NCBI GenBank assembly: GCA_027623675.1
Contig: JAQBVF010000005.1
Location: 64,001 to 128,000, forward strand
Reading direction: 5' to 3'
DNA length: 64,000 bases
From: Chloroflexota bacterium
GTDB taxonomy: Bacteria; Chloroflexota; Dehalococcoidia; Lucifugimonadales; UBA3495
How positions within the stretch are numbered: position 1 is the stretch's first letter; the number at the start of each line of letters is the position of its first letter. Positions 1 through 64,000 of this stretch are shown here, piece by piece. The notes below the pieces were generated by a model, which saw nothing but the letters and a program-made list of their open reading frames with translations, did no database searches and was not told where the DNA came from. The translations under genes and the position numbers were made by a program.

Positions 1-1038
1 GTCGTAGCCCCGGATGAAGTCGTTATCCGGGTCGGTCTCGTAGAACTCCTGGCTCAGCATGGTGCTGCCTCGGGGGCCGCCGTCCTCGGTTCCCAGCCAT
101 TCGTCGAAGATGCCCAGCACCGAGCCAACCGGGTGGTGCATCAGACATTTGCCCACCATGCCGCTGCTGTTGGCCAGGCCGTTGGGGTACATGGCCGACT
201 TGGAGTTGAGCAACAGCCGGGCGGTGCCCACGCCGTTACAGGCCAGCACCACCGCCTTGGCCTTCTGTTCCTTCAGTTCGCCGTCCTGGTAATAAAGGAC
301 TCCAGTGGCGTTGCCCAACTCGTCTATCGTGATCTCTCGGACCCTGGCGTAGGTCTCCAGGCGGGCGCCCGAGTTCAGAGCGGACGGCCAATAGGTTAGG
401 TCGGAGGAGGCGAAGGAGCGCAGGAAGCAACCCATGTCGGGGTCGCGGCCGTCATACTCAACCGAGGATATGGCGGTGTCGGATGCCCACCAGTGCCAGC
501 CCAGTTTGTCGAAAGCCTTGGCCAGCAACTGGCCGCTCTTTCTGATGGAAAGGGGAGGACAAGGCCGCTGTGGTTTGTCGGGATAGGCCGGGTCTCCCTG
601 TAACCCTGAAACTCCGGTCATCTTGTCGTTCAGGTCGTAGTACGGCTCCAGTTCCTCATAGGTCAGAGGCCAGTCATCGGCGACGCCCTCCAGGGTTTTG
701 ACCCGGAAGTCGGAGGGGTGGAAGCGGGGAAAGTGGGCGCCCCAGTGGATCTGACTGCCGCCCACGGCGTTGTACATCAGCGGCGCAATGGGGGTCTCGT
801 CCTCGTTGACGGGGTAGTCCTCGGGCAGACGCCGGAACGTGGGGTCGGGATGAAAGTCCGTCTGCCAGTGGAGTTGAGCGTCGTGTTCGGCGGTGGGAAA
901 GGCGTCCGTGGGCACCCAGCCGCCCTGTTCCAAACAGACTACGTTGATTCCCGCCTGGGCCAGGCTCCAGGTGAAGGCCGCGCCGGAAGCCCCGGCGCCA
1001 ACCACGATTACGTCGGCGATGTCGTCGTTGTTAGCCAT
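1..1038 (-). CDS. GMC family FAD-dependent oxidoreductase (3' end runs off window)
   Basis: Manual translation from ATG at 1038: MANNDDIADVIVVGAGASG (GxGxxG), LEQGGW, NAVGGSQIHW, DWPLTYEELEPYYD, ARLLLNSKS..GLANSSGMVGK. Open to position 1; absent from the ORF track because no stop lies in the window. Confidence 0.9.
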   Translation of the reverse strand, partial: MANNDDIADVIVVGAGASGAAFTWSLAQAGINVVCLEQGGWVPTDAFPTAEHDAQLHWQTDFHPDPTFRRLPEDYPVNEDETPIAPLMYNAVGGSQIHWGAHFPRFHPSDFRVKTLEGVADDWPLTYEELEPYYDLNDKMTGVSGLQGDPAYPDKPQRPCPPLSIRKSGQLLAKAFDKLGWHWWASDTAISSVEYDGRDPDMGCFLRSFASSDLTYWPSALNSGARLETYARVREITIDELGNATGVLYYQDGELKEQKAKAVVLACNGVGTARLLLNSKSAMYPNGLANSSGMVGKCLMHHPVGSVLGIFDEWLGTEDGGPRGSTMLSQEFYETDPDNDFIRGYD

Positions 1039-1134
1039 ATGACTCTTCCTTTTAGGTGTTCTGCTCCTGACGTGGTTCGGGGCACGGCACTGCCGTGCCC
1101 CTACAGGCTATTCGAGCTGGATGCTATCTGGTTT

Positions 1135-2331
1135 CTACTTCCTCTCAAACATGGCGGCCACGCCTTGTCCGCCGCCAACACACATGGTCTCCAAGCCGAA
1201 CTGGGCGTCGCGGCGCTCCATCTCGTTCAGCAGGGTGGTCAGGATGCGGGCGCCGGTGGCGGCGATGGGGTGACCCAGCGAGATGCCCGAGCCGTTGACG
1301 TTCAATTTGTCGTGGTTGGGCAGCTTCCACTCACGGAGCACCGCCAGCACCTGGGCGGCGAAAGCCTCGTTGAGTTCGATCACGTCCATGTCGCTCAGTG
1401 TCATGCCGACTTTGTCCATCAACTTGTTGACGGCGGCGACCGGGCCGATGCCCATGGTAGCCGGGTGGCAGCCGGTGACGGTCCAACCCTTGAGGAAAGC
1501 CATGGGCACCAGACCCAGTTCCTCCAGTTTGTCTTCGGCAACCACCAGGCAGACCGACGCGGCGTCGTTCTGGCTGCTGGAGTTTCCGGCGGAGACTGAG
1601 CCGTCGGGCATCACCGGGCGCAGGCGGGTCAACGCTTCCATACTGGTCTCGGCGCGGGGTCCTTCGTCCTTGTTGAAGGGAACCGGGTCGCCGCGGCGCT
1701 GGGGAACGTCAATCCGTACGATCTCGGCGTCGAACTTGCCCTCATTCTGAGCGGCGATGGCCCGTTGGTGGCTGCGCAGGGAGTATTCGTCCTGTTCCTC
1801 CCTGGAAATCTCGTACTGTTTGGCCAGGTTCTCGGCGGTCTCGACCATGCCCGAGATGTAGCCGAAACGCTCCTCGGGAGCGATGGTCTCGCGGGCGCGG
1901 GCCAGACGGTCGTGCAGGTTGATGGAGCCGAACCGCGCGCCCCACCGGGACTCGTTTACATAATATTCGGCGTTGCTCATGCTCTCCACGCCGCCGGCGA
2001 TGACCACATCGGCATTCTCGGTCTGGACCATCATGGAGGCGTTGAGTATGGCTTGGAGACCGGAAGAGCAACGGCGGTCAAGTTGGTAGCCGGGCACTTC
2101 GATCGGCAGACCGGCCTTGAGGAGGGCCAAACGACCGATGGCCGGGTTCTCGCCGCTGGGATATCCGTGGCCCAGGATCACGTCATCCACTTTAGAGGGG
2201 TCCAGCTTGCTGCGCTCCAGCGTTTCTTTGATCACTGTGCTGGCCAGTTCGCTTGCTGTTACGTCCCTGAGGGTTCCTCCGAAATTGCCCACAGCAGTGC
2301 GGACCGGTGAAACGATGGCTACGCGTCGCAT
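1135..2331 (-). CDS. acetyl-CoA C-acyltransferase (thiolase)
   Basis: Catalytic RCSSG, NEAFAAQ, GHPIAATG and CVGGGQG motifs; 398 aa. Confidence 0.95.
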   Translation of the reverse strand: MRRVAIVSPVRTAVGNFGGTLRDVTASELASTVIKETLERSKLDPSKVDDVILGHGYPSGENPAIGRLALLKAGLPIEVPGYQLDRRCSSGLQAILNASMMVQTENADVVIAGGVESMSNAEYYVNESRWGARFGSINLHDRLARARETIAPEERFGYISGMVETAENLAKQYEISREEQDEYSLRSHQRAIAAQNEGKFDAEIVRIDVPQRRGDPVPFNKDEGPRAETSMEALTRLRPVMPDGSVSAGNSSSQNDAASVCLVVAEDKLEELGLVPMAFLKGWTVTGCHPATMGIGPVAAVNKLMDKVGMTLSDMDVIELNEAFAAQVLAVLREWKLPNHDKLNVNGSGISLGHPIAATGARILTTLLNEMERRDAQFGLETMCVGGGQGVAAMFERK

Positions 2332-2361
2332 AAATCACTCCTAAAAAAGCCGTCAATAATT

Positions 2362-2386
2362 TTGCGGCATATGATTATTGCCGCAA
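2362..2386. promoter_or_regulatory. AT-rich inverted repeat, candidate operator upstream of thiolase
   Basis: TTGCGGCA-N9-TGCCGCAA about 30 bp upstream of the thiolase start. Confidence 0.35.
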
Positions 2387-2554
2387 TAATAACGTTTTGC
2401 CTCAGGTGTGTCGAATGCCTGAGAAGCGCACCGGACGAGGCGTGAGCACGGAATAATAAACAGGGCCGGCCCGTATCCGCGCCGACCCTGGTTGGGACCT
2501 GCCCGGGTTTAGACCTGCCCCGGTTTAAAAACGAAGCTTCAGGTAATCAGATAG

Positions 2555-3187
2555 CTACCTGCGGGCGGTTCTCAATCCGTCTAGATTCCGCTCCAAACGC
2601 TCCAGGGTGTCTAGCCATCCCGGCGGCAGCAGACCGCGCGCATCAGCGGGAACGACATCAGCGGCATTGACCATCACGGGGACCAATGTTGACTCGGTGA
2701 GCTTGGTCTCCAGTCCGGAGAGGTCGCCGGCTTCGTAGGGTGTGAGCGCCAGGACCCGGCCAGGCAGCCCGGATTCTACGCGGGTCTCCAAGAAACCGCC
2801 AGGACCGCCGTATGAGAGCCCCGCGAGGCCGATCACCATCGCCAGCGCCAAGGCAGCGCCCACCGCCAGGCCAGCAGTCATGCCGGCCAGCCGGTCGGCC
2901 CAGCCCATGAACATGCCGTAGACCAGCTTGCGGACTAAACCGGCCGCCACCATTGTTACGGCGACGGCGGCGAATATGGTGATGGCGTAGGACAGTAGGT
3001 CAATCACCGCCGCGTTGGACATGAATCCGGCCAACCATCCGGCGGTGTCGTCCCGGTAGTGGCCAACCACGATGAATCCGGCGGCCACTCCTAACACGGT
3101 AAACGAGGCGCGGACCATGCCGGTCCACATACCAAACGGCCCGCCTGCAGCCAAGATCCCGACTAGTATGATATCTAACCAGTTCAT
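2555..3187 (-). CDS. CvpA (colicin V production) family membrane protein
   Basis: Starts MNWLDIILVGIL; four hydrophobic helices; conserved GWADRLAG motif; start moved to ATG 3187. Confidence 0.85.
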   Translation of the reverse strand: MNWLDIILVGILAAGGPFGMWTGMVRASFTVLGVAAGFIVVGHYRDDTAGWLAGFMSNAAVIDLLSYAITIFAAVAVTMVAAGLVRKLVYGMFMGWADRLAGMTAGLAVGAALALAMVIGLAGLSYGGPGGFLETRVESGLPGRVLALTPYEAGDLSGLETKLTESTLVPVMVNAADVVPADARGLLPPGWLDTLERLERNLDGLRTARR

Positions 3188-3832
3188 GTCGTGCCTCCTA
3201 TATCCTGGTGCTATCTCCGCGCATTCGGAAACGGGGTTTCCGTCACGTCCCATGAACATAATGGCGCGAAGTGTATTACCGGTGTATTAACCCAGCTTTG
3301 AAGCCGGATTCTGTTTCGACTGGGCGACGGAGCGACGGAGCGACGGAGATTTACGGAGATTCAACGACAGTCCTGCTCTACCGCCTTTACTCCGAGACCA
3401 CAAGTAATCTTTATCGGGGGCCTTCTTTTAGGTTGGATCGCTGGACGCAGGGGTTTCCCGGAAGTCGGTCCTGGAATGGGAGAAAGCAGACTGGGATAAC
3501 GGAATAATGATGCAGAAATGAAATAGAAAAGGACCGTTTCGCGCCAACCAGTAAAGCGGTGGCAGACCGGCGGCCCTTTTCGTAGGGGTTTGGGGATGAT
3601 ATCGTACCTCTATGGGCCGTATATCGACAACGGGATTCTGTCAGCAGAGTGATTCAGGAATCTGGTATAGAATCACATCAGGAAACCGGTTAGATGGATC
3701 CTCGAATCGGTATAACTGCTAGAGATTGTTAAGGCCAAAATTGATCATTCACGCTGATGGCATGACCGACCGTGGACCAACCAAGCTCTGCCCGCGAAAA
3801 GCAATTGGCGCGGAGCCGGTTGCCATAGCCAT

Positions 3833-6800
3833 ATGACCGCTAGAAACAGCGCCGATGATTTCCCCACGGGCGCAGACCTGAGACCGGGGCGTGGGAATGG
3901 CAAGAAACCATCTGCCGGCCCAGCCCGAAAATCTCCTCGGCGGGCATCGGATGATTCCGTTGGTGGTCCGGGTTCCGGCGCTCCCAACGGCTTCAGCTCT
4001 GACCTCAACCAATACGTCAGCCGATATGCCAGGCAAGACTCCCAGTTCAAGGCGCTGGTCGAGACCGGTCTGGATATCGTGGTCGTACTGAACCATGACG
4101 GCTCCTTCCGTTACCTGAGTCCGTCGGTACACCGGGTGATCGGCTACCATCCCGACGAACTCATGGGCGAGATTGCCTTCAATCATATGCAGGAAGATGA
4201 CGCGTCCGAGCAACTGGAACTTTTCACCAACGTCGTCTCGGACAAAGACCGCAACACAACCGGACTTCCAAGATCCTTTCGGTTCCGGCACAAGGATGGT
4301 CATTGGGTGGTGCTGGAAGCCGTTAGCACAAAGCTGCCCGAGGGTTCGGACCCCCCAGGCATAGTGGTCAACGCCAGGGATATCACCGAACGCGTGCAGG
4401 CCCAAGATGCTTGGCGTGAGGTAGCGGATTCGGACCGGCGGCTCGTCCAGGAGACGGAGGTGGTCGCCGAAGTGGGCCGGATCGTCAGCTCCACCCTCAA
4501 CGTCGAAGAAGTTTTCGAGCTATGCGCCGCCCAGGTGAAACGGCTGATCGATTTCGATGTCCTGGCAGCCAGCGTCATAGATTACTCAGCGCAGACCACC
4601 TCCATCAGATATTGGTCGGGCCCTCGCCGGTTCCGCGACGATATGGATACCACGGTCCCCCTGATGGGGACCCTGACGGGCGACGTTATGGCCACCGGCA
4701 AGCCGGTTCTGGTCCACGCCACCTCCGAACAGGAGATGCGCCGAAAGTTCGTTCATCTAGCCGAGAGTTTCCACGGAGGCGTCCTCTCTTGGTTGGCGAT
4801 CCCAATGGTGAACCAGGCCCAGGTGGTCGGGGCTCTGTTGATTTTTTCTTCAAAGCCCAATGCATTCTCCGACGTGGACATTGCCCTCGCCGGGCGGATC
4901 GGAAATCAGATCGCGGGCGCGATCCACAATACAGAGTTGTTCGCCGGATTGAAGCAGGTCCAGAGCGAACTGGTGATCAGCGCCATCGAGCGGGGCGAGG
5001 CGGCCTCGCGGAACCAGGTGATCGCCGAGATCGGCCGGATCATCAGTTCAACACTGAACGTGGCTGAGGTATTCGAGTTGATCGCCGCTCAGGTAAAACC
5101 CTTGATCAACTTCGACATGCTTGCGGCCTGCGTCATCGATTATTCCCAGCAGACCACGGCGGTCAGGTATTGGTCCGGCGCTCAGATATTCGGCGACAGT
5201 TTCGCCAGCTCCGTGCCCCTGGTTGGGAGCGTTACCGGCAAGGTGGTAGACACCGGACAGCCCGTCCTCGTTCAAGGACTCTCTGAAGAAGAGATAATTA
5301 GAGATTACATCTGGATCTACGAGAGCTACGGGGCAGGGATACGGTCTTGGCTTGGGCTGCCGATGGTAAACCGGGGTGAAATGATCGGGGCATTGCTCTG
5401 GCTCTCCGCCGAGCCTGTAGCCTTCTCTGATACCGATGTTGCCCTGGCCGGCCGGATAAGCAATCAGATCGCCGGGGCCATCGACAATGCCGAGTTGTTT
5501 GCCGGGTTGAAGCGGGCCGAAGCCGAATTGGCCGTCAGCGTGGTGGAGCGGAGCGAGGCCGCCGCTCAGAACCAGGTTATAGCCGAGATCGGCCGAATCA
5601 TCAGCTCGACCATGGATGTTGATGATGTCTATCAGCTTTTCGCGAATCAGATGCGCAATCTCTTCGACTTTGACGATCTGGCCATCTGCGTGGTTGACCG
5701 GGAAGGTGGGCCGGGCCGAATAGCGCACCTCACTGGGAACGGCCTGACGGGAATAGTCGTCGGATCGGAGGTTCCCATCAACGGCAGCCTGACCGGTGAA
5801 GTAGGCACGCTCAAGCGCTCTGTCGTGATACAGGGCTTGTCGGAACCAGAGATCGAGAAGAGGTTGCCTTTCATAGTCGTTAGCTACAGGGCCGGGACGC
5901 GGTCCTGGTTGTGTGCTCCGCTGATAAACGGAGGGGAATTTATCGGCTCGGTGTTGATGTTCTCCAGGGATGAGACCGCTTTCAATGAGCGCGACGCCGA
6001 CTTGGCGCAGCGGGTGGGCAACCAGATCGCCGGCGCGGTTGGCGGGACCAGGCTCTTCTCTGACCTGAAACAGGCGGAATCGGAACTTGCGATAAGTGTT
6101 GTTGAGCGTAGCCAGGCTGCCGCTCAGAATGAAGTCATAGCTGAGATAGGCCGAATCATCAGTTCCACACTGGACATCGACGAGGTTTACGATGCCTTCG
6201 CCGCCCAGGTCAGGAAATTGATCAGTTTCGACGTTCTTTGCGTCAGCGTTGTCGAACCGGACGGAGGGTCACTCCGGGTCGCCCACCGGGTGGGCAACAA
6301 CCTCCTGGGTAAAACAGTGGGGGCGCCGGTCCCATTCGAGGGCAGCATAACCGGCGAAGTGGTCAGGCGAAAAGGGGCGGCCATCGTTCAGGGAATGTCC
6401 AAGGGTGAATTGCTGGAAAGATTCCCGGAGGTTACGGCCACCTACCAGAGCGGCGTGCGCTCCTGGCTGTGTGTGCCGTTGCTGAATCGGGGAGAGTTCG
6501 TTGGCACACTGCTGGTGCTCTCGACAAAGCGGAACGCTTTCGACGACCATGACGCCGACCTAGCCCAACGGGTCGGGAACCAGATCTCCGGTGCGGTCGG
6601 CGGGGCTGAGTTGTTTGCCGAACTGAAGCAAGCAGAGTCGAAACTGGCGGCCAGCGCTGCCGAAAGGGGCGAGGCTGCCTCCCAGAATGAGGCGATCGCC
6701 GAGATCGGCCGGATCATTGGTTCCAGCTTGGAGATTGAGGACGTTTACCAGCCGTTCGCGGATCTGGTCCGCAACCTGATCGACTGTGATGTATTGGCCA

Positions 6801-8785
6801 TCTGCATACTCGATTCGGGGGGGCAGTTCGCGCGGATCGAGCATCAAGTGGGCGAGAGTAGTACGGACCGGGGGGTCGGCTCCCGCGTTCCAATCAAAGG
6901 CAGTCTCACCGGCGAAGTGGCCAAGACCCGGCGCACGGAGATCATACAAAACAAGACAGAGCAAGAATTGCAGGGGTCCTATCCCTACACCGTGAGGGGT
7001 TTTCAGGCCGGTATCCGGTCTTGGATGTGCACTCCTCTGATCAGCGGCGGCGACCTGCTCGGCGCCATGGTGATGCTTTCCAGGAGTGACAACAATTTCA
7101 CGATGGGCGACGCCGGCCTGGCCCAACGGGTGGGGAACCAGATCGCCGGGGCCATTGGAAGCGCCCAACTATATGCCGACCTGAAGCGGGCTGAGTCTGA
7201 CCTGGTCTTGAGCAACGATCAGAACCGGATGATTTTGGAGACGGCCCACGACGCGTTCATCGGCATGGATGAACGGGGCCAGGTGGTTGCCTGGAATTCA
7301 CAGGCGGAGGAGACCTTCGGCTGGCCCGTTGGACAGGCCTACCGCAAACGGCTTTCCGACCTGATCATCCCTGACCGGTTCGCGGCGCGCCACCTGGCCG
7401 GCATCAAGGAATTTCTGGCAACCGGCTCCGGCGAAATGCTGAACCGGCGCATCGAGATCGTCGCCAAGCACCGGGACGGGCACGAATTTCCGGTGGAGAT
7501 CACCATCTCTCCGTTGAAGACCGGCAACCGATATGTGTTTAACGCCTTTGTCAGGGACATCACCGACCGGAAAAACGCGGAAGAGGCATTGCAGCGGTCG
7601 GAAGAACGCTACCGCGCCATCTATAACAACGCGGCCAACGGCATCGGGACCCGGACCTTCGGCGGCGAGATCAAGGACCTAAATCCCGCGTTCTTGCAGA
7701 TGGTCGGCTATACGTTGGATGAGGTAAAAGCACTGGGACCCGGAGAATTGTTCGACGTCAAATATCAGGAGTTCGAAAAAGGGCTCTGGGAGCGCGCCCT
7801 GCGCGGTGAAGAGATCGAGCCATATGAGAAGGTCTACATCCGCAAAGACGGCACCGAAGTGGTTACGGAGGTCAGACCTAGCCTGGAATTGGACAACGAC
7901 GGCAACCCCATCGGTATCCTGGCTCTGTTCACTGACATCACGGACCGTATGCGCCTGGAGCAAGAGATCGAGCAGTACACCAGGAGCCTGGAGTTGGCCA
8001 ACGACCATCTGAAACAGCTTGACCGGATGAAAGACGATTTCATCTCAACGGTCTCCCACGAACTGCGCACCCCTCTAACATCGATCAAGGGCTCCGCCGA
8101 ATTGTTGCTGGCCTACGAGAACGAGGACCCCAAGGTGCAGTTGGAGTTCCTGAAGATTATCGATAGGGAAAGCGACCGCCTGACACGCCTGATCAATGAT
8201 GTTCTGGACCTTTCCCGGATGGAATCGCGGCAGATGCGTTGGGTCTGGTCGGAACTGGACTTTGGCGAAGTTGTGAACGAAGCGGTGTCCGGAACCCAGG
8301 CGTTGTCGATCCTGAAAGACCTGTCGGTGGATGTGGCGCTGGACCCCGAACTGCCGATGATCACCAGCGACCGCGACCGGTTGGTCCAGGTGATGAACAA
8401 CCTGCTGAGCAACGCCATCAAGTTCACCCCGCGAGGCGGGAAAATAACCGTCAGAGCCAAGAAAGCGGTTACCGACGAGTCTGACGGCCGGCAAGAGAAT
8501 CTTGAGGTCTGTATCTCGGACACCGGTATCGGTATCGACCGGTCAGACTACCACCAGATATTTGAAAAATTCAGACAGGTTGGCGATACGCTCTCCGACA
8601 AGCCCACCGGCACCGGCCTGGGCCTCCCGATCTGCAAAGAGATCGTCGAATATCTCGGCGGCAGGATCTGGGTGGAAAGCCTGCCTGGGGAGGGTAGTGA
8701 CTTCTTTTTCACCATGCCGGTATTAGCACGGGAGCACGTGCTGGCCCGGGAGACCGGGACCGCTGCCGCTGACTCATTCCCCTGA
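3833..8785 (+). CDS. multi-sensor histidine kinase: PAS, 5x GAF, 2x PAS, HisKA, HATPase_c
   Basis: PAS (YLSPSV..GY..RDITER); five repeats of AEIGRIISS..GNQIAGA; PAS domains ending RDITDRK and DITDR; H-box SHELRTPL, N-box NLLSNAIKF, G-boxes DTGIGI and GTGLGL; no TM segment or receiver domain seen. Confidence 0.95.
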   Translation: MTARNSADDFPTGADLRPGRGNGKKPSAGPARKSPRRASDDSVGGPGSGAPNGFSSDLNQYVSRYARQDSQFKALVETGLDIVVVLNHDGSFRYLSPSVHRVIGYHPDELMGEIAFNHMQEDDASEQLELFTNVVSDKDRNTTGLPRSFRFRHKDGHWVVLEAVSTKLPEGSDPPGIVVNARDITERVQAQDAWREVADSDRRLVQETEVVAEVGRIVSSTLNVEEVFELCAAQVKRLIDFDVLAASVIDYSAQTTSIRYWSGPRRFRDDMDTTVPLMGTLTGDVMATGKPVLVHATSEQEMRRKFVHLAESFHGGVLSWLAIPMVNQAQVVGALLIFSSKPNAFSDVDIALAGRIGNQIAGAIHNTELFAGLKQVQSELVISAIERGEAASRNQVIAEIGRIISSTLNVAEVFELIAAQVKPLINFDMLAACVIDYSQQTTAVRYWSGAQIFGDSFASSVPLVGSVTGKVVDTGQPVLVQGLSEEEIIRDYIWIYESYGAGIRSWLGLPMVNRGEMIGALLWLSAEPVAFSDTDVALAGRISNQIAGAIDNAELFAGLKRAEAELAVSVVERSEAAAQNQVIAEIGRIISSTMDVDDVYQLFANQMRNLFDFDDLAICVVDREGGPGRIAHLTGNGLTGIVVGSEVPINGSLTGEVGTLKRSVVIQGLSEPEIEKRLPFIVVSYRAGTRSWLCAPLINGGEFIGSVLMFSRDETAFNERDADLAQRVGNQIAGAVGGTRLFSDLKQAESELAISVVERSQAAAQNEVIAEIGRIISSTLDIDEVYDAFAAQVRKLISFDVLCVSVVEPDGGSLRVAHRVGNNLLGKTVGAPVPFEGSITGEVVRRKGAAIVQGMSKGELLERFPEVTATYQSGVRSWLCVPLLNRGEFVGTLLVLSTKRNAFDDHDADLAQRVGNQISGAVGGAELFAELKQAESKLAASAAERGEAASQNEAIAEIGRIIGSSLEIEDVYQPFADLVRNLIDCDVLAICILDSGGQFARIEHQVGESSTDRGVGSRVPIKGSLTGEVAKTRRTEIIQNKTEQELQGSYPYTVRGFQAGIRSWMCTPLISGGDLLGAMVMLSRSDNNFTMGDAGLAQRVGNQIAGAIGSAQLYADLKRAESDLVLSNDQNRMILETAHDAFIGMDERGQVVAWNSQAEETFGWPVGQAYRKRLSDLIIPDRFAARHLAGIKEFLATGSGEMLNRRIEIVAKHRDGHEFPVEITISPLKTGNRYVFNAFVRDITDRKNAEEALQRSEERYRAIYNNAANGIGTRTFGGEIKDLNPAFLQMVGYTLDEVKALGPGELFDVKYQEFEKGLWERALRGEEIEPYEKVYIRKDGTEVVTEVRPSLELDNDGNPIGILALFTDITDRMRLEQEIEQYTRSLELANDHLKQLDRMKDDFISTVSHELRTPLTSIKGSAELLLAYENEDPKVQLEFLKIIDRESDRLTRLINDVLDLSRMESRQMRWVWSELDFGEVVNEAVSGTQALSILKDLSVDVALDPELPMITSDRDRLVQVMNNLLSNAIKFTPRGGKITVRAKKAVTDESDGRQENLEVCISDTGIGIDRSDYHQIFEKFRQVGDTLSDKPTGTGLGLPICKEIVEYLGGRIWVESLPGEGSDFFFTMPVLAREHVLARETGTAAADSFP

Positions 8786-8842
8786 CCGGTATTTAGTCGC
8801 CGCTGGGCGGCTGGCCCTTGTGATTCGCCGTTACGCCGCCTA

Positions 8843-10015
8843 CTAACCGCTGATCAGGTCCAGGTATTTGTAGCCGGAACCGGTGTTGAAAAGCACCACC
8901 GACTCATTGGGGTCCAGGAACTTCTGCTCCAGCAGGTGCTTCAGTCCAACCAAGGTCGCAGCGCCCTCCGGGGCCGGGAAGATGCCTTCAGCGGAGGCCA
9001 TCTCGTACATGGCGCCAATCATCTCCTGGTCCGTCACCGCCAGGGCAGTACCGCCGGTCTCCCGGATGGCCTCCAAGATCAGATAGTCGGCGAAGGGATG
9101 GGGCACCCGAAGACCGTCGGCCTTGGTCGTGGCGTTCTCCCACAACTCCGACGTGGCCGCCCCGTCATTGAAAGCCCTGACGATGGGTTGGCAGCCCTCG
9201 GCCTGAACTGAAATGAACTTGGGCTGCTTTCCCTCGATCCAGCCCAGCTCCAGCAGCTCTTTGAATCCCTTGTACATGCCGATGATTCCGGTTCCGCCGC
9301 CGGTGGGATAGATCACGGCGTCGGGCATCTTCCAACCAAGCTGCTGGACCATCTCCAGGCCCATCGACTTCTTGCCCTCGGCGCGGTAGGGCTCCTTCAG
9401 CGTCGAAAGGTCGAACAGCCCCAGTTCCTTGGCCACGGCCACCGCCTCGCGTCCGGCGTCATTGATGAGACCGGCAACCAGGTTAAGATCCGCCCCCGCC
9501 ACCAGGGTCTCTTTCTTGTTGGCGGCTGGGGCGTCCTGGGGCATGAACACCTTGGTTACCAAGCCGGCCCTGGCGCCATACGCGGCTGCCGCCCCGGCGG
9601 CGTTGCCGGCCGATGGCATGGTGAAGCCGTTCACCTTCAATTCAACCGCTTTGGATATCGCCGCGGAGACGCCCCTGGCCTTGAAGGTGCCGGTGGGGTT
9701 GAGTCCCTCTTCCTTGATGTAGAGGTTCGTCATCCCCAGCTTTTTGGCCAGGTTGAACGTCTTGATCAGAGGGGTGCCGCCCTCGCCAAGGGTAACGATA
9801 TCGGCCGGGTCGTTAACCGGCAGCAATTCGGCGTAACGCCACATCGTGTCAGGACGGCAGACCAGACTGTCGCGGTCGACCTCGCGGCCCAACTTGGCCA
9901 GGTCGTAGCGGGCGAACAATACCTTTTCACAGCAGGGGCTGACGCCGATCAGCTGATCGTGGGGGTAGCTTTTGCCGCAGACGGTGCATTCCAGATGGCT
10001 GATGTAGCTGGTCAT
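8843..10015 (-). CDS. thrC: threonine synthase (PLP fold II)
   Basis: TLGEGGTPL, NPTGTFKARG (PLP lysine), SAGNA, PTGGGTG, APEGAA, NTGSGYKY; N-terminal CxxC. Confidence 0.85.
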   Translation of the reverse strand: MTSYISHLECTVCGKSYPHDQLIGVSPCCEKVLFARYDLAKLGREVDRDSLVCRPDTMWRYAELLPVNDPADIVTLGEGGTPLIKTFNLAKKLGMTNLYIKEEGLNPTGTFKARGVSAAISKAVELKVNGFTMPSAGNAAGAAAAYGARAGLVTKVFMPQDAPAANKKETLVAGADLNLVAGLINDAGREAVAVAKELGLFDLSTLKEPYRAEGKKSMGLEMVQQLGWKMPDAVIYPTGGGTGIIGMYKGFKELLELGWIEGKQPKFISVQAEGCQPIVRAFNDGAATSELWENATTKADGLRVPHPFADYLILEAIRETGGTALAVTDQEMIGAMYEMASAEGIFPAPEGAATLVGLKHLLEQKFLDPNESVVLFNTGSGYKYLDLISG

Positions 10016-10290
10016 GTGGTCCTGACTCTCCTTTAGGTGTGACGCCTAGGTGTGACGCCGGAATGTGACCGGAATATTGCCGGGATGTGGCGCGGATGTG
10101 GCCGGGGTCAGATTCCAGGTTGCCCATACTATACGACAGAACCCATGCGTATGGCAGGGCGTCGCCGACTCAGCAGGCAACGGCGGGCCGGACGCTTGCC
10201 ACCGGGCCGGTGTTTCAGTAATATGCCACTGCGATAATCCCCACCCGGCGGGGCCTGCATCGTGCTTCAGTCATTCATCGGGAGAGAGCT

Positions 10291-11214
10291 ATGAAACTGG
10301 TATTCTTCGACGACTTCAAACTGGGCGTGGTCAAAGATGAAACGGTGGTCGATGTCTCGGGGGCGGTCAGCCGGATCACCCACACCTCGCCTCAGGACCT
10401 GATCAACCAGGTGATCGAGAACTTCTCCCGGCACCGTTCCGCCCTGCAAAAGGCGGCGGACAGCGGACCGGGCAAACCGATCGACCAGGTGCGGCTGCGC
10501 TCCCCTCTGCCCAAGCCCCCGAACATCATCTGCATGGCGGTTAACTACATGGAGGACGGCACCCGGGAAGAGCCGGCGCCCATCAACGCTTTCCAGAAAT
10601 CGCCCAACGCGGTGATCGGCGATGGCGACACCATGATTCTGCCGGACATCCCGGCCTCCATCTTCGAGGGCGAGGCCGAGATAGCCTTGGTCATCGGCAA
10701 GAAGGCAAAGAATGTTAAACCCGAAGACGCCTACGACTACATATTCGGCTATATGAATTTCATCGACGGTTCGGCCCGTGGCTTGCAGGCCGGCGGCAAC
10801 ACGTTCTACCAGATGAAGTCCCGGGACACCTTCGCGCCCATGGGCCCCTATCTGGTCACCGCCGATGAGATTGAGGACCCGCAGAATCTAGCCATCAATC
10901 TCTGGGTCAATGAAGACCTGAAACAGTCGTTCAACACCGACGACATGGCCCACAAGATACCCAGGATCATGGAGTGGGTTACCTCGATCCACGAGCTCGA
11001 ACCCGGCGATGTCATTGCCACCGGGACCAATCACCGTGGCCTGAGCGCGCTGCAGGACGGAGACAAGATCGAGCTGGAGGTGCAGGGCCTGGGCGTTTTG
11101 CATTTCAGCACTCGAGACGACCTGAAGCGCACCTGGGCCAGGACCACCCGCCTGGAGATGGCCGAGCAGGGCAAAGAGGGCACCACGCCCCAGTTGACCG
11201 GCAAGTACTCCTAA
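10291..11214 (+). CDS. fumarylacetoacetate hydrolase family protein
   Basis: FEGEAEIALVIGK, KSRDTFAPMGP, LEPGDVIATGT. Confidence 0.9.
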   Translation: MKLVFFDDFKLGVVKDETVVDVSGAVSRITHTSPQDLINQVIENFSRHRSALQKAADSGPGKPIDQVRLRSPLPKPPNIICMAVNYMEDGTREEPAPINAFQKSPNAVIGDGDTMILPDIPASIFEGEAEIALVIGKKAKNVKPEDAYDYIFGYMNFIDGSARGLQAGGNTFYQMKSRDTFAPMGPYLVTADEIEDPQNLAINLWVNEDLKQSFNTDDMAHKIPRIMEWVTSIHELEPGDVIATGTNHRGLSALQDGDKIELEVQGLGVLHFSTRDDLKRTWARTTRLEMAEQGKEGTTPQLTGKYS

Positions 11215-11236
11215 GCAGACCCGCAACAAGGCGAAT

Positions 11237-11261
11237 AACCCTGCCACTAGGCGGGGTTTTT
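11237..11261 (+). terminator. intrinsic terminator
   Basis: AACCCTGCC-ACTA-GGCGGGGTT hairpin followed by a T-run, just after the FAH gene. Confidence 0.7.
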
Positions 11262-11352
11262 CTATTTCTGGACTTCGAATAAAAAACCCGGTGGCGGCGA
11301 TGTATAATCACCTTTCTTTTCCGGGCCACAGACAACCAACAGGAGCGGTCTC

Positions 11353-11595
11353 ATGGCTGAAGACAACAGGCCCCCGATATCCCCCGCGATATCCCCCACG
11401 ATATCCCCCACGATATCCCCCCCGATATCCATGGAAGAGTTCAGGTTCATGGCCGGCCGGGCTGGGCTTGGCATGGACCAGGCTGAACTGGACCACCTGA
11501 AACCCATCTATGAACTGTACCTGCAATACACCGCTCAGATGCACTCCATCGAGTTCGGACCCGAGGAGATGGTGGTGGAGTTTCATCCCGACTGA
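11353..11595 (+). CDS. small hypothetical protein upstream of amidase (possible GatC/AtzG-like subunit)
   Basis: AGGAG RBS; helical core (EEFRFMAGRAGLGMDQAELDHLKPIYE) recalls GatC-type N-termini; co-oriented with the amidase. Confidence 0.6.
   Translation: MAEDNRPPISPAISPTISPTISPPISMEEFRFMAGRAGLGMDQAELDHLKPIYELYLQYTAQMHSIEFGPEEMVVEFHPD
11371..11430 (+). repeat. 12-bp in-frame tandem repeat, 5 copies (core GATATCC)
   Basis: GATAT at 11376, 11388, 11400, 11412, 11424; encodes PISP/AISP/TISP units. Confidence 0.95.
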
Positions 11596-11650
11596 TGCCG
11601 GACCGGCGGCAATTTGGTCCTAACTTATTATCGATAATGGCGGTGGAGAA

Positions 11651-13057
11651 ATGGCGACGGTAGACAAGAACCTGCACCACCTGACGATCCATGAGGCTGG
11701 GAAGCTGTTGAAGAACGGCGAGCTGTCCCCGGTGGAGTTGACCCAGGCATTCTTCAACCGGATCGCGGACACCGAAGACCGGCTGCATTCGTTCATCACC
11801 CTGCTCCCGGACCAAGCTATGGCCGATGCCAGGAACGCCGAGGCGGAGATTCGCAGCGGCCGTTACAAAGGGCCCCTCCACGGCATCCCCATCGCGCTGA
11901 AAGACCTTTACGATACGGCGGGTGTCCGGACCACATCCGGTTCGCGAGTCGACTTCGACCGCGTCCCCACCGCCGACTCCACGCCAACGGCCCGGCTGAA
12001 AGAGGCCGGGGCCATACTGCTGGGCAAGCTGACCATGCACGAATTCGCCTTGGGCGGCCCCGACTGGACCACTCCATTCGAGCCGGCCAGGAACCCCTGG
12101 AACCTGGACCACATCACCGGCGGCTCTAGCAGCGGGTCAGCCTCCGCCGTCTCCTCCGGACAGGCCATGGGCGCGCTGGGGTCTTGCACCGGCGGGTCCA
12201 TCCGCGGCCCGGCATCTCTCTGCGGCATCGTCGGGTTGAAGCCCACCTACGGCCGGGTCAGCCGCTCGGGCGTGGTTACCCTTAGTTGGTCCCAGGACCA
12301 CGTAGGCCCCATGACCTGGACAGTGGAAGACAGCGCCTACATGCTGCAGGCCATCGCCGGTCACGACCCCAAAGACCCCACCAGCAGCCGCGCGCCGGTG
12401 CCTGATTATTCGGCCTCGCTGCGTGAGGGGCTAAAGGGCAAGATCATCGGACTGCCCCGTCACTATTTCTTCGACGCCGACCCTAGCGTGAACCCGGAGG
12501 TGGTGGCGGTTGTCGAAAAGGCGGTGGCCGAACTGGAGTCACTGGGCGCCAGGATCGAGGAAGTGGAACTGCCCAGTCTGGACTACGTCCGCGCCGCCAA
12601 CACCATAATCATGGTCAGCGAGGCCTACGCCTTTCACGAGCCAAACTTGAAAACGCGGCCCCAGGACTTCGGCGAGATCGTGCGGGCCCGGTTCCGGATC
12701 GGCGGCATGCTCAGCGCCGCCGACTACCTGCAGGCCCAGCGCTGCCGCCAATGGAGCAAGCGCGAGTTCGCGGCGGCCCTGCGCAAGGTGGACCTGTTCG
12801 TGACCCCGACCATGACCCAGCCAGCCGCTGCTTTCGAGGGCTACGACCCAATCGACACCATCCGTGGCCGAAGTTTCACCGCGCCGTTCAACGTTACCGG
12901 TCTGCCGGCCATATCAGTGCCCTGCGGCTTTACCGAGGCGGGGCTGCCGGTGGGCATGCAGATCGCCGGTAAACCCTTCGACGAACCCAGCGTCATCCAG
13001 GCGGCCTTTGCTTATCAGCAGCACGCCCGCTGGTACGAGCAGCGCCCGAATATCTAA
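11651..13057 (+). CDS. amidase-signature family amidase (GatA/AtzE-like)
   Basis: GPLHGIPIALKD, GGSSSGS, GSCTGGSIRGPA, GLKPTYGRVS. Confidence 0.93.
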   Translation: MATVDKNLHHLTIHEAGKLLKNGELSPVELTQAFFNRIADTEDRLHSFITLLPDQAMADARNAEAEIRSGRYKGPLHGIPIALKDLYDTAGVRTTSGSRVDFDRVPTADSTPTARLKEAGAILLGKLTMHEFALGGPDWTTPFEPARNPWNLDHITGGSSSGSASAVSSGQAMGALGSCTGGSIRGPASLCGIVGLKPTYGRVSRSGVVTLSWSQDHVGPMTWTVEDSAYMLQAIAGHDPKDPTSSRAPVPDYSASLREGLKGKIIGLPRHYFFDADPSVNPEVVAVVEKAVAELESLGARIEEVELPSLDYVRAANTIIMVSEAYAFHEPNLKTRPQDFGEIVRARFRIGGMLSAADYLQAQRCRQWSKREFAAALRKVDLFVTPTMTQPAAAFEGYDPIDTIRGRSFTAPFNVTGLPAISVPCGFTEAGLPVGMQIAGKPFDEPSVIQAAFAYQQHARWYEQRPNI

Positions 13058-13216
13058 CCCCGGAGTTGGTCTGGCAAAAGCTGCTGGACATCCAGAGATT
13101 ACATAACGTGGAAGAGATCATCGTTGTCACGGCGATTAACGACTTTCAGAAGCGGCTCCGGTCGTATGAACTGTTGAGCCAGGTCGCAGCCAAAGCACAG
13201 AAAGGCGGAAAGCAAC

Positions 13217-14566
13217 ATGAGTGAGCGCAAGATGCGGTTGGGCGCATTTCTTTCGGGCAGCGGCGGGAACATGGCTTCCTGGCGGCACCCGACTTCGGTG
13301 CCCGACGGCGCGGTGAATCTGGAATACTATAAGACCATGACCCTGAAGGCCGAGGACGCCAAGTTGGACTTTGTCTTCTTCGGCGACGGGCTCTACATCA
13401 GCGAGAAGTCTCACCCCAACTTCCTGAACCGCTTCGAGCCGCTGACCCTGCTGGCCGCGCTGTCCCAGGTCACCACCAAGATCGGACTCGCCGCCACGCT
13501 TTCCACTACCTACAGCGACCCCTACACCGTGGCCCGGCAGTTCTCGTCCATCGACCATCTGAGCAACGGGCGGGCCGGCTGGAACATCGTGACGTCGCCC
13601 CTCGAGGGTTCCGCGGCCAACTACAGCAAGCCCGAGCATCCCCAGCACGACCTGCGTTACCGCATGGCGGGTGAGTTCGTGGAGATCACCAAGGGCTTAT
13701 GGGACTCCTGGGAGGATGACGCCTTCATCCGCGATAAAAAGTCAGGGGTTTTCATCGACCCTAAGAAGCTGCACCGGTTGGACCATGTGGGAGAGTTCTA
13801 TTCCGTGCAGGGCCCGTTGAACATATCCCGCTCCAAACAGGGCCGGCCCATATTGATACAAGCCGGTTCGTCGGAATCGGGGCGGGGTTTCGCGGCCACC
13901 GTCGCCGATGCCATCTTCACCGGCCAGGCGACCAGCGCCGATGCCACCGGGTTCTACCAAGACATCAAGCAGCGGGCGGCCAACGCGGGACGTGATCCCG
14001 GAGAAGTGCTGATCCTGCCCGGGTGCTCGCCCATCGTCGGCGCCACGCCGGAGGAGGCTGAGGCCAAGTACCAGGAGATCGCCAACCTGGTGGTCATCGA
14101 GGATGCCCTCAACTACCTGGGCCGGTACTTCAACGACATGGACTTCTCGCCCTACGAGTTGGACGGCCCATTCCCCGACCTGGGCGACTTCGGACGAAAC
14201 GGCTGGGAGAGCACCACGGACCGGATCAAGCAGTTGGCCAAGGACGAGAACCTGACCCTGCGGGAGATGGCCATCCGCTCCACCACTCCCAGGAACGAGT
14301 TCATCGGCACGCCGGCCCAGGTGGCCGACACGATGCAAGCCTGGTTCGAGGGAGGCTCGGCTGACGGCTTCATGCTGGTCCCCAGCGTGTTGCCCCAGGG
14401 CCTCAACGATTTCGTGGACCAGGTGCTGCCCATCCTGAAGGACCGGGGCCTGTTCCGCACCGAGTACGAGGCCGACACCCTGCGCGGCAACCTGGGTCTG
14501 CCCAAGCCGGAGAACCGGTATGCCAAGAAAGCCAACGCGCGGGATGCCGGGGTAAGAAGCTCCTGA
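13217..14566 (+). CDS. LLM-class flavin-dependent monooxygenase, NtaA/DmoA/SnaA type
   Basis: [54 protein letters not shown]. Confidence 0.92.
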
Positions 14567-14589
14567 AGATATTGCACTTCGGCCTGGGT

Positions 14590-14657
14590 GGTCCCTCGAC
14601 AGGCTCAGGATGAGCGGATGGAGGAGGACGGTCCCTCGACGGGCTCAAGATGAGCGG
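14590..14657 (+). repeat. two direct copies of a ~28-bp REP-like element (GGTCCCTCGACRGGCTCARGATGAGCGG)
   Basis: Copies at 14590-14617 and 14630-14657 (40-bp period); related copies at 24756-24859. Confidence 0.8.
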
Positions 14658-14749
14658 GACGAGTGGACGACGAAAGCGAAACGTTCGTGGTGTCCTTCCG
14701 CGGAAGGACGTTGGGTCAACGGGCACGAGTAAAACGAGGAGACATAACC

Positions 14750-15328
14750 TTGCCAACGTTATTGGGGATCCACGGCACGGTGACCAGCCCGGGCCGTTTG
14801 CACCAGGCCCTGGAGATGGCCTTGGCTGCCGCGTCGGCCAGCGACCCTTCGGTGACGGCCGGGTTGCTCCATCTGGGCGGCCACCAGATATCCTTCGCCG
14901 ATGGACGCCCGCCGGAGGCCTACGGTGACGACACCCAGAAGGTGTTGGAGCAGGTGATGGCCGCAGACATGTACCTGATCGCCACTCCCATCTTCCGTGC
15001 ATCTTTCACCGGCGCGCTGAAGAACCTGCTGGACCATGTCCCCGTTGAGGGGCTGATGGGCAAGGCGTGCGGACTCATTGGCATGGGCGCCACCGACCAT
15101 CACTACCTGACTGTGGACACCCAACTCAGGCCGGTGTTGGCCTGGTTCGGGGCGCACCTGGTGCCCGGTGGTGTCTACCTCCAATCGCAGCACTTCCAAG
15201 ACGGCAAGCTGGCCGACCCCAAAGCTATCGCTGCGCTGGAGTCCCTGGGACGCGCAGTTGTGTCGTTGCACAAAGCTGCGTCGTCCAACAGCGAATCAGC
15301 CGGCCCTTCGCCCTTGGCAGCCGGATAG
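14750..15328 (+). CDS. NAD(P)H-dependent FMN reductase (SsuE/MsuE-like)
   Basis: Flavodoxin-like fold motif ATPIFRASFTGALKNLLD and QLRPVL; GAGGAG RBS before TTG at 14750; adjacent to the LLM monooxygenase. Confidence 0.88.
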   Translation: MPTLLGIHGTVTSPGRLHQALEMALAAASASDPSVTAGLLHLGGHQISFADGRPPEAYGDDTQKVLEQVMAADMYLIATPIFRASFTGALKNLLDHVPVEGLMGKACGLIGMGATDHHYLTVDTQLRPVLAWFGAHLVPGGVYLQSQHFQDGKLADPKAIAALESLGRAVVSLHKAASSNSESAGPSPLAAG

Positions 15329-15340
15329 CCGGAAGCCGTT

Positions 15341-16072
15341 TTGAAGTCCATCGACACCACCCTATTCCTGGAGACCCAGGCCGAGTCGGGAGAGCTTGTA
15401 CCCTACGGGGTCCCAATCACCGCCTACCCCACAAGCTCGGGAGCTATCTTGGTCAACACTCCCGGATCGGGGGAGCTGAAGGACGGTCGCGAAGACCGTT
15501 GGCGGAACCTGGGCCTGCACCTACAGGAGCGGGGCTTGGCGTCCCTGGTGACCTACAACGCGCCCCGACCGGATTTCCAGGTCCAGTTGGAATGGGAGCC
15601 GTACTCGTATCGGGGCGCCAGTTGGAATAAGCTGCTCATCGAGAGTCTGTGCCACACCATAGACTGGTCATTGGAGAATGCGGTCCGATTGAGCGGGACT
15701 GAGTCCCCGGAGATATTCCTGATGGGATTCTCCTCCGGCGGCTCGGCGGTCGGGGCCGTGGCCCACCGGTATCCCAGCGTCCGGCGGATACTATTGCTCT
15801 CCACCTACGACAGCGTGGGAGAGCCGTTCTATGAAGGGGTCTCGGCCTTCACCGGAGACATCTACCTGGTCTACGGCGACGAAGACCCCATGGCCGGCTG
15901 GTTGGCCCGCATATTGCGCACTGGGAAGTTGGCCGCCCGGTCTTTCTTGATCAGGGAGGCTCCCCAATGCGGCCACCGCTTCGACGGCGAGGCAAACACC
16001 CAACTGCTCACCCAGGCCGTTCACTGGGCCTTCGAAGGCGATAATAGTCAGCCCATAAATGCGAATCACTAG
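15341..16072 (+). CDS. alpha/beta hydrolase fold protein
   Basis: GFSSGG nucleophile elbow, YGDEDP (Asp), CGHRF (His). Confidence 0.75.
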   Translation: MKSIDTTLFLETQAESGELVPYGVPITAYPTSSGAILVNTPGSGELKDGREDRWRNLGLHLQERGLASLVTYNAPRPDFQVQLEWEPYSYRGASWNKLLIESLCHTIDWSLENAVRLSGTESPEIFLMGFSSGGSAVGAVAHRYPSVRRILLLSTYDSVGEPFYEGVSAFTGDIYLVYGDEDPMAGWLARILRTGKLAARSFLIREAPQCGHRFDGEANTQLLTQAVHWAFEGDNSQPINANH

Positions 16073-16102
16073 CCGCTAGATCACAAAACGAGGAGAGAAA
16101 CG

Positions 16103-16642
16103 ATGCCAAGAGCGACAGTTTATCTGGGAGACCCCGCCGGCCAGGCGCTGGTCAAGGGGACCTGGAAGTACGCCCGGGGTTACGTGCCCGGCCAGCCCAA
16201 CGAGGGTCTGGTGGAGCAGACTGAAGGCAGCCCGGCCCGGCTGGCCGATTACGACGACTCAGGTTGGGAGGTCTGCCACGACCTGGCCGAGCGCATGTCC
16301 CACGGGTTCAGCTTCATGTGGTACCGGATCAAGATCACCCTCCCCGACGAGGTGGACGGAAACCCCGTGGCGGGAGTGCGGGTGCAGTTCGAGACCTGCA
16401 TCGACGATTACGGCGAGATCTGGATCAACGGCGAATGCAACCGGGACCGGGGCGTCATTCAGGGATTCAATGTCCCCCAACGGGTGCTGCTCAGCGACAG
16501 CGCCGTGCCCGGCTCCCAGCACACCATCGCGCTACTCGCGGCCAACGGCCCGCTGGCCGCCCCCGGCGGCACGGTCTTCTGCCGCTACGCCAACCTTGGA
16601 TTCGAGTGGACGGGGAGCAAGAGCAGGCCGAACGGCCCTTAA
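16103..16642 (+). CDS. hypothetical protein resembling a galactose-binding/GH2 N-terminal jelly-roll domain
   Basis: YDDSGWE, MWYRIKITLP, IDDYGEIWING motifs; GAGGAG RBS. Confidence 0.65.
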   Translation: MPRATVYLGDPAGQALVKGTWKYARGYVPGQPNEGLVEQTEGSPARLADYDDSGWEVCHDLAERMSHGFSFMWYRIKITLPDEVDGNPVAGVRVQFETCIDDYGEIWINGECNRDRGVIQGFNVPQRVLLSDSAVPGSQHTIALLAANGPLAAPGGTVFCRYANLGFEWTGSKSRPNGP

Positions 16643-16947
16643 CCCATAAATGGAGGAGAACATGAAAAACGCCGAATTCTGGATGAGCTGTGCCGAGGCT
16701 CCCATTGTATTGTTCTTTGTTGCCATGACCATAGTGGGTCTTTCCGAGACGCTGGCAGGTCGAGGAATAAACCCAATCACAATCCAGATCGCGGGGCTTT
16801 TTCTCATGCTGATTGTGGCCGCGAGATCCATTCATAAGGTTATAGACTATTGGCGTGGCAAAAACATAGATTCGGAATCTGCCCTCTAGAGGCCCCCGGC
16901 GGCACGGTCTTCTGCCGCTACGCCAACCTGGGGTTCGAGTGGACGGG
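16559..16947 (+). repeat. 56-bp direct repeat (16559-16614 and 16892-16947) duplicating the 3' end of gene 16103-16642
   Basis: 54/56 identical; both mismatches are synonymous third positions (CTT GGA vs CTG GGG). Confidence 0.95.
16662..16889 (+). CDS. small two-TM hypothetical membrane protein in a lower-GC insert
   Basis: GGAGGAG RBS before ATG 16662; two hydrophobic stretches; lies between the 56-bp repeats. Confidence 0.6.
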   Translation: MKNAEFWMSCAEAPIVLFFVAMTIVGLSETLAGRGINPITIQIAGLFLMLIVAARSIHKVIDYWRGKNIDSESAL

Positions 16948-17290
16948 TGTTTAGCTTTCTGGAGTTGGGCAAAGCCTCCTTATGGACAATTAGCCTCTGG
17001 CCCCAAACGTTTCTGGTAGAGCCGTAAAGCCCCCAAAGATATGCGAAGGACGGCTCGTCCAGACCATGCGCTGGCAGAGACCGGGCCACGAGTTCAGACA
17101 CTATCAATCAGGTGCGGGTTTACCCCGAATCTGCGTTCTTTCTGGAAAGGGGTGGCCAAGCGGCACAAACGGCGTTTCGTCTATGGTAAAATTCTGCGCA
17201 AACGCGCACCTGACGAGCCCGCTCTGAGGCTAAACTCACCGGGCTGCCCGTTAGATGTACCGGGCAGACCCTTGGAAAGCGAACCACCAG

Positions 17291-18088
17291 ATGGCGACCA
17301 TTCGGTTCACGATAAAAAGATATCCCCTCTTAGGTGTCTGGCTGTCCCATTTCTTTGAGCTAGGCATCGTGGCGGGCGGGTATTTCGCCTATATGTACAC
17401 GAAGTCGTTGGTGTTTTCCGACTTCCAGACAACCGCATTCAACAACGCCTGGCGGGTGATTAAATTCGAGAGCGATTTGGGGATATTCTGGGAACCGGTG
17501 ATGCAGGCTTGGGCCATAGATAGCGCCAAAGCCATGGTGGTGTTCTTCAACTGGGCCTACATCGTCACCTTCTGGCCGATAATCCTCACCACGGCCGTGA
17601 TCCTATATTTCACCAACCGGACCAAGTACCGGTACTACAGAAACGTGGTGTTGGTTAGCTTCGCGATCGCCGTGGTCGCCTTCATGGTCTTCCCGCTGGC
17701 CCCGCCGCGGATGATGGCCCTGTATTTCATCGACACCATCCAGGTCTTCGGCCCCTCCGAGTATGCCAGCCGCGAGATGGTCAACTACTTCAACGCCTTC
17801 GCCGCGATGCCCAGTCTCCACTTTGCCTGGACGGTCATGTTCGGACTGCTTTTCTTGAAGACGCCGTACCTCTGGCTCAAGATATTGGGCGTCATCTACC
17901 CGACGATGACGTTTTTCGCCATCACGATCACCGCCAACCATTACATGACCGATGCCTTGGGCGGCGGACTGGTTATCTTGAGCTCCTACCTGATCGTGGA
18001 AATCGGGTTCAAACGGCGCTTCTTCATCCCGCAGATCGCCAACCGGGTGAGGCGGCGGAACGGCTCCGGCACCTCCTTGCCCGTCTAG
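17291..18088 (+). CDS. PAP2 superfamily membrane protein (Aur1/IPC-synthase-like, PAP2_3)
   Basis: FPLAPPR, AAMPSLH, TANHYMTD motifs and multiple TM helices; start uncertain. Confidence 0.85.
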   Translation: MATIRFTIKRYPLLGVWLSHFFELGIVAGGYFAYMYTKSLVFSDFQTTAFNNAWRVIKFESDLGIFWEPVMQAWAIDSAKAMVVFFNWAYIVTFWPIILTTAVILYFTNRTKYRYYRNVVLVSFAIAVVAFMVFPLAPPRMMALYFIDTIQVFGPSEYASREMVNYFNAFAAMPSLHFAWTVMFGLLFLKTPYLWLKILGVIYPTMTFFAITITANHYMTDALGGGLVILSSYLIVEIGFKRRFFIPQIANRVRRRNGSGTSLPV

Positions 18089-18272
18089 GTCCCGGCGTTC
18101 CGGCCTCACAGCACCTACGTGGGCGGAGCTTGGGTTGCTTTAGAGCACCCGTTTATTCGGCCAACCATCCGGCGTGATTCCGGCTCGTTTGGTCCGATTG
18201 CCGGCCAGTCAATTTTCATCGAGTGCTTCATCGAGTGCTTCATCGAGTGAACGAAGGACGCCTGCATCCACC

Positions 18273-19019
18273 ATGACCACCACAGGGCCGAGAAATGGCA
18301 GTTTGCTGGTGCACGGCGGCAGCTCTTCAGGGCAGCTAGACCGAGAAACCATCGCCAGATTCGTCGCCCTCGCCGGCGGCCCGGGGAGTGACGTTGTCTA
18401 CATCCCGACCGCCGAGGAAGAGACAAAGCTTTCGCAGAAGAATGGCGACACCGGCCGGTTCCACGGCCTGAACTCCACCGTGCTCCACACCCGCGACCAG
18501 GGCCAAGCCAACTCGGACTCTTTCGTAGAACCCATACGGAAAGCCAGGGCTGTTTTCATCGAAGGCGGCCGGCAGCCAAGGCTTGCCGAGTCGTACTTGA
18601 ACACCAAGACACATCAGGAGCTTGAGAGCCTTCTGGAGCGCGGCGGCGTGGTCGCGGGAACGTCGGCGGGGGCCACCATGATAGGCTCGTTCCTCATCAG
18701 GAACCAAGGCGCTCCCGGCTATGACCCCGACGTGGTGTTGGACCCGGACCACCCCTCAGAAGGATTTGGCTTCTTGAGGAACGTGGCCATCGACCAGCAT
18801 ATCTCGGCGAGGGGCCGCGAGCACGACCTGGTACCGGTGATCGAATCTCACCCTGGATTGCTGGGCATCGGGATCGACGAATACACCGCCATCCACGTCC
18901 GGGGCGGCGAGTTTGAAGTTATCGGCGAGGGCCAGGTTTACATCCACGACGGCGTTGTTCCCTGGTATATGCTTACCCGCGGGGCCAGGTTTGACCTGAG
19001 GGCCATGCGCGCCATCTGA
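18273..19019 (+). CDS. cyanophycinase-like serine peptidase (S51)
   Basis: GTSAGA (Ser), IDQH (His), IGIDE (Glu), IPTA, GGRQ; start at ATG 18273. Confidence 0.88.
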   Translation: MTTTGPRNGSLLVHGGSSSGQLDRETIARFVALAGGPGSDVVYIPTAEEETKLSQKNGDTGRFHGLNSTVLHTRDQGQANSDSFVEPIRKARAVFIEGGRQPRLAESYLNTKTHQELESLLERGGVVAGTSAGATMIGSFLIRNQGAPGYDPDVVLDPDHPSEGFGFLRNVAIDQHISARGREHDLVPVIESHPGLLGIGIDEYTAIHVRGGEFEVIGEGQVYIHDGVVPWYMLTRGARFDLRAMRAI

Positions 19020-19113
19020 CCGGGATTCCCGCTCGCTACCGACCGGTTCGGCCCGCCGTGCTACGCCGCCGTATGCTAAAATTTCTGGTGGACCGGTCTT
19101 TCGGCCCGAACGT

Positions 19114-19188
19114 GGGGGTGTAGCTCAGCGGGAGAGCACCTGCTTTGCATGCAGGGGGCCAGGGGTTCGATCCCCCTCACCTCCACCA
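19114..19188 (+). tRNA. tRNA-Ala(TGC)
   Basis: Cloverleaf: GGGGGTG/CACCTCC acceptor with G3:U70, CCTGC-TT-TGC-AT-GCAGG anticodon arm, GGTTCGA T-loop, CCA end. Confidence 0.97.
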
Positions 19189-19276
19189 ATCTTCACTTTT
19201 TCTCCATTAACTAATAACTAACTTAACGTCCGTTCACGGTTTCACATTCCGGCGATCATAGGCGCGAGGTGCGGTG

Positions 19277-20968
19277 ATGCCTGGCGAACTCGACCTTCGG
19301 ACCACCATCGGCGACTTGCTCGACTCCCAAGCGGCGCGGTAGGGAGACCGGGAAGCGTTGGTCCACGTCGAAGCTGGGACGCGGTTCACCTACACCGGGT
19401 TCAAGGCAGAGTGCGACCGGGTGGCCCGCGGGCTGATGGCTCTGGGCATCGAAAAAGGCCAGCACGTGGGCATCTGGGTCACCAACTACTCCGAATGGGT
19501 GGTCGCCCAATTCGCCACCGCCAAGATCGGCGCGGTGTTGGTCACCGTCAATCCCTCCTACCGGACCCACGAACTCCAGTACGTCCTAGAGCAATCAGAG
19601 GCCGATGCGCTGATACTCATCGGCCGGTTCCGGTCCTCCGATTACGTGGAGATGGCCAACGAGGTCATAACCGAGCTGAAAGACTCCGCACCCGGCGAAC
19701 TGCACTGCGCCAAGCTGCCCCATCTGCGAAACGTCATATTCATCCCGCCGCCATCAGATCCCCAGGTCAAGACGCCCAACGGCATGTGGTCCTGGGAAGA
19801 CGTGCGCCGGAAGTCGTCGGAGGTCGGTGAGCCGGCGCTGGCGCAGCGTCAGGCGGCCTGCGACCCCGGCGACACCATCAACATCCAGTACACGTCGGGA
19901 ACCACCGGCAACCCCAAGGGCGCCATGCTCACTCACCACAACCTGGTGGCCAACGGGTATTACACCGGCGAGGGCATGAGATTCACCGAGGAAGACCGCC
20001 TCTGCATCCCGGTGCCCTTCTACCATTGTTTCGGCTGCGTGCTCGGCAACCTGGCCTGCGTGACCCACGGCTCCACCATGGTCATCCCATCGGAATATTT
20101 CGAGCCGCTCAAGGTCCTGCAAGCGGTGCAGCAAGAGAGGTGCACCGCCCTCCACGGCGTGCCCACCATGTTCATCGCCCAGTTGGGCCACGAACGGTTC
20201 GCCGATTTCGACCTCAGTTCCCTGCGCACCGGCATGATGGCCGGTTCCCCCTGTCCCATCGAGGTGATGCGCCAGGTGGTGGACCGGATGGGCGCCAGGG
20301 AGATTACCATCGGCTATGGCCAGACGGAGGCGTCTCCGGTGATTACCCTCACCCGCACCGAGGACACCCTGGAACGCCGGGTCAGCACCGTCGGCACTGT
20401 CCTGCCCAACGTGGAGGTCAAGCTGGTGGACCCGGAGACTGGCGTCGAAACTCCAACCGGAGAGCAGGGCGAACTGCTGACCCGCAGCTTCATGGTGATG
20501 AAGGGTTACTACAACCTGCCCGAGGCCACCGCCGCCGCCATCGATGGGGACGGCTGGCTCCACACCGGGGACCTGGCTACCGTGGACGAAGCCGGCTACT
20601 ACCGCATCACCGGCCGGCTGAAAGACATGATTATCCGGGGCGGCGAGAACGTTTATCCTCGGGAGGTCGAGGAGTTCCTCTACACCCACCCCAAGATCGC
20701 CGATGTCCAGGTGATCGGCGTGCCCGACGAACGGTTCGTGGAGGAGGTCATGGCCTGGGTGATGCCCAAGCCGGGAGAGACCATCGACGCCGAAGAGATC
20801 AGGGATTTCTGCCGGGGTAAGATCGCCCACTACAAGATCCCCCGCTACATCAAGACAGCCACGGAATTCCCTATGACGGTGACCGGAAAGATACAGAAGT
20901 TCCGCATGCGCGAGATGGCGATAGACGAACTGGGTTTACATAAAGCGGCCGGGATGGAAACGGCCTGA
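19277..20968 (+). pseudogene. AMP-binding acyl-CoA synthetase with in-frame TAG at codon 22 (19340-19342); intact 536-aa remainder from TTG 19358
   Basis: MPGELDLRTTIGDLLDSQAAR*GDREALVHV; ANL motifs YTSGTTGNPKG, YGQTE, WLHTGD, RGGENVYP, GKIQK. Confidence 0.7.
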
Positions 20969-21068
20969 CCGCGGCGCCGCGCCAGCCTTTCGCCGCCCAT
21001 TATCACTTCTCCTACAACCCGCCCCAGGCGGTGTAAGATAGCCCGGACTCCGGCGAAAGGAATGACCC

Positions 21069-22202
21069 ATGCCCAGCGAACTTGACCCGTCTGGTAGCCA
21101 CGCGAAGTCCAGAAAACAACTTGACCGCAACAAACTGAGCCTCGGCCTGTTCGGCGCCAATTGCTCCGGCGGCCTGGCAGTCACCACCGTTCCCGAGCGA
21201 TGGGAAGCGAGTTGGGAGAACAACCAGAAACTTGCCCGTATGGCCGATGACGCCGGCCTGGATTTCATGCTGCCGCTGGGCCGTTGGAAGGGATACGGCG
21301 GTGTTACCGAACATAACGCATCCAACTTTGAGAGCCTGACCTGGGCGACCGGCATCCTGGCCAGCACCAGCAACATCATGGCTTTCGGCACGGTCCACGT
21401 CTCGGTATTCAACCCGGTGGTTGCCGCCAAGCAGATGGTCACGGCCGACCATGTGGGCCAGGGGCGGTTCGGACTCAACATCGTCTGCGGCTGGAATTTC
21501 GATGAGTTCGACATGCTGGGCGTCAATCTCGCCCAGCACGACGACCGGTACGATCAGGGGCAAGAATGGATCGACGTCATCACCAGGGCGTGGTCTTGCG
21601 ACGAGCCCTTTGACTACGAAGGCAGGTTCTATCAGGTCCGCCAGACCGACATCAACCCCAAGCCCTACGGCCATGAGCGGCCGCTGATCGTCTGCGCCGG
21701 AAACTCGCCCAGGGGCAGGGAGTTCGCGGCCCGCAACGCCGACATGATGTTCACCAACCTGCGGAGCGAACTGGACGAGGTGCCCGCCAACACCGCGGCG
21801 CTCAAGAAGATGGCTGCGGGATACCACCGGGAGATCGGGGTGTTTTCCAACGTCGCCGTGATCTGCCGCCCGACCCGGAAAGAGGCGGAGGAGTATTTCC
21901 GGTATTACGCGGTGGAGAACGCCGACCACGATGCGGTTGAGAACATGATAATTGGAAGAGGGCTGAAGAAGCCGGGCGTGCCGGAGGACGTTATACAGGC
22001 GGCAAGGCTCCGCGCGGCCGGCGGCAACGGTGCGATGCCGATCATCGGCGGACCGGACGAGGTGGTGGCAACGATGAAACGCCTATCCGAGTCGGGGGTG
22101 ACGGCCCTGGCCATCGGACTGACCAACTACCTGGAGCATTTCCCCTACTTCCGAGATGAGGTGCTGCCACGGCTGGTCCGCCAAGGGCTGCGCGCCGAGT
22201 AA
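21069..22202 (+). CDS. LLM-class flavin-dependent oxidoreductase (RutA/SsuD-like)
   Basis: LGLFGANCSGG, GRWKGYGG, GRFGLNIVCGW, AGNSPRGREFAA. Confidence 0.9.
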   Translation: MPSELDPSGSHAKSRKQLDRNKLSLGLFGANCSGGLAVTTVPERWEASWENNQKLARMADDAGLDFMLPLGRWKGYGGVTEHNASNFESLTWATGILASTSNIMAFGTVHVSVFNPVVAAKQMVTADHVGQGRFGLNIVCGWNFDEFDMLGVNLAQHDDRYDQGQEWIDVITRAWSCDEPFDYEGRFYQVRQTDINPKPYGHERPLIVCAGNSPRGREFAARNADMMFTNLRSELDEVPANTAALKKMAAGYHREIGVFSNVAVICRPTRKEAEEYFRYYAVENADHDAVENMIIGRGLKKPGVPEDVIQAARLRAAGGNGAMPIIGGPDEVVATMKRLSESGVTALAIGLTNYLEHFPYFRDEVLPRLVRQGLRAE

Positions 22203-22221
22203 CTGACTGCTAGGCCTTCTG

Positions 22222-23376
22222 CTAGATACGTCCGTTCGGCTCCAACCCCAGAGCAACTCGGCCATACTGCAGCCCGCCCAACTCCATGATGAAGCCGTCG
22301 CGGCGGACCGCGGCCTGTATGTCCCGGTGGTGGCGCTGGAAGGCCGACGAATCGAATATGGCGTGGCCTCCGCTGAGTTCGAAAAGCCGGTTGACGGAGC
22401 TAAGGCAGGACTGGGCGACGAACGCCTTGTCCCGGCGAAAACGTGCCCGCTCCAGCGTGCTGAACGCCTCACCGTTGCGGGCCTTCTTAAACGTCTCCCG
22501 GATGTCGGCCCGCATCAGGGCGCGCGCCGCATCAAGCTCGGCCGATGACTGGGAGAGCCGCACCTGAACACCCTCAGAGTCCGCGGTGCGGCCCGGTCCC
22601 GATGTGCCGGTGAGCCGCTGGGTGAACTCGTCAATCATGGCCATGGTGATGCCGATCATCGGGGCAACCAGGTCCCATCCCAACAAGACCAGAGCCGGCA
22701 TGCGGTAGCGGTCGTCCTGGTGGATATCCCAACCGGTCCAGTCCCCGTCTCCGGCTTTCCTGCTTTCCGTGACCCGGTGACCGGGAACAAAGACGTCCTC
22801 CACGACGATGTCTTTGCTTCCGGTGCCCTTGAGGCCGGAGACGAACCAGGTGTCTATGATTTCATAATCGGAGCGTGGCAGCAGCATCCACACCAGACCG
22901 CCGGGTGTGTTTCCGCCCAGCATCACCCAGGCGGCGGCATCGCTCCCGCTGGAGAACTTCCAATGCCCGGAGAGCCGGTACCCTCCGGTCACCTTCTCCA
23001 ACGTCGAAACGCCCGGGTTCAGGGAACTGGAGCAGAGGACATCGGGGCCGTCCCCGAAAACTTCCTGCTGTGCTTCGAGCGGCCAGAATCCAATCAGCCA
23101 CGAGTGGGCCGACCAGATGCTGTAGCACCAACCGGTGGAGGCGCAGCCGCTGGACAGCACTGCACCGGCCTCAAGCATGGATCCGTATTCGACGTCCAGC
23201 CCGCCGAACCTCCGAGGAACTCCGATCCGGTGCAGACCAGACGCCAATATGTCCTGGACCGATTCATCCGGGACCCGGCGCAGCAACTCAGTGTGGGCCG
23301 CCCGTTCTTTGAGGCCTGGTACCATGGCCGACGCTCTTTTAAGGAGTTCGTCCAGAGTCAGGGCTTGGTCAGCCAT
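22222..23376 (-). CDS. acyl-CoA-dehydrogenase-fold flavin-dependent monooxygenase (HsaA/HpaB-like)
   Basis: VPRRFGG, CASTGW, GHWKFSSGSD, DTWFVSGLKGTGS, QRHHRD. Confidence 0.88.
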   Translation of the reverse strand: MADQALTLDELLKRASAMVPGLKERAAHTELLRRVPDESVQDILASGLHRIGVPRRFGGLDVEYGSMLEAGAVLSSGCASTGWCYSIWSAHSWLIGFWPLEAQQEVFGDGPDVLCSSSLNPGVSTLEKVTGGYRLSGHWKFSSGSDAAAWVMLGGNTPGGLVWMLLPRSDYEIIDTWFVSGLKGTGSKDIVVEDVFVPGHRVTESRKAGDGDWTGWDIHQDDRYRMPALVLLGWDLVAPMIGITMAMIDEFTQRLTGTSGPGRTADSEGVQVRLSQSSAELDAARALMRADIRETFKKARNGEAFSTLERARFRRDKAFVAQSCLSSVNRLFELSGGHAIFDSSAFQRHHRDIQAAVRRDGFIMELGGLQYGRVALGLEPNGRI

Positions 23377-23408
23377 TGGTCCCCTCAGTCACGGTTGGCT
23401 CCAGCCTC

Positions 23409-23846
23409 CTAGCTGGCGGGCTCTGCGATGAAGACCGGGATCACGCGGTCGGTCTTGTCTTGGTATTCCTGGTACGGCGGGTAGGCTTCGACGGCTATGT
23501 CCCACAGCCGCTTCCGCTCGGACGCGTCTACCACCTCTCTCACCCGCATGGAATGGACCGCCGTCTTGTCGCGAATCTCAACGTTGGGGTCCGCCTTCAG
23601 GTTGTAATACCACACCGGGTGTTTGGGCGAGCCGCCCTGGGACGCCACCAGGATATAGTTGCCGCCGTCCACCGCCCGCATCAGGGGGGTCTTTCGGATG
23701 GCGCCCGTCTTGTTGCCTTGGTTGGTTACGATGATGACCGGCAGCCCGGTGTCTCTAAGGGTCAGGCCCTGGGTGCCCTGGCTGCCTTCATATAATTCCA
23801 CCTGATCTCTGACCCACTCGCGGGCGCTGGGTATGTATTCAGCCAT
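23409..23846 (-). CDS. deazaflavin (F420)-dependent nitroreductase family (Ddn-like)
   Basis: GNKTGAIRKTPL, VASQGGSPKHPVWYYNL, YQDKTDRVIPV. Confidence 0.9.
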   Translation of the reverse strand: MAEYIPSAREWVRDQVELYEGSQGTQGLTLRDTGLPVIIVTNQGNKTGAIRKTPLMRAVDGGNYILVASQGGSPKHPVWYYNLKADPNVEIRDKTAVHSMRVREVVDASERKRLWDIAVEAYPPYQEYQDKTDRVIPVFIAEPAS

Positions 23847-23876
23847 CGTGATCACCTCTTCGATCTTCGGAACGGT

Positions 23877-24587
23877 CTAGTGTTCGGCGGCGTCCGACGC
23901 CACGGGGTTGAACGTCACCCGAAGCACGGGTGCGTTGGACTCGTTGCGCCATTGGTGCAGGGTATCCGGCGGGACCAGTATGGCGTCGCCCTCGGTTACG
24001 GCGTAGTCAATGCCGCCGCAGGCCAGGACGCCCGTGCCTTCCAGCACATAGACCACATGCTCCCACGCGTGGGTGTGGCCGCCGGTCTCGGGATGGCTCA
24101 CCGCGCCCGGGGCCATGGCGCCGTTATACAGCATCACGTAGGTGGGCACGCCGTCGTTCAAGCCAAGGATGCGGCTGCCGGTTTGGGCGTTCAGGTCGGC
24201 GAAGTTGCGGATGACCGGGGCTTCGCCTGTGCCGGCGCCGCCGTTGTTGCCGGCGCCTCCGCTCTGGGCCGCGATCAGCGGGTTGATCTCGACGCGGCGG
24301 ATGTTACCCTTGCCGCCGTCATTCAGGGTGTAGTGGTCCACATTGCCGGGGATATACATGGCATCGCCGGCTTTCACCGGGTACTCCTTGCCGTCGCAGT
24401 GGAGAGTGCCAACGCCCTCCATGATGTAGACCTCGTGCTCCCACTTGTGGATGTGGTGAGAGCTGGTCTTGCCCGGCTCGATCACCGAGTAGCTCATGGT
24501 GCAGGTGGGCGGGTTGTCGTCCAGGGAGATGAGACGGGCCGGCTGGCCTGGCTCGAAGGTTCTGAAATTTCTGATCACTGGTTCCAT
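23877..24587 (-). CDS. bicupin (two cupin domains)
   Basis: Two H-x-H-x-W-E-H metal motifs (HHIHKWEHE, HTHAWEHV) and duplicated PVIRNF starts. Confidence 0.88.
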   Translation of the reverse strand: MEPVIRNFRTFEPGQPARLISLDDNPPTCTMSYSVIEPGKTSSHHIHKWEHEVYIMEGVGTLHCDGKEYPVKAGDAMYIPGNVDHYTLNDGGKGNIRRVEINPLIAAQSGGAGNNGGAGTGEAPVIRNFADLNAQTGSRILGLNDGVPTYVMLYNGAMAPGAVSHPETGGHTHAWEHVVYVLEGTGVLACGGIDYAVTEGDAILVPPDTLHQWRNESNAPVLRVTFNPVASDAAEH

Positions 24588-24755
24588 GGTGGCGGCTCCT
24601 TGTTCGGATATTCGTTACTAGTATAGCGGCAGAATCTTGCCGCAACGGAAGGCGCTCTCGCGGTCCAGTCAAGATTAATCGGACTGCCACTGGATATCAA
24701 CAGGGCGGGGTTAACGCGCCAGGGTTTTTCCAATATGACTTAATCGTCGATCTCG

Positions 24756-24859
24756 CCGCTCAGCCTGAGGCTCTCGAAGGGACGGCGCCGGTCTAGGTGC
24801 TGGTCAAGAGAAACAGGGTCCAACCCCAAAGGGTGGTTCGTTAGGCTCACCATGAGCGG
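24756..24859. repeat. inverted pair of REP-like elements
   Basis: 24756-24783 reads GTCCCTTCGAGAGCCTCAGGCTGAGCGG on minus; 24833-24859 reads GTGGTTCGTTAGGCTCACCATGAGCGG on plus; same family as 14590-14657. Confidence 0.7.
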
Positions 24860-24897
24860 CCATGTTACCTAAATGTTCTCGATGACAAAAACCCTGG

Positions 24898-26193
24898 TTA
24901 ATGGGCTGGGGCCATGCCGGCGCCCGAGGGCCTTCGCTCCCTGATGGTGAATACCGTCACAGTGGCGATGATCAAGAGGATGATGTTGCTCCAGATGGCG
25001 ATGTCGTAGGTGCCTCGGGAGTCGTAGAGCAGCCCGCCCAGGTAAGCGCCTAAGCCCGAACCCAGGGGCATCACGGCGAACATGGCACCGTAGATGGTGC
25101 CAAGTTTGGTGGTCCCGAACCGGTCTGAGGCATAGGCCGCGGTGATGGAAACCACGGCATTCCAGGAGAACCCCACCAGCAGCACCCCGGCGAGCAACAC
25201 GCCGATGCCAAGAGATGGAACATTGAGGAACGGTATCCCCATGGAGAGCAACACGAGGATGAAACCCAATGCCCTGAGATTGTAGGAAAAGCTCAGGTAG
25301 ATCCGCCGGCCGTGTCCGTCCGAAAGGTGTCCCAATACCAGCGCCCCGGCGATGGCGGCGGCGCCGATCAAGCTGAACGCTCCGGCGGCCACCATCTTGT
25401 GGTAGCCCAGGTCCTGCACGTAGGTGACGAAATGAGCGTTCACGAAGCTCATGGAATAGCCTCAAACGAAGTATCCCAAGGTTAGCCGGTAGAACAGAGG
25501 GGTATGGAACGCTTCCCGGACAGTTGCGTCCCGCCCCAGTAATTTCTCCCCATCAGACCTGGCTTGATGGCCGGCGGTTGTGCCGGCCCCAAACGGTTCC
25601 AACCCCATGTCCTGAGGCTTGTTTCGAATCAGCAGGAGCCCGGCGGGCAGCACCAGCACCAACAGCAACAAGCCTAAGAACCAGTAGGCATCTTTCCAGT
25701 CGAAGAGCACGAGGAAGAGCGAAGCTGCCGGTACCAGGATCATCGCCCCGAACGAACCCGCGCCGCTGACCAGCCCCATGGTCAGACCCCTGCGGGTGTG
25801 GAACCAGCTGCCGACCACTTTCGTCAGAATAGGGCCGGTGCCGAGGGTGATGCCGATGCTCATGATGGCGAACAGGGCGTAGAGCTGGCCCAAGCTCTCG
25901 ATGAACGGTATGAACAACAGTATCGTTCCCATCACCGCCACGCCGGAGAGCATGGCCGTCTTGGCGCTGTAGCGGTCGGCCAGATACCCCGCCAACGGAC
26001 GCAGCAGGCCAGAGATCATGAAGGTCAGGGCGAAGGCCAGCGAGAGGGAGCCGCGGCTCCAGCCGAACTCCTCGGTCATCGGCTTGAGAAAGACGCCGAA
26101 CGAGAACTGGCCGCCGGCAACCCCGAACGACACCAGCACGCATCCCGCCACCACGAACCAGCCGTAGAAATACTTCCGGCCGAATAATCTCAT
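24898..26193 (-). CDS. MFS transporter (OFA/MCT-like), 431 codons with one in-frame TGA at 25462-25464; candidate selenoprotein or nonsense allele
   Basis: ORFs 25462-26193 and 24898-25452 share one frame (LGYFV*GYSMSFVNAHFV) and together give a 12-TM MFS with both A-motifs (GYLADRYSAK, GHLSDGHGRR). Confidence 0.85.
25432..25452 (-). promoter_or_regulatory. candidate bacterial SECIS-like hairpin
   Basis: mRNA UGA-GGCUAUUCC-AUGAGC-UUCGUGAAC-GCUCAU: 6-bp perfect stem after a 9-nt spacer, extendable by UU/AA around a G-containing loop. Confidence 0.45.
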
Positions 26194-26265
26194 TCTTGGC
26201 TCTCCGCGGTTATACAGCTGGACCGGTCCGGGATTCCTCGTTTGTTTCGGGAAACTACCTGTTGC

Positions 26266-26295
26266 AAGCCGGGAATCACAAATGATTCCCGGCTT
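26266..26295. terminator. strong intergenic hairpin between rhodanese and MFS genes
   Basis: AAGCCGGGAATCA-CAAA-TGATTCCCGGCTT; no clear U-tract, so it may be a stabiliser or processing site. Confidence 0.45.
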
Positions 26296-26348
26296 CGCTT
26301 AAACCTTAGCGAAACATTAGTGATCTTGGTTGAGGTCTGGCCGCCCCG

Positions 26349-27218
26349 CTAGCCGGTCTGCATGGGCAATGACGGGTCTGACGCCCATTCTGACATCGAA
26401 GCGTCGTACACCGCCACATTCTCGTATCCCAGCAACGTCAAGATGAAGGCGTCGTTGCTGGCCGCGATCCCCCCGCCGCAGTAGGTGATAACCCGCTCTG
26501 CGGGGTCCGCGCCGACCTGGGCGAACCGTTCCGCCAGTTGCTCGGCTGGGAGATAGGCGTGGGTGACCGGGTCCATCAGGTCGCCCGCCGGTACGTTGAC
26601 GCTGCCGGCGATGCGCCCGGCGCGCCCGTAGTTGGCGCCGCCGCTGCCCAGGTGCTGTTCCTGGCTTAACGCATTCAGCACGCAGGCGGCGCCCTGTTCC
26701 AACGCCGCCAGCACCTCGCTCTTATCAGCCATGAGCCCGGTCCTGGGTCTGGCGTGGAATATGGTGGGGGGATAGTCCCGTTGTTCCGTCGTTACCGGCC
26801 GGCCCTCCAGCTTCCATTTTTGAAGGCCGCCGTTCAGGACAAAGGCGTTGTCGAATCCGAAAGCCCGGAGCATCCACCAGATACGGGTCGCCCAGGAACC
26901 GGACGTTGAGTCGTACAGCACCGCCCGGGCGCCCACGCCCACCCCGTATCCGGACATGGCCCTGGCGAACTGTTCAACCGGCGGGAGCATGTATCGGAAG
27001 GCGGCAGACCGGTCCGAGAGGTCGTTTACGAGGTCGGCATGGCCGGCGCCGGGGATGTGTTCCGCTGCCCAAGACTCGCGCCCGCTCGCCGCCCGGATGC
27101 CGCCGCTGCCATCGGGCAGGTTAAATGCGGTGCAGTCCAGAACGCGTATGTCACTGTCGTTCAGATGCTCGGCGAGCCAATCCGTCTCCACCAAGAATTG
27201 TGGATACTTAAATGGCAT
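26349..27218 (-). CDS. tandem-domain sulfurtransferase (rhodanese/SseA-like)
   Basis: HIPGA, RIWWML, LNGGLQKW, active loop YCGGGIAA, YDASMSEW; GGAGG RBS before ATG 27218. Confidence 0.93.
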   Translation of the reverse strand: MPFKYPQFLVETDWLAEHLNDSDIRVLDCTAFNLPDGSGGIRAASGRESWAAEHIPGAGHADLVNDLSDRSAAFRYMLPPVEQFARAMSGYGVGVGARAVLYDSTSGSWATRIWWMLRAFGFDNAFVLNGGLQKWKLEGRPVTTEQRDYPPTIFHARPRTGLMADKSEVLAALEQGAACVLNALSQEQHLGSGGANYGRAGRIAGSVNVPAGDLMDPVTHAYLPAEQLAERFAQVGADPAERVITYCGGGIAASNDAFILTLLGYENVAVYDASMSEWASDPSLPMQTG

Positions 27219-27551
27219 CTTGGACCCTCCATTGATTTTTCCGGACCAGGTTATTCTGCCGGACCTGGGAAGTTTCGCCAGACTTGGGCTGGAGACCATG
27301 ATAGGTTACCTAATCTGGTCAATAATATCGCGGCCGGTGCTCGACATAACAGAGGGCAGTATTATCATTTTTATGATGGATCCCGTAAAGGGATATCGGT
27401 TGACGCTGGCATCGCGGCCCAACCATAATCCGGTGGGTAAGCACAACGGGAAGAGATGCCGGATAGGCTCGCGAAAACCGGTCTCCCGTCAGCAAGTTAG
27501 TCTGATTCTAGCCCAGGCTTCGGCCTGTGCCACCAACACTAGGAGGCTAAG

Positions 27552-28625
27552 ATGCCGGACCCAGCGTTGAATTCGTATAAAGACCTTAACGTTCTTTCCG
27601 CGGACCCGGTCTGTGCCGGGGTATTCCTGCGCGACATGGAAGCGCCCGTGTCTTCCACGGAGGGCCACTTCATCCGCAGTCACTTTCCGGCGCCTCAGGT
27701 GGAGGCTGCCGATTGGTCGCTGCCGGTCACCGGCGACGTGGACAACTCCCTTGACCTCAGTTACTACGACCTGCTCAATATGCCCAGCCACGAGGTCGTG
27801 AGCATCATGGAATGTGCCGGCAACAGCCGGTCGACCATGCAGCCCCCGGCTGAGGGCGTCCAGTGGGACAATGGGGGACTGGGCGTTTCACGGTGGAAGG
27901 GTGTTCCGGTCAAGACCGTGCTGGAACGGGCATCCCTCAAGGGCGTCGCCACCGACGTTTTGTTCGAGGGCCTGGATTCGGGCACCGAGCCGCACTCGGG
28001 TGGCGAACTGGTCTATGCCATGAGCGTGCCGCTGGCGAAATTGCTGGACCCCGACACCATCTTGGCCTATGAGATGAACGGCGAGACCATCCCCAAGGAC
28101 CACGGCTTCCCCGTCCGCCTGCTGGTTCCCGGCTGGTACGGCATGGCCTCGGTCAAATGGCTGGCCAAGATCACGGTTATGGACCACCCAAACTGCGGCT
28201 TCCATGAGATGGACTACCGCATATATCCGGCCACCGACGGCAAGAGCGACGCAAAAGCCAAGCGCGTCACCAAGCTGAAGGTTAAGTCGCTGATCAGCTC
28301 TCCGGTAAAAGGAGACGTCCTTTGCCCCGGCTCCCATACTATCAAGGGCGTGGCTTGGTCGGGCGACGGGCACATCACCAAGGTTGAGGTTAGCACCGAC
28401 GACAACCGCACCTGGCGCGAGGCCAAGCTGGAGGCGCCGGTCGGCAACTACTCGTGGCAGCACTGGGAGATTGACTGGGACGCAGCGGCTACGGGGCACT
28501 CGCTGCTCCGTTCCAGGGCCACCGACAGCCAGGGCAACGTTCAGCCCATGCTGGCGCCATGGAATTTCCGGGGCTACCAGGTGAACTCGATACATTCCGT
28601 GCCCGTCACGGTACGCAAGCCCTAG
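27552..28625 (+). CDS. sulfite oxidase family molybdoenzyme
   Basis: FIRSH, ECAGN (Mo-ligand Cys), YEMNGE..DHGFPVRLLVPGWYG..SVKWL, C-terminal dimerisation domain. Confidence 0.92.
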   Translation: MPDPALNSYKDLNVLSADPVCAGVFLRDMEAPVSSTEGHFIRSHFPAPQVEAADWSLPVTGDVDNSLDLSYYDLLNMPSHEVVSIMECAGNSRSTMQPPAEGVQWDNGGLGVSRWKGVPVKTVLERASLKGVATDVLFEGLDSGTEPHSGGELVYAMSVPLAKLLDPDTILAYEMNGETIPKDHGFPVRLLVPGWYGMASVKWLAKITVMDHPNCGFHEMDYRIYPATDGKSDAKAKRVTKLKVKSLISSPVKGDVLCPGSHTIKGVAWSGDGHITKVEVSTDDNRTWREAKLEAPVGNYSWQHWEIDWDAAATGHSLLRSRATDSQGNVQPMLAPWNFRGYQVNSIHSVPVTVRKP

Positions 28626-28654
28626 CTGCGGACTGGAATACGCCTGAACCTGGG

Positions 28655-28706
28655 AAACGTAAAAAGCCCTGGCGGGTTGATCAACCCGCCAGGGCTTTTT
28701 ACGTTT
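28655..28706. terminator. bidirectional intrinsic terminator (perfect 52-bp palindrome)
   Basis: AAACGTAAAAAGCCCTGGCGGGTTGA|TCAACCCGCCAGGGCTTTTTACGTTT between convergent genes. Confidence 0.85.
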
Positions 28707-28740
28707 GAACCAGGCCTTAATCTTCGACGGACTCGGGAGT

Positions 28741-29736
28741 TTAGCCTGCCGCCAGCGCGCGGACCTCTTTGGCCTTGGCCGGAAGGTCGTAGGTGGTCCA
28801 GGTAGCGCCATCGTCCAGCGAGCCAAAGACCTGCCCGTCGCGGGAGTTGCAGAACACGTGGCCAGGGGCGCGAGGGTCCACGGCCACCGTCATCATGGTC
28901 GAGTTGGGGGCGATGCCGCGGTCCACCCGCTCGAATGTTTTGAACAGGTCACGGCTCCGGTAGAGCGCGCCCTGTTCGCTGCGGGCGGCGGCCCCGATGG
29001 AAACGTAGAGCATGTTGGGGTCGTGGGGCGCCGATTTCAGGTCGCGGGTGTAGGTGATCTCCGAGAAGTTCCCGAAATCCACCGGTATCCACTCGCTGCC
29101 CCGGTCTGGGCCGATGAACGGACCTTGGCGGGTGGTGATGAAAACCGTGTGCGGCATGGCGGCCGAGCACTGGGCGCCGTGCAGGTCCAGGGTGTCTTCA
29201 CTGGGGGCCAACGTTCCGGATATCTCGTCCCAGGTGTCGCCGCCGTCGGCGCTGCGGATCACTCCCGCCACCTCTAGGGCGGCGTACATCTCATCGGGGT
29301 GGTTGGGGTCGGCGCACAGGGCGACAACCCGGGTCGGGAAGGCCATGCTGATCTCCGCCGAACCCATGGACTTGGTGAGCAACTGCCAGGAGTCGCCGCT
29401 GTTGGTGCTGCGGTAGATCTCGCCGGGAGCCGTGCCCAGGTACATGACGGTCGGGTCGCCGGGCCGGAACATGAAGGTCCAGACTGGAGCGCCGGTCCTG
29501 GGGTAATCCAGCCGCTCCCAACTGGTGCCCCGGTTGGCGCTGCGGTAGGGGCCGTCTTGGGTCCCGGCGTAGACGACCTCGGGATCGTCGGGATGGATGA
29601 TTATGCCGGGCACCATGGTGTCGGCCGGCAGTCCTTTAGTCAGTTCCTCCCACTGGCTTGCGCCGGGAGACAGCCGGTAGAGGCCGCTGGTCTCGGCCCC
29701 GGCATAGACGTAGGTGTTATTGCTTGACGTGGTCAT
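28741..29736 (-). CDS. BNR/Asp-box beta-propeller protein (VPS10/Ycf48-like)
   Basis: Repeated S-x-D/N-x-G-x-T/S-W motifs (RSANRGTSW, RSTNSGDSW, RSADGGDTW, SLDDGATW); no signal peptide. Confidence 0.85.
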   Translation of the reverse strand: MTTSSNNTYVYAGAETSGLYRLSPGASQWEELTKGLPADTMVPGIIIHPDDPEVVYAGTQDGPYRSANRGTSWERLDYPRTGAPVWTFMFRPGDPTVMYLGTAPGEIYRSTNSGDSWQLLTKSMGSAEISMAFPTRVVALCADPNHPDEMYAALEVAGVIRSADGGDTWDEISGTLAPSEDTLDLHGAQCSAAMPHTVFITTRQGPFIGPDRGSEWIPVDFGNFSEITYTRDLKSAPHDPNMLYVSIGAAARSEQGALYRSRDLFKTFERVDRGIAPNSTMMTVAVDPRAPGHVFCNSRDGQVFGSLDDGATWTTYDLPAKAKEVRALAAG

Positions 29737-29785
29737 GTCTTTCCCCCAATAGATTAAGAAGCGCGGATGTGCGCCGAAGTATAGC

Positions 29786-30055
29786 TCAAGAAGCTGGGCT
29801 GGACTCCTTAACCTCTTCCAACTCGAAATTAAAGTCCTCGATGACGGGGTTGGCCAGCAGCTTCTGGCACATCTCGGTCACCGCCTGCTCGGCGGCGGCA
29901 CGGTCGGCCTCGTCGACTTTCACAAGCAGATACTTGCCCACACGCATATCTCCGGCATTGCCGAACCCCAGGCGGCGCAGGCTGGCCAGCACCGTTAGAC
30001 CTTGGGGGTCGTTCACCGTGGGCTTGAGTGTGACGTGTATTCGGGCTTGGTACAT
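29786..30055 (-). CDS. purS: phosphoribosylformylglycinamidine synthase subunit PurS
   Basis: VTLKPTVNDPQG, MRVGKY, MCQKLLANPVIEDF. Confidence 0.95.
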   Translation of the reverse strand: MYQARIHVTLKPTVNDPQGLTVLASLRRLGFGNAGDMRVGKYLLVKVDEADRAAAEQAVTEMCQKLLANPVIEDFNFELEEVKESSPAS

Positions 30056-30117
30056 ATAGATGCGAAACCTCAGGTGATTCGTGGCCAATGGCGGACGGGT
30101 CGTCGGGCTTTTCCTGC

Positions 30118-30750
30118 TCAGCAAGGAACGCGTTCCGGTCCCAGACCGCCGGCGTAGGCCTCGAAGAACCTGGCGATGCGCTCCTGATTGACACCTTGGA
30201 ACGAATCCAAGACACCCCAGGTGCTGAGGGCTATCTGTCCCTCCGGTATCGCATCGTAAGCGCGGGCAACGCCCCAGACGTTGTACAGGCCGATGTTGCT
30301 CAAAGCGTTGCGGAGCGAGTCAATCTCGGCCGGGTCGGTCAGGTTATAGCTGATCACGATGTTGCCGTGCTCCATGTTATGGACCACCCGTTCATCGGGC
30401 AGCTGGTCGGTGTAAAATCCGCAACGGGCCGGCGTGGGCCAATGATTCCCCGAGGTTGGAGGCACGCTATTATAGGTGGCCCGGGTCCCATCGGCTATGT
30501 GGTCGGCGGACAAAATTTCTTGTTGGATGCCGATTCCCTCAACATACTGCTGGGCATCCCCTGTCTGAGCGCTGCCGCCACCGCCGCTGAAGCTGGCGAA
30601 GGCGAAACTGGCGATCACCAGGACCGCGATGATGACGGACGCGGCCAGGTAAAGCTTATTGGTCTTCTTTCGACGGGGCGTGGAAATCATGTTGCCGGAG
30701 CGGGCCGCCCTGTTGGCCGCCCTGCCGCGGCGGCGTCTTGAAACTGGCAA
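30118..30750 (-). CDS. DUF3105 domain membrane-anchored protein
   Basis: N-terminal TM helix; PPTSGNHW and VHNMEHG motifs. Confidence 0.82.
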   Translation of the reverse strand: MPVSRRRRGRAANRAARSGNMISTPRRKKTNKLYLAASVIIAVLVIASFAFASFSGGGGSAQTGDAQQYVEGIGIQQEILSADHIADGTRATYNSVPPTSGNHWPTPARCGFYTDQLPDERVVHNMEHGNIVISYNLTDPAEIDSLRNALSNIGLYNVWGVARAYDAIPEGQIALSTWGVLDSFQGVNQERIARFFEAYAGGLGPERVPC

Positions 30751-30810
30751 TGTATCGTCCTCCGATTTGGGCCGTGGTCTGCTTATTGGAAGCCAGCCGA
30801 AACTGAGCTT

Positions 30811-31707
30811 TTAGAGCCGCGTTCCGGTCAATTTGTAATACGCCTCCCGATACCGTTCGGACGTCTTTGCCACCACGTCGTCGGGTAGTTCAGGGGCGGG
30901 CGGCTCGTGGTCCCAGCCCTGGGCATCCAGCCAGTCCCGTACGAATTGCTTGTCGTAGTTGGGCTGAGACTTGCCGGGAGCGTATCCTGCGGCGTCCCAG
31001 AACCGGCTGGAATCGGGGGTCAGCAGCTCGTCGATCAGGGTGAGTTCTCCGTCGATGATGCCGAACTCCATCTTGGTGTCGGCCAGCACGATGCCCCGTT
31101 GCTTGGCGAAGTCGTGGGCCACCTTGAAGACCGCTTTGCTCACGTCCTCCAATCGACGGGCCATGTCTGCCCCGACCATGTCGATGACCTCTTCATCGGT
31201 CATGTTCTCGTCGTGGCCCTCTTCGGCCTTGGTGGTGGGGGTGAAGATGGGCTCGGGAAAGGCCTGGCCTTCCACCATGCCCTCCTCCACTTTCTTGCCG
31301 GAGACGGTGCCCTGGCGGCGGTATTCGCCCCAAGCCGACCCGGTGATGTAACCCCGCACGATGCACTCTAGATCCAGGCGTTCGGCCCGTTTCACCACCA
31401 TGGACTGCCGGGCGATCTCAGGCGTAAGGGCGTCGGCGATACTGCTGCCCTTCAGATACTGGGCGGCTTCAGGGGAGTCGGCCAGGCAGATCAGGTGGTT
31501 GGGCACCACGTCTTTGGTGAGGTCGAACCAGAAGGCCGAGATGCGGTTTAGCACCAGGCCCTTGTCGGTGATGCCGGTGGGAAGTACCACGTCGAACGCC
31601 GAGATGCGGTCGGTGGCGACCATCAGCAGATGTCCGCCGCCCAGGCCGTAGGTATCCCGGACCTTGCCACGATGAAGAATCTCGGGCATCTGGGTTTCCA
31701 ATATCAT
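30811..31707 (-). CDS. purC: SAICAR synthetase
   Basis: RGKVRD, ATDRISAFD, ECIVRGY, ADTKMEFG, DELLTPDSSRFW, YDKQFVRDWL. Confidence 0.97.
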   Translation of the reverse strand: MILETQMPEILHRGKVRDTYGLGGGHLLMVATDRISAFDVVLPTGITDKGLVLNRISAFWFDLTKDVVPNHLICLADSPEAAQYLKGSSIADALTPEIARQSMVVKRAERLDLECIVRGYITGSAWGEYRRQGTVSGKKVEEGMVEGQAFPEPIFTPTTKAEEGHDENMTDEEVIDMVGADMARRLEDVSKAVFKVAHDFAKQRGIVLADTKMEFGIIDGELTLIDELLTPDSSRFWDAAGYAPGKSQPNYDKQFVRDWLDAQGWDHEPPAPELPDDVVAKTSERYREAYYKLTGTRL

Positions 31708-31759
31708 TTCGATCTCTATCCTTTAATTTGCGTTAGGTATCTCGCGTTAGGTAAGCAGC

Positions 31760-33058
31760 CTAGGCTTGGCCCAGACCCAGCCGGGCGAAAGTATCATTGA
31801 CGTACCGGGTGAAGTACCCGTAGTCGAACAACTCGTCGAATTCCGCCGGCGTCAGCTTTTCGCCGGCCTTGGCGTCGGCGCGCAGCAGGTCCCTAAAGTC
31901 TTTGGCTTCGTCCCAACTGCGGCCCGCGTTGGTCTGGACGATCTTGTAGGCCTCTTCGCGGGCCAGCCCTTTGTCCACCAGCGCCAGGAGGACGCGTTGG
32001 CTGAATATCAGTCCCCGGCTGCTTTCGATGTTCTCCATCATTCGGTCGGGGAAGACCCGCAGGCCCTCGATGATGCCGCTGAAGATGCTGAGGATGTAGT
32101 CCAAGGCCAGGCATGAGTCAGGGAGGATGATGCGTTCGGCCGACGAGTGGCTGATGTCCCGCTCGCCCCAGAGGGCCACGTTCTCCAGCGCCGTGTTGGC
32201 ATTGCCGCGGATCAGCCGCGCCAGACCGCAGATGCGCTCAGCCAGTTCGGGATTGCGCTTATGGGGCATGGAAGACGACCCGGTCTGCCCGTGGCCGAAG
32301 GGTTCTTCCACCTCGTGAATCTCGGTGCGCTGCAGAGCGCGAATCTCGGTGGCGAACTTCTCCATAGAGGCGGCGACCAGGGCCAGCGTGCTCATGAAAT
32401 GGGCGTGCCGGTCCCGCTGGATGATCTGGTTGGTTATCTTGGCGACCTTCAGTCCCAGTTCGCGGCAGACGGTTTCTTCCACCGATGGCGGGACGGTGGC
32501 GTGGGTGCCCACCGCGCCGGAGACCATGCCCACCCGCAGGCCCTCGATGGCGTCGGTCAGCCGAACCTTTTGGCGTTGCATCTCGTCCCACCACAGGGCT
32601 AGGCGCAGGCCCATGGTCATGGGTTCGGCGTGGACCCCGTGGGTCCGGCCCATGGCCAGGGTGTCTTTGTGTTCCACTGCCCTCTGGGCCAGGGCGGCGA
32701 TGGCCCGGTCCATCTCGATCTGCAGCAGACCGCCCGCCTCAACCAACTGAAGGTTCAGGCCGGTGTCCAGCATGTCGTTGGAGGTTAGACCCAGATGGAG
32801 CCAGCGGCCCTCCGGCCCCATCGACTCGGTGATGGAACTGAGGAATGCCGTGACGTCATGGCGGGTCGTCTCGAATATCTCCATCATGCGCGTGTGGTTG
32901 TATCGGGCCTTCCGCAATTTGACCATGTCGTCTTGGGGGATGACCCCTTCGACGGTCCAGGCTTCGCAGGCGGCCAATTCCACGGCCATCCACTTGAGGT
33001 ATTTGTTTTCATCGGACCAAACCTGCTTCATGGCCGGCCTGGAATAGCGGTCAATCAC
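31760..33058 (-). CDS. purB: adenylosuccinate lyase
   Basis: MIDRYSR, GRTHGVHAEP, GSSSMPHKRNP, ERDISHSSAER. Confidence 0.97.
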   Translation of the reverse strand: MIDRYSRPAMKQVWSDENKYLKWMAVELAACEAWTVEGVIPQDDMVKLRKARYNHTRMMEIFETTRHDVTAFLSSITESMGPEGRWLHLGLTSNDMLDTGLNLQLVEAGGLLQIEMDRAIAALAQRAVEHKDTLAMGRTHGVHAEPMTMGLRLALWWDEMQRQKVRLTDAIEGLRVGMVSGAVGTHATVPPSVEETVCRELGLKVAKITNQIIQRDRHAHFMSTLALVAASMEKFATEIRALQRTEIHEVEEPFGHGQTGSSSMPHKRNPELAERICGLARLIRGNANTALENVALWGERDISHSSAERIILPDSCLALDYILSIFSGIIEGLRVFPDRMMENIESSRGLIFSQRVLLALVDKGLAREEAYKIVQTNAGRSWDEAKDFRDLLRADAKAGEKLTPAEFDELFDYGYFTRYVNDTFARLGLGQA

Positions 33059-33783
33059 GCCGTTGTCTCCTCGTAGCCCAGGTTGCTTCCCGACTCCTGG
33101 CCGGTCTGTGCATAGTCCCTGACCGACAGCAACATGCCTTGGAAATCGCTGAACGCCCGGTAGGGGATCTTATGGTCGTCGCAGAGTTGGGCCAGGGTCC
33201 GGTGGGCGAAGGTCACGTCGGCCACGCGGGCAGCCTCCAGGTCGGAGAAGCCGTCGCCGGCGAAGAACACATGGCAACCGCGTTCTTGGAACGACCGCAC
33301 CACGAAGCCCTTGGAGTTTCCCTGGCTCTCCTGGCCCGGATCCGTATGGTTGTAGTGGTAGGCTATCTGGCCGTTCTCGAAGCTGGTGTCGACGGCATAA
33401 ACGGGCACATGACCAGCCCCGGCCCGCTCCAACAGGGCTTGGATGTAGAAGTCCAAGCCCTGGCTGACCACTGCCATGGGGAAGCCGTTGGCCCGGCAAA
33501 AGCCCAATAGCTCTTTGAAGTAGGGACGGAGGCTGGCGTGTTCTTTCACGTAGGACTGCATCGTGGCGCGGTCCGCCTTGATGTCCCGGAAGGTGATCTC
33601 CTGGTATTCCTTCAGGTTGATCTGGCCATCGCGGAATCGTTGCCTCACGTCCTGCCAGCCCGGTCCGCCGAACTCGTTGAGCAGCATCTCCGCCACGTTT
33701 TGGACCGCGGCTGTATCGTCGAAATCGGTGAGGACAGCGGGATGCGGTCTACCGCTCGCGGAGTTCGCGCCGGTAGTCTTCAT
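33055..33783 (-). CDS. HAD-IB family phosphatase (MtnX-like)
   Basis: LTDFDDT, VVSQG, NSK, AGDGFSD motifs. Confidence 0.85.
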   Translation of the reverse strand: MKTTGANSASGRPHPAVLTDFDDTAAVQNVAEMLLNEFGGPGWQDVRQRFRDGQINLKEYQEITFRDIKADRATMQSYVKEHASLRPYFKELLGFCRANGFPMAVVSQGLDFYIQALLERAGAGHVPVYAVDTSFENGQIAYHYNHTDPGQESQGNSKGFVVRSFQERGCHVFFAGDGFSDLEAARVADVTFAHRTLAQLCDDHKIPYRAFSDFQGMLLSVRDYAQTGQESGSNLGYEETTA

Positions 33784-34207
33784 AAGCCTGCCTTATCTTG
33801 TCGTACTTCAGGCCCAAAATCTGGGCGGCGTAATATCCGGCGTTCCGTGCGCCCCAGCTTCCCACGGCCATGCAGGCAACCGGGATGCCCGGCGGCATCT
33901 GGGCCGTTGACATCAGGGCGTCGATGCCCTTGAGTTCGCTGGAAGCTAGCGGAATGCCGATGACCGGCAACGTGGTCATGGACGCCAACGCTCCGGCCAA
34001 GGCCGCTGATCCGCCGGCGGCCGCGATCAGCACTTCGATGCCCCGGTCCCGTGCGGTTTGGGCGTATTCATGGACCCGTTCCGGGGTGCGGTGGGCCGAC
34101 ATGACCCGGGTCTCGAAATCGATGCCCATCTGTTCCAGAGTCTTGATGGTATCCTGCACCACGGGTTCATCCGAAGCGCTTCCCATAATAACACCTACGA
34201 GTGGCAA
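33749..34207 (-). CDS. purE: N5-CAIR mutase / AIR carboxylase
   Basis: VIMGSASD, SAHRTP, LPVIGIP, QMPPGIPVA. Confidence 0.97.
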   Translation of the reverse strand: MPLVGVIMGSASDEPVVQDTIKTLEQMGIDFETRVMSAHRTPERVHEYAQTARDRGIEVLIAAAGGSAALAGALASMTTLPVIGIPLASSELKGIDALMSTAQMPPGIPVACMAVGSWGARNAGYYAAQILGLKYDKIRQAYEDYRRELRER

Positions 34208-34298
34208 AAGAACCTCCTATCCACGCTCAAATCAGCGGCCCACGGCCTCCGTTCTCGCACTGGATGAAATATAAAATTATGGCGTGATCTCTCGGTTT

Positions 34299-34775
34299 TT
34301 ACAGTTCCAGTTCGTCCCGAAAAGCCTCGACCAATCCCTGTTCGAGGGCATCTCGTTCGGGCCGAATCTCGATATCGTTTATCTGTAGATAGATCCCTTC
34401 GTCGGACAGCCCCAGGTCGACCGCAATCTCCATCTCACCGCCCTCTTCCCAGGTCAAGACGGTAGTGATGACGTCGGTGTCCTCGTCGTCCGGCTCACCT
34501 CCGTTCATGCTGATCCCGGCGTCCAACTCCGGGTCATCCGCGTCTGCCCCGCCCGACTCCCAGCCGACGATCCTCTCGATCTCGCCCTTGCCTTCCAGCA
34601 ACGTGGCGTTCATCTCAGCCAGCAATTCTTCCACGCCAAGGGTCTGGGCCATGCGGGAAAGGTCTTCTCGCTCCTTCCGCAGTTCGGCCTCCTCCTCGGC
34701 GACGCGGGCCTGGCGTTGGGCTCGGACATCCGTTAGTTCGCTCTTCAACCCTTCCAATGTATCGTGCCAGGTCAT
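34299..34775 (-). CDS. acidic hypothetical protein with N-terminal coiled coil
   Basis: 158-aa ORF co-oriented within the pur cluster, protein-like composition. Confidence 0.7.
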   Translation of the reverse strand: MTWHDTLEGLKSELTDVRAQRQARVAEEEAELRKEREDLSRMAQTLGVEELLAEMNATLLEGKGEIERIVGWESGGADADDPELDAGISMNGGEPDDEDTDVITTVLTWEEGGEMEIAVDLGLSDEGIYLQINDIEIRPERDALEQGLVEAFRDELEL

Positions 34776-34807
34776 GGGCCTTTCCTATCTGCGCTATTTC
34801 TTCTGGG

Positions 34808-35362
34808 TTATTTCTTCTGGGTAGCCTGGTAGGCCAACTCGTCAATCTCCCGGAAATCCCGCAGGCCGGTGCGGCCCCGTAACCGGTTCATGGCATCGAG
34901 AACATCTAGGTAACGGATGCCCATCGGCCCGCGCTTTATGGTGTCGGGAAGCAGCCCTGCCTGTTTGAGCAATCGTTCGGCTGGGGCGTTCCAAACGGCG
35001 AACAATCCGGGATCGGTCAGGCACAGTAGGTAAGAGGAGAACTCCTTCCCGGCGCCGGCCAAGAAATAAGCTCCCTCAGGCGCGGCGCACTCGTCGAACC
35101 GCCCTTCCAGCTTGATATTATCATAGAGCAGAAAGTCCACGCCGTCCCTTAATTCATCGATTTCGTTGGTCTTGAATAACGCGGTTTTCCTGCCGCCCGA
35201 CGCACGGTAGAGTTGGAGAGCCCGGTCCATGTCCAGACCGGTCAGAGCGTCCTGTTGCAGCCACTCGTGAAACTCGGCCGACCTCTGCCATTTCTTCCGG
35301 CGGTAGGCCAGCAGGCGCGGGTCGTCAACATCCAGTGTGAGCAGATCGTGGAGCTTTTGCAT
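34808..35362 (-). CDS. hypothetical protein (possible HhH-like helical fold)
   Basis: 184-aa ORF 4 bp after purD; LAGAGKEFSSYLL..P..FAVWN motif. Confidence 0.7.
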   Translation of the reverse strand: MQKLHDLLTLDVDDPRLLAYRRKKWQRSAEFHEWLQQDALTGLDMDRALQLYRASGGRKTALFKTNEIDELRDGVDFLLYDNIKLEGRFDECAAPEGAYFLAGAGKEFSSYLLCLTDPGLFAVWNAPAERLLKQAGLLPDTIKRGPMGIRYLDVLDAMNRLRGRTGLRDFREIDELAYQATQKK

Positions 35363-35366
35363 CGGC

Positions 35367-36683
35367 TTAACCGGCCCCCTGGCGTGCCGGGTTGGCCGCG
35401 CCCTGGTTCGCCGCCGAGGCGATATCCCGCCGCCAGTTGGCGCCCTGAAAGCTGATGCGCTCCAACCGGGCGTAGGCGCGCTGCCGGGCCTGCTCGATGC
35501 TGTCGCCGCCGCCGACCACGGTCAGCACCCGTCCGCCGGAGGTTAGCGGCGGCCCGGAGATGCCGTCCGGCCCCAACTTGGTCCCCGCATGAAAGACCAT
35601 CGTTTCGCCGGAGTCGGCTTCGTCCAGGCCCGATATCTCGAACCCGGTCTGGTATTCCTCGGGGTAGCCTCCGGAGACCATCGCCACGCCGACGTAACTC
35701 TTGGTATCCCACCGCACGGAGGCTGGATCCAGCTTGCCCTGGGCGCAGGCCAGCATCAGGTCCAAGGGGTCGGAGGCCAGCTTGGGCATGAGGACCTGGG
35801 TTTCGGGGTCGCCCAACCGGCAATTGAATTCCAGCACTTTTGGCCCGGCGTCGGTCAGCATAAGCCCGGCATACAACACGCCTTTATACGGCGAGCCGCG
35901 CTCGGACATGGCCCGGACCACCGGCTGCATGATGGTCCTCTCGATCTGCGCGGCCAACTCCGGCGTCCAGAGATCGGGCTGGCTGTAGCTGCCCATGCCG
36001 CCGGTGTTGGGGCCTTGATTGCCATCGCCCAGCCGCTTGTAATCGCAGGCGGCGGCCAAGGGGGAGAGGCGTTCTCCGTCGCAAAAGGCGAAGACGCTGA
36101 CCTCCGGCCCGGTTAGATACTCTTCTAGCACCACGGTGTCGCCGGCCTCGCCGAAGGCCCGGTCGGACATGCACAGCTTCACCGCGGCCTGGGCCTGCTG
36201 GGAGTCTTCGCAGATGAGAACGCCTTTACCAGCGGCCAGCCCGTCGGCCTTCACAACCAGGGGGCCGGGGTGACTGCTGATGTAGGTGCTGGCGGAAGCT
36301 TCGTCCCAGACGGCGGCGAAGTCCGGACAGGGAACTCCGGCATCCCGCATCAGATCCAGGGCAAACGCCTTGCTGGCCTCTATCTGAGCGGCGGCTTGGC
36401 TGGGGCCGAACACGGGGATGCCAACCTCGTCCAACCTGTCGGCCAGCCCCAGAGCCAACGGCCCCTCGGGTCCGACGACCACCAGGTCGGCGGCCACCTT
36501 TTGGGCGGCGGCGACCAGGGCGCCGACATCGCTGGAGCGAATCTCGATATTCTCAGCCAGGGCGGCGGTCCCGGCGTTGCCGGAGGCCACCCATAACCGG
36601 GTCAGGTTGGGGCTCTGCTTGATACGCCAAGCCAGGGCATGTTCCCTGGCGCCGGAGCCAACGATCAACACCTTCACGAGCAA
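35367..36683 (-). CDS. purD: phosphoribosylamine--glycine ligase
   Basis: GSGAREHAL, VVGPE, KADGLAAGKGV, GPNTGGMG, EFNCRLGDPETQ, TSGGRVL. Confidence 0.97.
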   Translation of the reverse strand: MLVKVLIVGSGAREHALAWRIKQSPNLTRLWVASGNAGTAALAENIEIRSSDVGALVAAAQKVAADLVVVGPEGPLALGLADRLDEVGIPVFGPSQAAAQIEASKAFALDLMRDAGVPCPDFAAVWDEASASTYISSHPGPLVVKADGLAAGKGVLICEDSQQAQAAVKLCMSDRAFGEAGDTVVLEEYLTGPEVSVFAFCDGERLSPLAAACDYKRLGDGNQGPNTGGMGSYSQPDLWTPELAAQIERTIMQPVVRAMSERGSPYKGVLYAGLMLTDAGPKVLEFNCRLGDPETQVLMPKLASDPLDLMLACAQGKLDPASVRWDTKSYVGVAMVSGGYPEEYQTGFEISGLDEADSGETMVFHAGTKLGPDGISGPPLTSGGRVLTVVGGGDSIEQARQRAYARLERISFQGANWRRDIASAANQGAANPARQGAG

Positions 36684-36878
36684 CGCCTGTTTTTAAGGGG
36701 GCGCGGAATGTTGCTGGTCATGGCTGTTTCATCGCCTTGAGCGGAAGAATTCTCGGGAAAATTCCCGGCTCGTCCAAAGGGAACTTTAGGTCCTCCGATG
36801 CATCGGGGAGACTCCCGGCTAGATCGGAGATCAGGGCAGGACTCCGACCCGTCCGAGCGCTGGATCGATGGCCGCGGT

Positions 36879-38480
36879 CTATTCCCACTCGATGGTGCCA
36901 GGTGGTTTGCTGGTGATGTCGTAGACCACCCGGTTCACGCCGGGCACCTCGTTAACGATACGGTTGGACATGCGGGCCAGCACCTCGTAGGGCAGGCGCA
37001 CCCAATCGGCGGTCATGGCGTCGTCGCTGGAGACGGCCCGGATGGCGCATACATAGCCGTAGGTGCGGTAATCTCCCTGAACACCAACGGTTCGGCTGTT
37101 GCTCAGAACCGCGAAGCTCTGCCACATCTGGTCATAGAGATTGGCGGCTTTGATCTCGTCGATCACGATCCAGTCGCATTTCCGCAACATCTCCAGGCGT
37201 TCCGGGGTGACTTCGCCGATGATCCTGATGGCCAGGCCTGGGCCGGGGAATGGCTGGCGGTAGACCATGTCGTTGGGCAATCCCAGCGCCAATCCGACCT
37301 CGCGTACCTCGTCCTTGAACAGATAGCGGAGTGGCTCCACCAACTCCAGCTTCATGTTCTCCGGCAGTCCGCCGACGTTGTGGTGGGTCTTGATGCGTGC
37401 TGAGGTGCGGTTCTCCGGGGACTCGCTTTCAATCACATCGGGGTAGAGGGTACCCTGGGCCAGGAAATCCGTGTGGCCCAGCCCCGATGCGGCGTCCTCG
37501 AAGACCCGGATGAACTCTTCGCCGATCACCTTACGCTTTAACTCGGGGTCGGTGACGTTCTTAAGCTTGTCCAAGAACCGGTCGGTTGCGTCCACGTAAG
37601 TCAGGTTCAGCCCAAGACCGCGTTTGAAGGTTGCTTGGACGCGCTCGGCTTCTTCCAGGCGCAGCAGACCGTTATTCACGAAGATACAGGTGAGTTGGTC
37701 GCCGATGGCCTGGTGCAGCAGCCCGGCGGTGACCGCCGAGTCCACTCCGCCGGAAAGGGCGCAAATCACTTTGCCGTCGCCGACCTGCTCCCGGATGTTC
37801 TTGATGGAGTCGTGGACCACGTTGCCGGGGGTCCAGTCGCCCTTGCAACCACAGGCCTTGAACAGGAAGTTGTTGAGGATGTCCTGCCCCAGCGGAGTGT
37901 GGTTCACCTCGGGATGGAACTGGATGCCGAACATGTTATCGCCGTTGCCGATGGCGGCCACTGGGGAGTTCTCGGTGTAGGCCATGCTGGTGAAGCCGGG
38001 GGGCAACGACTCAACCCGGTCGCCGTGGCTCATCCAAACCTGGAAGGACGGCGGCAGGTCGTCGAACAGAGCGGCGTCTCCGGCGTCGTCTTGGTGAAGG
38101 ACGGCGTAACCGAATTCCTGCTTGTCGCCTGGGGCCACTTTGCCGCCCAGTTGGTGCACCAGAGCCTGCATGCCGTAGCAGATGCCAAGGACCGGGAGAC
38201 CGCGCTCAAAGACCCAATCGGGGATCTGGGGGGCGCCTTCTTCGTAGACGCTGGCCGGTCCGCCGGAGAGGATGACGCCCTTGGGGTTGAGGTGCTTGAT
38301 GGAATCCCAGGTGCTCTTGGACTGGGCAATCATCGAGTAGACATTCAACTCGCGGATGCGGCGGGCTATCAGGTGGCTGTACTGCGAGCCGAAGTCGATG
38401 ACGACCACGCCCTCGCTGACAGATTGCTGGCCGTCGTCATCATCGGGGCCAACGCCCTCCAAGCCCTTGGCGATCTCCAA
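36879..38480 (-). CDS. guaA: GMP synthase (glutamine-hydrolysing)
   Basis: [49 protein letters not shown]; start uncertain (see findings). Confidence 0.97.
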
Positions 38481-38870
38481 GTAGGCCGATACCTCCAGGT
38501 CGTCACTGGTGGCGACCCGCCGTCCTTGTGGCAGCTTGCTTTCAGTCGTGGTGCAGCCTCCTGAGTGGCCTGATCAGTAGCCTAAGATCGGAATAGGTGC
38601 GGCCCTGACGGCCGCACGACATAGTTGGAACGATTATACCGGCTGGGCACGGGCGAGTATACCGGTTGGGGTCGACATAAAGTCAACCGGTTGGCGGAGA
38701 AGAACTCCTTGGTTTTTGTTCAAATTTCCGGGCCTCTTGTTGGAGTTTTTAGGAAATTTCTTATAAAGGTTCTTTGGGGTATTCGCCTGGCAGGTCTCGG
38801 CTCTTTGAGGGTGGCCCTGTGATATACTCTGCCCGCCGCGGAAACTAGCATATCGAGGCGTGTACCACCA

Positions 38871-39503
38871 GTGGCGGAAACCCAGAGCTGCACCGGGCCA
38901 GGCGACTTGGTAACGGCTGTATCGCATCTAAGAGAAGGAGGGGTGGTGGCCATCCCCACTGACACCCTTTACGGACTGGCCGCCGACGTTTTCGACACCG
39001 CCGCCATCGACCGGGTCTTCGCCATCAAGGGCCGCAGCGAAAACATGGCCCTGCCGGTGTTGGTCAACGGCTGGGAGCAGGCCCAAACCATTCTTAAAGA
39101 CGCACCGTCCCAAGCCAGGAGATTGACCGACCGGTTCTGGCCGGGCGGACTGACGTTGGTGGGCCGGAAGGCCAAGGCGGTGCCCGATCGCCTTACTGCG
39201 GGAGGCCCAACCGTGGCGGTCAGGATGCCCGATCATCAGGTCCCCATCGCGCTGATCAACGGACTTGGCAGGCCCATCACCGGAACCAGCGCCAACATCA
39301 GCGGCGGCGCCGACATATCCAGCCTGGACGAATTGATCGCCTTGATGGGCGGCCTGGTGGGCCACATCGTCAGGACCGGCCCGGCTCCCGCCGGGACCGC
39401 GTCAACTATAGTTGACATAACTTCCGGCCGGCCCAAGCTGCTGCGGGAAGGGGCCGTGGCCTTCGAATCGGTGCTGGAAACCTGGGACCAACAGGCTTAT
39501 TAG
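38871..39503 (+). CDS. tsaC: L-threonylcarbamoyladenylate synthase (TsaC/Sua5/YrdC)
   Basis: PTDTLYGL, KGR, FWPGGLT, AVRMP, TSANISG. Confidence 0.93.
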   Translation: MAETQSCTGPGDLVTAVSHLREGGVVAIPTDTLYGLAADVFDTAAIDRVFAIKGRSENMALPVLVNGWEQAQTILKDAPSQARRLTDRFWPGGLTLVGRKAKAVPDRLTAGGPTVAVRMPDHQVPIALINGLGRPITGTSANISGGADISSLDELIALMGGLVGHIVRTGPAPAGTASTIVDITSGRPKLLREGAVAFESVLETWDQQAY

Positions 39504-39513
39504 GAAACAAGAG

Positions 39514-40527
39514 ATGCCGCCTCCAGACAAATACCAGCCATATCAACAGGCCCTGGAACAAGAGCTCAAGGCAGTGTTTGAGTCCAGAGAGGGGTTCCTG
39601 TATGACGTGCTCCGCTATCACCTGGGCTGGGTGGACCAGCAGGGGCAGCCAGCATCGGGCTCGGCGCCGCTGAATCTCCAGTCGGCGTTGGCCTTGGCTT
39701 CGTGCGACTCGTTGGGCGGCGGTTTCGCCAAGGCGCTGCCGGTGGCTGCCAGCGTGGAGTTGGTCTACAACTTCACCCTGGTGCACGGCGACGTACAAGC
39801 CGGCCGGACAGACCCTGGCGACCGTCCCAGCATCTGGTGGGTCTGGGGCCCCGCCCAGGCCATCAACGCCGGTGACGGTCTGCACGCCCTGGGCCGCACC
39901 ACCATGATGCGCCTGGCCCAGAACGGGGTGCCCGCGGACAGGGTCTTGAGGGCGGTTAGGTCATTGGACCAAGCCTGCCTCAGCCTCTGCGAAGGCCAGT
40001 ACATGGACCTGCAATTCCAAGACCAGATGATGGTCACCACCGCCGATTACCTGGATATGATCGGCCGCAAGGCGGGTGCGCTGGCCTCTTGCGCCGCCGA
40101 GGCCGGGGCGCTGGCCGCGGGCGTCGGCGACCAAGCTTGCGCCAGTTTCGCCCAGATGGGCCGGGGCCTGGGCATGGCCTGGCAGATCGCCCGGGACATC
40201 GACGACCTATGGGGGGAGCACGGCGACGGCATGACGCCCAGCAACGTCCTTAATAAGAAGAAGAGTCTGCCGCTGGTGCACACCCTGGAGAACGCCAGCG
40301 TCAGCGTGAAGCGGGAATTGGGCGCCATATATATGAAGCGTGTTCTGGAAGCAGCCGACATCGCCAAGATGGTGGAGGTGCTGGACGGCGCCGGTGCGCG
40401 GCAAGCGTCCCAGGAAAAGGCACAGGAACTGGTTGACCAGGCGATCGCGGGCCTCACAGGGGTCGCGCCAGACGAGATTGATGATTTGGCCGCACTGGGA
40501 CGATGGGCGGCTGCCGGAGGCCGGTGA
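39514..40527 (+). CDS. polyprenyl synthetase family protein with degenerate DDxxD motifs
   Basis: VELVYNFTLVHGDV, AINAGD, EGQYMD, WQIARDIDD, KKKSLP. Confidence 0.85.
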   Translation: MPPPDKYQPYQQALEQELKAVFESREGFLYDVLRYHLGWVDQQGQPASGSAPLNLQSALALASCDSLGGGFAKALPVAASVELVYNFTLVHGDVQAGRTDPGDRPSIWWVWGPAQAINAGDGLHALGRTTMMRLAQNGVPADRVLRAVRSLDQACLSLCEGQYMDLQFQDQMMVTTADYLDMIGRKAGALASCAAEAGALAAGVGDQACASFAQMGRGLGMAWQIARDIDDLWGEHGDGMTPSNVLNKKKSLPLVHTLENASVSVKRELGAIYMKRVLEAADIAKMVEVLDGAGARQASQEKAQELVDQAIAGLTGVAPDEIDDLAALGRWAAAGGR

Positions 40528-41723
40528 TGGCTAAACGGAGACTGGACCAACTGAACGTGGCCGGAAAAAGAGTGCTGGTGCGCGTCGATTTCAACGTGCC
40601 CATCGACCAGGGCATAGAGGGCATATCCCTCTACGACCAGCGCCTGCGGGCCACCCTGCCGACCATCCGCTATCTGATTGAAAAGGATTGCCGCGTGGTG
40701 CTTTGCTCTCACCTGGGCCGCCCCAACGGCGAGGTGGTGGAAGGGCTGCGCTTGGCTCCCGTTGGCGACCGGCTGGCCATACTGCTGGAGCGCCCGGTGA
40801 GAAGCATCCCGGAGGCCACCGGCCCGTCCGTCGCGGCAGCCATTTCCGAGATGTCCGCCGGCGACGTGCTCCTATTGGAGAACCTGCGGTTCCACCCCGG
40901 CGAGGAGAAGAACGACGGGGCTTTCGCCTGTGAGTTGGCCGACTCGGTGGACTGCTTCGTGATGGACGCCTTCGCCGTAGCCCACCGTGCCCACGCCTCC
41001 ACCGTTGGCGTCACCAAGTTTTTGCCCTCGGCCATGGGCCTGCTGGTCCAGAAAGAGGTCGAGTCCATGGGCCGAGCCTTGGAGTCTCCAGAGAAGCCTT
41101 TGGCGGCGCTGATGGGCGGGGCGAAGGTCAGCGACAAGATACTTCTTTTGGACAACCTCCTGGAGAAGCTGGACTACCTGATCATCGGCGGCGGCATGTG
41201 CGTTACCTTCTTGAACGCCATGGGGTACTCCACCGGCGCGTCCAGGATCGAGGAGGACCGCCTGGACTTCGCTCGAGAAATCATGCAGCGGGCCGAAGCC
41301 GCCGGCGTCAAGCTATATCTGCCCGATTACGTGGTCATCGCCAACGAGTTCGCAGCCGATCCGGGTGACGTTGATGTCATGCACGTGGGCGATGTCCCCG
41401 ACGGCTGGTACATCATGGACATCGACCCATCCTCGGCCCAGGAGTTCTCCAAGGCCCTGGGCAAGTGCAAGACCATCATCTGGAACGGCCCGATGGGCGT
41501 GTTCGAGATGCCCAGGTTCAGCGAGGGCACGCGCTCCGTGGCCAATGCCATCGCGGCGCTGAGCGGCGTAACCACCGTGGTGGGCGGCGGCTCGACCGCC
41601 GAGGCGGTGGAGGAACTGGGCCTGATGGACAAGATGACTCACGTCTCCACCGGTGGCGGGGCGTCACTGGAATTCCTGGAAGGCAAAGAACTGCCGGGAA
41701 TCGCTGCGCTGCCGGACGCGTGA
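40527..41723 (+). CDS. pgk: phosphoglycerate kinase
   Basis: RVDFNVP, SHLGRP, LENLRF, GGAKVSDK, WNGPMGVFE, HVSTGGGASLE; ATG overlaps the upstream TGA. Confidence 0.97.
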   Translation: MAKRRLDQLNVAGKRVLVRVDFNVPIDQGIEGISLYDQRLRATLPTIRYLIEKDCRVVLCSHLGRPNGEVVEGLRLAPVGDRLAILLERPVRSIPEATGPSVAAAISEMSAGDVLLLENLRFHPGEEKNDGAFACELADSVDCFVMDAFAVAHRAHASTVGVTKFLPSAMGLLVQKEVESMGRALESPEKPLAALMGGAKVSDKILLLDNLLEKLDYLIIGGGMCVTFLNAMGYSTGASRIEEDRLDFAREIMQRAEAAGVKLYLPDYVVIANEFAADPGDVDVMHVGDVPDGWYIMDIDPSSAQEFSKALGKCKTIIWNGPMGVFEMPRFSEGTRSVANAIAALSGVTTVVGGGSTAEAVEELGLMDKMTHVSTGGGASLEFLEGKELPGIAALPDA

Positions 41724-41896
41724 ACCCGGTCCGGTCATAAATCGAACTGCCGGGAATCGCTGCGCTGCCGGACGCATGAACCCGGTCGGTCCATAAATCG
41801 AACTGCCGGGAATCGCTGCGCTGCCGGACGCATGAACCCGGTCGGTCCATAGACGAACTGCCCGGCATTGCGGTCTCGCCGGCCCCGTGAATCCGG
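41688..41896 (+). repeat. 56-bp tandem array of the pgk 3' end (3 near-identical units plus 1 diverged)
   Basis: Units start at 41688, 41744, 41800, 41855 with GAACTGCC; each carries codons for ELPGIA and a TGA. Confidence 0.95.
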
Positions 41897-41934
41897 CGGA
41901 TCGAGTGATAAGCTGTAGGGCGAGGGATTACATC

Positions 41935-43140
41935 ATGATTGACGTTGAAGAACTGAGAGATTGTTACACCAACACGCCGTCCAAGATGGTTCTGCTGGTT
42001 GCCGATGGTTTGGGCGGGCTGGCCCACCCGGACACCGGAAAGTCGGAGCTGGAAACCGCCCACACCCCAAATCTTGACGCCCTAGCCCAGAAAAGCGCCT
42101 GCGGGTTGACCACTCCGGTCCTGCCAGGGGTGGCGCCCGGCAGCGGCCCCGGTCACCTGGCCCTGTTCGGCTACGACCCGCTGAAGCACCAGATCGGGCG
42201 CGGCGCATTGGAGGCACTGGGCATCGAGGTAGACTTGGCCCCAGGTGATGTGGCGGCCAGGGGAAACTTCTGTCTGGTCGACGGCGACGGCCTGCTGGTG
42301 GACCGGCGCGCCGGACGTATCCCCACCGAGTTCAGCGCCCCCATCTGCGAACGGCTGGACCAGATCGAGCTTCCCGGAGTGCAGGTAGATGTCTTCTCGG
42401 TGCAGGACTACCGGTTCGTGCTGCGGCTGCGCGGCGAAGGTCTTTCCGCCGCTGTCACCGAGACCGACCCACAGGTCACCGGCGCCAAGGCCCTGGCGGT
42501 TAGGCCGCTCAAACCCGAAGCGCAGAAGACTGCCGACCTGGTCAACCAGTTCGTGGAGCAGGCAGCGCGGTTGATGTCCGAAGACGAGCGGGCCAACATG
42601 CTGCTGCTGCGGGGATTCGCCCAGATGCCGTCCCTCCCTCCCATGGGCGAAGTGTACCGGCTGAACCCGGCCGCCATCGCCGCTTACCCCATGTACCGGG
42701 GACTGGCCACCGTGGCCGGCATGAACGTCATCCCCACCGGCCATACCTTCGCCGACGAGGTGGACACCCTCCGGAAGAACTGGCACAACCACGATTTCTT
42801 CTTCATCCACTACAAGCCCGCCGACGCAGCCGGGGAAGACGGCGACTTCGACGCCAAAGTGAAGCGCCTGGAGGAACTGGACCCGTTCATCCCCGAGATT
42901 CTCGACCTTGGGCCGGACGTGTTGATGGTGGCCGGAGACCATGCCACTCCCGCCGTGATGGCCGCCCATAGTTGGCATCCGGTGCCCTTCATGCTCCACT
43001 CCAAGCTGACGATGGGTCTGGGGATACCCACCTTCGACGAGAGGGCCTGCGCCCTGGGAGCCATCGGCAGCGTCCCGGCCACCAGCGTCATGCTGCTGGG
43101 CCTCTCACACGCCGGCAAGATGACCAAGTTTGGCCCCTAG
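41935..43140 (+). CDS. apgM: 2,3-bisphosphoglycerate-independent phosphoglycerate mutase, archaeal type
   Basis: ADGLG, ETAHTPNLD, PGSGPGHLALFGYDP, DRRAGRI, GDHATP, HSWHPVP. Confidence 0.92.
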   Translation: MIDVEELRDCYTNTPSKMVLLVADGLGGLAHPDTGKSELETAHTPNLDALAQKSACGLTTPVLPGVAPGSGPGHLALFGYDPLKHQIGRGALEALGIEVDLAPGDVAARGNFCLVDGDGLLVDRRAGRIPTEFSAPICERLDQIELPGVQVDVFSVQDYRFVLRLRGEGLSAAVTETDPQVTGAKALAVRPLKPEAQKTADLVNQFVEQAARLMSEDERANMLLLRGFAQMPSLPPMGEVYRLNPAAIAAYPMYRGLATVAGMNVIPTGHTFADEVDTLRKNWHNHDFFFIHYKPADAAGEDGDFDAKVKRLEELDPFIPEILDLGPDVLMVAGDHATPAVMAAHSWHPVPFMLHSKLTMGLGIPTFDERACALGAIGSVPATSVMLLGLSHAGKMTKFGP

Positions 43141-43195
43141 CCGGCACGCCCGATCACTGTTTGGATCCACCCATCTGTTCGTTGGAGATATGACC

Positions 43196-43954
43196 ATGCC
43201 CGATCTGGTCGTCGCCGGAAACTGGAAGATGAACACCACCTTGGCCGAGGCCACGGCCCTTGCCGCCGGGGTCAGAGACGGCGCAGCTTCAGTTTCCGGG
43301 GTGAAATTGGTGCTCTGCCCGCCATTCATATCGCTGGCCGCGGTGAGTGACGCGGTTAAGGGTTCTGCGGTGAAGGTTGGCGCGCAGAACATGCACTTCC
43401 AGGACTCCGGCGCTTTCACCGGCGAGGTCTCGCCGCTCATGCTCCGGGGCCTGTGCGATTACGTCATAATCGGCCATTCGGAACGCCGTCAGATGTTCGG
43501 CGAGACCGACGGCTCGGTTAACAGCAAGGTCAAGGCGGCGCAGGCCGCCGGACTCAAGCCCATCCTCTGCGTCGGCGAGACATTGGAGCAGCGGGAACAG
43601 GGCCAGGCATCCGACATAATCAGCGGCCAGGTCCGCGCTGGGCTGGATGGAGTGAGCGACTCCGCCGACCTGATCGTCGCCTACGAGCCGATCTGGGCCA
43701 TCGGGACCGGCCAGGCCGCGACCCCTGAGACCGCCGCCGAGATCATGGGCGGGGCAATCTTGGAGACCCTGCGCAGCCTGTTCGCCACCGCCGCCGAAAA
43801 CATCCCCCTGCTCTACGGCGGCAGCATGAACGGCGGCAACGCCGGCGATTTCGCCGCCCAGTCCTGCATCCACGGCGGACTGGTGGGCGGCGCCGCGCTG
43901 CAAGCCGACCAGTTCATCCAGGTGGCCGCCGCGGTAGCCGGGGCCAAGAGCTAG
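43196..43954 (+). CDS. tpiA: triosephosphate isomerase
   Basis: AGNWKM, GAFTGE, IGHSERR, AYEPIWAIGTG, LYGGS, LVGGA. Confidence 0.97.
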   Translation: MPDLVVAGNWKMNTTLAEATALAAGVRDGAASVSGVKLVLCPPFISLAAVSDAVKGSAVKVGAQNMHFQDSGAFTGEVSPLMLRGLCDYVIIGHSERRQMFGETDGSVNSKVKAAQAAGLKPILCVGETLEQREQGQASDIISGQVRAGLDGVSDSADLIVAYEPIWAIGTGQAATPETAAEIMGGAILETLRSLFATAAENIPLLYGGSMNGGNAGDFAAQSCIHGGLVGGAALQADQFIQVAAAVAGAKS

Positions 43955-43988
43955 CCGACGGCCTGGCCTAGCAGCGTAGGTTCATACC

Positions 43989-44921
43989 GTGGCTACCACA
44001 CCGAGACCCCTCATCGCCGTCGTCGGCCCCACTGCCGTGGGCAAGACCCGCTTGGCCATTGAACTGTGCCAACGTTTCGGAGGCGAGGTCATCAACGCCG
44101 ACAGCCGCCAGGTCTACCGGGGCATGGAGATCGGCACCGCAAAGCCCACCCCGGAAGAACGCTTCCAGGCTCCCCACCACCTTCTGGACCTGCTCGACCC
44201 GCCTGAACCGTTTGGCATCGGGATGTTCCTGCCCCTAGCCGCCCAGGCTGCGTTTGATATCGCCGGCAGAGGCAGGCTACCCATCCTAGCCGGCGGGAGC
44301 GGCCAATATATCTGGGCCATGCTGGAGGGTCAGACCGTGCCTTCCGTGCCGCCCGACCTGGAGCTTCGAGCGGAGTTGGAACGAGAGGCCGAGGAATCCG
44401 GGTCCCAGGCGCTGCATGACCGCCTGCGGCGGATAGACCCGGTTCGGGCGGACGCCATCGACCACCGGAACGTTCGCCGGGTGGTGCGCGCCCTGGAGAT
44501 CTACCGCACCACCAACCGGAAGCCGTCGGAGTTTGTTCCCGACACGTCCATCTCCAGTCATCACCTGGTGATCGGACTGACCATGGACCGCCAGGCCCTG
44601 TACCAGCGCATCGACGAACGGGTGGACGCCATGATGGCCGCGGGTTTCCTGGCCGAGGTGGAGCGCTTGGCGCAGGCCGGTTTTCCCATGGGGCGGGGGG
44701 CGCTGGACTGCCCCGGCTACCGGGAGTTGGGTCAGCACTTGGAGGGCAAGTTGCCGCTGGAGGACGCCGTCTCCCGGACCAAGACGCAAACCCATCGTCT
44801 GGTGCGGCGTCAGTACACCTGGTTTAAGGCAGCCGACCCCCGGATCCGGTGGTTGGACGCCTCCGCCCCTGACGCCGCCAGTCAGGCACGGGAACTGGTG
44901 TCAGCGCACCTGTCTTCGTAG
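43989..44921 (+). CDS. miaA: tRNA dimethylallyltransferase
   Basis: GPTAVGKT, DSRQVYRGMEIGTAKP, RRVVRALE, RRQYTWF. Confidence 0.96.
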   Translation: MATTPRPLIAVVGPTAVGKTRLAIELCQRFGGEVINADSRQVYRGMEIGTAKPTPEERFQAPHHLLDLLDPPEPFGIGMFLPLAAQAAFDIAGRGRLPILAGGSGQYIWAMLEGQTVPSVPPDLELRAELEREAEESGSQALHDRLRRIDPVRADAIDHRNVRRVVRALEIYRTTNRKPSEFVPDTSISSHHLVIGLTMDRQALYQRIDERVDAMMAAGFLAEVERLAQAGFPMGRGALDCPGYRELGQHLEGKLPLEDAVSRTKTQTHRLVRRQYTWFKAADPRIRWLDASAPDAASQARELVSAHLSS

Positions 44922-44991
44922 CTGATTTCGGGGTCGATCACACGTGGCCCTGTGTTACAATTGGCCTTCCTGTTCCACTAGGAGTCCAGAC

Positions 44992-45843
44992 ATGAGATTC
45001 ACTAAGATGCACGGCGCCGGCAACGACTATGTTTACGTTGATGCCCGGTCCGAGCAGCGTGACTGGCCGGAGCTCGCCCGCCGGATGAGCGATCGCCATT
45101 TCGGTGTGGGCGGTGACGGCCTCATCTTGATCAAAAACTCGGATGTGGCCGACCTGAAGATGAGCATGTTCAACGCCGACGGATCAGAGGCCGAGATGTG
45201 TGGCAACGGCATCCGCTGTTTCGTGAAGTATTCCATCGACCATGGCATCGTTGCGGCGACGTCCGAGTCGGTGAGCGTCGAGACCCTTGCCGGGATCCGG
45301 CACATCGTGCCCCTGCTTGAAGATGGACAGGTCATCGGCGCCCGGGTTTCCATGGGGCTGCCAATACTTACGCCTGATGATGTACCGGTGAAGCTGGAAT
45401 CTGCTGGGGAATACGGCTCAGGCCCGGTGCTGGGCTACCCTTTCCAGATGGACGGACACGACCTGCCCCTCAGTTTTGTCTCCATGGGCAATCCCCATGC
45501 GGTGACCTTCATCGACACGCCGGTGGCCGATTTTCCGCTGCATGCCGTGGGCCCCAAGGTGGAGAACCACTCGATCTTCCCCCGGCGGGTCAACTTCGAG
45601 ATCGTGAACGTGGACAGTCCCACCCATCTGACGGCCCGCGTTTGGGAACGTGGGTCCGGGGAAACACTGGCCTGCGGCACCGGGGCCTGCGGAATCGCGG
45701 TGGCATCCATACTTGGCGGACATAGCGGCAACTCGGTTGACATAACCCTTCCCGGCGGCACCCTTAAGGTCGACTGGGACGGCGCGGGAGAGGTCTTCTT
45801 AGAAGGCCCGGCACAGGAAGTTTTTAGCGGGGAATGGACATAG
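44992..45843 (+). CDS. dapF: diaminopimelate epimerase
   Basis: KMHGAGNDY, EMCGNGIRC, SMGNPH, ERGSGETLACGTG. Confidence 0.97.
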   Translation: MRFTKMHGAGNDYVYVDARSEQRDWPELARRMSDRHFGVGGDGLILIKNSDVADLKMSMFNADGSEAEMCGNGIRCFVKYSIDHGIVAATSESVSVETLAGIRHIVPLLEDGQVIGARVSMGLPILTPDDVPVKLESAGEYGSGPVLGYPFQMDGHDLPLSFVSMGNPHAVTFIDTPVADFPLHAVGPKVENHSIFPRRVNFEIVNVDSPTHLTARVWERGSGETLACGTGACGIAVASILGGHSGNSVDITLPGGTLKVDWDGAGEVFLEGPAQEVFSGEWT

Positions 45844-45893
45844 ACTGCTCGGGAACAGGGCAACCTGAATCGTGGTAGCCTGAGGTCAAGACC

Positions 45894-46193
45894 ATGAAAC
45901 TCTACAAATTGCCGCTTGTGATTCACCAGCCCAGCGAAGAGACGGAGGACAGACTCATGGCGGAAGTCCCGTCCATTCCGGGATGCCGGGCGTGGGGGGA
46001 TACCCCAACCGAAGTCATGGAGAACCTCCAGAGTGTAGCCGCTGGCTTCATAGACTCTTACTCGGCGAGCGGCGACCCGCTGCCGGCAGGCGTTGAGGCA
46101 ATATCGACAGGGGAATCCAGATCCCAGGAGAGTTCACGGTTGCAGTTTGAACTACCGCGAATTAACCCGGCGATTGTGCCGAATGGGTTGTGA
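45894..46193 (+). CDS. hicB: HicB-family antitoxin (C-terminus possibly frameshifted)
   Basis: AEVPSIPGCRAWGDTPTEVMENL..GDPLP partial RNase H fold motif. Confidence 0.8.
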   Translation: MKLYKLPLVIHQPSEETEDRLMAEVPSIPGCRAWGDTPTEVMENLQSVAAGFIDSYSASGDPLPAGVEAISTGESRSQESSRLQFELPRINPAIVPNGL

Positions 46194-46356
46194 ATTGGAT
46201 AGGATGGCGCGGGGAGACCACGAAATCTGGATCAATACAATGAATCACCAACGGACCTCGATACCTGATTGGAGAGGTCGCGATCTCAAACCAGGCACTA
46301 TAAGTGCGATATTACGCGACCCGGGAATCTCCAGAGGTGACTTCGAACGGCCGTAG
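46147..46356 (+). CDS. hicA: HicA-family toxin
   Basis: TTG start; YRELTRRL..GC..R..RGDHEIW..TSIP..DLKPGTISAILR pattern with conserved His. Confidence 0.85.
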   Translation: MNYRELTRRLCRMGCELDRMARGDHEIWINTMNHQRTSIPDWRGRDLKPGTISAILRDPGISRGDFERP

Positions 46357-46399
46357 GGAAATGCCCGTTATTATTCGCAGGGAGAACTAAAGTCGAATC

Positions 46400-47578
46400 A
46401 TGAAATTTTCGGACCGATTGGGGAAATTGTCCCCTTATCCTTTCGTCGAGATATCGCGGATCATCGCTGAGAAGCGTGCCGCCGGGGCCGACGTGGTCAC
46501 CTTTGGCATCGGCGACCCCGACATTCCCACGCCGCAGCCCATCATCGACCGGCTGCTGACGGCGTCTCAGCACGCGCCCAACCACCGGTATCCGGAGACC
46601 GACGGCCTGCCCGAGATGCGCCGCGCCTTCGCCCAGTGGTACGACACCCGCTTCAACGTGAAGTTGGACCCGGACACCGAGGTACTACCCCTGATCGGCG
46701 CCAAAGAGGGCATCGGCCATGCCGCTTTCGCCTTCATCGACCCCGGCGATATCGCCCTGATCCCCGATCCGGCCTACCCGGTGTACGGGGTGGGCACCAT
46801 GTTCGCGGGCGGCGAGAGCCACATCATGCCGCTGTACGAGAGCAATGGCTGGCTGCCCGAGCTGGACGCGATCCCCGCCGACGTGGCCCGCGCCGCCAAG
46901 TTGATGTGGTTGAATTACCCGAACAACCCCACCAGCGCCGTGGCCAGCGAAGAGGACTACGCATCGGCCATCGCTTTTTGCCGGGAGAACGACATCGCCC
47001 TGCTGCACGACGCCGCCTACAGCGAGGTCGGCTACGACGGCTACAAGCCAATAAGCTACCTTCAAGTGGCGGGTTCCAAGGACGTTGGGCTGGAGTTCCA
47101 TTCCCTGTCCAAGACCTACAACATGACCGGGTGGCGGATCGGCATGGCCGTGGGCAACGCCGACATGATTAAGGCGCTGTTCCAGATCAAGGCCAATCTG
47201 GATTCCGGGGTGCCTCAGGCCGTTCAGGAGATGGCCATGGAGGCCCTGACCGGTCCTCAAGATTGTGTGGCGGATAACCTGGACGCCTACACCCGCCGCC
47301 GCGACCGGGTGATCAAAGCGGTCAAGGCCATGGGCATGAACGTGGCTGTTCCCCAGGCCAGCCTATACATCTGGGCCAGGGTGCCGGAGGGTTACACCTC
47401 CGCTGAGATGGCCCAATCGCTGCTGGAAGAACTGGATGTTGTGGTAACGCCCGGTTCCAGTTATGGTAAATATGGTGAGGGTTACATCCGCCTGTCGCTG
47501 ACCACTCCCGACGAACAGGTAGAGAAGGGCTGTCAGCGGATGGAAGCCTGGAACATTCCCCCGCCAAAAGGCGCATAG
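46400..47578 (+). CDS. dapL: LL-diaminopimelate aminotransferase
   Basis: GIGDPD, IGAKEG, NYPNNPT, HDAAY, HSLSKTYNMTGWRIG; syntenic with dapF. Confidence 0.9.
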   Translation: MKFSDRLGKLSPYPFVEISRIIAEKRAAGADVVTFGIGDPDIPTPQPIIDRLLTASQHAPNHRYPETDGLPEMRRAFAQWYDTRFNVKLDPDTEVLPLIGAKEGIGHAAFAFIDPGDIALIPDPAYPVYGVGTMFAGGESHIMPLYESNGWLPELDAIPADVARAAKLMWLNYPNNPTSAVASEEDYASAIAFCRENDIALLHDAAYSEVGYDGYKPISYLQVAGSKDVGLEFHSLSKTYNMTGWRIGMAVGNADMIKALFQIKANLDSGVPQAVQEMAMEALTGPQDCVADNLDAYTRRRDRVIKAVKAMGMNVAVPQASLYIWARVPEGYTSAEMAQSLLEELDVVVTPGSSYGKYGEGYIRLSLTTPDEQVEKGCQRMEAWNIPPPKGA

Positions 47579-47644
47579 TCAAAAGCCGGATCCCATCGGG
47601 CCGCACCTGATTCTAACCGAAGGATAAGACCCATAAGTAAACGC

Positions 47645-48799
47645 TTGATAGCCACTGAGCCCGAACCCGAAAAGGCGGTGCTTGTCGCACTTGAGATGAA
47701 CCGTCGCGACCACCCATGGTCATTGGACGAGACTCTCGCTGAGTTGGAGTACCTGGCCAACACTGCCGGTGCGGTGGTTGTGGGCGCGGTCACTCAGCGG
47801 GCTAACCGGCTTGGCCCCACCTACGTCGGCTCCGGCAAGGTGGATGAGATCCGGGAGATGGTCGCAGAGTTCGATGCCGATACCGTGATCTTCGATGACG
47901 AACTCAATCCGGCGCAGCAGCGTAACTTGGAGAACGCGTTGGGCTGCAAGGTTATCGACCGCACCGCCCTGATTCTTGACGTTTTCGGCAAGCACGCTTC
48001 GACTTATGAAGGCAAATTACAGGTGGAACTAGCCCAACACGAATACCTCCTGCCTCGCCTGGCCGGACAGTGGTCCCACTTGGAACGTTTGGGCGGCGGG
48101 ATCGGCACCCGAGGTCCGGGCGAGACTCAGATAGAGACCGACCGCCGGCTGGTCCGGAACCGTCTTCAGAAGATCAAGTCGGAGTTGGCCGGCGTGCGCC
48201 GGCGGCGTGCGATCCATATGGAACGCCGCAAGAAATCGAGCATCCCCATGGCGACTCTGGTGGGCTATACCAACGCCGGCAAGAGCACGCTTTTCAACGC
48301 CCTCAGCAACGCCAAGGTGACCGCGGCCGACCAGCTGTTCTCGACCCTCGACCCGGTGACCCGGCGGATCAGGCTGCCGTCCGGCGCGCCCCTGCTGTTG
48401 AGTGACACTGTAGGATTCATCCAGAAGCTGTCCCCCAGCGTGGTGGCGGCCTTCCGGGCCACCCTGGAAGAACTGGACGAGTCGGACATCCTGCTCCATG
48501 TCATCGACGTCACCCATCCCAAGGCCGCGGAACAGACCAGAGTGGTGGAGAAAACCCTGCGAGACCTGGGTCTGCTGGATCGGCCCAGGCTGCTGGTGAT
48601 GAACAAGATGGACCTTGTTTCGGGCGGCTCGCCAGGCGACCGAACCCCCGGCGGGCTTCGGAGCGAAGAGGCGCAAGAGGGCATCTTGGTTTCGGCCGCC
48701 AAGGGCTGGAACCTGGACCACCTGCTTCGGGAGATCGAGGAGTTGCTCATCTCCATCGATGGCCCGCTGACCGTGGTCAGCCCAGGTTCCTTCCGCTAA
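47645..48799 (+). CDS. hflX: GTPase HflX
   Basis: [50 protein letters not shown]. Confidence 0.96.
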
Positions 48800-48940
48800 C
48801 GGTTGCCGCCACGAACCTAGGCGGACCAACCCTGGCGGCGATTCAACCGCTACCGGCCAACTCCAAGCCACATGACATAATGATTTTCGGTTGTTTTTTC
48901 ACGTGACCGGGCGGCCCCATGACCTGTTTGGTCTGGACCT

Positions 48941-49213
48941 TTATTCGTTGCCGATGAAATCGATCTGGTCGTTGTTGTTGGCGGCGTCGGCCCAGAACTG
49001 GGATGTCGATATGGCGTTCATCAACTCCAATTGGATGGATTCGCCGGGGACCAACGACATGCCGTCGATGGATGAGACGTCGCTTCCACCCAGATAGCAG
49101 GTGCCGGTGTTGTCGTTGCGGGCCTTGAACACCATGGACCTGGCGTTGCCCTTGCTGGCCGCCTGGACCGCGGTGCCGGCGGCGGTGATTTTGATGGTGC
49201 CTGAGATGGCCAT
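48941..49213 (-). CDS. small beta-rich hypothetical protein
   Basis: 90-aa ORF MAISGTIKITAAGTAVQ..; strong GC3 bias and purine-rich RBS. Confidence 0.7.
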   Translation of the reverse strand: MAISGTIKITAAGTAVQAASKGNARSMVFKARNDNTGTCYLGGSDVSSIDGMSLVPGESIQLELMNAISTSQFWADAANNNDQIDFIGNE

Positions 49214-49941
49214 ACTTCTTGCCCCCTGAAATTTTAGTGTGATCGACGACAAAGGCTGGAGGTCCACCGGGGAATGACCGGCAGATCTACCCCGAACTTC
49301 TCGCTAACTTCTCGCTAACTTCCCGTGAACCCCCGTGAACTTCCCGGTGAATTTCTGTGTGCTACAGATTTTGGCTGCCGGTAATCCAGCCGGTCAACGG
49401 AGGATTTTCACCGGAAAGATGGTTCAGATTCAAAGACAAGACGGCCACCGGGATGGAACAGGCGGCAAAAACCGCGCTACGGGGCTCTCAGCGAGTTTGT
49501 TCTGTAAGAGTGCTGCCTGCAGGCGTGAAAAGTGGGGAGAGCTGACCGAAGGACCAAAGATCGAGGAAACGAAAACACACGTTGGTTCGCACAAGATACG
49601 TTATGTAATATATCCAGGCTCGTAAAAGGGGTGGTTTACATAAACGATTCGGCCTTTCGGTCCGGCTGCTTTTTCGTCCCGTTGTCTTTGGTAGAGTACT
49701 GGTCTTCCGTTCTGCCTATGGCCGGCGGGATGGGCGTACCTGGGGCCGTTTGGTGGTATTCTGAGGTGCGGAAAATCCGGACGGGCCTGCTGAATCGCCA
49801 GGCGTTTCGGACCGGCCATCAACCGAGTTTTTGGGAACCGCGCCAGTGAACGCGAAGCCACTCTCAGGTACGGCAGGCCGACGGTCCATCTACAAAATCT
49901 TTTTACGAAATCTTTCCGAAATCTTCCAAGGAGTTATTCCA

Positions 49942-50775
49942 ATGATCATCGACACACATACCCACGTGGTCAGCAGCGACAAGGTCAAACACCCCCTGGA
50001 CCCAGGGGCCCGGGGATGGTCCACCGAGGTCAGCAACGATGTGGAAGACCTGATCGCTGAGATGGATAGGGCCGGTGTGGCCTGCGCCACTCTGGTCCAG
50101 CCCAACGCCACCTATGCGCTGGATAATACCTACCAATGCGACAGCGCCAAGTTGTTCGCCCCGCGCACGGTGTCCGTGGGGATACTTGATCCGGCGGCGT
50201 CCGTTGCCGCCGACATGCTCTCATACTGGGTGAACGAGCACGGCATGAACGGCGTGCGCCTCCAGAGTCAGGCCGAGTCTGACGACCCGAGCTGCGACGC
50301 CATCTGGCAGCGTGCCGAGGAACTGGGCGTCCCCATCTCCATCGGCGGCGGAGGCACGCCCGAGAAGGTCGACCGGATGCGGAAGGTGGGCGCGCGGCAC
50401 CCCAACGTTATGTTCGCCCCGGACCATTTCGCCGGATGGAGCGGCGCCGGGGACAAGGCCGCCATGACCGCCGCCCTGGAAGCGATGGCCAAGCTGCCCA
50501 ACGCCCACCTGCGTATCTCCAGCACCAGCCTGGGCCCCTACGCCGGCCTACCTGACGCCGAGAAAGACCTTTTCCGGCGGGTGATCGAGGCCTTTACACC
50601 CCAGCGCGTCATGTGGGGCTCCAACTTCCCTTCGTCGCGCGACGGTGGGTACATCGGCCAGGTGGAACTTGGCCAGACAGCCCTGCCCTGGCTCGCCGCC
50701 GATGACCGCGAGTGGATCATGGGCAAGTCCGCCCACAAGCTCTGGCCCATGCTGCAAGCGCCCGCCAAGGCGTAG
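49942..50775 (+). CDS. amidohydrolase_2 family protein
   Basis: IDTHTH, DHFA, MWGSNFP; AAGGAG RBS before ATG 49942. Confidence 0.88.
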   Translation: MIIDTHTHVVSSDKVKHPLDPGARGWSTEVSNDVEDLIAEMDRAGVACATLVQPNATYALDNTYQCDSAKLFAPRTVSVGILDPAASVAADMLSYWVNEHGMNGVRLQSQAESDDPSCDAIWQRAEELGVPISIGGGGTPEKVDRMRKVGARHPNVMFAPDHFAGWSGAGDKAAMTAALEAMAKLPNAHLRISSTSLGPYAGLPDAEKDLFRRVIEAFTPQRVMWGSNFPSSRDGGYIGQVELGQTALPWLAADDREWIMGKSAHKLWPMLQAPAKA

Positions 50776-51070
50776 GCCGCCTGCGGACCGTTGGGCGTGA
50801 ACCAAAAAGCCATCGGCCGGTCCGGGTCGGGACAGCAGGTTATTCGACCCGCCCATCACCTCTTTCGCAGATCTCTTTTTGCCGGTCCAGGGTGGGCATC
50901 TTGTGCCGCGTGAGCTTGGCTAATAACCACAAAGGCAACTGCGATTCCGAAGAGATTCCTGTGCCGGGTGGCACGGGATCGCATGGGATCTGCCTGCGGT
51001 TCCTGGCCCTGCCCCGCGGGCGGCCGTGACTGGGCCACCGTCGAAACGCGGCTTTGCCGCCTATGCCACC

Positions 51071-51099
51071 TTGCGTATGAGCGTGGCTGTGCCTATAAT
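51071..51099 (+). promoter_or_regulatory. sigma70-type promoter of the tRNA cluster
   Basis: TTGCGT-N17-TATAAT, 21 bp before tRNA-Val. Confidence 0.75.
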
Positions 51100-51120
51100 T
51101 TAGGCTGTCCCAACGGCAAG

Positions 51121-51196
51121 GGGCGGTTAGCTCAGTGGTTAGAGCGCCTCGTTCACACCGAGGAGGTCGGAGGTTCGACCCCTCCATCGCCCACCA
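51121..51196 (+). tRNA. tRNA-Val(CAC)
   Basis: GGGCGGT/ATCGCCC acceptor, CCTCG-TT-CAC-AC-CGAGG, GGTTCGA, CCA. Confidence 0.97.
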
Positions 51197-51242
51197 TGCA
51201 GTTGGACAGCACGAGTCTTGGCCGCAGGCCTGGCTCTCTCGT

Positions 51243-51328
51243 GCCGAGGTGGCGGAACGGCAGACGCGCTGCGTTCAGGGCGCAGTGTCCTTACGGATGT
51301 GTGGGTTCAAATCCCTCCCTCGGCACCA
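51243..51328 (+). tRNA. tRNA-Leu(CAG)
   Basis: GCCGAGG/CCTCGGC acceptor, CTGCG-TT-CAG-GG-CGCAG, long variable arm, CCA. Confidence 0.97.
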
Positions 51329-51418
51329 AACAAAGCTAGCAGCCAACAGCCCTCAGCAGGCGGCGCTCCCGCAGGCGCCCCCGCCAAAGCTGACCGCCGA
51401 TGGCTGGCAGCGTCCCCA

Positions 51419-51494
51419 GCGCTTGTAGCTCAGCGGATAGAGCACTGGCTTGCGGAGCCAGGGGTCGTGGGTTCAAATCCCGCCAAGCGCACCA
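51419..51494 (+). tRNA. tRNA-Arg(GCG)
   Basis: GCGCTTG/CAAGCGC acceptor, CTGGC-TT-GCG-GA-GCCAG, GTTCAAAT, CCA. Confidence 0.96.
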
Positions 51495-51804
51495 TTTCCC
51501 CTTTTCTCCTCCCCAGATTCACCGTGCATGGCGGCGCCATGCCCGACACCTGGACTATGATATCGATCCTCTGGCTGGCCGTGCTCGTGTTTTCCTAGTG
51601 CGCGTAACTATCACCAACCGAGACATCTGGTCCGTGGTGGGCGTGGCCTGCCTGGGCATCTGGTTGTACGCGGCTCTGTGGGCGGCCCAATGGCGATGGT
51701 GGCCGTAGTCCAAGATGCCGGGCGACCCGCCCCTGGCAGGCAACCGCCGGCGTTACACCTGTGGTAATATCTCGTTAATCCCAACCATCAGAGGAGATTA
51801 CCCA

Positions 51805-52269
51805 ATGGCTACAATGATTGACGGCGAGTCGTATCTGGGGAAAGTATTGGTGCGGCCTTTGAACGAGGCCGGAGACGTCACGCTCTACCTATGGCCCGTT
51901 CGCTGCCTGAAGAGCAAAATGGGCGGCCCCACCTTTGGCGTGGACGTTAAGGGCGAAGAGGTCATCCGCTACGACCCCCACGGCCCCCGCGGCCACTGGC
52001 ATAAGGGCGGTTATGACAAGCTGGGCGCCGGCGGTTCCCACGTCGAGTTCCCCGACGACGTTCGAGACATCGAAGGGCAGATCGCCTGGGGCCTGGCCCA
52101 GATCAAGGAGAACGGTTCGGACCTACTGGCCGAAGCCGGGTTCCCCGATGCCGCCAAGTCCCTGGACCAGAGCTTGATTGGGGCCGCTCAGGAGGCGATC
52201 AAAGAGCGCCTGGCCGAAGACCCCGGCCTGATCTCGAAGGCCGTTGATCAAGGCCTGATCAACGCCTAG
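51805..52269 (+). CDS. hypothetical protein (RYDPHGPRGHWH motif)
   Basis: GAGGAG RBS, strong codon bias, 154 aa. Confidence 0.8.
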   Translation: MATMIDGESYLGKVLVRPLNEAGDVTLYLWPVRCLKSKMGGPTFGVDVKGEEVIRYDPHGPRGHWHKGGYDKLGAGGSHVEFPDDVRDIEGQIAWGLAQIKENGSDLLAEAGFPDAAKSLDQSLIGAAQEAIKERLAEDPGLISKAVDQGLINA

Positions 52270-52329
52270 CACCCCTGCCTCCGGCCCACCCCGACTGGCC
52301 TGGCACGCCAGGTTATGTCGACCAACTTT

Positions 52330-52371
52330 GGCCGGCGTCCCGATCTGATTGGGACGCCGGCCTTATGATTT
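52330..52371 (+). terminator. intrinsic terminator
   Basis: GGCCGGCGTCCCGAT-CTG-ATTGGGACGCCGGCC followed by TTATGATTT. Confidence 0.65.
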
Positions 52372-52387
52372 ACCGGCGATCTGATCT

Positions 52388-52738
52388 ATGGGAGAAACTA
52401 TGGTGACGGACGAATGGCAGTCACGCATCGAGACGTTGGAAACCAAGGTCACCGACCTGGAATCCCAACTGGCCCTCAGGACCAAAGAGATGGCCTACCT
52501 GTACATCCACTCCAACTGGACCCTGATTCGCTGGCACTTGGCCAGGGAGCAGGACCGGAGCGGCGAAGGCTCAGAGACCTACGCCCGCGCCAAGAACGCC
52601 GAGACCCTCATCGACCGCCAGCTAACCCGCAACCTGCGCGATGTTCACTTCGAGCCCCAAGCCATGGACGTAGCCTACCGCTGGCGCATAGAAGCCACCG
52701 TCATCCTCAAGGACAACGGGTATACGTTCTTTGATTGA
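52388..52738 (+). CDS. hypothetical protein with N-terminal coiled coil
   Basis: 116-aa ORF with host-like codon usage; start may be 52400. Confidence 0.7.
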   Translation: MGETMVTDEWQSRIETLETKVTDLESQLALRTKEMAYLYIHSNWTLIRWHLAREQDRSGEGSETYARAKNAETLIDRQLTRNLRDVHFEPQAMDVAYRWRIEATVILKDNGYTFFD

Positions 52739-52864
52739 TGGGGTGCGTATGTATCGGTATTGGATAGATCGATAAACGAATTATCCAATCGGATCAGTTT
52801 CATGTACCTTGTTAAAGTCAATTTGCTCGCATTCGAGTCTGATCGGAATAACCTGAGGTGAATC

Positions 52865-53224
52865 ATGGCTGATCCAATCTTCGACAAACAAGACCAGTAT
52901 GACCAGATACTGCCATGGATATCCGAGGGGGAAGTCCTATATTGCGTGTACGATTGCAAAGGCGCAGGGACCGGGTTCATCGCCATCACCGACAAGCGCC
53001 TGATGTTCTATGACAAGGCTTTCCTTCGCAAGAGGAAAGCCCTGACCAGCGTCCCGTTTAGTAAGGTCACGTCTGTTTCCGCCATAGACGAGGGCAGAGG
53101 TTTGTTTGGATCGACAAGCGAGTTGGTTGTGAAATCGGGAACCGATGAGCATGAATTTGAATTCCGGGGCGGTGAAAAAGCTCAGTCGGCTTATCGATTC
53201 ATCATGAAACACTTGTTGAGCTGA
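52865..53224 (+). CDS. bacterial PH-domain protein (bPH_1-like)
   Basis: EGE..ITDKRLMFYD..SVPFSKVTSVS..SELVV pattern; GAGG RBS; lower GC than flanks. Confidence 0.8.
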   Translation: MADPIFDKQDQYDQILPWISEGEVLYCVYDCKGAGTGFIAITDKRLMFYDKAFLRKRKALTSVPFSKVTSVSAIDEGRGLFGSTSELVVKSGTDEHEFEFRGGEKAQSAYRFIMKHLLS

Positions 53225-53424
53225 TGTTCGGTCGAGTGGGCGAGTGGGCGAGTCGGCGGGTTGGTTCGGTAGTTAGATGAGTAATTCACCCACCTTTAAC
53301 CCCCACCTGTGCTATATTAGCCGGGACTTCTTATCATCCCCTCGACTTCAAGGCAGGCACCGATTGACCTACGTTATGACAACTCCTACCCCGGCTGGCA
53401 TCTCCACCGTCCGCGGGCGCGCCC

Positions 53425-54756
53425 GTGGCTGAACAGGGCCGGATCGGCCGGACGGTAAACTCCGCGCTCCACGCCCACTACGCCTGGTACATCGTGGCCA
53501 TGGGCACCACCCTGCAGCTCACCACCAACTTCGTCAGTCAGGCCTTCTCCATCCTGATGGTGGTTATGCGCGACAACTTTGGTTGGTCGCTCACGGCCAT
53601 CGTCCTCGCCTACTCCCTGCGCAGCATCGTCGGCGCGCTGCTCTCGCCCTGGGCCGGCGTCATGGGAGACCGCTACGGGGCCAAGAGAGTCATGCTGGTG
53701 GGCGCCGGCTTCTTCATGGGCGGGCTGCTGCTGCTCAGCACCATCAACCACCTCTGGCAGCTATTCCTCTACTACAGCATCATCTTGGGGGTCGCCCAGG
53801 CCTTGTTCCGGGTGAACATACCCACCACCGTCGCCGCCTGGTTCAAGCAGAAGTTGGGCGTCGCCGTGGGCATCCAGCAGTCGGCGGGCGGCATGGGCGC
53901 ATCGGTGCTGGCGCCGGGCCTGGCCGTGCTGTTGACCCAGACCGACTGGCAAACGGCATTCCTGGCGATCGGACTCGGCGGAGGGGTTATCGTCTTCGCG
54001 CTGCTGGCCTTCTTCCACAGCGAGCCGGGCGACCGGGGCAAACTTCCTTACGGAACGGCCGAAAAGGACAGGTCATCGGCCAACCCGTTCACCGGCGCCG
54101 TCGCCAAGGTGCGAAGTAAGGTCTTCATGCAGCATGCCAAGGGGACCAGGGCCTTCTGGTTCCTGCCCCTGATCCACCACCTGGGCTGCGTCGGCCATGC
54201 CATCGTCATCGTCCACGGCGTGTACTACGCCACCACCAAGGGCGTCTCGCTTGAGGCCGCCACCTTCATCATCAGCATCTACTCGTTCACCAGCATCGCC
54301 AGCCGGTTCATGGCGCCCGTTTTGGCCGACCGGTTCGGCGGCCAGCGCGTCATGGCCATCTTCTACGTCCTGCAGGGATTGTCGGTGCTGATGCTGTTCT
54401 GGACACAGGAACCGTGGCAGTTCTTTCTATTCGCCGCGATATTCGGGATCGGCTTCGGCGGCGAGATGTCGGCGTTCTTGGTGGTTAACCGGCAGTACTT
54501 CGGCATGGGCCCGGTGCGGGCTGTCTTCGGGATACAGAGCATGGGCGCCGGACTGGGTATGGCGCTTGGCGGCCTGCTGGGCAGCGTGGTCTACGACACG
54601 TTCGGTTCCTACGATATCGCTTGGATCGTGTCCATCGCGGCCAGCATGGGCGGGATGGTTGCCATCCTGTCGATGGAGTCCACCAGCAGGGAACTGATCC
54701 CCGATTGGGAGCAGTCGCTGCCCCAAGACGCACAGACGCCGGCCCCAGCGGACTAA
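53425..54756 (+). CDS. MFS transporter (OFA/MCT-like)
   Basis: HYAW, GVMGDRYGAK, LADRFGG, YDTFGSY; about 12 TM. Confidence 0.92.
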   Translation: MAEQGRIGRTVNSALHAHYAWYIVAMGTTLQLTTNFVSQAFSILMVVMRDNFGWSLTAIVLAYSLRSIVGALLSPWAGVMGDRYGAKRVMLVGAGFFMGGLLLLSTINHLWQLFLYYSIILGVAQALFRVNIPTTVAAWFKQKLGVAVGIQQSAGGMGASVLAPGLAVLLTQTDWQTAFLAIGLGGGVIVFALLAFFHSEPGDRGKLPYGTAEKDRSSANPFTGAVAKVRSKVFMQHAKGTRAFWFLPLIHHLGCVGHAIVIVHGVYYATTKGVSLEAATFIISIYSFTSIASRFMAPVLADRFGGQRVMAIFYVLQGLSVLMLFWTQEPWQFFLFAAIFGIGFGGEMSAFLVVNRQYFGMGPVRAVFGIQSMGAGLGMALGGLLGSVVYDTFGSYDIAWIVSIAASMGGMVAILSMESTSRELIPDWEQSLPQDAQTPAPAD

Positions 54757-54776
54757 GCGCAAGCAGTCGCAATTAT

Positions 54777-54810
54777 AAAAAGCCCGGATTGTATCAGTCC
54801 GGGCTTTTTT
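54777..54810. terminator. bidirectional intrinsic terminator
   Basis: AAAAAGCCCGGATTG-TAT-CAGTCCGGGCTTTTT between convergent MFS genes. Confidence 0.85.
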
Positions 54811-54900
54811 CTTTCGTGGTTTGCCGATCTAACCGGCTCCACGCAACAGGTTCTTTCTGGCCAATCCCCCTGCCATCCGGATCGGGCGTGGCGCGTCGGG

Positions 54901-56415
54901 CTAGTCACGGAACAAGAACGCCGGTACTTTGATCCAGCGCCGGCCGATCAACCCGTTCTGGATCGCGGCGACCAATGCCCCGATCGAGATCGTGAAGATG
55001 ACGGCGGTTGCGGCGTACTGGAAGCCGGTGCGGTAGAACGGCTGCGCCTCCCCGGCGGTCATGAAGTTGATGGACGCCGGCAGCGCCAACCCCAGCATGG
55101 CGGCCGCGATGGTCGCGCCAATGGTGTGGCCCATCTGGCGGCTGGTTTCCATCACCCCCGAGGCGAAGCTCCGGTCCTCGGGCAGGCTGTTCATGATGGT
55201 GGCATTGCTGGGCGCGTTGAAGGTGTGCGTTCCGATGAACGCGGGTATCAGCAGTATGGGCAGCACCCAGATCGGCACCTGCCCCGAGAACAGGGCCAGC
55301 AGCACGAATCCCGAAGCGATGGACAGCAACCCGGCCGGCCGGAGCCACGGCGGGTTGGATTTGTCGAAATAGTACCCGGCGATCAGCGGCAGGAAGATGC
55401 CCAGACCCTGGCCGGGGATCAGCACCCAGGACGCCACGATGGGGTCGTACCCAAGCCCGTTCTCCACCAAGATGGGCACCAAAGTGACTACCGCCATCAT
55501 GGACATGTGGAAGGTATGGTCGCTGAAGAGCGCCATCGAGAATCCGCGGTTCTTAAAGTTAGAAAAGTTCAGGAATGGCGTTACGGACCGGCGCTGCACG
55601 AAGATGAACACGGCCGCCAGACCCAGGAACAGGCCGTGCACCGGCAGGTGGTACTCTAGGGCCTCGGCGCTGACGAAACTCTCCTCGCCTCCATGGACGT
55701 GCATTCCGGAGAGGACGAACACCCCCAACGCCGCCATCATCAGCAGTGCGCTGGGCGCGCCGACCACGATCTTCTTGGCGGCTTCCGTTGGCTTGAGGAG
55801 TTCGAAGGTTAACAGCGGCCTGGCCATGACCAGGGCGAACAGGCCCACCGGCAGGGATGTTAGGAACACCAGCCGCCAACTGAAGAACTGCAGGAACACC
55901 CCGAACAGCGCCATGCCAAGCAGCGTCCCGACCCTGGCGGCGATGATGGGGATGGAAAAGGCCCGGCCCCGTTCTTTGTCGTTGAAAACCAGGGCCAAGA
56001 TGGGATTGGAGTTGGAGGTAATCATCGACGCCCCAACGCCGACGAACCCGCTCCAGACCACCGCCTGGTAGATGTTTCCGGACGTTGCGGCCATGCCGGA
56101 AGCAACCGCCATGACGGCGGCTCCCAGGAAGTATAATCGCACGTGGCCCAGCTTCTCGCCCAAGCGGGCGAAGAAGAAGACGGTGCTGCCCAACACCAAC
56201 AACCTGGCGATTACCGTCCAGGCCGCCTGGGACACATCAATGTCAAAGTCCTTGGCCATGGACGGCACGGAAAGGGCCAGCGGGATGGTCGAAAGCTGCA
56301 CCAAAAGCTGGCTGGCGGCCAGGGACAGGAGGACCCGCTTACGGTTGTCGTCGGAACTAAGCTCCCGGAAAGAAGCGATCAAGTTCAGACTGCGAAATGC
56401 GTTTCTATCGATCAA
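54901..56415 (-). CDS. MFS transporter (DHA2/EmrB-like, about 14 TM)
   Basis: ARLGEKLGH, ERGRAF, SWRLVFL..PVG, ASGVMETSRQMG. Confidence 0.88.
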   Translation of the reverse strand: MIDRNAFRSLNLIASFRELSSDDNRKRVLLSLAASQLLVQLSTIPLALSVPSMAKDFDIDVSQAAWTVIARLLVLGSTVFFFARLGEKLGHVRLYFLGAAVMAVASGMAATSGNIYQAVVWSGFVGVGASMITSNSNPILALVFNDKERGRAFSIPIIAARVGTLLGMALFGVFLQFFSWRLVFLTSLPVGLFALVMARPLLTFELLKPTEAAKKIVVGAPSALLMMAALGVFVLSGMHVHGGEESFVSAEALEYHLPVHGLFLGLAAVFIFVQRRSVTPFLNFSNFKNRGFSMALFSDHTFHMSMMAVVTLVPILVENGLGYDPIVASWVLIPGQGLGIFLPLIAGYYFDKSNPPWLRPAGLLSIASGFVLLALFSGQVPIWVLPILLIPAFIGTHTFNAPSNATIMNSLPEDRSFASGVMETSRQMGHTIGATIAAAMLGLALPASINFMTAGEAQPFYRTGFQYAATAVIFTISIGALVAAIQNGLIGRRWIKVPAFLFRD

Positions 56416-56699
56416 GAACCAGAATTACTCTGTGCTACAAATAAGGGCGCGCCGCGGACGAACCTAGCGGGAATCGGCCAGAATCGCTGGAACGCGGTAT
56501 TTCATAATAGAATCAATGCTACATTATTTCAATGTGTGGGTATGGAATAATCATAATTCCAGGCATCGATTATCAAGATGTTACCTTGCGCGGTAGGTGA
56601 TCTAGGTGAAGGGGCAATTCCCCCGATTCCCTATCGCATCGGGAGCGAGGTGGATCTCCGCCCGCCAGCCATCCAAACAAGAAGATATAGGAACGACGC

Positions 56700-57677
56700 A
56701 TGCTCATAGACATCCATAGCCACCTGGTGATGCCGGAGTACCTGGAGCACTTGGTGGGCCGAAGCAACCTGCCCAAGGCCGTCCAACGGGGCGGCGCCTA
56801 CTTCATAAGCTGCAACGGCGGCTATACCCAGACCTCAGCCGCGGTCCATGCCGACGTGGAGCAGAAGCTGCGCGACATGGAGGAGATCGGGGTCGACATG
56901 GCGGTGATCAACCACGGCATCCCCGGCCCCGAGATGCTTGGCGGCGCCGAGGCCGACTACTGGGCCGCCCGCATGAACGACTTCCAAGCCGGCATCATCA
57001 ATCAATATCCGGGCAAGTTTTTAGGCTGGGCCAATATCGGGTTCGGCAGTCCTGAGCGGTCCATCGCCGAGATCGACCGCTGCATCAACGAGCTTGGCTA
57101 CAAGGGCGTCCAGCTATTCTCCAATATCAACCAGAAGGTGGTGGATTCGCCCGAGTTCATGCCCGTCTACCGGCACATCGGCAAGCTGGGCGTGCCGGTC
57201 AACCTGCACCCCACGGCTCCCATGAACCTGAACGGCATGGACCTGCAGCCCCTGGTGCGTGGCATGTCTTTGATGTTCGACTCGAGCCTGGCCACCATGC
57301 GGCTGGTGATGAGCGGCATCTTCGAGGAGGAGCCCGGCTTCACCCTCATAGTGCCTCACACCGGTGGCTGGGTGCCCTACCTGCGCGGACGCGTCGAGCG
57401 CATGATCGACATCTACACCCCGCCCGAAGGCCAACCCAAACTGTCCCAGCCGTCGGCCCTATCGGTGGACCGCATCTACGTGGATACAGTGGCCCACAGC
57501 CCCGAGACCATGGAGTACTGCTACAAGATGTTCGGTCCCGAGCGGATCATGTTCGGCACCGACCATCCCTTCATGCACTGGGAGATCTACCGGGAGATGA
57601 TGGACGGCCTGGAGTGCACCGACGCCGAGCGGGAGTTGATCTACCACGGCAACGCGGAAAGACTGCTCGGCCTCTAG
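56700..57677 (+). CDS. amidohydrolase_2 family (ACMSD/decarboxylase-like), paralogue 1
   Basis: IDIHSH, LHP, PHTGG, MFGTDHPF, HGNAERLLGL. Confidence 0.9.
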   Translation: MLIDIHSHLVMPEYLEHLVGRSNLPKAVQRGGAYFISCNGGYTQTSAAVHADVEQKLRDMEEIGVDMAVINHGIPGPEMLGGAEADYWAARMNDFQAGIINQYPGKFLGWANIGFGSPERSIAEIDRCINELGYKGVQLFSNINQKVVDSPEFMPVYRHIGKLGVPVNLHPTAPMNLNGMDLQPLVRGMSLMFDSSLATMRLVMSGIFEEEPGFTLIVPHTGGWVPYLRGRVERMIDIYTPPEGQPKLSQPSALSVDRIYVDTVAHSPETMEYCYKMFGPERIMFGTDHPFMHWEIYREMMDGLECTDAERELIYHGNAERLLGL

Positions 57678-57989
57678 GGCAGGCTTACTCCGCACCCGGA
57701 TATCTCCGGCGGTCAGACCGATCGTACAGGGACCGAGGGGGATTTCCGCCGTGCGGCAACCTAGTTCATCTACTGGAACCGTGTTCACCGCCCGCGTCCA
57801 TCGTGTACCATGCGTACGGAGAAACTCAGGCTGGATGAGAAGCTGCGGGAATTCACCGGATCCCATACGAAACGGGCGCTCATTCCAACCGAGATTATTC
57901 GGCAACTGAAGAAGCAACCTACTAACCAACCGCCCCGGTCCACGGGGCCAACTAACTTCCTCCTATGATGGGGAGGACAGAGGTGAATC

Positions 57990-58967
57990 ATGCGTATCGA
58001 CGTTCACAGCCACCTGGTCTACCTGCCTTACCTGGAATACCTGGCGGGACGCAACGCCCTGCCCCAGGGCGTGCTGCGCGGCGGCACCTACTTCGTTAGC
58101 TGCACCGGCGGCTACCAGCATGCCTCGCCGTTGGTCCATGCCGACGTCGACCAGAAGCTCCGCGACATGGAGGACCTGGACATCGGAATGTCGGTCCTCA
58201 GCCACGGCATGCCTGGCCCAGAGCTCCTGGGCGGACCCGAGGCCGACGACTGGGCGTCGCGCATCAACGACCACCTGGCCGAGGTCATGGCGGCCCATCC
58301 CGGCAAGTTCCAGGTCTGGGCCACCCTGGGCTGGGGCAGCGCCGAGCGCACCATCGCCGAGATTGACCGCTGCGTGGACCAGTTGGGATTCAAGGGCGTC
58401 TATCTATTCTCAAACATCAACCAGAAGACCCTGGACAGCAAAGAGTTCTGGCCCGTGTACCAGCACATCGAAAGCCTGAATATCCCCATGGACATGCACC
58501 CCACCGCGCCGATCAACATGAACGGCATCGACCAACGGCCCCTGGTGCCCGGCATGGCTTTCATGTTCGACACCACCCTGGCCACCGTGCGCATGGTGAT
58601 GAGCGGGGTCTTCCAGGAGTACCCCAATCTGAAGCTGATCGTGCCCCACACCGGCGGTTTCGTGCCGTTCATCCGGGGCCGGGTTGGCCGGATGATCGAC
58701 GCCTGGACCGCGCCCGACGACTGGGTCGGCCTGTCCGACTCGTCCCAGGTGTCCTTCGACAAGATCTACGTCGACACCGTCGCCCACAGTCCGGAGGCAC
58801 TGGACTACTGCAACCGGGTCTACGGCTCCGACCGCCTGCTCTACGGCACGGACCATCCCTTCGCCCACTTCGAGATATTCAATGAGATGGTCGACAACCT
58901 GGACTGCTCGGACTCAGACCGCGAGTTGATCAACCACGGCAACGCGGAACGGATACTGGGCCTCTAG
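57990..58967 (+). CDS. amidohydrolase_2 family (ACMSD/decarboxylase-like), paralogue 2
   Basis: IDVHSH, MHP, PHTGG, LYGTDHPF; same length (325 aa) and colinear with paralogue 1. Confidence 0.9.
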   Translation: MRIDVHSHLVYLPYLEYLAGRNALPQGVLRGGTYFVSCTGGYQHASPLVHADVDQKLRDMEDLDIGMSVLSHGMPGPELLGGPEADDWASRINDHLAEVMAAHPGKFQVWATLGWGSAERTIAEIDRCVDQLGFKGVYLFSNINQKTLDSKEFWPVYQHIESLNIPMDMHPTAPINMNGIDQRPLVPGMAFMFDTTLATVRMVMSGVFQEYPNLKLIVPHTGGFVPFIRGRVGRMIDAWTAPDDWVGLSDSSQVSFDKIYVDTVAHSPEALDYCNRVYGSDRLLYGTDHPFAHFEIFNEMVDNLDCSDSDRELINHGNAERILGL

Positions 58968-58984
58968 ACGCCGGCCGGCGCGTC

Positions 58985-59012
58985 TTGGAAGGGCGGACCG
59001 CTGCGGTATAAT
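58985..59012 (+). promoter_or_regulatory. candidate sigma70 promoter
   Basis: TTGGAA-N16-TATAAT upstream of the DCC1-like gene. Confidence 0.5.
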
Positions 59013-59050
59013 CCGGCTGCGGACCGCCAAGCTGGAGTGTCCAAGGCGCG

Positions 59051-59458
59051 ATGAACGATACCAGCAGGAACAGCTCTCAGGTTTTCTATTACGACGCAGA
59101 TTGCCGCCTCTGCACCCGGCTGGTTGGCTGGCTGGGCAAGGCCGATCTATTCAGGCGTATAACCTGGACTCCCTACCAATCATTGGAGGCCCCGCCCCCC
59201 GGCCTTTCATGGGATGACCTGCAGCGGGCCGCCTACTTGGTTGACGGCGATACCGGGCGGTTGTACGAGGGGTTTTACGCCTTCCGCATGCTGACGGTCC
59301 GCCTTCCGGTATTGGCTCCCTTGGCGCCCATCTGCTGGTTTCCGGCCATGGGGCTGTTGGGCACGGCGGTCTACCGATGGGTGGCCAGAAACCGCCACCG
59401 GCTATCTGGCTGCACCGTCCCGGGCCTGGGACGCCGGGGCCGGAACAAAGGGCCGTAG
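59051..59458 (+). CDS. DCC1-like thiol-disulfide oxidoreductase (DUF393)
   Basis: YDADCRLC (DxxCxxC), YRWVARNR. Confidence 0.88.
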   Translation: MNDTSRNSSQVFYYDADCRLCTRLVGWLGKADLFRRITWTPYQSLEAPPPGLSWDDLQRAAYLVDGDTGRLYEGFYAFRMLTVRLPVLAPLAPICWFPAMGLLGTAVYRWVARNRHRLSGCTVPGLGRRGRNKGP

Positions 59459-59627
59459 CACTTGGCATCATCCGGCGACCTACCGCGCCGCCGCCTTGCG
59501 GTTCGTTCTGGGCTTCACCCGCGACGCCGGCGGCAGGGAGAGCGGCGATCGTGGCCAAACATCAATCATTCAGCAGCCAACGGCCCCGATAGAACAAGGG
59601 CTGGCGGCTGCGCCCAAGGAGAAAACC

Positions 59628-60404
59628 ATGAACCTAAGAGATTCCGTGATCATCGTCACCGGCTCGGCCACCGGGCTGGGCTCCGCAGTGGTCAAGCAGG
59701 TCGCTGCCAAAGGAGCGCGGGTGGTGATCAACTACACCAAGAGCGAGAAAGAGGCGCATGAGACCGAGGCCGTCTGCGACTACCTGGGTGTTGAATCAAT
59801 TTTATGTCAAGCTGATGTGTCGGTGTACGAGGACTGCCAGCGCATGGCCAGCCAGGCCCTGGAGAAGTGGGGGCGCATCGATGGGCTGGTCAACAACGCC
59901 GCCCGGTCCGTGTTCGCCAACTCCAAGGACCTGGACGCGCTGACGGGCCAGCAGTTCATGGATGTCTTCGCGGTGAACGTGGTCGGCGCCTACCAGATGG
60001 CCCAGGCGGTGGCGCCCCACATGAAGGCCGGCGGCAACGGGTCCATCGTGAACGTCTCGTCCATATCCGCGCTAACCGGGGCTGGCAGCTCCATCGCCTA
60101 TGCGGCTTCCAAGGGCGCGCTGAACACCATGACCCTGTCGTTGGCCCGGGCGCTGGCCCCCGAGATCAAGGTCAACGCCGTGCTGCCCAGCGCCTTCCCC
60201 TCCCGGTGGTGGGCCGACGGACTGGGCGAAGAGAAAGCCAAAGAGCTGTTCGTGAAATTCAACGAGCAGGTCCCGCTGAAGTCGGTGGCCACTCCCGATG
60301 CCGTGGCCAGCACCGTGGTCTGGCTGCTGGAAGACGCCGGCTACATCACCGGCGAGATGATTAAGATCGACTCAGGCATGCACCTGCTGGGCTTCCAGCC
60401 GTAG
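59628..60404 (+). CDS. short-chain dehydrogenase/reductase
   Basis: TGSATGLG, VNNA, SS, YAASK; AAGGAG RBS before ATG 59628. Confidence 0.93.
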   Translation: MNLRDSVIIVTGSATGLGSAVVKQVAAKGARVVINYTKSEKEAHETEAVCDYLGVESILCQADVSVYEDCQRMASQALEKWGRIDGLVNNAARSVFANSKDLDALTGQQFMDVFAVNVVGAYQMAQAVAPHMKAGGNGSIVNVSSISALTGAGSSIAYAASKGALNTMTLSLARALAPEIKVNAVLPSAFPSRWWADGLGEEKAKELFVKFNEQVPLKSVATPDAVASTVVWLLEDAGYITGEMIKIDSGMHLLGFQP

Positions 60405-60426
60405 GGGTAGGAAGATGAGCCAGCCG

Positions 60427-60747
60427 CTAACCGCGGCTGGAGTCCTTGGGCTTCAGAGCCTCCAGGTTCATTAGAGACTCGGCCCGCTGTTCCTCGCTCG
60501 CGCCAAGCTCGATACGGTTCTCCTGGGCAATCTGGTAGATATCCTGATGGGACCGGTCCAATAACTCGCAAGCCCGGCCGATGCTCAACTTGCCCTCGCT
60601 GACGAGAACGACAGTCGCTTTTTCTGCGGACTGCCACAACCACTGGCGCAGCACCGTTGCCCGGTCTGTACGTTGCTCCCTGGTGTGCACGTCCAGCAAT
60701 TCGACCAACTCTTCGGGGATCCTTAGGGGTACGGGTTTTGTCGCCAT
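60427..60747 (-). CDS. UPF0175-like antitoxin (RHH + HTH)
   Basis: VPLRIPEEL..DRATVLRQWL (RHH) and EGKLSIGRACELL (HTH). Confidence 0.8.
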   Translation of the reverse strand: MATKPVPLRIPEELVELLDVHTREQRTDRATVLRQWLWQSAEKATVVLVSEGKLSIGRACELLDRSHQDIYQIAQENRIELGASEEQRAESLMNLEALKPKDSSRG

Positions 60748-60749
60748 GG

Positions 60750-61139
60750 TTAATCTCCCAGTGATTCTAAAGCCTCGAGATAGTCTGATGCCCGTATGGT
60801 TGGACGCAGCGCATCGAGGGCATTCTTCGCGTCTGCAACCGAGAGTGATCCGTCCCTGGCCAAGCCCAAGACAACGTGCGAAGGCACCAGAAACGGGAGA
60901 GCCAGGTTCGACAACACTCCCAGAAAACTCCGATCGTCGCTGACAATCACCGGCGCTTCCTGCGATTGGACCGCGAGCTGCAGCGCTTGGGTTTCGCCGG
61001 CCCCGAGCCCCCAAGCTGATCGGTCCAACTCCGGCGTGGCATCACCAATCTCGGGACTTCGTATCTCCGCATCCGGTCGGTGACGTAGGCCGGGCCGGCG
61101 GTAGACGCCGGGGCGAATCCTTGCCAGAATACCTCCCAT
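60750..61139 (-). pseudogene. N-terminally truncated PIN/DUF3368-like toxin
   Basis: LGAGETQAL..VIVSDDRSF C-terminal PIN motifs present; N-terminal catalytic strand-Asp motif not found in frame. Confidence 0.65.
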
Positions 61140-61177
61140 GATTCCGCCGCGCCGCTACGCGCTTTGAGGAGAACAGC

Positions 61178-62026
61178 ATGGGACCCAGACTTGTCGAATA
61201 CCTGAAATACGAAGCTGAAGACACGGGTATCGCTTGGATCACATTCAACCGGCCCGAGCGCCGCAACGCCCTGATGGGCAACTCTCAGGAGAACGGCACC
61301 GTGGCCAAGGTGGGCGAGTACATGCGCGCCGCCGACGACGATCCGGATGTCCGCGTGATCGTGCTCACCGGCGAGGGCCAGGGCTTCTGCTCGGGGGCCG
61401 ACATGCGCCGGGACAATGACCCATCGGTGCTGGGTGAGAACTTTGTTGGCAACCGGGACCACACCGAGGGGCCGGACCTGATCCGCCAGCACTTCTTCCA
61501 CGGGTTCACCCAACTGCACCGCGACATCTCGCTCATCCGCAAGCCCACCATCGCCATGATCAACGGCGCCGCCGTGGGGTCGGGCATGGACATGGCGCTC
61601 CATTGCGACATACGCGTTGGCTGCGAGGCCACCCGCTTCGTCGGCTACCACCAACTGGGCCAGATCATTGAGAACGGCGGCAGCTACTACCTGCCCAAGA
61701 TGGCCGGACTAGGCCGGGCCCTGGAGTTCGCCTACACCGGGCAGCTGGACGCCGAGCGGGCCTACCAGTGGGGCCTGCTCAATTACCTGGTGGACTCCAG
61801 CGAGTTGGAGCAGACCACTCGAGACCTGTGCACCCGCATCATGCGCGTGCCGCCAATGGTGCAGTGGGTGAGCAAGAAGATCATGCGCACGGCCGTGGAC
61901 ACCACCCTGGAGAACACGATGGTGCTCACGTCCAACGCCGGCGGCATCCTGGGCGGGTCCGAAGACGCCGACGAAGCGCGCCTTGCCTTCCTGGAGAAGC
62001 GGGCGCCCAAATTCAAGGGTCGTTAA
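61178..62026 (+). CDS. enoyl-CoA hydratase/isomerase (crotonase) family
   Basis: ITFNRPERRNAL, FCSGAD, KPTIAMINGAAVG, AFLEKRAPKFKGR. Confidence 0.92.
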   Translation: MGPRLVEYLKYEAEDTGIAWITFNRPERRNALMGNSQENGTVAKVGEYMRAADDDPDVRVIVLTGEGQGFCSGADMRRDNDPSVLGENFVGNRDHTEGPDLIRQHFFHGFTQLHRDISLIRKPTIAMINGAAVGSGMDMALHCDIRVGCEATRFVGYHQLGQIIENGGSYYLPKMAGLGRALEFAYTGQLDAERAYQWGLLNYLVDSSELEQTTRDLCTRIMRVPPMVQWVSKKIMRTAVDTTLENTMVLTSNAGGILGGSEDADEARLAFLEKRAPKFKGR

Positions 62027-62080
62027 CGGACCAGGCGCCAACCCCCGAGAAGCAGACCAGTGCCCGTCGGCTATTCCGGC

Positions 62081-62533
62081 CTACAGGCCCATCGCCCGCA
62101 AGCCAACCTTGGCCAGCTCCTCGTCGGCGTTGTGGCCGCGTATCCCGCCGACGCCGATTCCGCCAATGATTGCCCCGTCTTTGAGGATGACCACTCCGCC
62201 CTGCTCATAAGTTACCATCGGGTCGCCGTTCTCGCTGACGCTCTGGCCGATGTTGGTCATGTGCTGACCCCAGTCGCCGCTGTTGATCCCGAGCACCGCC
62301 GCGGTGTAGGCCTTGCGGACGGCGTGCCTCCGGGTGAATAAGCGGGCGTTGTCCATCTTGGCGAATGCCTCAAGGTTCCCGGCGGCGTCCACTATAGCCA
62401 TGCAGACCGGCGTCTCCGAGGTGTTTCTGACCTGGTCCATCATCGCCTTCATCGCCGCTTGCACCTGGTCCAAGGTAAGCTGCTGGTTGGCTGTGGCCAT
62501 GGTGGGCCTGGGGCCGTCGTGTGCCGTTGTCAT
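62081..62533 (-). CDS. GlcG/HbpS-like heme-binding protein
   Basis: AIVDAAGNL..KMD, RKAYTA, GGVVI..IGGIGVGG, DEELA; AAGGAG RBS. Confidence 0.88.
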   Translation of the reverse strand: MTTAHDGPRPTMATANQQLTLDQVQAAMKAMMDQVRNTSETPVCMAIVDAAGNLEAFAKMDNARLFTRRHAVRKAYTAAVLGINSGDWGQHMTNIGQSVSENGDPMVTYEQGGVVILKDGAIIGGIGVGGIRGHNADEELAKVGLRAMGL

Positions 62534-62742
62534 CTGATCTGCTCCTTCTCGAGGTCTGAATCTAGGGGGTCTGATGGGACCGATGCGTTCCGCCGTGCAT
62601 TGTAGCAATAGCGGACTCCGGCCCGGGCCGCTGTTGGGACACGGCAGTTTCGACGAGGGGCTTTGTTTCACCCTCAAGGTTATGTCGTCCTGCCCGCCTG
62701 ACCTCCCGCCATCACGCCGCGCGCAGAACTTTTAGCGGGATC

Positions 62743-63840
62743 CTACGGGCCCATCACTCTGCGGAAGAACGCCAGGGCATTGTCGCCGGTGATCTTGATG
62801 ATGTCGGCGTCGGAATACCCGCGGGTGATCAGCCCCCGGATGATATTCTTCCCCTCGGCAGGGGACTCTACCCCCCGGATAAAACCCGAGCTTCTGGCAT
62901 CGATACTGGAATCCGTCCCGATGGCCACGTGGTCGATGCCCAGCAGCTTCACCATGTAATCGTAATGGTCCAGCAAACGCTCGATGCTCAACTCAGACCC
63001 CCAGCTGCTGATCACCGACGGCTGCACGGTGACCCCGACGATGCCGCCTTTCCGCGCGCAGGCCACCAGCTCTTCGTCCCTCCGGAGCCGCCCCGCGGCG
63101 TACTCGCCACCACCCTGTTGCTGGCCCAGGGTGTACGACCCGTCGTGGCTGAAGGCCACCGGGGCCTGGGAGAATTCGATGGCGTCCATCGCCGTCCGAA
63201 AGGATGCGTGGGACAGGTCGACCACCATGCCCAGTTCGTTCATCCTCCCCACGACCTCGATCCCGAACGTACTCAGCCCGCCGTCGTTCCGCTCCAGGTG
63301 GCCGTCCCCGATATAGTTCTTGCGCCGGTAGGTTAGCCCGGCCAGCCTGACGCCGGCGTTGTAGAGTACATCCACACGCCGCAACTCGCTGCCAATGGCC
63401 AGGTGCTCCACCGTAGGCAGGAAACCCACCTGGCCATGCTGCTTCGCAGCCTCGATCTCACCGGCGTTGCCGACTTTGACGACACCTTCGTTTCGACTGA
63501 CGTCCGACAGCATCAAGCTGATCTCGTCCAAAAGGTCCTCGAACCGGATGAAGGACATCTCGTCGGTGTTCACCATGCCGCGGTAGACGTTGGCCGTCCC
63601 AACGGCGGTGAAACCTCCGTGGCGCACTGCCTCATAGCCCCACTCATGGGTATCACCACGCAGGTACTCCAGGAGTTGGCTCGGGTCTTCCGGCTTTACC
63701 ATCGGGTGCTGATGGAGGTCAATCATCGTCGTCTGCTCCACCAGACGCAGAAATCTCTTCTCCTGCACGCCGTCGAGGGCGACGGCCTTAGACCGGCCCC
63801 GGATAACCTGTTTCACCAGTGGGATCGAGTTCGCCGCCAT
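62743..63840 (-). CDS. membrane dipeptidase family (peptidase M19)
   Basis: DLHQH, GGLSTFG..MNELGMVVDLSH, FSH, GIDHVAIGTD, GDNALAF; AAGGAG RBS. Confidence 0.9.
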   Translation of the reverse strand: MAANSIPLVKQVIRGRSKAVALDGVQEKRFLRLVEQTTMIDLHQHPMVKPEDPSQLLEYLRGDTHEWGYEAVRHGGFTAVGTANVYRGMVNTDEMSFIRFEDLLDEISLMLSDVSRNEGVVKVGNAGEIEAAKQHGQVGFLPTVEHLAIGSELRRVDVLYNAGVRLAGLTYRRKNYIGDGHLERNDGGLSTFGIEVVGRMNELGMVVDLSHASFRTAMDAIEFSQAPVAFSHDGSYTLGQQQGGGEYAAGRLRRDEELVACARKGGIVGVTVQPSVISSWGSELSIERLLDHYDYMVKLLGIDHVAIGTDSSIDARSSGFIRGVESPAEGKNIIRGLITRGYSDADIIKITGDNALAFFRRVMGP

Positions 63841-64000
63841 CTTAGCTTCTCCTTTTGCCGGGCCGGGAACCGCCGTTGGGTCCAGGCCCGCGGTGACCTG
63901 CCCCGGCGCCCCTCTGAAGATTGTACACAGGGGCAACTTCTATCGGGAAGACGAAGGAGCGGGGAACTGGTGGGGAGACCACCAATCAGATATCATCTTG

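Follow-up and report, generated by a model that had tools for sequence, protein, structure and literature searches.

The largest family of secondary transporters is the major facilitator superfamily (MFS). The described members closest to the transporter analysed here are SfMCT, an L-lactate/H+ symporter from Syntrophobacter fumaroxidans and a homologue of SLC16 (Protein Data Bank entries 6g9x and 6hcl; NF049980), and OxlT, an oxalate:formate antiporter (Protein Data Bank entry 8hpk; OFA family TIGR00890). Both proteins are without selenocysteine (Sec). For SfMCT, the analysis of mutants revealed that residues H250 and D257 are necessary for transport, and R280 in TM8 was described as binding the carboxylate (PMC6573034). 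A ligand contact in the middle of TM7 was also looked for in this publication, and none is named in the parts of it that were covered.

Sec-containing transporters have been predicted outside the MFS. As far as it was covered, a 2026 review (PMC13188914) includes the YeeE/YedE thiosulfate transporter family with the motif GUxSG and the SO_0444 family of Cu/Zn efflux proteins with the motif UxC, as well as a mercuric transport protein, an E1-E2 cation ATPase, and the ABC components SaoX, SaoB, and SaoP. These proteins resemble the transporter predicted here with respect to membrane transport, an in-frame UGA at a conserved Cys, and bacterial decoding by SelB and a SECIS element. They differ from it in that none of those in the covered parts of the review belongs to the MFS and in that most contain a metal site or a motif with paired Cys/Sec, whereas the Sec proposed here would be without a partner. 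The covered parts of this review and of a 2022 review (PMC9312934) do not mention MFS or major facilitator, nor do the text and one supplement of BSepDB or the text and four supplements of deep-Sep. Within these parts, an MFS selenoprotein is absent from the 2022, 2025, and 2026 selenoprotein catalogues searched.

An MFS reading frame with one internal TGA

Analysis of the window (the whole stretch of 64,000 nucleotides that was studied, from the genome of a Chloroflexota bacterium) revealed two open reading frames in the same frame of the minus strand, located at 26193..25462 (243 aa) and 25452..24898 (184 aa) and separated by a lone TGA. Once this TGA is read through, a gene of 431 codons followed by a TAA stop is obtained (26193..24898, minus strand). 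The gene has one in-frame stop inside, the TGA at codon 244 (25464..25462, minus strand), and the residues around this codon are LTLGYFV-U-GYSMSFVNAHFV. The following features were assigned.

24898..26193, minus strand: complete gene of the predicted selenoprotein, an OFA/MCT-like MFS transporter (P0001), from the frame and a translation with TGA as U
25462..25464, minus strand: UGA codon 244, very probably read as Sec, midway along TM7 (helix 232-261)
25453..25461, minus strand: codons 245-247 (Gly-Tyr-Ser), from the UGA to the next AUG, from the in-frame translation and third-position variation
25432..25452, minus strand: apical part of the candidate SECIS, codons 248-254, from the sequence, synonymous constraint, and RNAalifold
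25419..25468, minus strand: extended consensus stem-loop with the UGA in its lower stem, from RNAalifold (alignment A1, columns 9-58)
25411..25434, minus strand: codons 254-261, including His254 and Asp261, aligned to H250/D257 of SfMCT (phmmer against 6g9x)

The read-through protein matched the Pfam family MFS_1 (PF07690) with an E value of 2e-53 and 181.8 bits at a cut-off of 33.4 and is a member of this family. The AlphaFold2 model of the read-through protein has a 12-helix MFS fold (mean pLDDT, 91.5; pTM, 0.90), and its helix 232-261, corresponding to TM7, encloses codon 244. Searching the PDB with this model revealed 478 structural matches at an E value of ≤0.001, with MFS transporters on top. 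The best Foldseek matches were SfMCT (6zgs/6hcl) and OxlT (8hpk), with E values of about 1e-15 and TM-scores of 0.71 to 0.86. SfMCT was also the best sequence match (6g9x; E value of 5e-31), and OxlT has the same 12-TM MFS architecture. The identity of SfMCT and OxlT to the transporter is only 24 to 25%, and the NCBIfam scores are below the cut-offs for both the SfMCT model (NF049980; 154.7 versus 320 bits) and the OFA model (TIGR00890; 111.7 versus 374.85 bits).

The translation of the minus strand, the MFS_1 match, and the position of codon 244 within helix 232-261 are in agreement with the first-pass annotation of this DNA, which had described two MFS open reading frames in one frame with a single TGA between them, a 431-codon 12-TM transporter upon read-through, and a break inside TM7. 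The strand of the gene, which is the minus strand, was missing from that annotation.

Conservation of the TGA and of the codons that follow it

When 203 genomes of the same family were searched, 114 orthologue matches covered codon 244, and each of them had an internal TGA. These matches belong to 113 genomes from 15 of the 27 genera of the family. The TGA column was identical in 51/51 loci inspected as DNA (38 distinct sequences), and none of the orthologues inspected had Cys at codon 244, with neither TGC nor TGT occurring among the close homologues. In a set of 61 related genomes, all 20 matches with at least 62% identity had an in-frame TGA, located in the same column in 20/20. The terminal stop varied among 20 orthologues (TAG in 14, TAA in 3, and TGA in 3), whereas the internal codon was always TGA. 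As a control, a second MFS gene of the same genome that has a TGA (C47:14580-15905) was analysed; there, the TGA was absent from 49/49 other orthologue matches, and the seven orthologues inspected showed GGN (Gly) at this position. The letters are identical in a second assembly, for which a different sample of this study had been sequenced, and an assembly error is excluded for this reason. The comparison indicates that the TGA in the transporter gene is no accident.

A few orthologues look decayed. Two of them (G541 and G542) are divided between frames, and one (G002) has a second TGA.

Selection was compared between the parts of the gene on either side of the TGA. The median dN/dS was 0.145 downstream of the TGA, calculated for the 187 codons after it, versus 0.216 upstream, at a dS of about 1.3 (630 pairs, 38 sequences). 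Codons 245-247 of the 38 distinct orthologues were invariant at their first two positions, except for a change of Ser to Thr in 3 orthologues, and varied freely at the third (G23 C9 T5 A1 in codon 245, C33 T5 in codon 246, and G20 C15 A2 T1 in codon 247). These three codons encode G-[YF]-[ST], as found after Cys in the homologues. The substitution pattern indicates that the sequence past the TGA is translated and under purifying selection.

Among 134 more distant full-length homologues, 85 have Cys at column 244 (86/135 when the C that stands in for the residue of the query is counted), and the nearest full-length homologues, with 36 to 42% identity, have Cys at this column in all cases. The Cys homologues of the same OFA-like subfamily, P0003 (42% identity), P0004 (41%), and P0005 (38%), can be aligned over the full length and share the TM7 motif F-F-V-C-G-F-T...H with the predicted Sec protein. 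They differ from it in having Cys (TGC/TGT) in place of the UGA and in being predicted as single genes. A search for a characterised function among these subfamily members gave none. In the phylogenetic tree, the clade of the predicted Sec forms (SH-aLRT, 99) is nested within the Cys forms.

In a library representing ~15 billion predicted proteins, the relatives with more than 42% identity are all fragments that end or start at codon 244; therefore, such transporters are counted as two broken genes. The pieces produced by public gene callers include P0002 (247 aa) and P0019, P0083, and P0095, the last three of which begin with MSFVNAH. In two more distant lineages (P0051 and P0148), the predicted proteins stop exactly ahead of the Cys column. 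DNA for these two lineages was sought, and a metagenome scan gave relatives with 32 to 42% identity only and the phylum-level genomes gave stop-free matches only.

The codons directly behind the TGA are also informative with regard to a transporter made in two pieces, in which the TGA would be a real stop, the C-terminal half would be produced from AUG248 by coupling or restart, and the conserved nucleotides would serve initiation. Codons 245-247 would be untranslated in such a case, but they vary at third positions and encode the G-[YF]-[ST] of the homologues, and the nucleotides that are frozen lie downstream of the AUG and not upstream of it. The presence of an AUG 9 nt past the TGA, with GAGG at -11 to -8, makes a restart physically conceivable, and public gene callers predict precisely these two pieces; however, the internal stop is TGA in 114/114 matches while the terminal stop drifts between TAG, TAA, and TGA, TM7 would be cut in the middle of the helix, and the homologues have Cys at the aligned residue. 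A two-piece transporter is very improbable in view of these observations.

Selenocysteine machinery and the candidate SECIS hairpin

All of selA, selB, selC, and selD are present in this genome. The tRNA-Sec was found by ARAGORN and scored 70.4 bits against Rfam, and selA, selB, and selD were detected with 555, 348, and 380 bits, respectively. The selD gene has an in-frame TGA of its own in the motif CAGU (Sec-type selD). Within the family, selA occurs in 194/203 genomes and in 113/114 carriers of the transporter; the exception is a genome that is 74% complete. A genome-wide scan for in-frame TGA codons by a codon-usage score gave 255 candidates, many of them false positives, with the transporter gene below the threshold. 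Another in-frame TGA candidate in the window, at 37401, was rejected as an antisense artefact.

Starting 9 nt after the UGA, the mRNA can form the hairpin AUGAGC-UUCGUGAAC-GCUCAU, with a 6-bp stem and a 9-nt loop. The apical stem UGAGC/GCUCA carries the loop UUCGUGAAY, and the GU contained in this apical loop is located at +19/+20 from the UGA, with the G at +19. The minimum of synonymous variation of the whole gene begins at codons 246-250, with values of 0.31 to 0.49 versus a gene mean of 1.20, and is located right at the hairpin. Among the hairpin codons, UUC and GUG are unchanged in 38/38 orthologues and GCU in 37/38. RNAalifold analysis of 20 sequences showed that the stem UGAGC/GCUCA is retained in 20/20, in one of them with a G-U pair, and that most pairs of the lower stem are retained and a few are broken. 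No two-sided compensatory change was found in this alignment of 20 sequences, and the arms are invariant within the main clade. In the most divergent orthologue (L110), AGC is replaced by UCG, GCU by GCG, and UUC by AUC, and an 11-bp hairpin with the same loop is formed. There, the hairpin is re-formed with other base pairs in a shifted register, which is the sole structural compensation and comes from one sequence.

Folding of 71 nt in comparison with shuffled sequences gave z = -0.9, so that the hairpin alone is thermodynamically unremarkable, and single-sequence folding favours a different, non-conserved pairing. The same hairpin geometry (a stem of at least 5 bp, a loop of 3 to 9 nt with GU, and G at +17 to +22) was found after 1328 of 20000 random TGAs of the genome (6.6%). 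Among 27 candidate selenoprotein genes of the genome, 12 have the apical-loop GU at +18 to +20, compared with this background of 6.6%. An Rfam scan of the region gave 0 matches at an E value of ≤10. An Fdh-alpha-like gene of the genome was considered as a second SECIS reference and was rejected, as it is without an in-frame stop. Taken alone, the hairpin is within chance, whereas the conservation of the TGA together with the hairpin sequence across genomes is far beyond chance.

The UGA at codon 244 of this 431-residue, 12-helix MFS transporter is thus very probably decoded as Sec. The conserved TGA, the Cys homologues, the Sec machinery, and the conservation of the hairpin at synonymous sites speak for this decoding, which the first-pass annotation had put forward. 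The computational checks suggested there all favoured Sec, and none of the refuting conditions named there applied. The annotation had further noted a G-F/Y-F-V/I-C-G motif in TM7 of many OFA/MCT-like MFS proteins, in line with the Cys found at the aligned column in 85/134, and a 6-bp AUGAGC/GCUCAU stem after a 9-nt spacer, which is indeed seen in the sequence. With regard to covariation of the hairpin, the sequence is frozen at synonymous sites and L110 re-forms the hairpin, but there is no classical covariation. In the proposed mechanism, SelB with Sec-tRNA(Sec) would be recruited by the intra-coding SECIS hairpin located directly 3' of the UGA, to which SelB presumably binds. The ribosome would read through the UGA, and the C-terminal half would be made. 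Sec would stand in for the conserved Cys found midway along TM7 (F-F-V-C-G) in this OFA/MCT-like subfamily.

The sequence data show continued translation and are silent on the residue inserted, and the SECIS models of Rfam are unmatched. Both points would also agree with read-through of the UGA without Sec, either by near-cognate or suppressor insertion of Trp, Cys, or Gly or at a context-leaky stop, with the hairpin merely stimulating the process. However, the genome has selA, as do 194/203 family genomes, and also has selB, selD, and tRNA-Sec, and at the aligned position the homologues carry Cys, which is the classical counterpart of Sec. Moreover, the position of the hairpin and the GU in its loop match those in other candidate selenoprotein genes of the genome, and TGA is used as an ordinary terminator in orthologues as well, which together leave read-through without Sec a slim chance. 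A pseudogene, point mutation, or sequencing error (TGC/TGT to TGA in this genome only), which is the null for any single in-frame stop, which was named as such in the first-pass annotation, and for which the same genome offers a case (C47:14580-15905), is already refuted by the TGA common to 113 genomes, the purifying dN/dS of 0.145 in the downstream half, the lack of Cys in any orthologue, and the identical letters in the independent run.

Candidate proton site and possible role of the predicted Sec244

His254 and Asp261 of the transporter correspond in the alignment to H250 and D257 of the SfMCT proton site. Both transporter residues are invariant in 38 orthologues, and the column of His254 is His in 127/135 homologues. 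Opposite N276 and R280, the substrate-binding residues of SfMCT, the transporter has Ala280 and Ala284; therefore, the carboxylate site of SfMCT is not retained. We infer that the protein would be a proton-coupled carrier of the organic-anion type, with an SfMCT-like His/Asp proton site and without the TM8 arginine. At the column of codon 244, SfMCT and OxlT have Gly and Val, respectively; in the SfMCT alignment, this column falls on Gly240, which adjoins Cys239.

The predicted Sec244 is the only invariant Cys/Sec of the protein in the 38 orthologues. As a rule, TM7 of MFS proteins is a cavity helix, and residue 244 may be cavity lining for this reason. The lone selenol would be situated on a central-cavity or gating helix and would meet the substrate. 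Towards a solute that bears sulfur, selenium, or a metal, the selenium might behave as a soft nucleophile or a ligand, or it might provide a redox-sensitive gate; these assignments are tentative. It is rather unlikely that the TM7 selenol lies in the translocation pathway and handles the substrate through short-lived chalcogen bonds (Se-S or Se-Se). Such bonding would agree with three observations, namely that Sec is the only invariant Cys/Sec, the carboxylate Arg of SfMCT is missing, and rhodanese genes adjoin the transporter in this window and in five other loci of the genus; it is weakened because the neighbourhood varies across genera.

When the genes in a range of about 7 kb were clustered for 21 loci, no cluster occurred in more than 6 loci except the two halves of the transporter itself, and the recurrent neighbours are generic catabolic enzymes. 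When the rhodanese, bicupin, Moco oxidoreductase, and F420H2 reductase of the window were searched by tblastn against 20 loci (this locus and 19 others), only their own copies and one weak rhodanese match were found. The neighbourhood was rejected as a clue to the substrate: the arrangement differs across genera and therefore supports no substrate.

The transporter represents a well-supported case of predicted Sec in the MFS, and it is widespread, being found in 113/203 species-level genomes of one marine Dehalococcoidia family. It is unusual in that the Sec would be located within a transmembrane helix instead of a soluble redox motif and would have no partner cysteine. The division of the transporter into two by gene callers constitutes a systematic annotation error. 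The Sec and Cys forms would be natural isosteres, and their comparison could show the role of the conserved TM7 Cys in a large uncharacterised subfamily.

Structure of the interrupted transporter gene and its product

Analysis of the reverse strand revealed two open reading frames (ORFs) that share one frame.

26193..25462, minus strand: upstream ORF, 243 aa, in the same frame as the downstream ORF
25464..25462, minus strand: TGA, codon 244, the sole interruption between the two ORFs
25452..24898, minus strand: downstream ORF, 184 aa, in the same frame as the upstream ORF

Translation of the TGA as selenocysteine (Sec, U) yields a 431-residue read-through product, P0001, in which codon 244 has the context LTLGYFV-U-GYSMSFVNAHFV. 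The two same-frame ORFs, the single TGA at 25462-25464, the 431-codon read-through and the hairpin that the first-pass annotation had read from the sequence were all found to be correct. A profile search gave a clear match of P0001 to MFS_1 (E value, 2e-53), and a confident AlphaFold2 model (pLDDT, 91.5; pTM, 0.90; 99-sequence alignment) contained 12 helices, as expected of the 12-TM transporter proposed earlier. The top Foldseek ranks for this model were the L-lactate/H+ symporter SfMCT from Syntrophobacter fumaroxidans and the oxalate:formate antiporter OxlT. The nearest curated families were likewise the SfMCT-type lactate transporters and the oxalate/formate antiporters; P0001 scored far below both cut-offs and thus falls outside SfMCT and OFA (TIGR00890) proper.

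A HMMER search with P0001 against 1.84 billion representative proteins returned 773 matches below 1e-30. The best 150 of these provided 135 aligned sequences of at least 380 aa (query included), in which the U244 column was Cys in 86 (85 of 134 when the stand-in Cys of the query is left out). The homologue motif at this column was F-F-V-C-G-F-T, in agreement with the TM7 motif G-F/Y-F-V/I-C-G given in the first-pass annotation, and Cys was present in all closest full-length homologues. P0001 belongs to an uncharacterised, Cys-bearing subfamily of OFA/MCT-like MFS transporters. Every relative with more than 42% identity was a fragment that either ended at residue 243 (library protein P0002) or began at Met248 (P0019, P0083, and P0095), and no public gene call among these relatives in the 1.84-billion-protein library spanned the TGA.

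Conservation of the TGA codon and translation past it

When 61 related genomes were searched in six frames, 20 matches reached 62% identity or more. Each contained an in-frame TGA, and these TGAs all fell into a single column of the alignment; the weaker matches (at most 36% identity) were all uninterrupted paralogues. The terminal stop of the same 20 orthologues drifted (TAG in 14, TAA in 3, and TGA in 3). The search was repeated on the 203 genomes of the taxonomic family, which gave 117 matching rows from 114 genomes and 15 of 27 genera. An internal TGA was present in all 114 rows covering codon 244 (113 with one TGA, G002 with two), and the 3 rows without a stop fell short of this codon. 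Inspection of the DNA of 51 loci (38 distinct sequences) placed the TGA at the same column in each, and no Cys-bearing orthologue was found in the genomes searched. The comparison of TGA with Cys among close homologues suggested in the first-pass annotation was therefore entirely on the side of TGA. Extending the search to 401 genomes sampled evenly across the class added only four matches at an E value of ≤1e-70, with 35 to 40% identity, all stop-free.

Some orthologues were irregular. Those of genomes G541 (C5:124263-125524) and G542 (C1:4567215-4568473) are divided between two frames, and that of G002 (C5:62402-63571, L027) has its second TGA near codon 390, with the match stopping at residue 387; assembly errors, or gene decay in particular species, may account for these cases. 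Genome G544 carries two copies (C1:3302405-3303670 and 3429476-3430741), with a TGA in each.

A second MFS gene of the same genome, also with an internal TGA, served as a negative control.

C47:14580-15905 (L126 / L050:1465-2793), minus strand, outside the window: MFS gene P0165, 442 aa, TGA at codon 359

None of 49 orthologue rows in 48 other family genomes shared this TGA, and the column was GGN (Gly) in all seven orthologues read. The P0165 TGA is thus an isolated nonsense mutation or an error in the assembly, and its distribution is opposite to that of the TGA at codon 244. Over the codon-244 stretch, contigs from two runs of one study, one possibly the source of the window DNA and the other from a different sample, had zero differing letters. 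The identical different-sample run and the TGA in all spanning rows contradict the null hypothesis of the first-pass annotation, a lone nonsense change or sequencing error.

To compare the two parts of the gene, dN/dS was calculated for 630 pairs among the 38 distinct orthologues. The median was 0.216 upstream of the TGA (codons 1 to 243) and 0.145 downstream of it (180 codons), with a dS of about 1.2 to 1.3 in both parts. In codons 245 to 247 (Gly-Tyr-Ser), positions 1 and 2 were invariant except for Ser-to-Thr in three orthologues, and third positions were free (n = 38). These codons, which lie between the TGA and AUG248, thus look translated and not like an intercistronic spacer. Their third-position-only variation is the main argument against a natural two-piece transporter with a C-terminal half restarted at AUG248, which we regard as very improbable. 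The exclusive use of TGA at the break and the location of the conserved nucleotides downstream, not upstream, of AUG248 also argue against it, as does the position of the break inside TM7. This last argument had been made from the sequence and is upheld by the AlphaFold2 model, which places codon 244 centrally within helix 232-261, with U244-G245 at a mid-helix position in TM7.

RNA hairpin and selenocysteine machinery

Starting 9 nt past the UGA, the mRNA contains AUGAGC-UUCGUGAAC-GCUCAU. By itself, this hairpin had a single-sequence fold z score of -0.9 against shuffles, the minimum-energy fold took another pairing, and a hairpin of comparable geometry followed 6.6% of 20,000 random TGAs in the same genome. 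Taken alone, it is not beyond chance; it is the comparative evidence that carries the case. Across 20 orthologues, synonymous-codon entropy reached its minimum for the whole gene in windows starting at codons 246 to 250 (0.31 to 0.49 versus a gene mean of 1.20), and the conserved hairpin overlaps codons 245 to 258. Among the 38 distinct sequences, the hairpin codons were near-fixed: UUC and GUG were invariant, GCU occurred in 37, and AGC occurred in 34, with AGU (a G-U pair) in 3 and UCG in 1. Only two sites in the block varied freely: the last base of AAY, which would bulge out of a stem extended by two U-A pairs around a CGUG tetraloop, and the last base of CAY, which closes the stem in some sequences only.

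RNAalifold analysis of 20 sequences predicted a stem-loop spanning columns 9 to 58, with the A of the UGA within the lower stem. Of the hairpin covariation sought in the first-pass annotation, the conservation part stood, as the apical stem UGAGC/GCUCA was retained in 20/20; two-sided covariation was absent in the main clade because the hairpin arms are frozen. The most divergent orthologue, L110 (61% identity), has AGC changed to UCG, GCU to GCG and UUC to AUC, together with a change in the preceding codon, and still folds into a hairpin of 11 bp that presents the same UCGUGAAC loop, which can be read as compensation at the level of structure. Contigs of related organisms from a seawater metagenome of another study (run X3; summed word depth up to about 390) align only over 25439-25487, the ~48 nt that surround the TGA and hairpin, with divergence beyond; this illustrates nucleotide-level conservation of this frozen block among many environmental relatives.

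The window is part of contig C13 of an assembly of 3.07 Mb (48 contigs, 91% complete). The Sec genes whose presence the first-pass annotation had left to be checked were all found in this genome: tRNA-Sec (ARAGORN; Rfam score of 70.4 bits versus a cut-off of 47), selA (555 bits), selB (348 bits) and selD (C3:53424-54344, L010). The last is itself a selenoprotein gene, with an in-frame TGA at the classical position (...SHCAGU AAKL...); about 27 nt downstream of this TGA, a stem of 8 bp carries a GUC loop. selA scored above the cut-off in 194/203 family genomes and in 113/114 transporter carriers, the exception being a 74% complete genome.

The source genome looks selenoprotein-rich, judging from its candidate genes. 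These include five paralogues with a [GA][DN]-U-GSC...HD motif, at least three genes with U-P-[AG]-C and several Trx/Prx-like genes with U-x-x-C (sites, e.g., C17:90926+, C20:60801-, C35:86572+, C35:40727+, C13:78714-, C10:72169-, C43:22841+, and C26:10223+, in oriented-strand coordinates). The majority have a 6- to 9-bp hairpin with a GU-containing loop about 18 to 20 nt past the TGA. Several of the UxxC type have 6- to 9-bp stems with GUG, GUA or AGUUA loops and a G at +18 to +20; the loop G of the transporter is at +19. Such a hairpin occurred in 12 of 27 motif-bearing candidates, a set that mixes true and false selenoprotein genes, versus the 6.6% background.

Thus, the UGA is kept by selection, the downstream half is translated, and a conserved hairpin and the Sec machinery are present. 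The decoding mechanism is ordinary bacterial Sec recoding, in which SelB with Sec-tRNA(Sec) would bind the apical loop and deliver Sec at codon 244. Under scarce selenium, termination would leave a protein cut off after six and a half helices, which is presumably inactive.

Phylogeny, predicted function and significance

Maximum-likelihood analysis of the N-terminal halves grouped the 38 Sec sequences with P0002 in a single clade (SH-aLRT, 99) that is embedded among the Cys forms. Two more distant lineages are represented in the library by P0051 (241 aa; 40% identity to the N-terminal half) and P0148 (248 aa; 43%), which share 38% identity with each other. Both terminate one residue ahead of the Cys/Sec column, P0051 is the sister of the Sec clade (support, 92), and 9 of 10 members of its 90%-identity cluster are also 241 aa long, the largest of their contigs measuring 4.2 Mb. 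This could mean that the Sec form predates the family and extends beyond it.

His254 and Asp261 of P0001 align with H250 and D257 of SfMCT and are invariant across orthologues. According to PMC6573034, H250 and D257 are the cavity-exposed proton acceptor and proton antenna required for transport, which makes proton coupling of the Sec transporter likely by analogy. The SfMCT substrate-binding residues N276 and R280, as described there, are replaced by alanines in P0001, so that its substrate is predicted to be bound otherwise than lactate in SfMCT. Sec is the sole invariant Cys/Sec residue, with Cys18 kept in only 26/38 orthologues; an intramolecular selenenylsulfide switch is therefore unlikely, and the selenol would act alone, either on the substrate, as its ligand or as a nucleophile, or in redox sensing.

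The genes around the transporter (23409-28625) have a sulfur-metabolism flavour.

27552-28625, plus strand: sulfite-oxidase-like molybdopterin oxidoreductase (Moco)
26349-27299, minus strand: two-domain rhodanese, upstream of the transporter
23877-24587, minus strand: bicupin, downstream of the transporter
23409-23855, minus strand: F420H2-dependent quinone reductase
21069-23376, adjoining the cluster: acyl-CoA-dehydrogenase-like and luciferase-like monooxygenase genes

In other species of the genus, an MBL-fold protein is encoded upstream in 8/33 loci and a four-rhodanese protein downstream in 5/33. Other genera have unrelated catabolic genes beside the transporter, and the arrangement of the window is not conserved. 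The neighbourhood gives no consistent functional hint.

Predicted Sec-containing transporters described in PMC13188914 are YeeE/YedE, SO_0444, MerT-like proteins, an E1-E2 ATPase, and SaoX/B/P, with no MFS protein among them. Term searches found no mention of MFS in this 2026 review or in a 2022 review (PMC9312934), in the BSepDB paper and one supplement (about 4 million characters, the BSepDB website lying outside the search), or in the deep-Sep paper and four supplements. Full-text searches of the literature outside subscription journals returned the selenoprotein-MFS combination only in unrelated papers and nothing relevant on SAR202 and selenocysteine.

Both the observation and the Sec-MFS interpretation of the first-pass annotation hold up on comparative genomics, which gives good support for a new family of selenoproteins in a type of system that is already known. 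These results indicate that the Sec transporter is widespread in one marine lineage, where it is systematically misannotated as two fragments.
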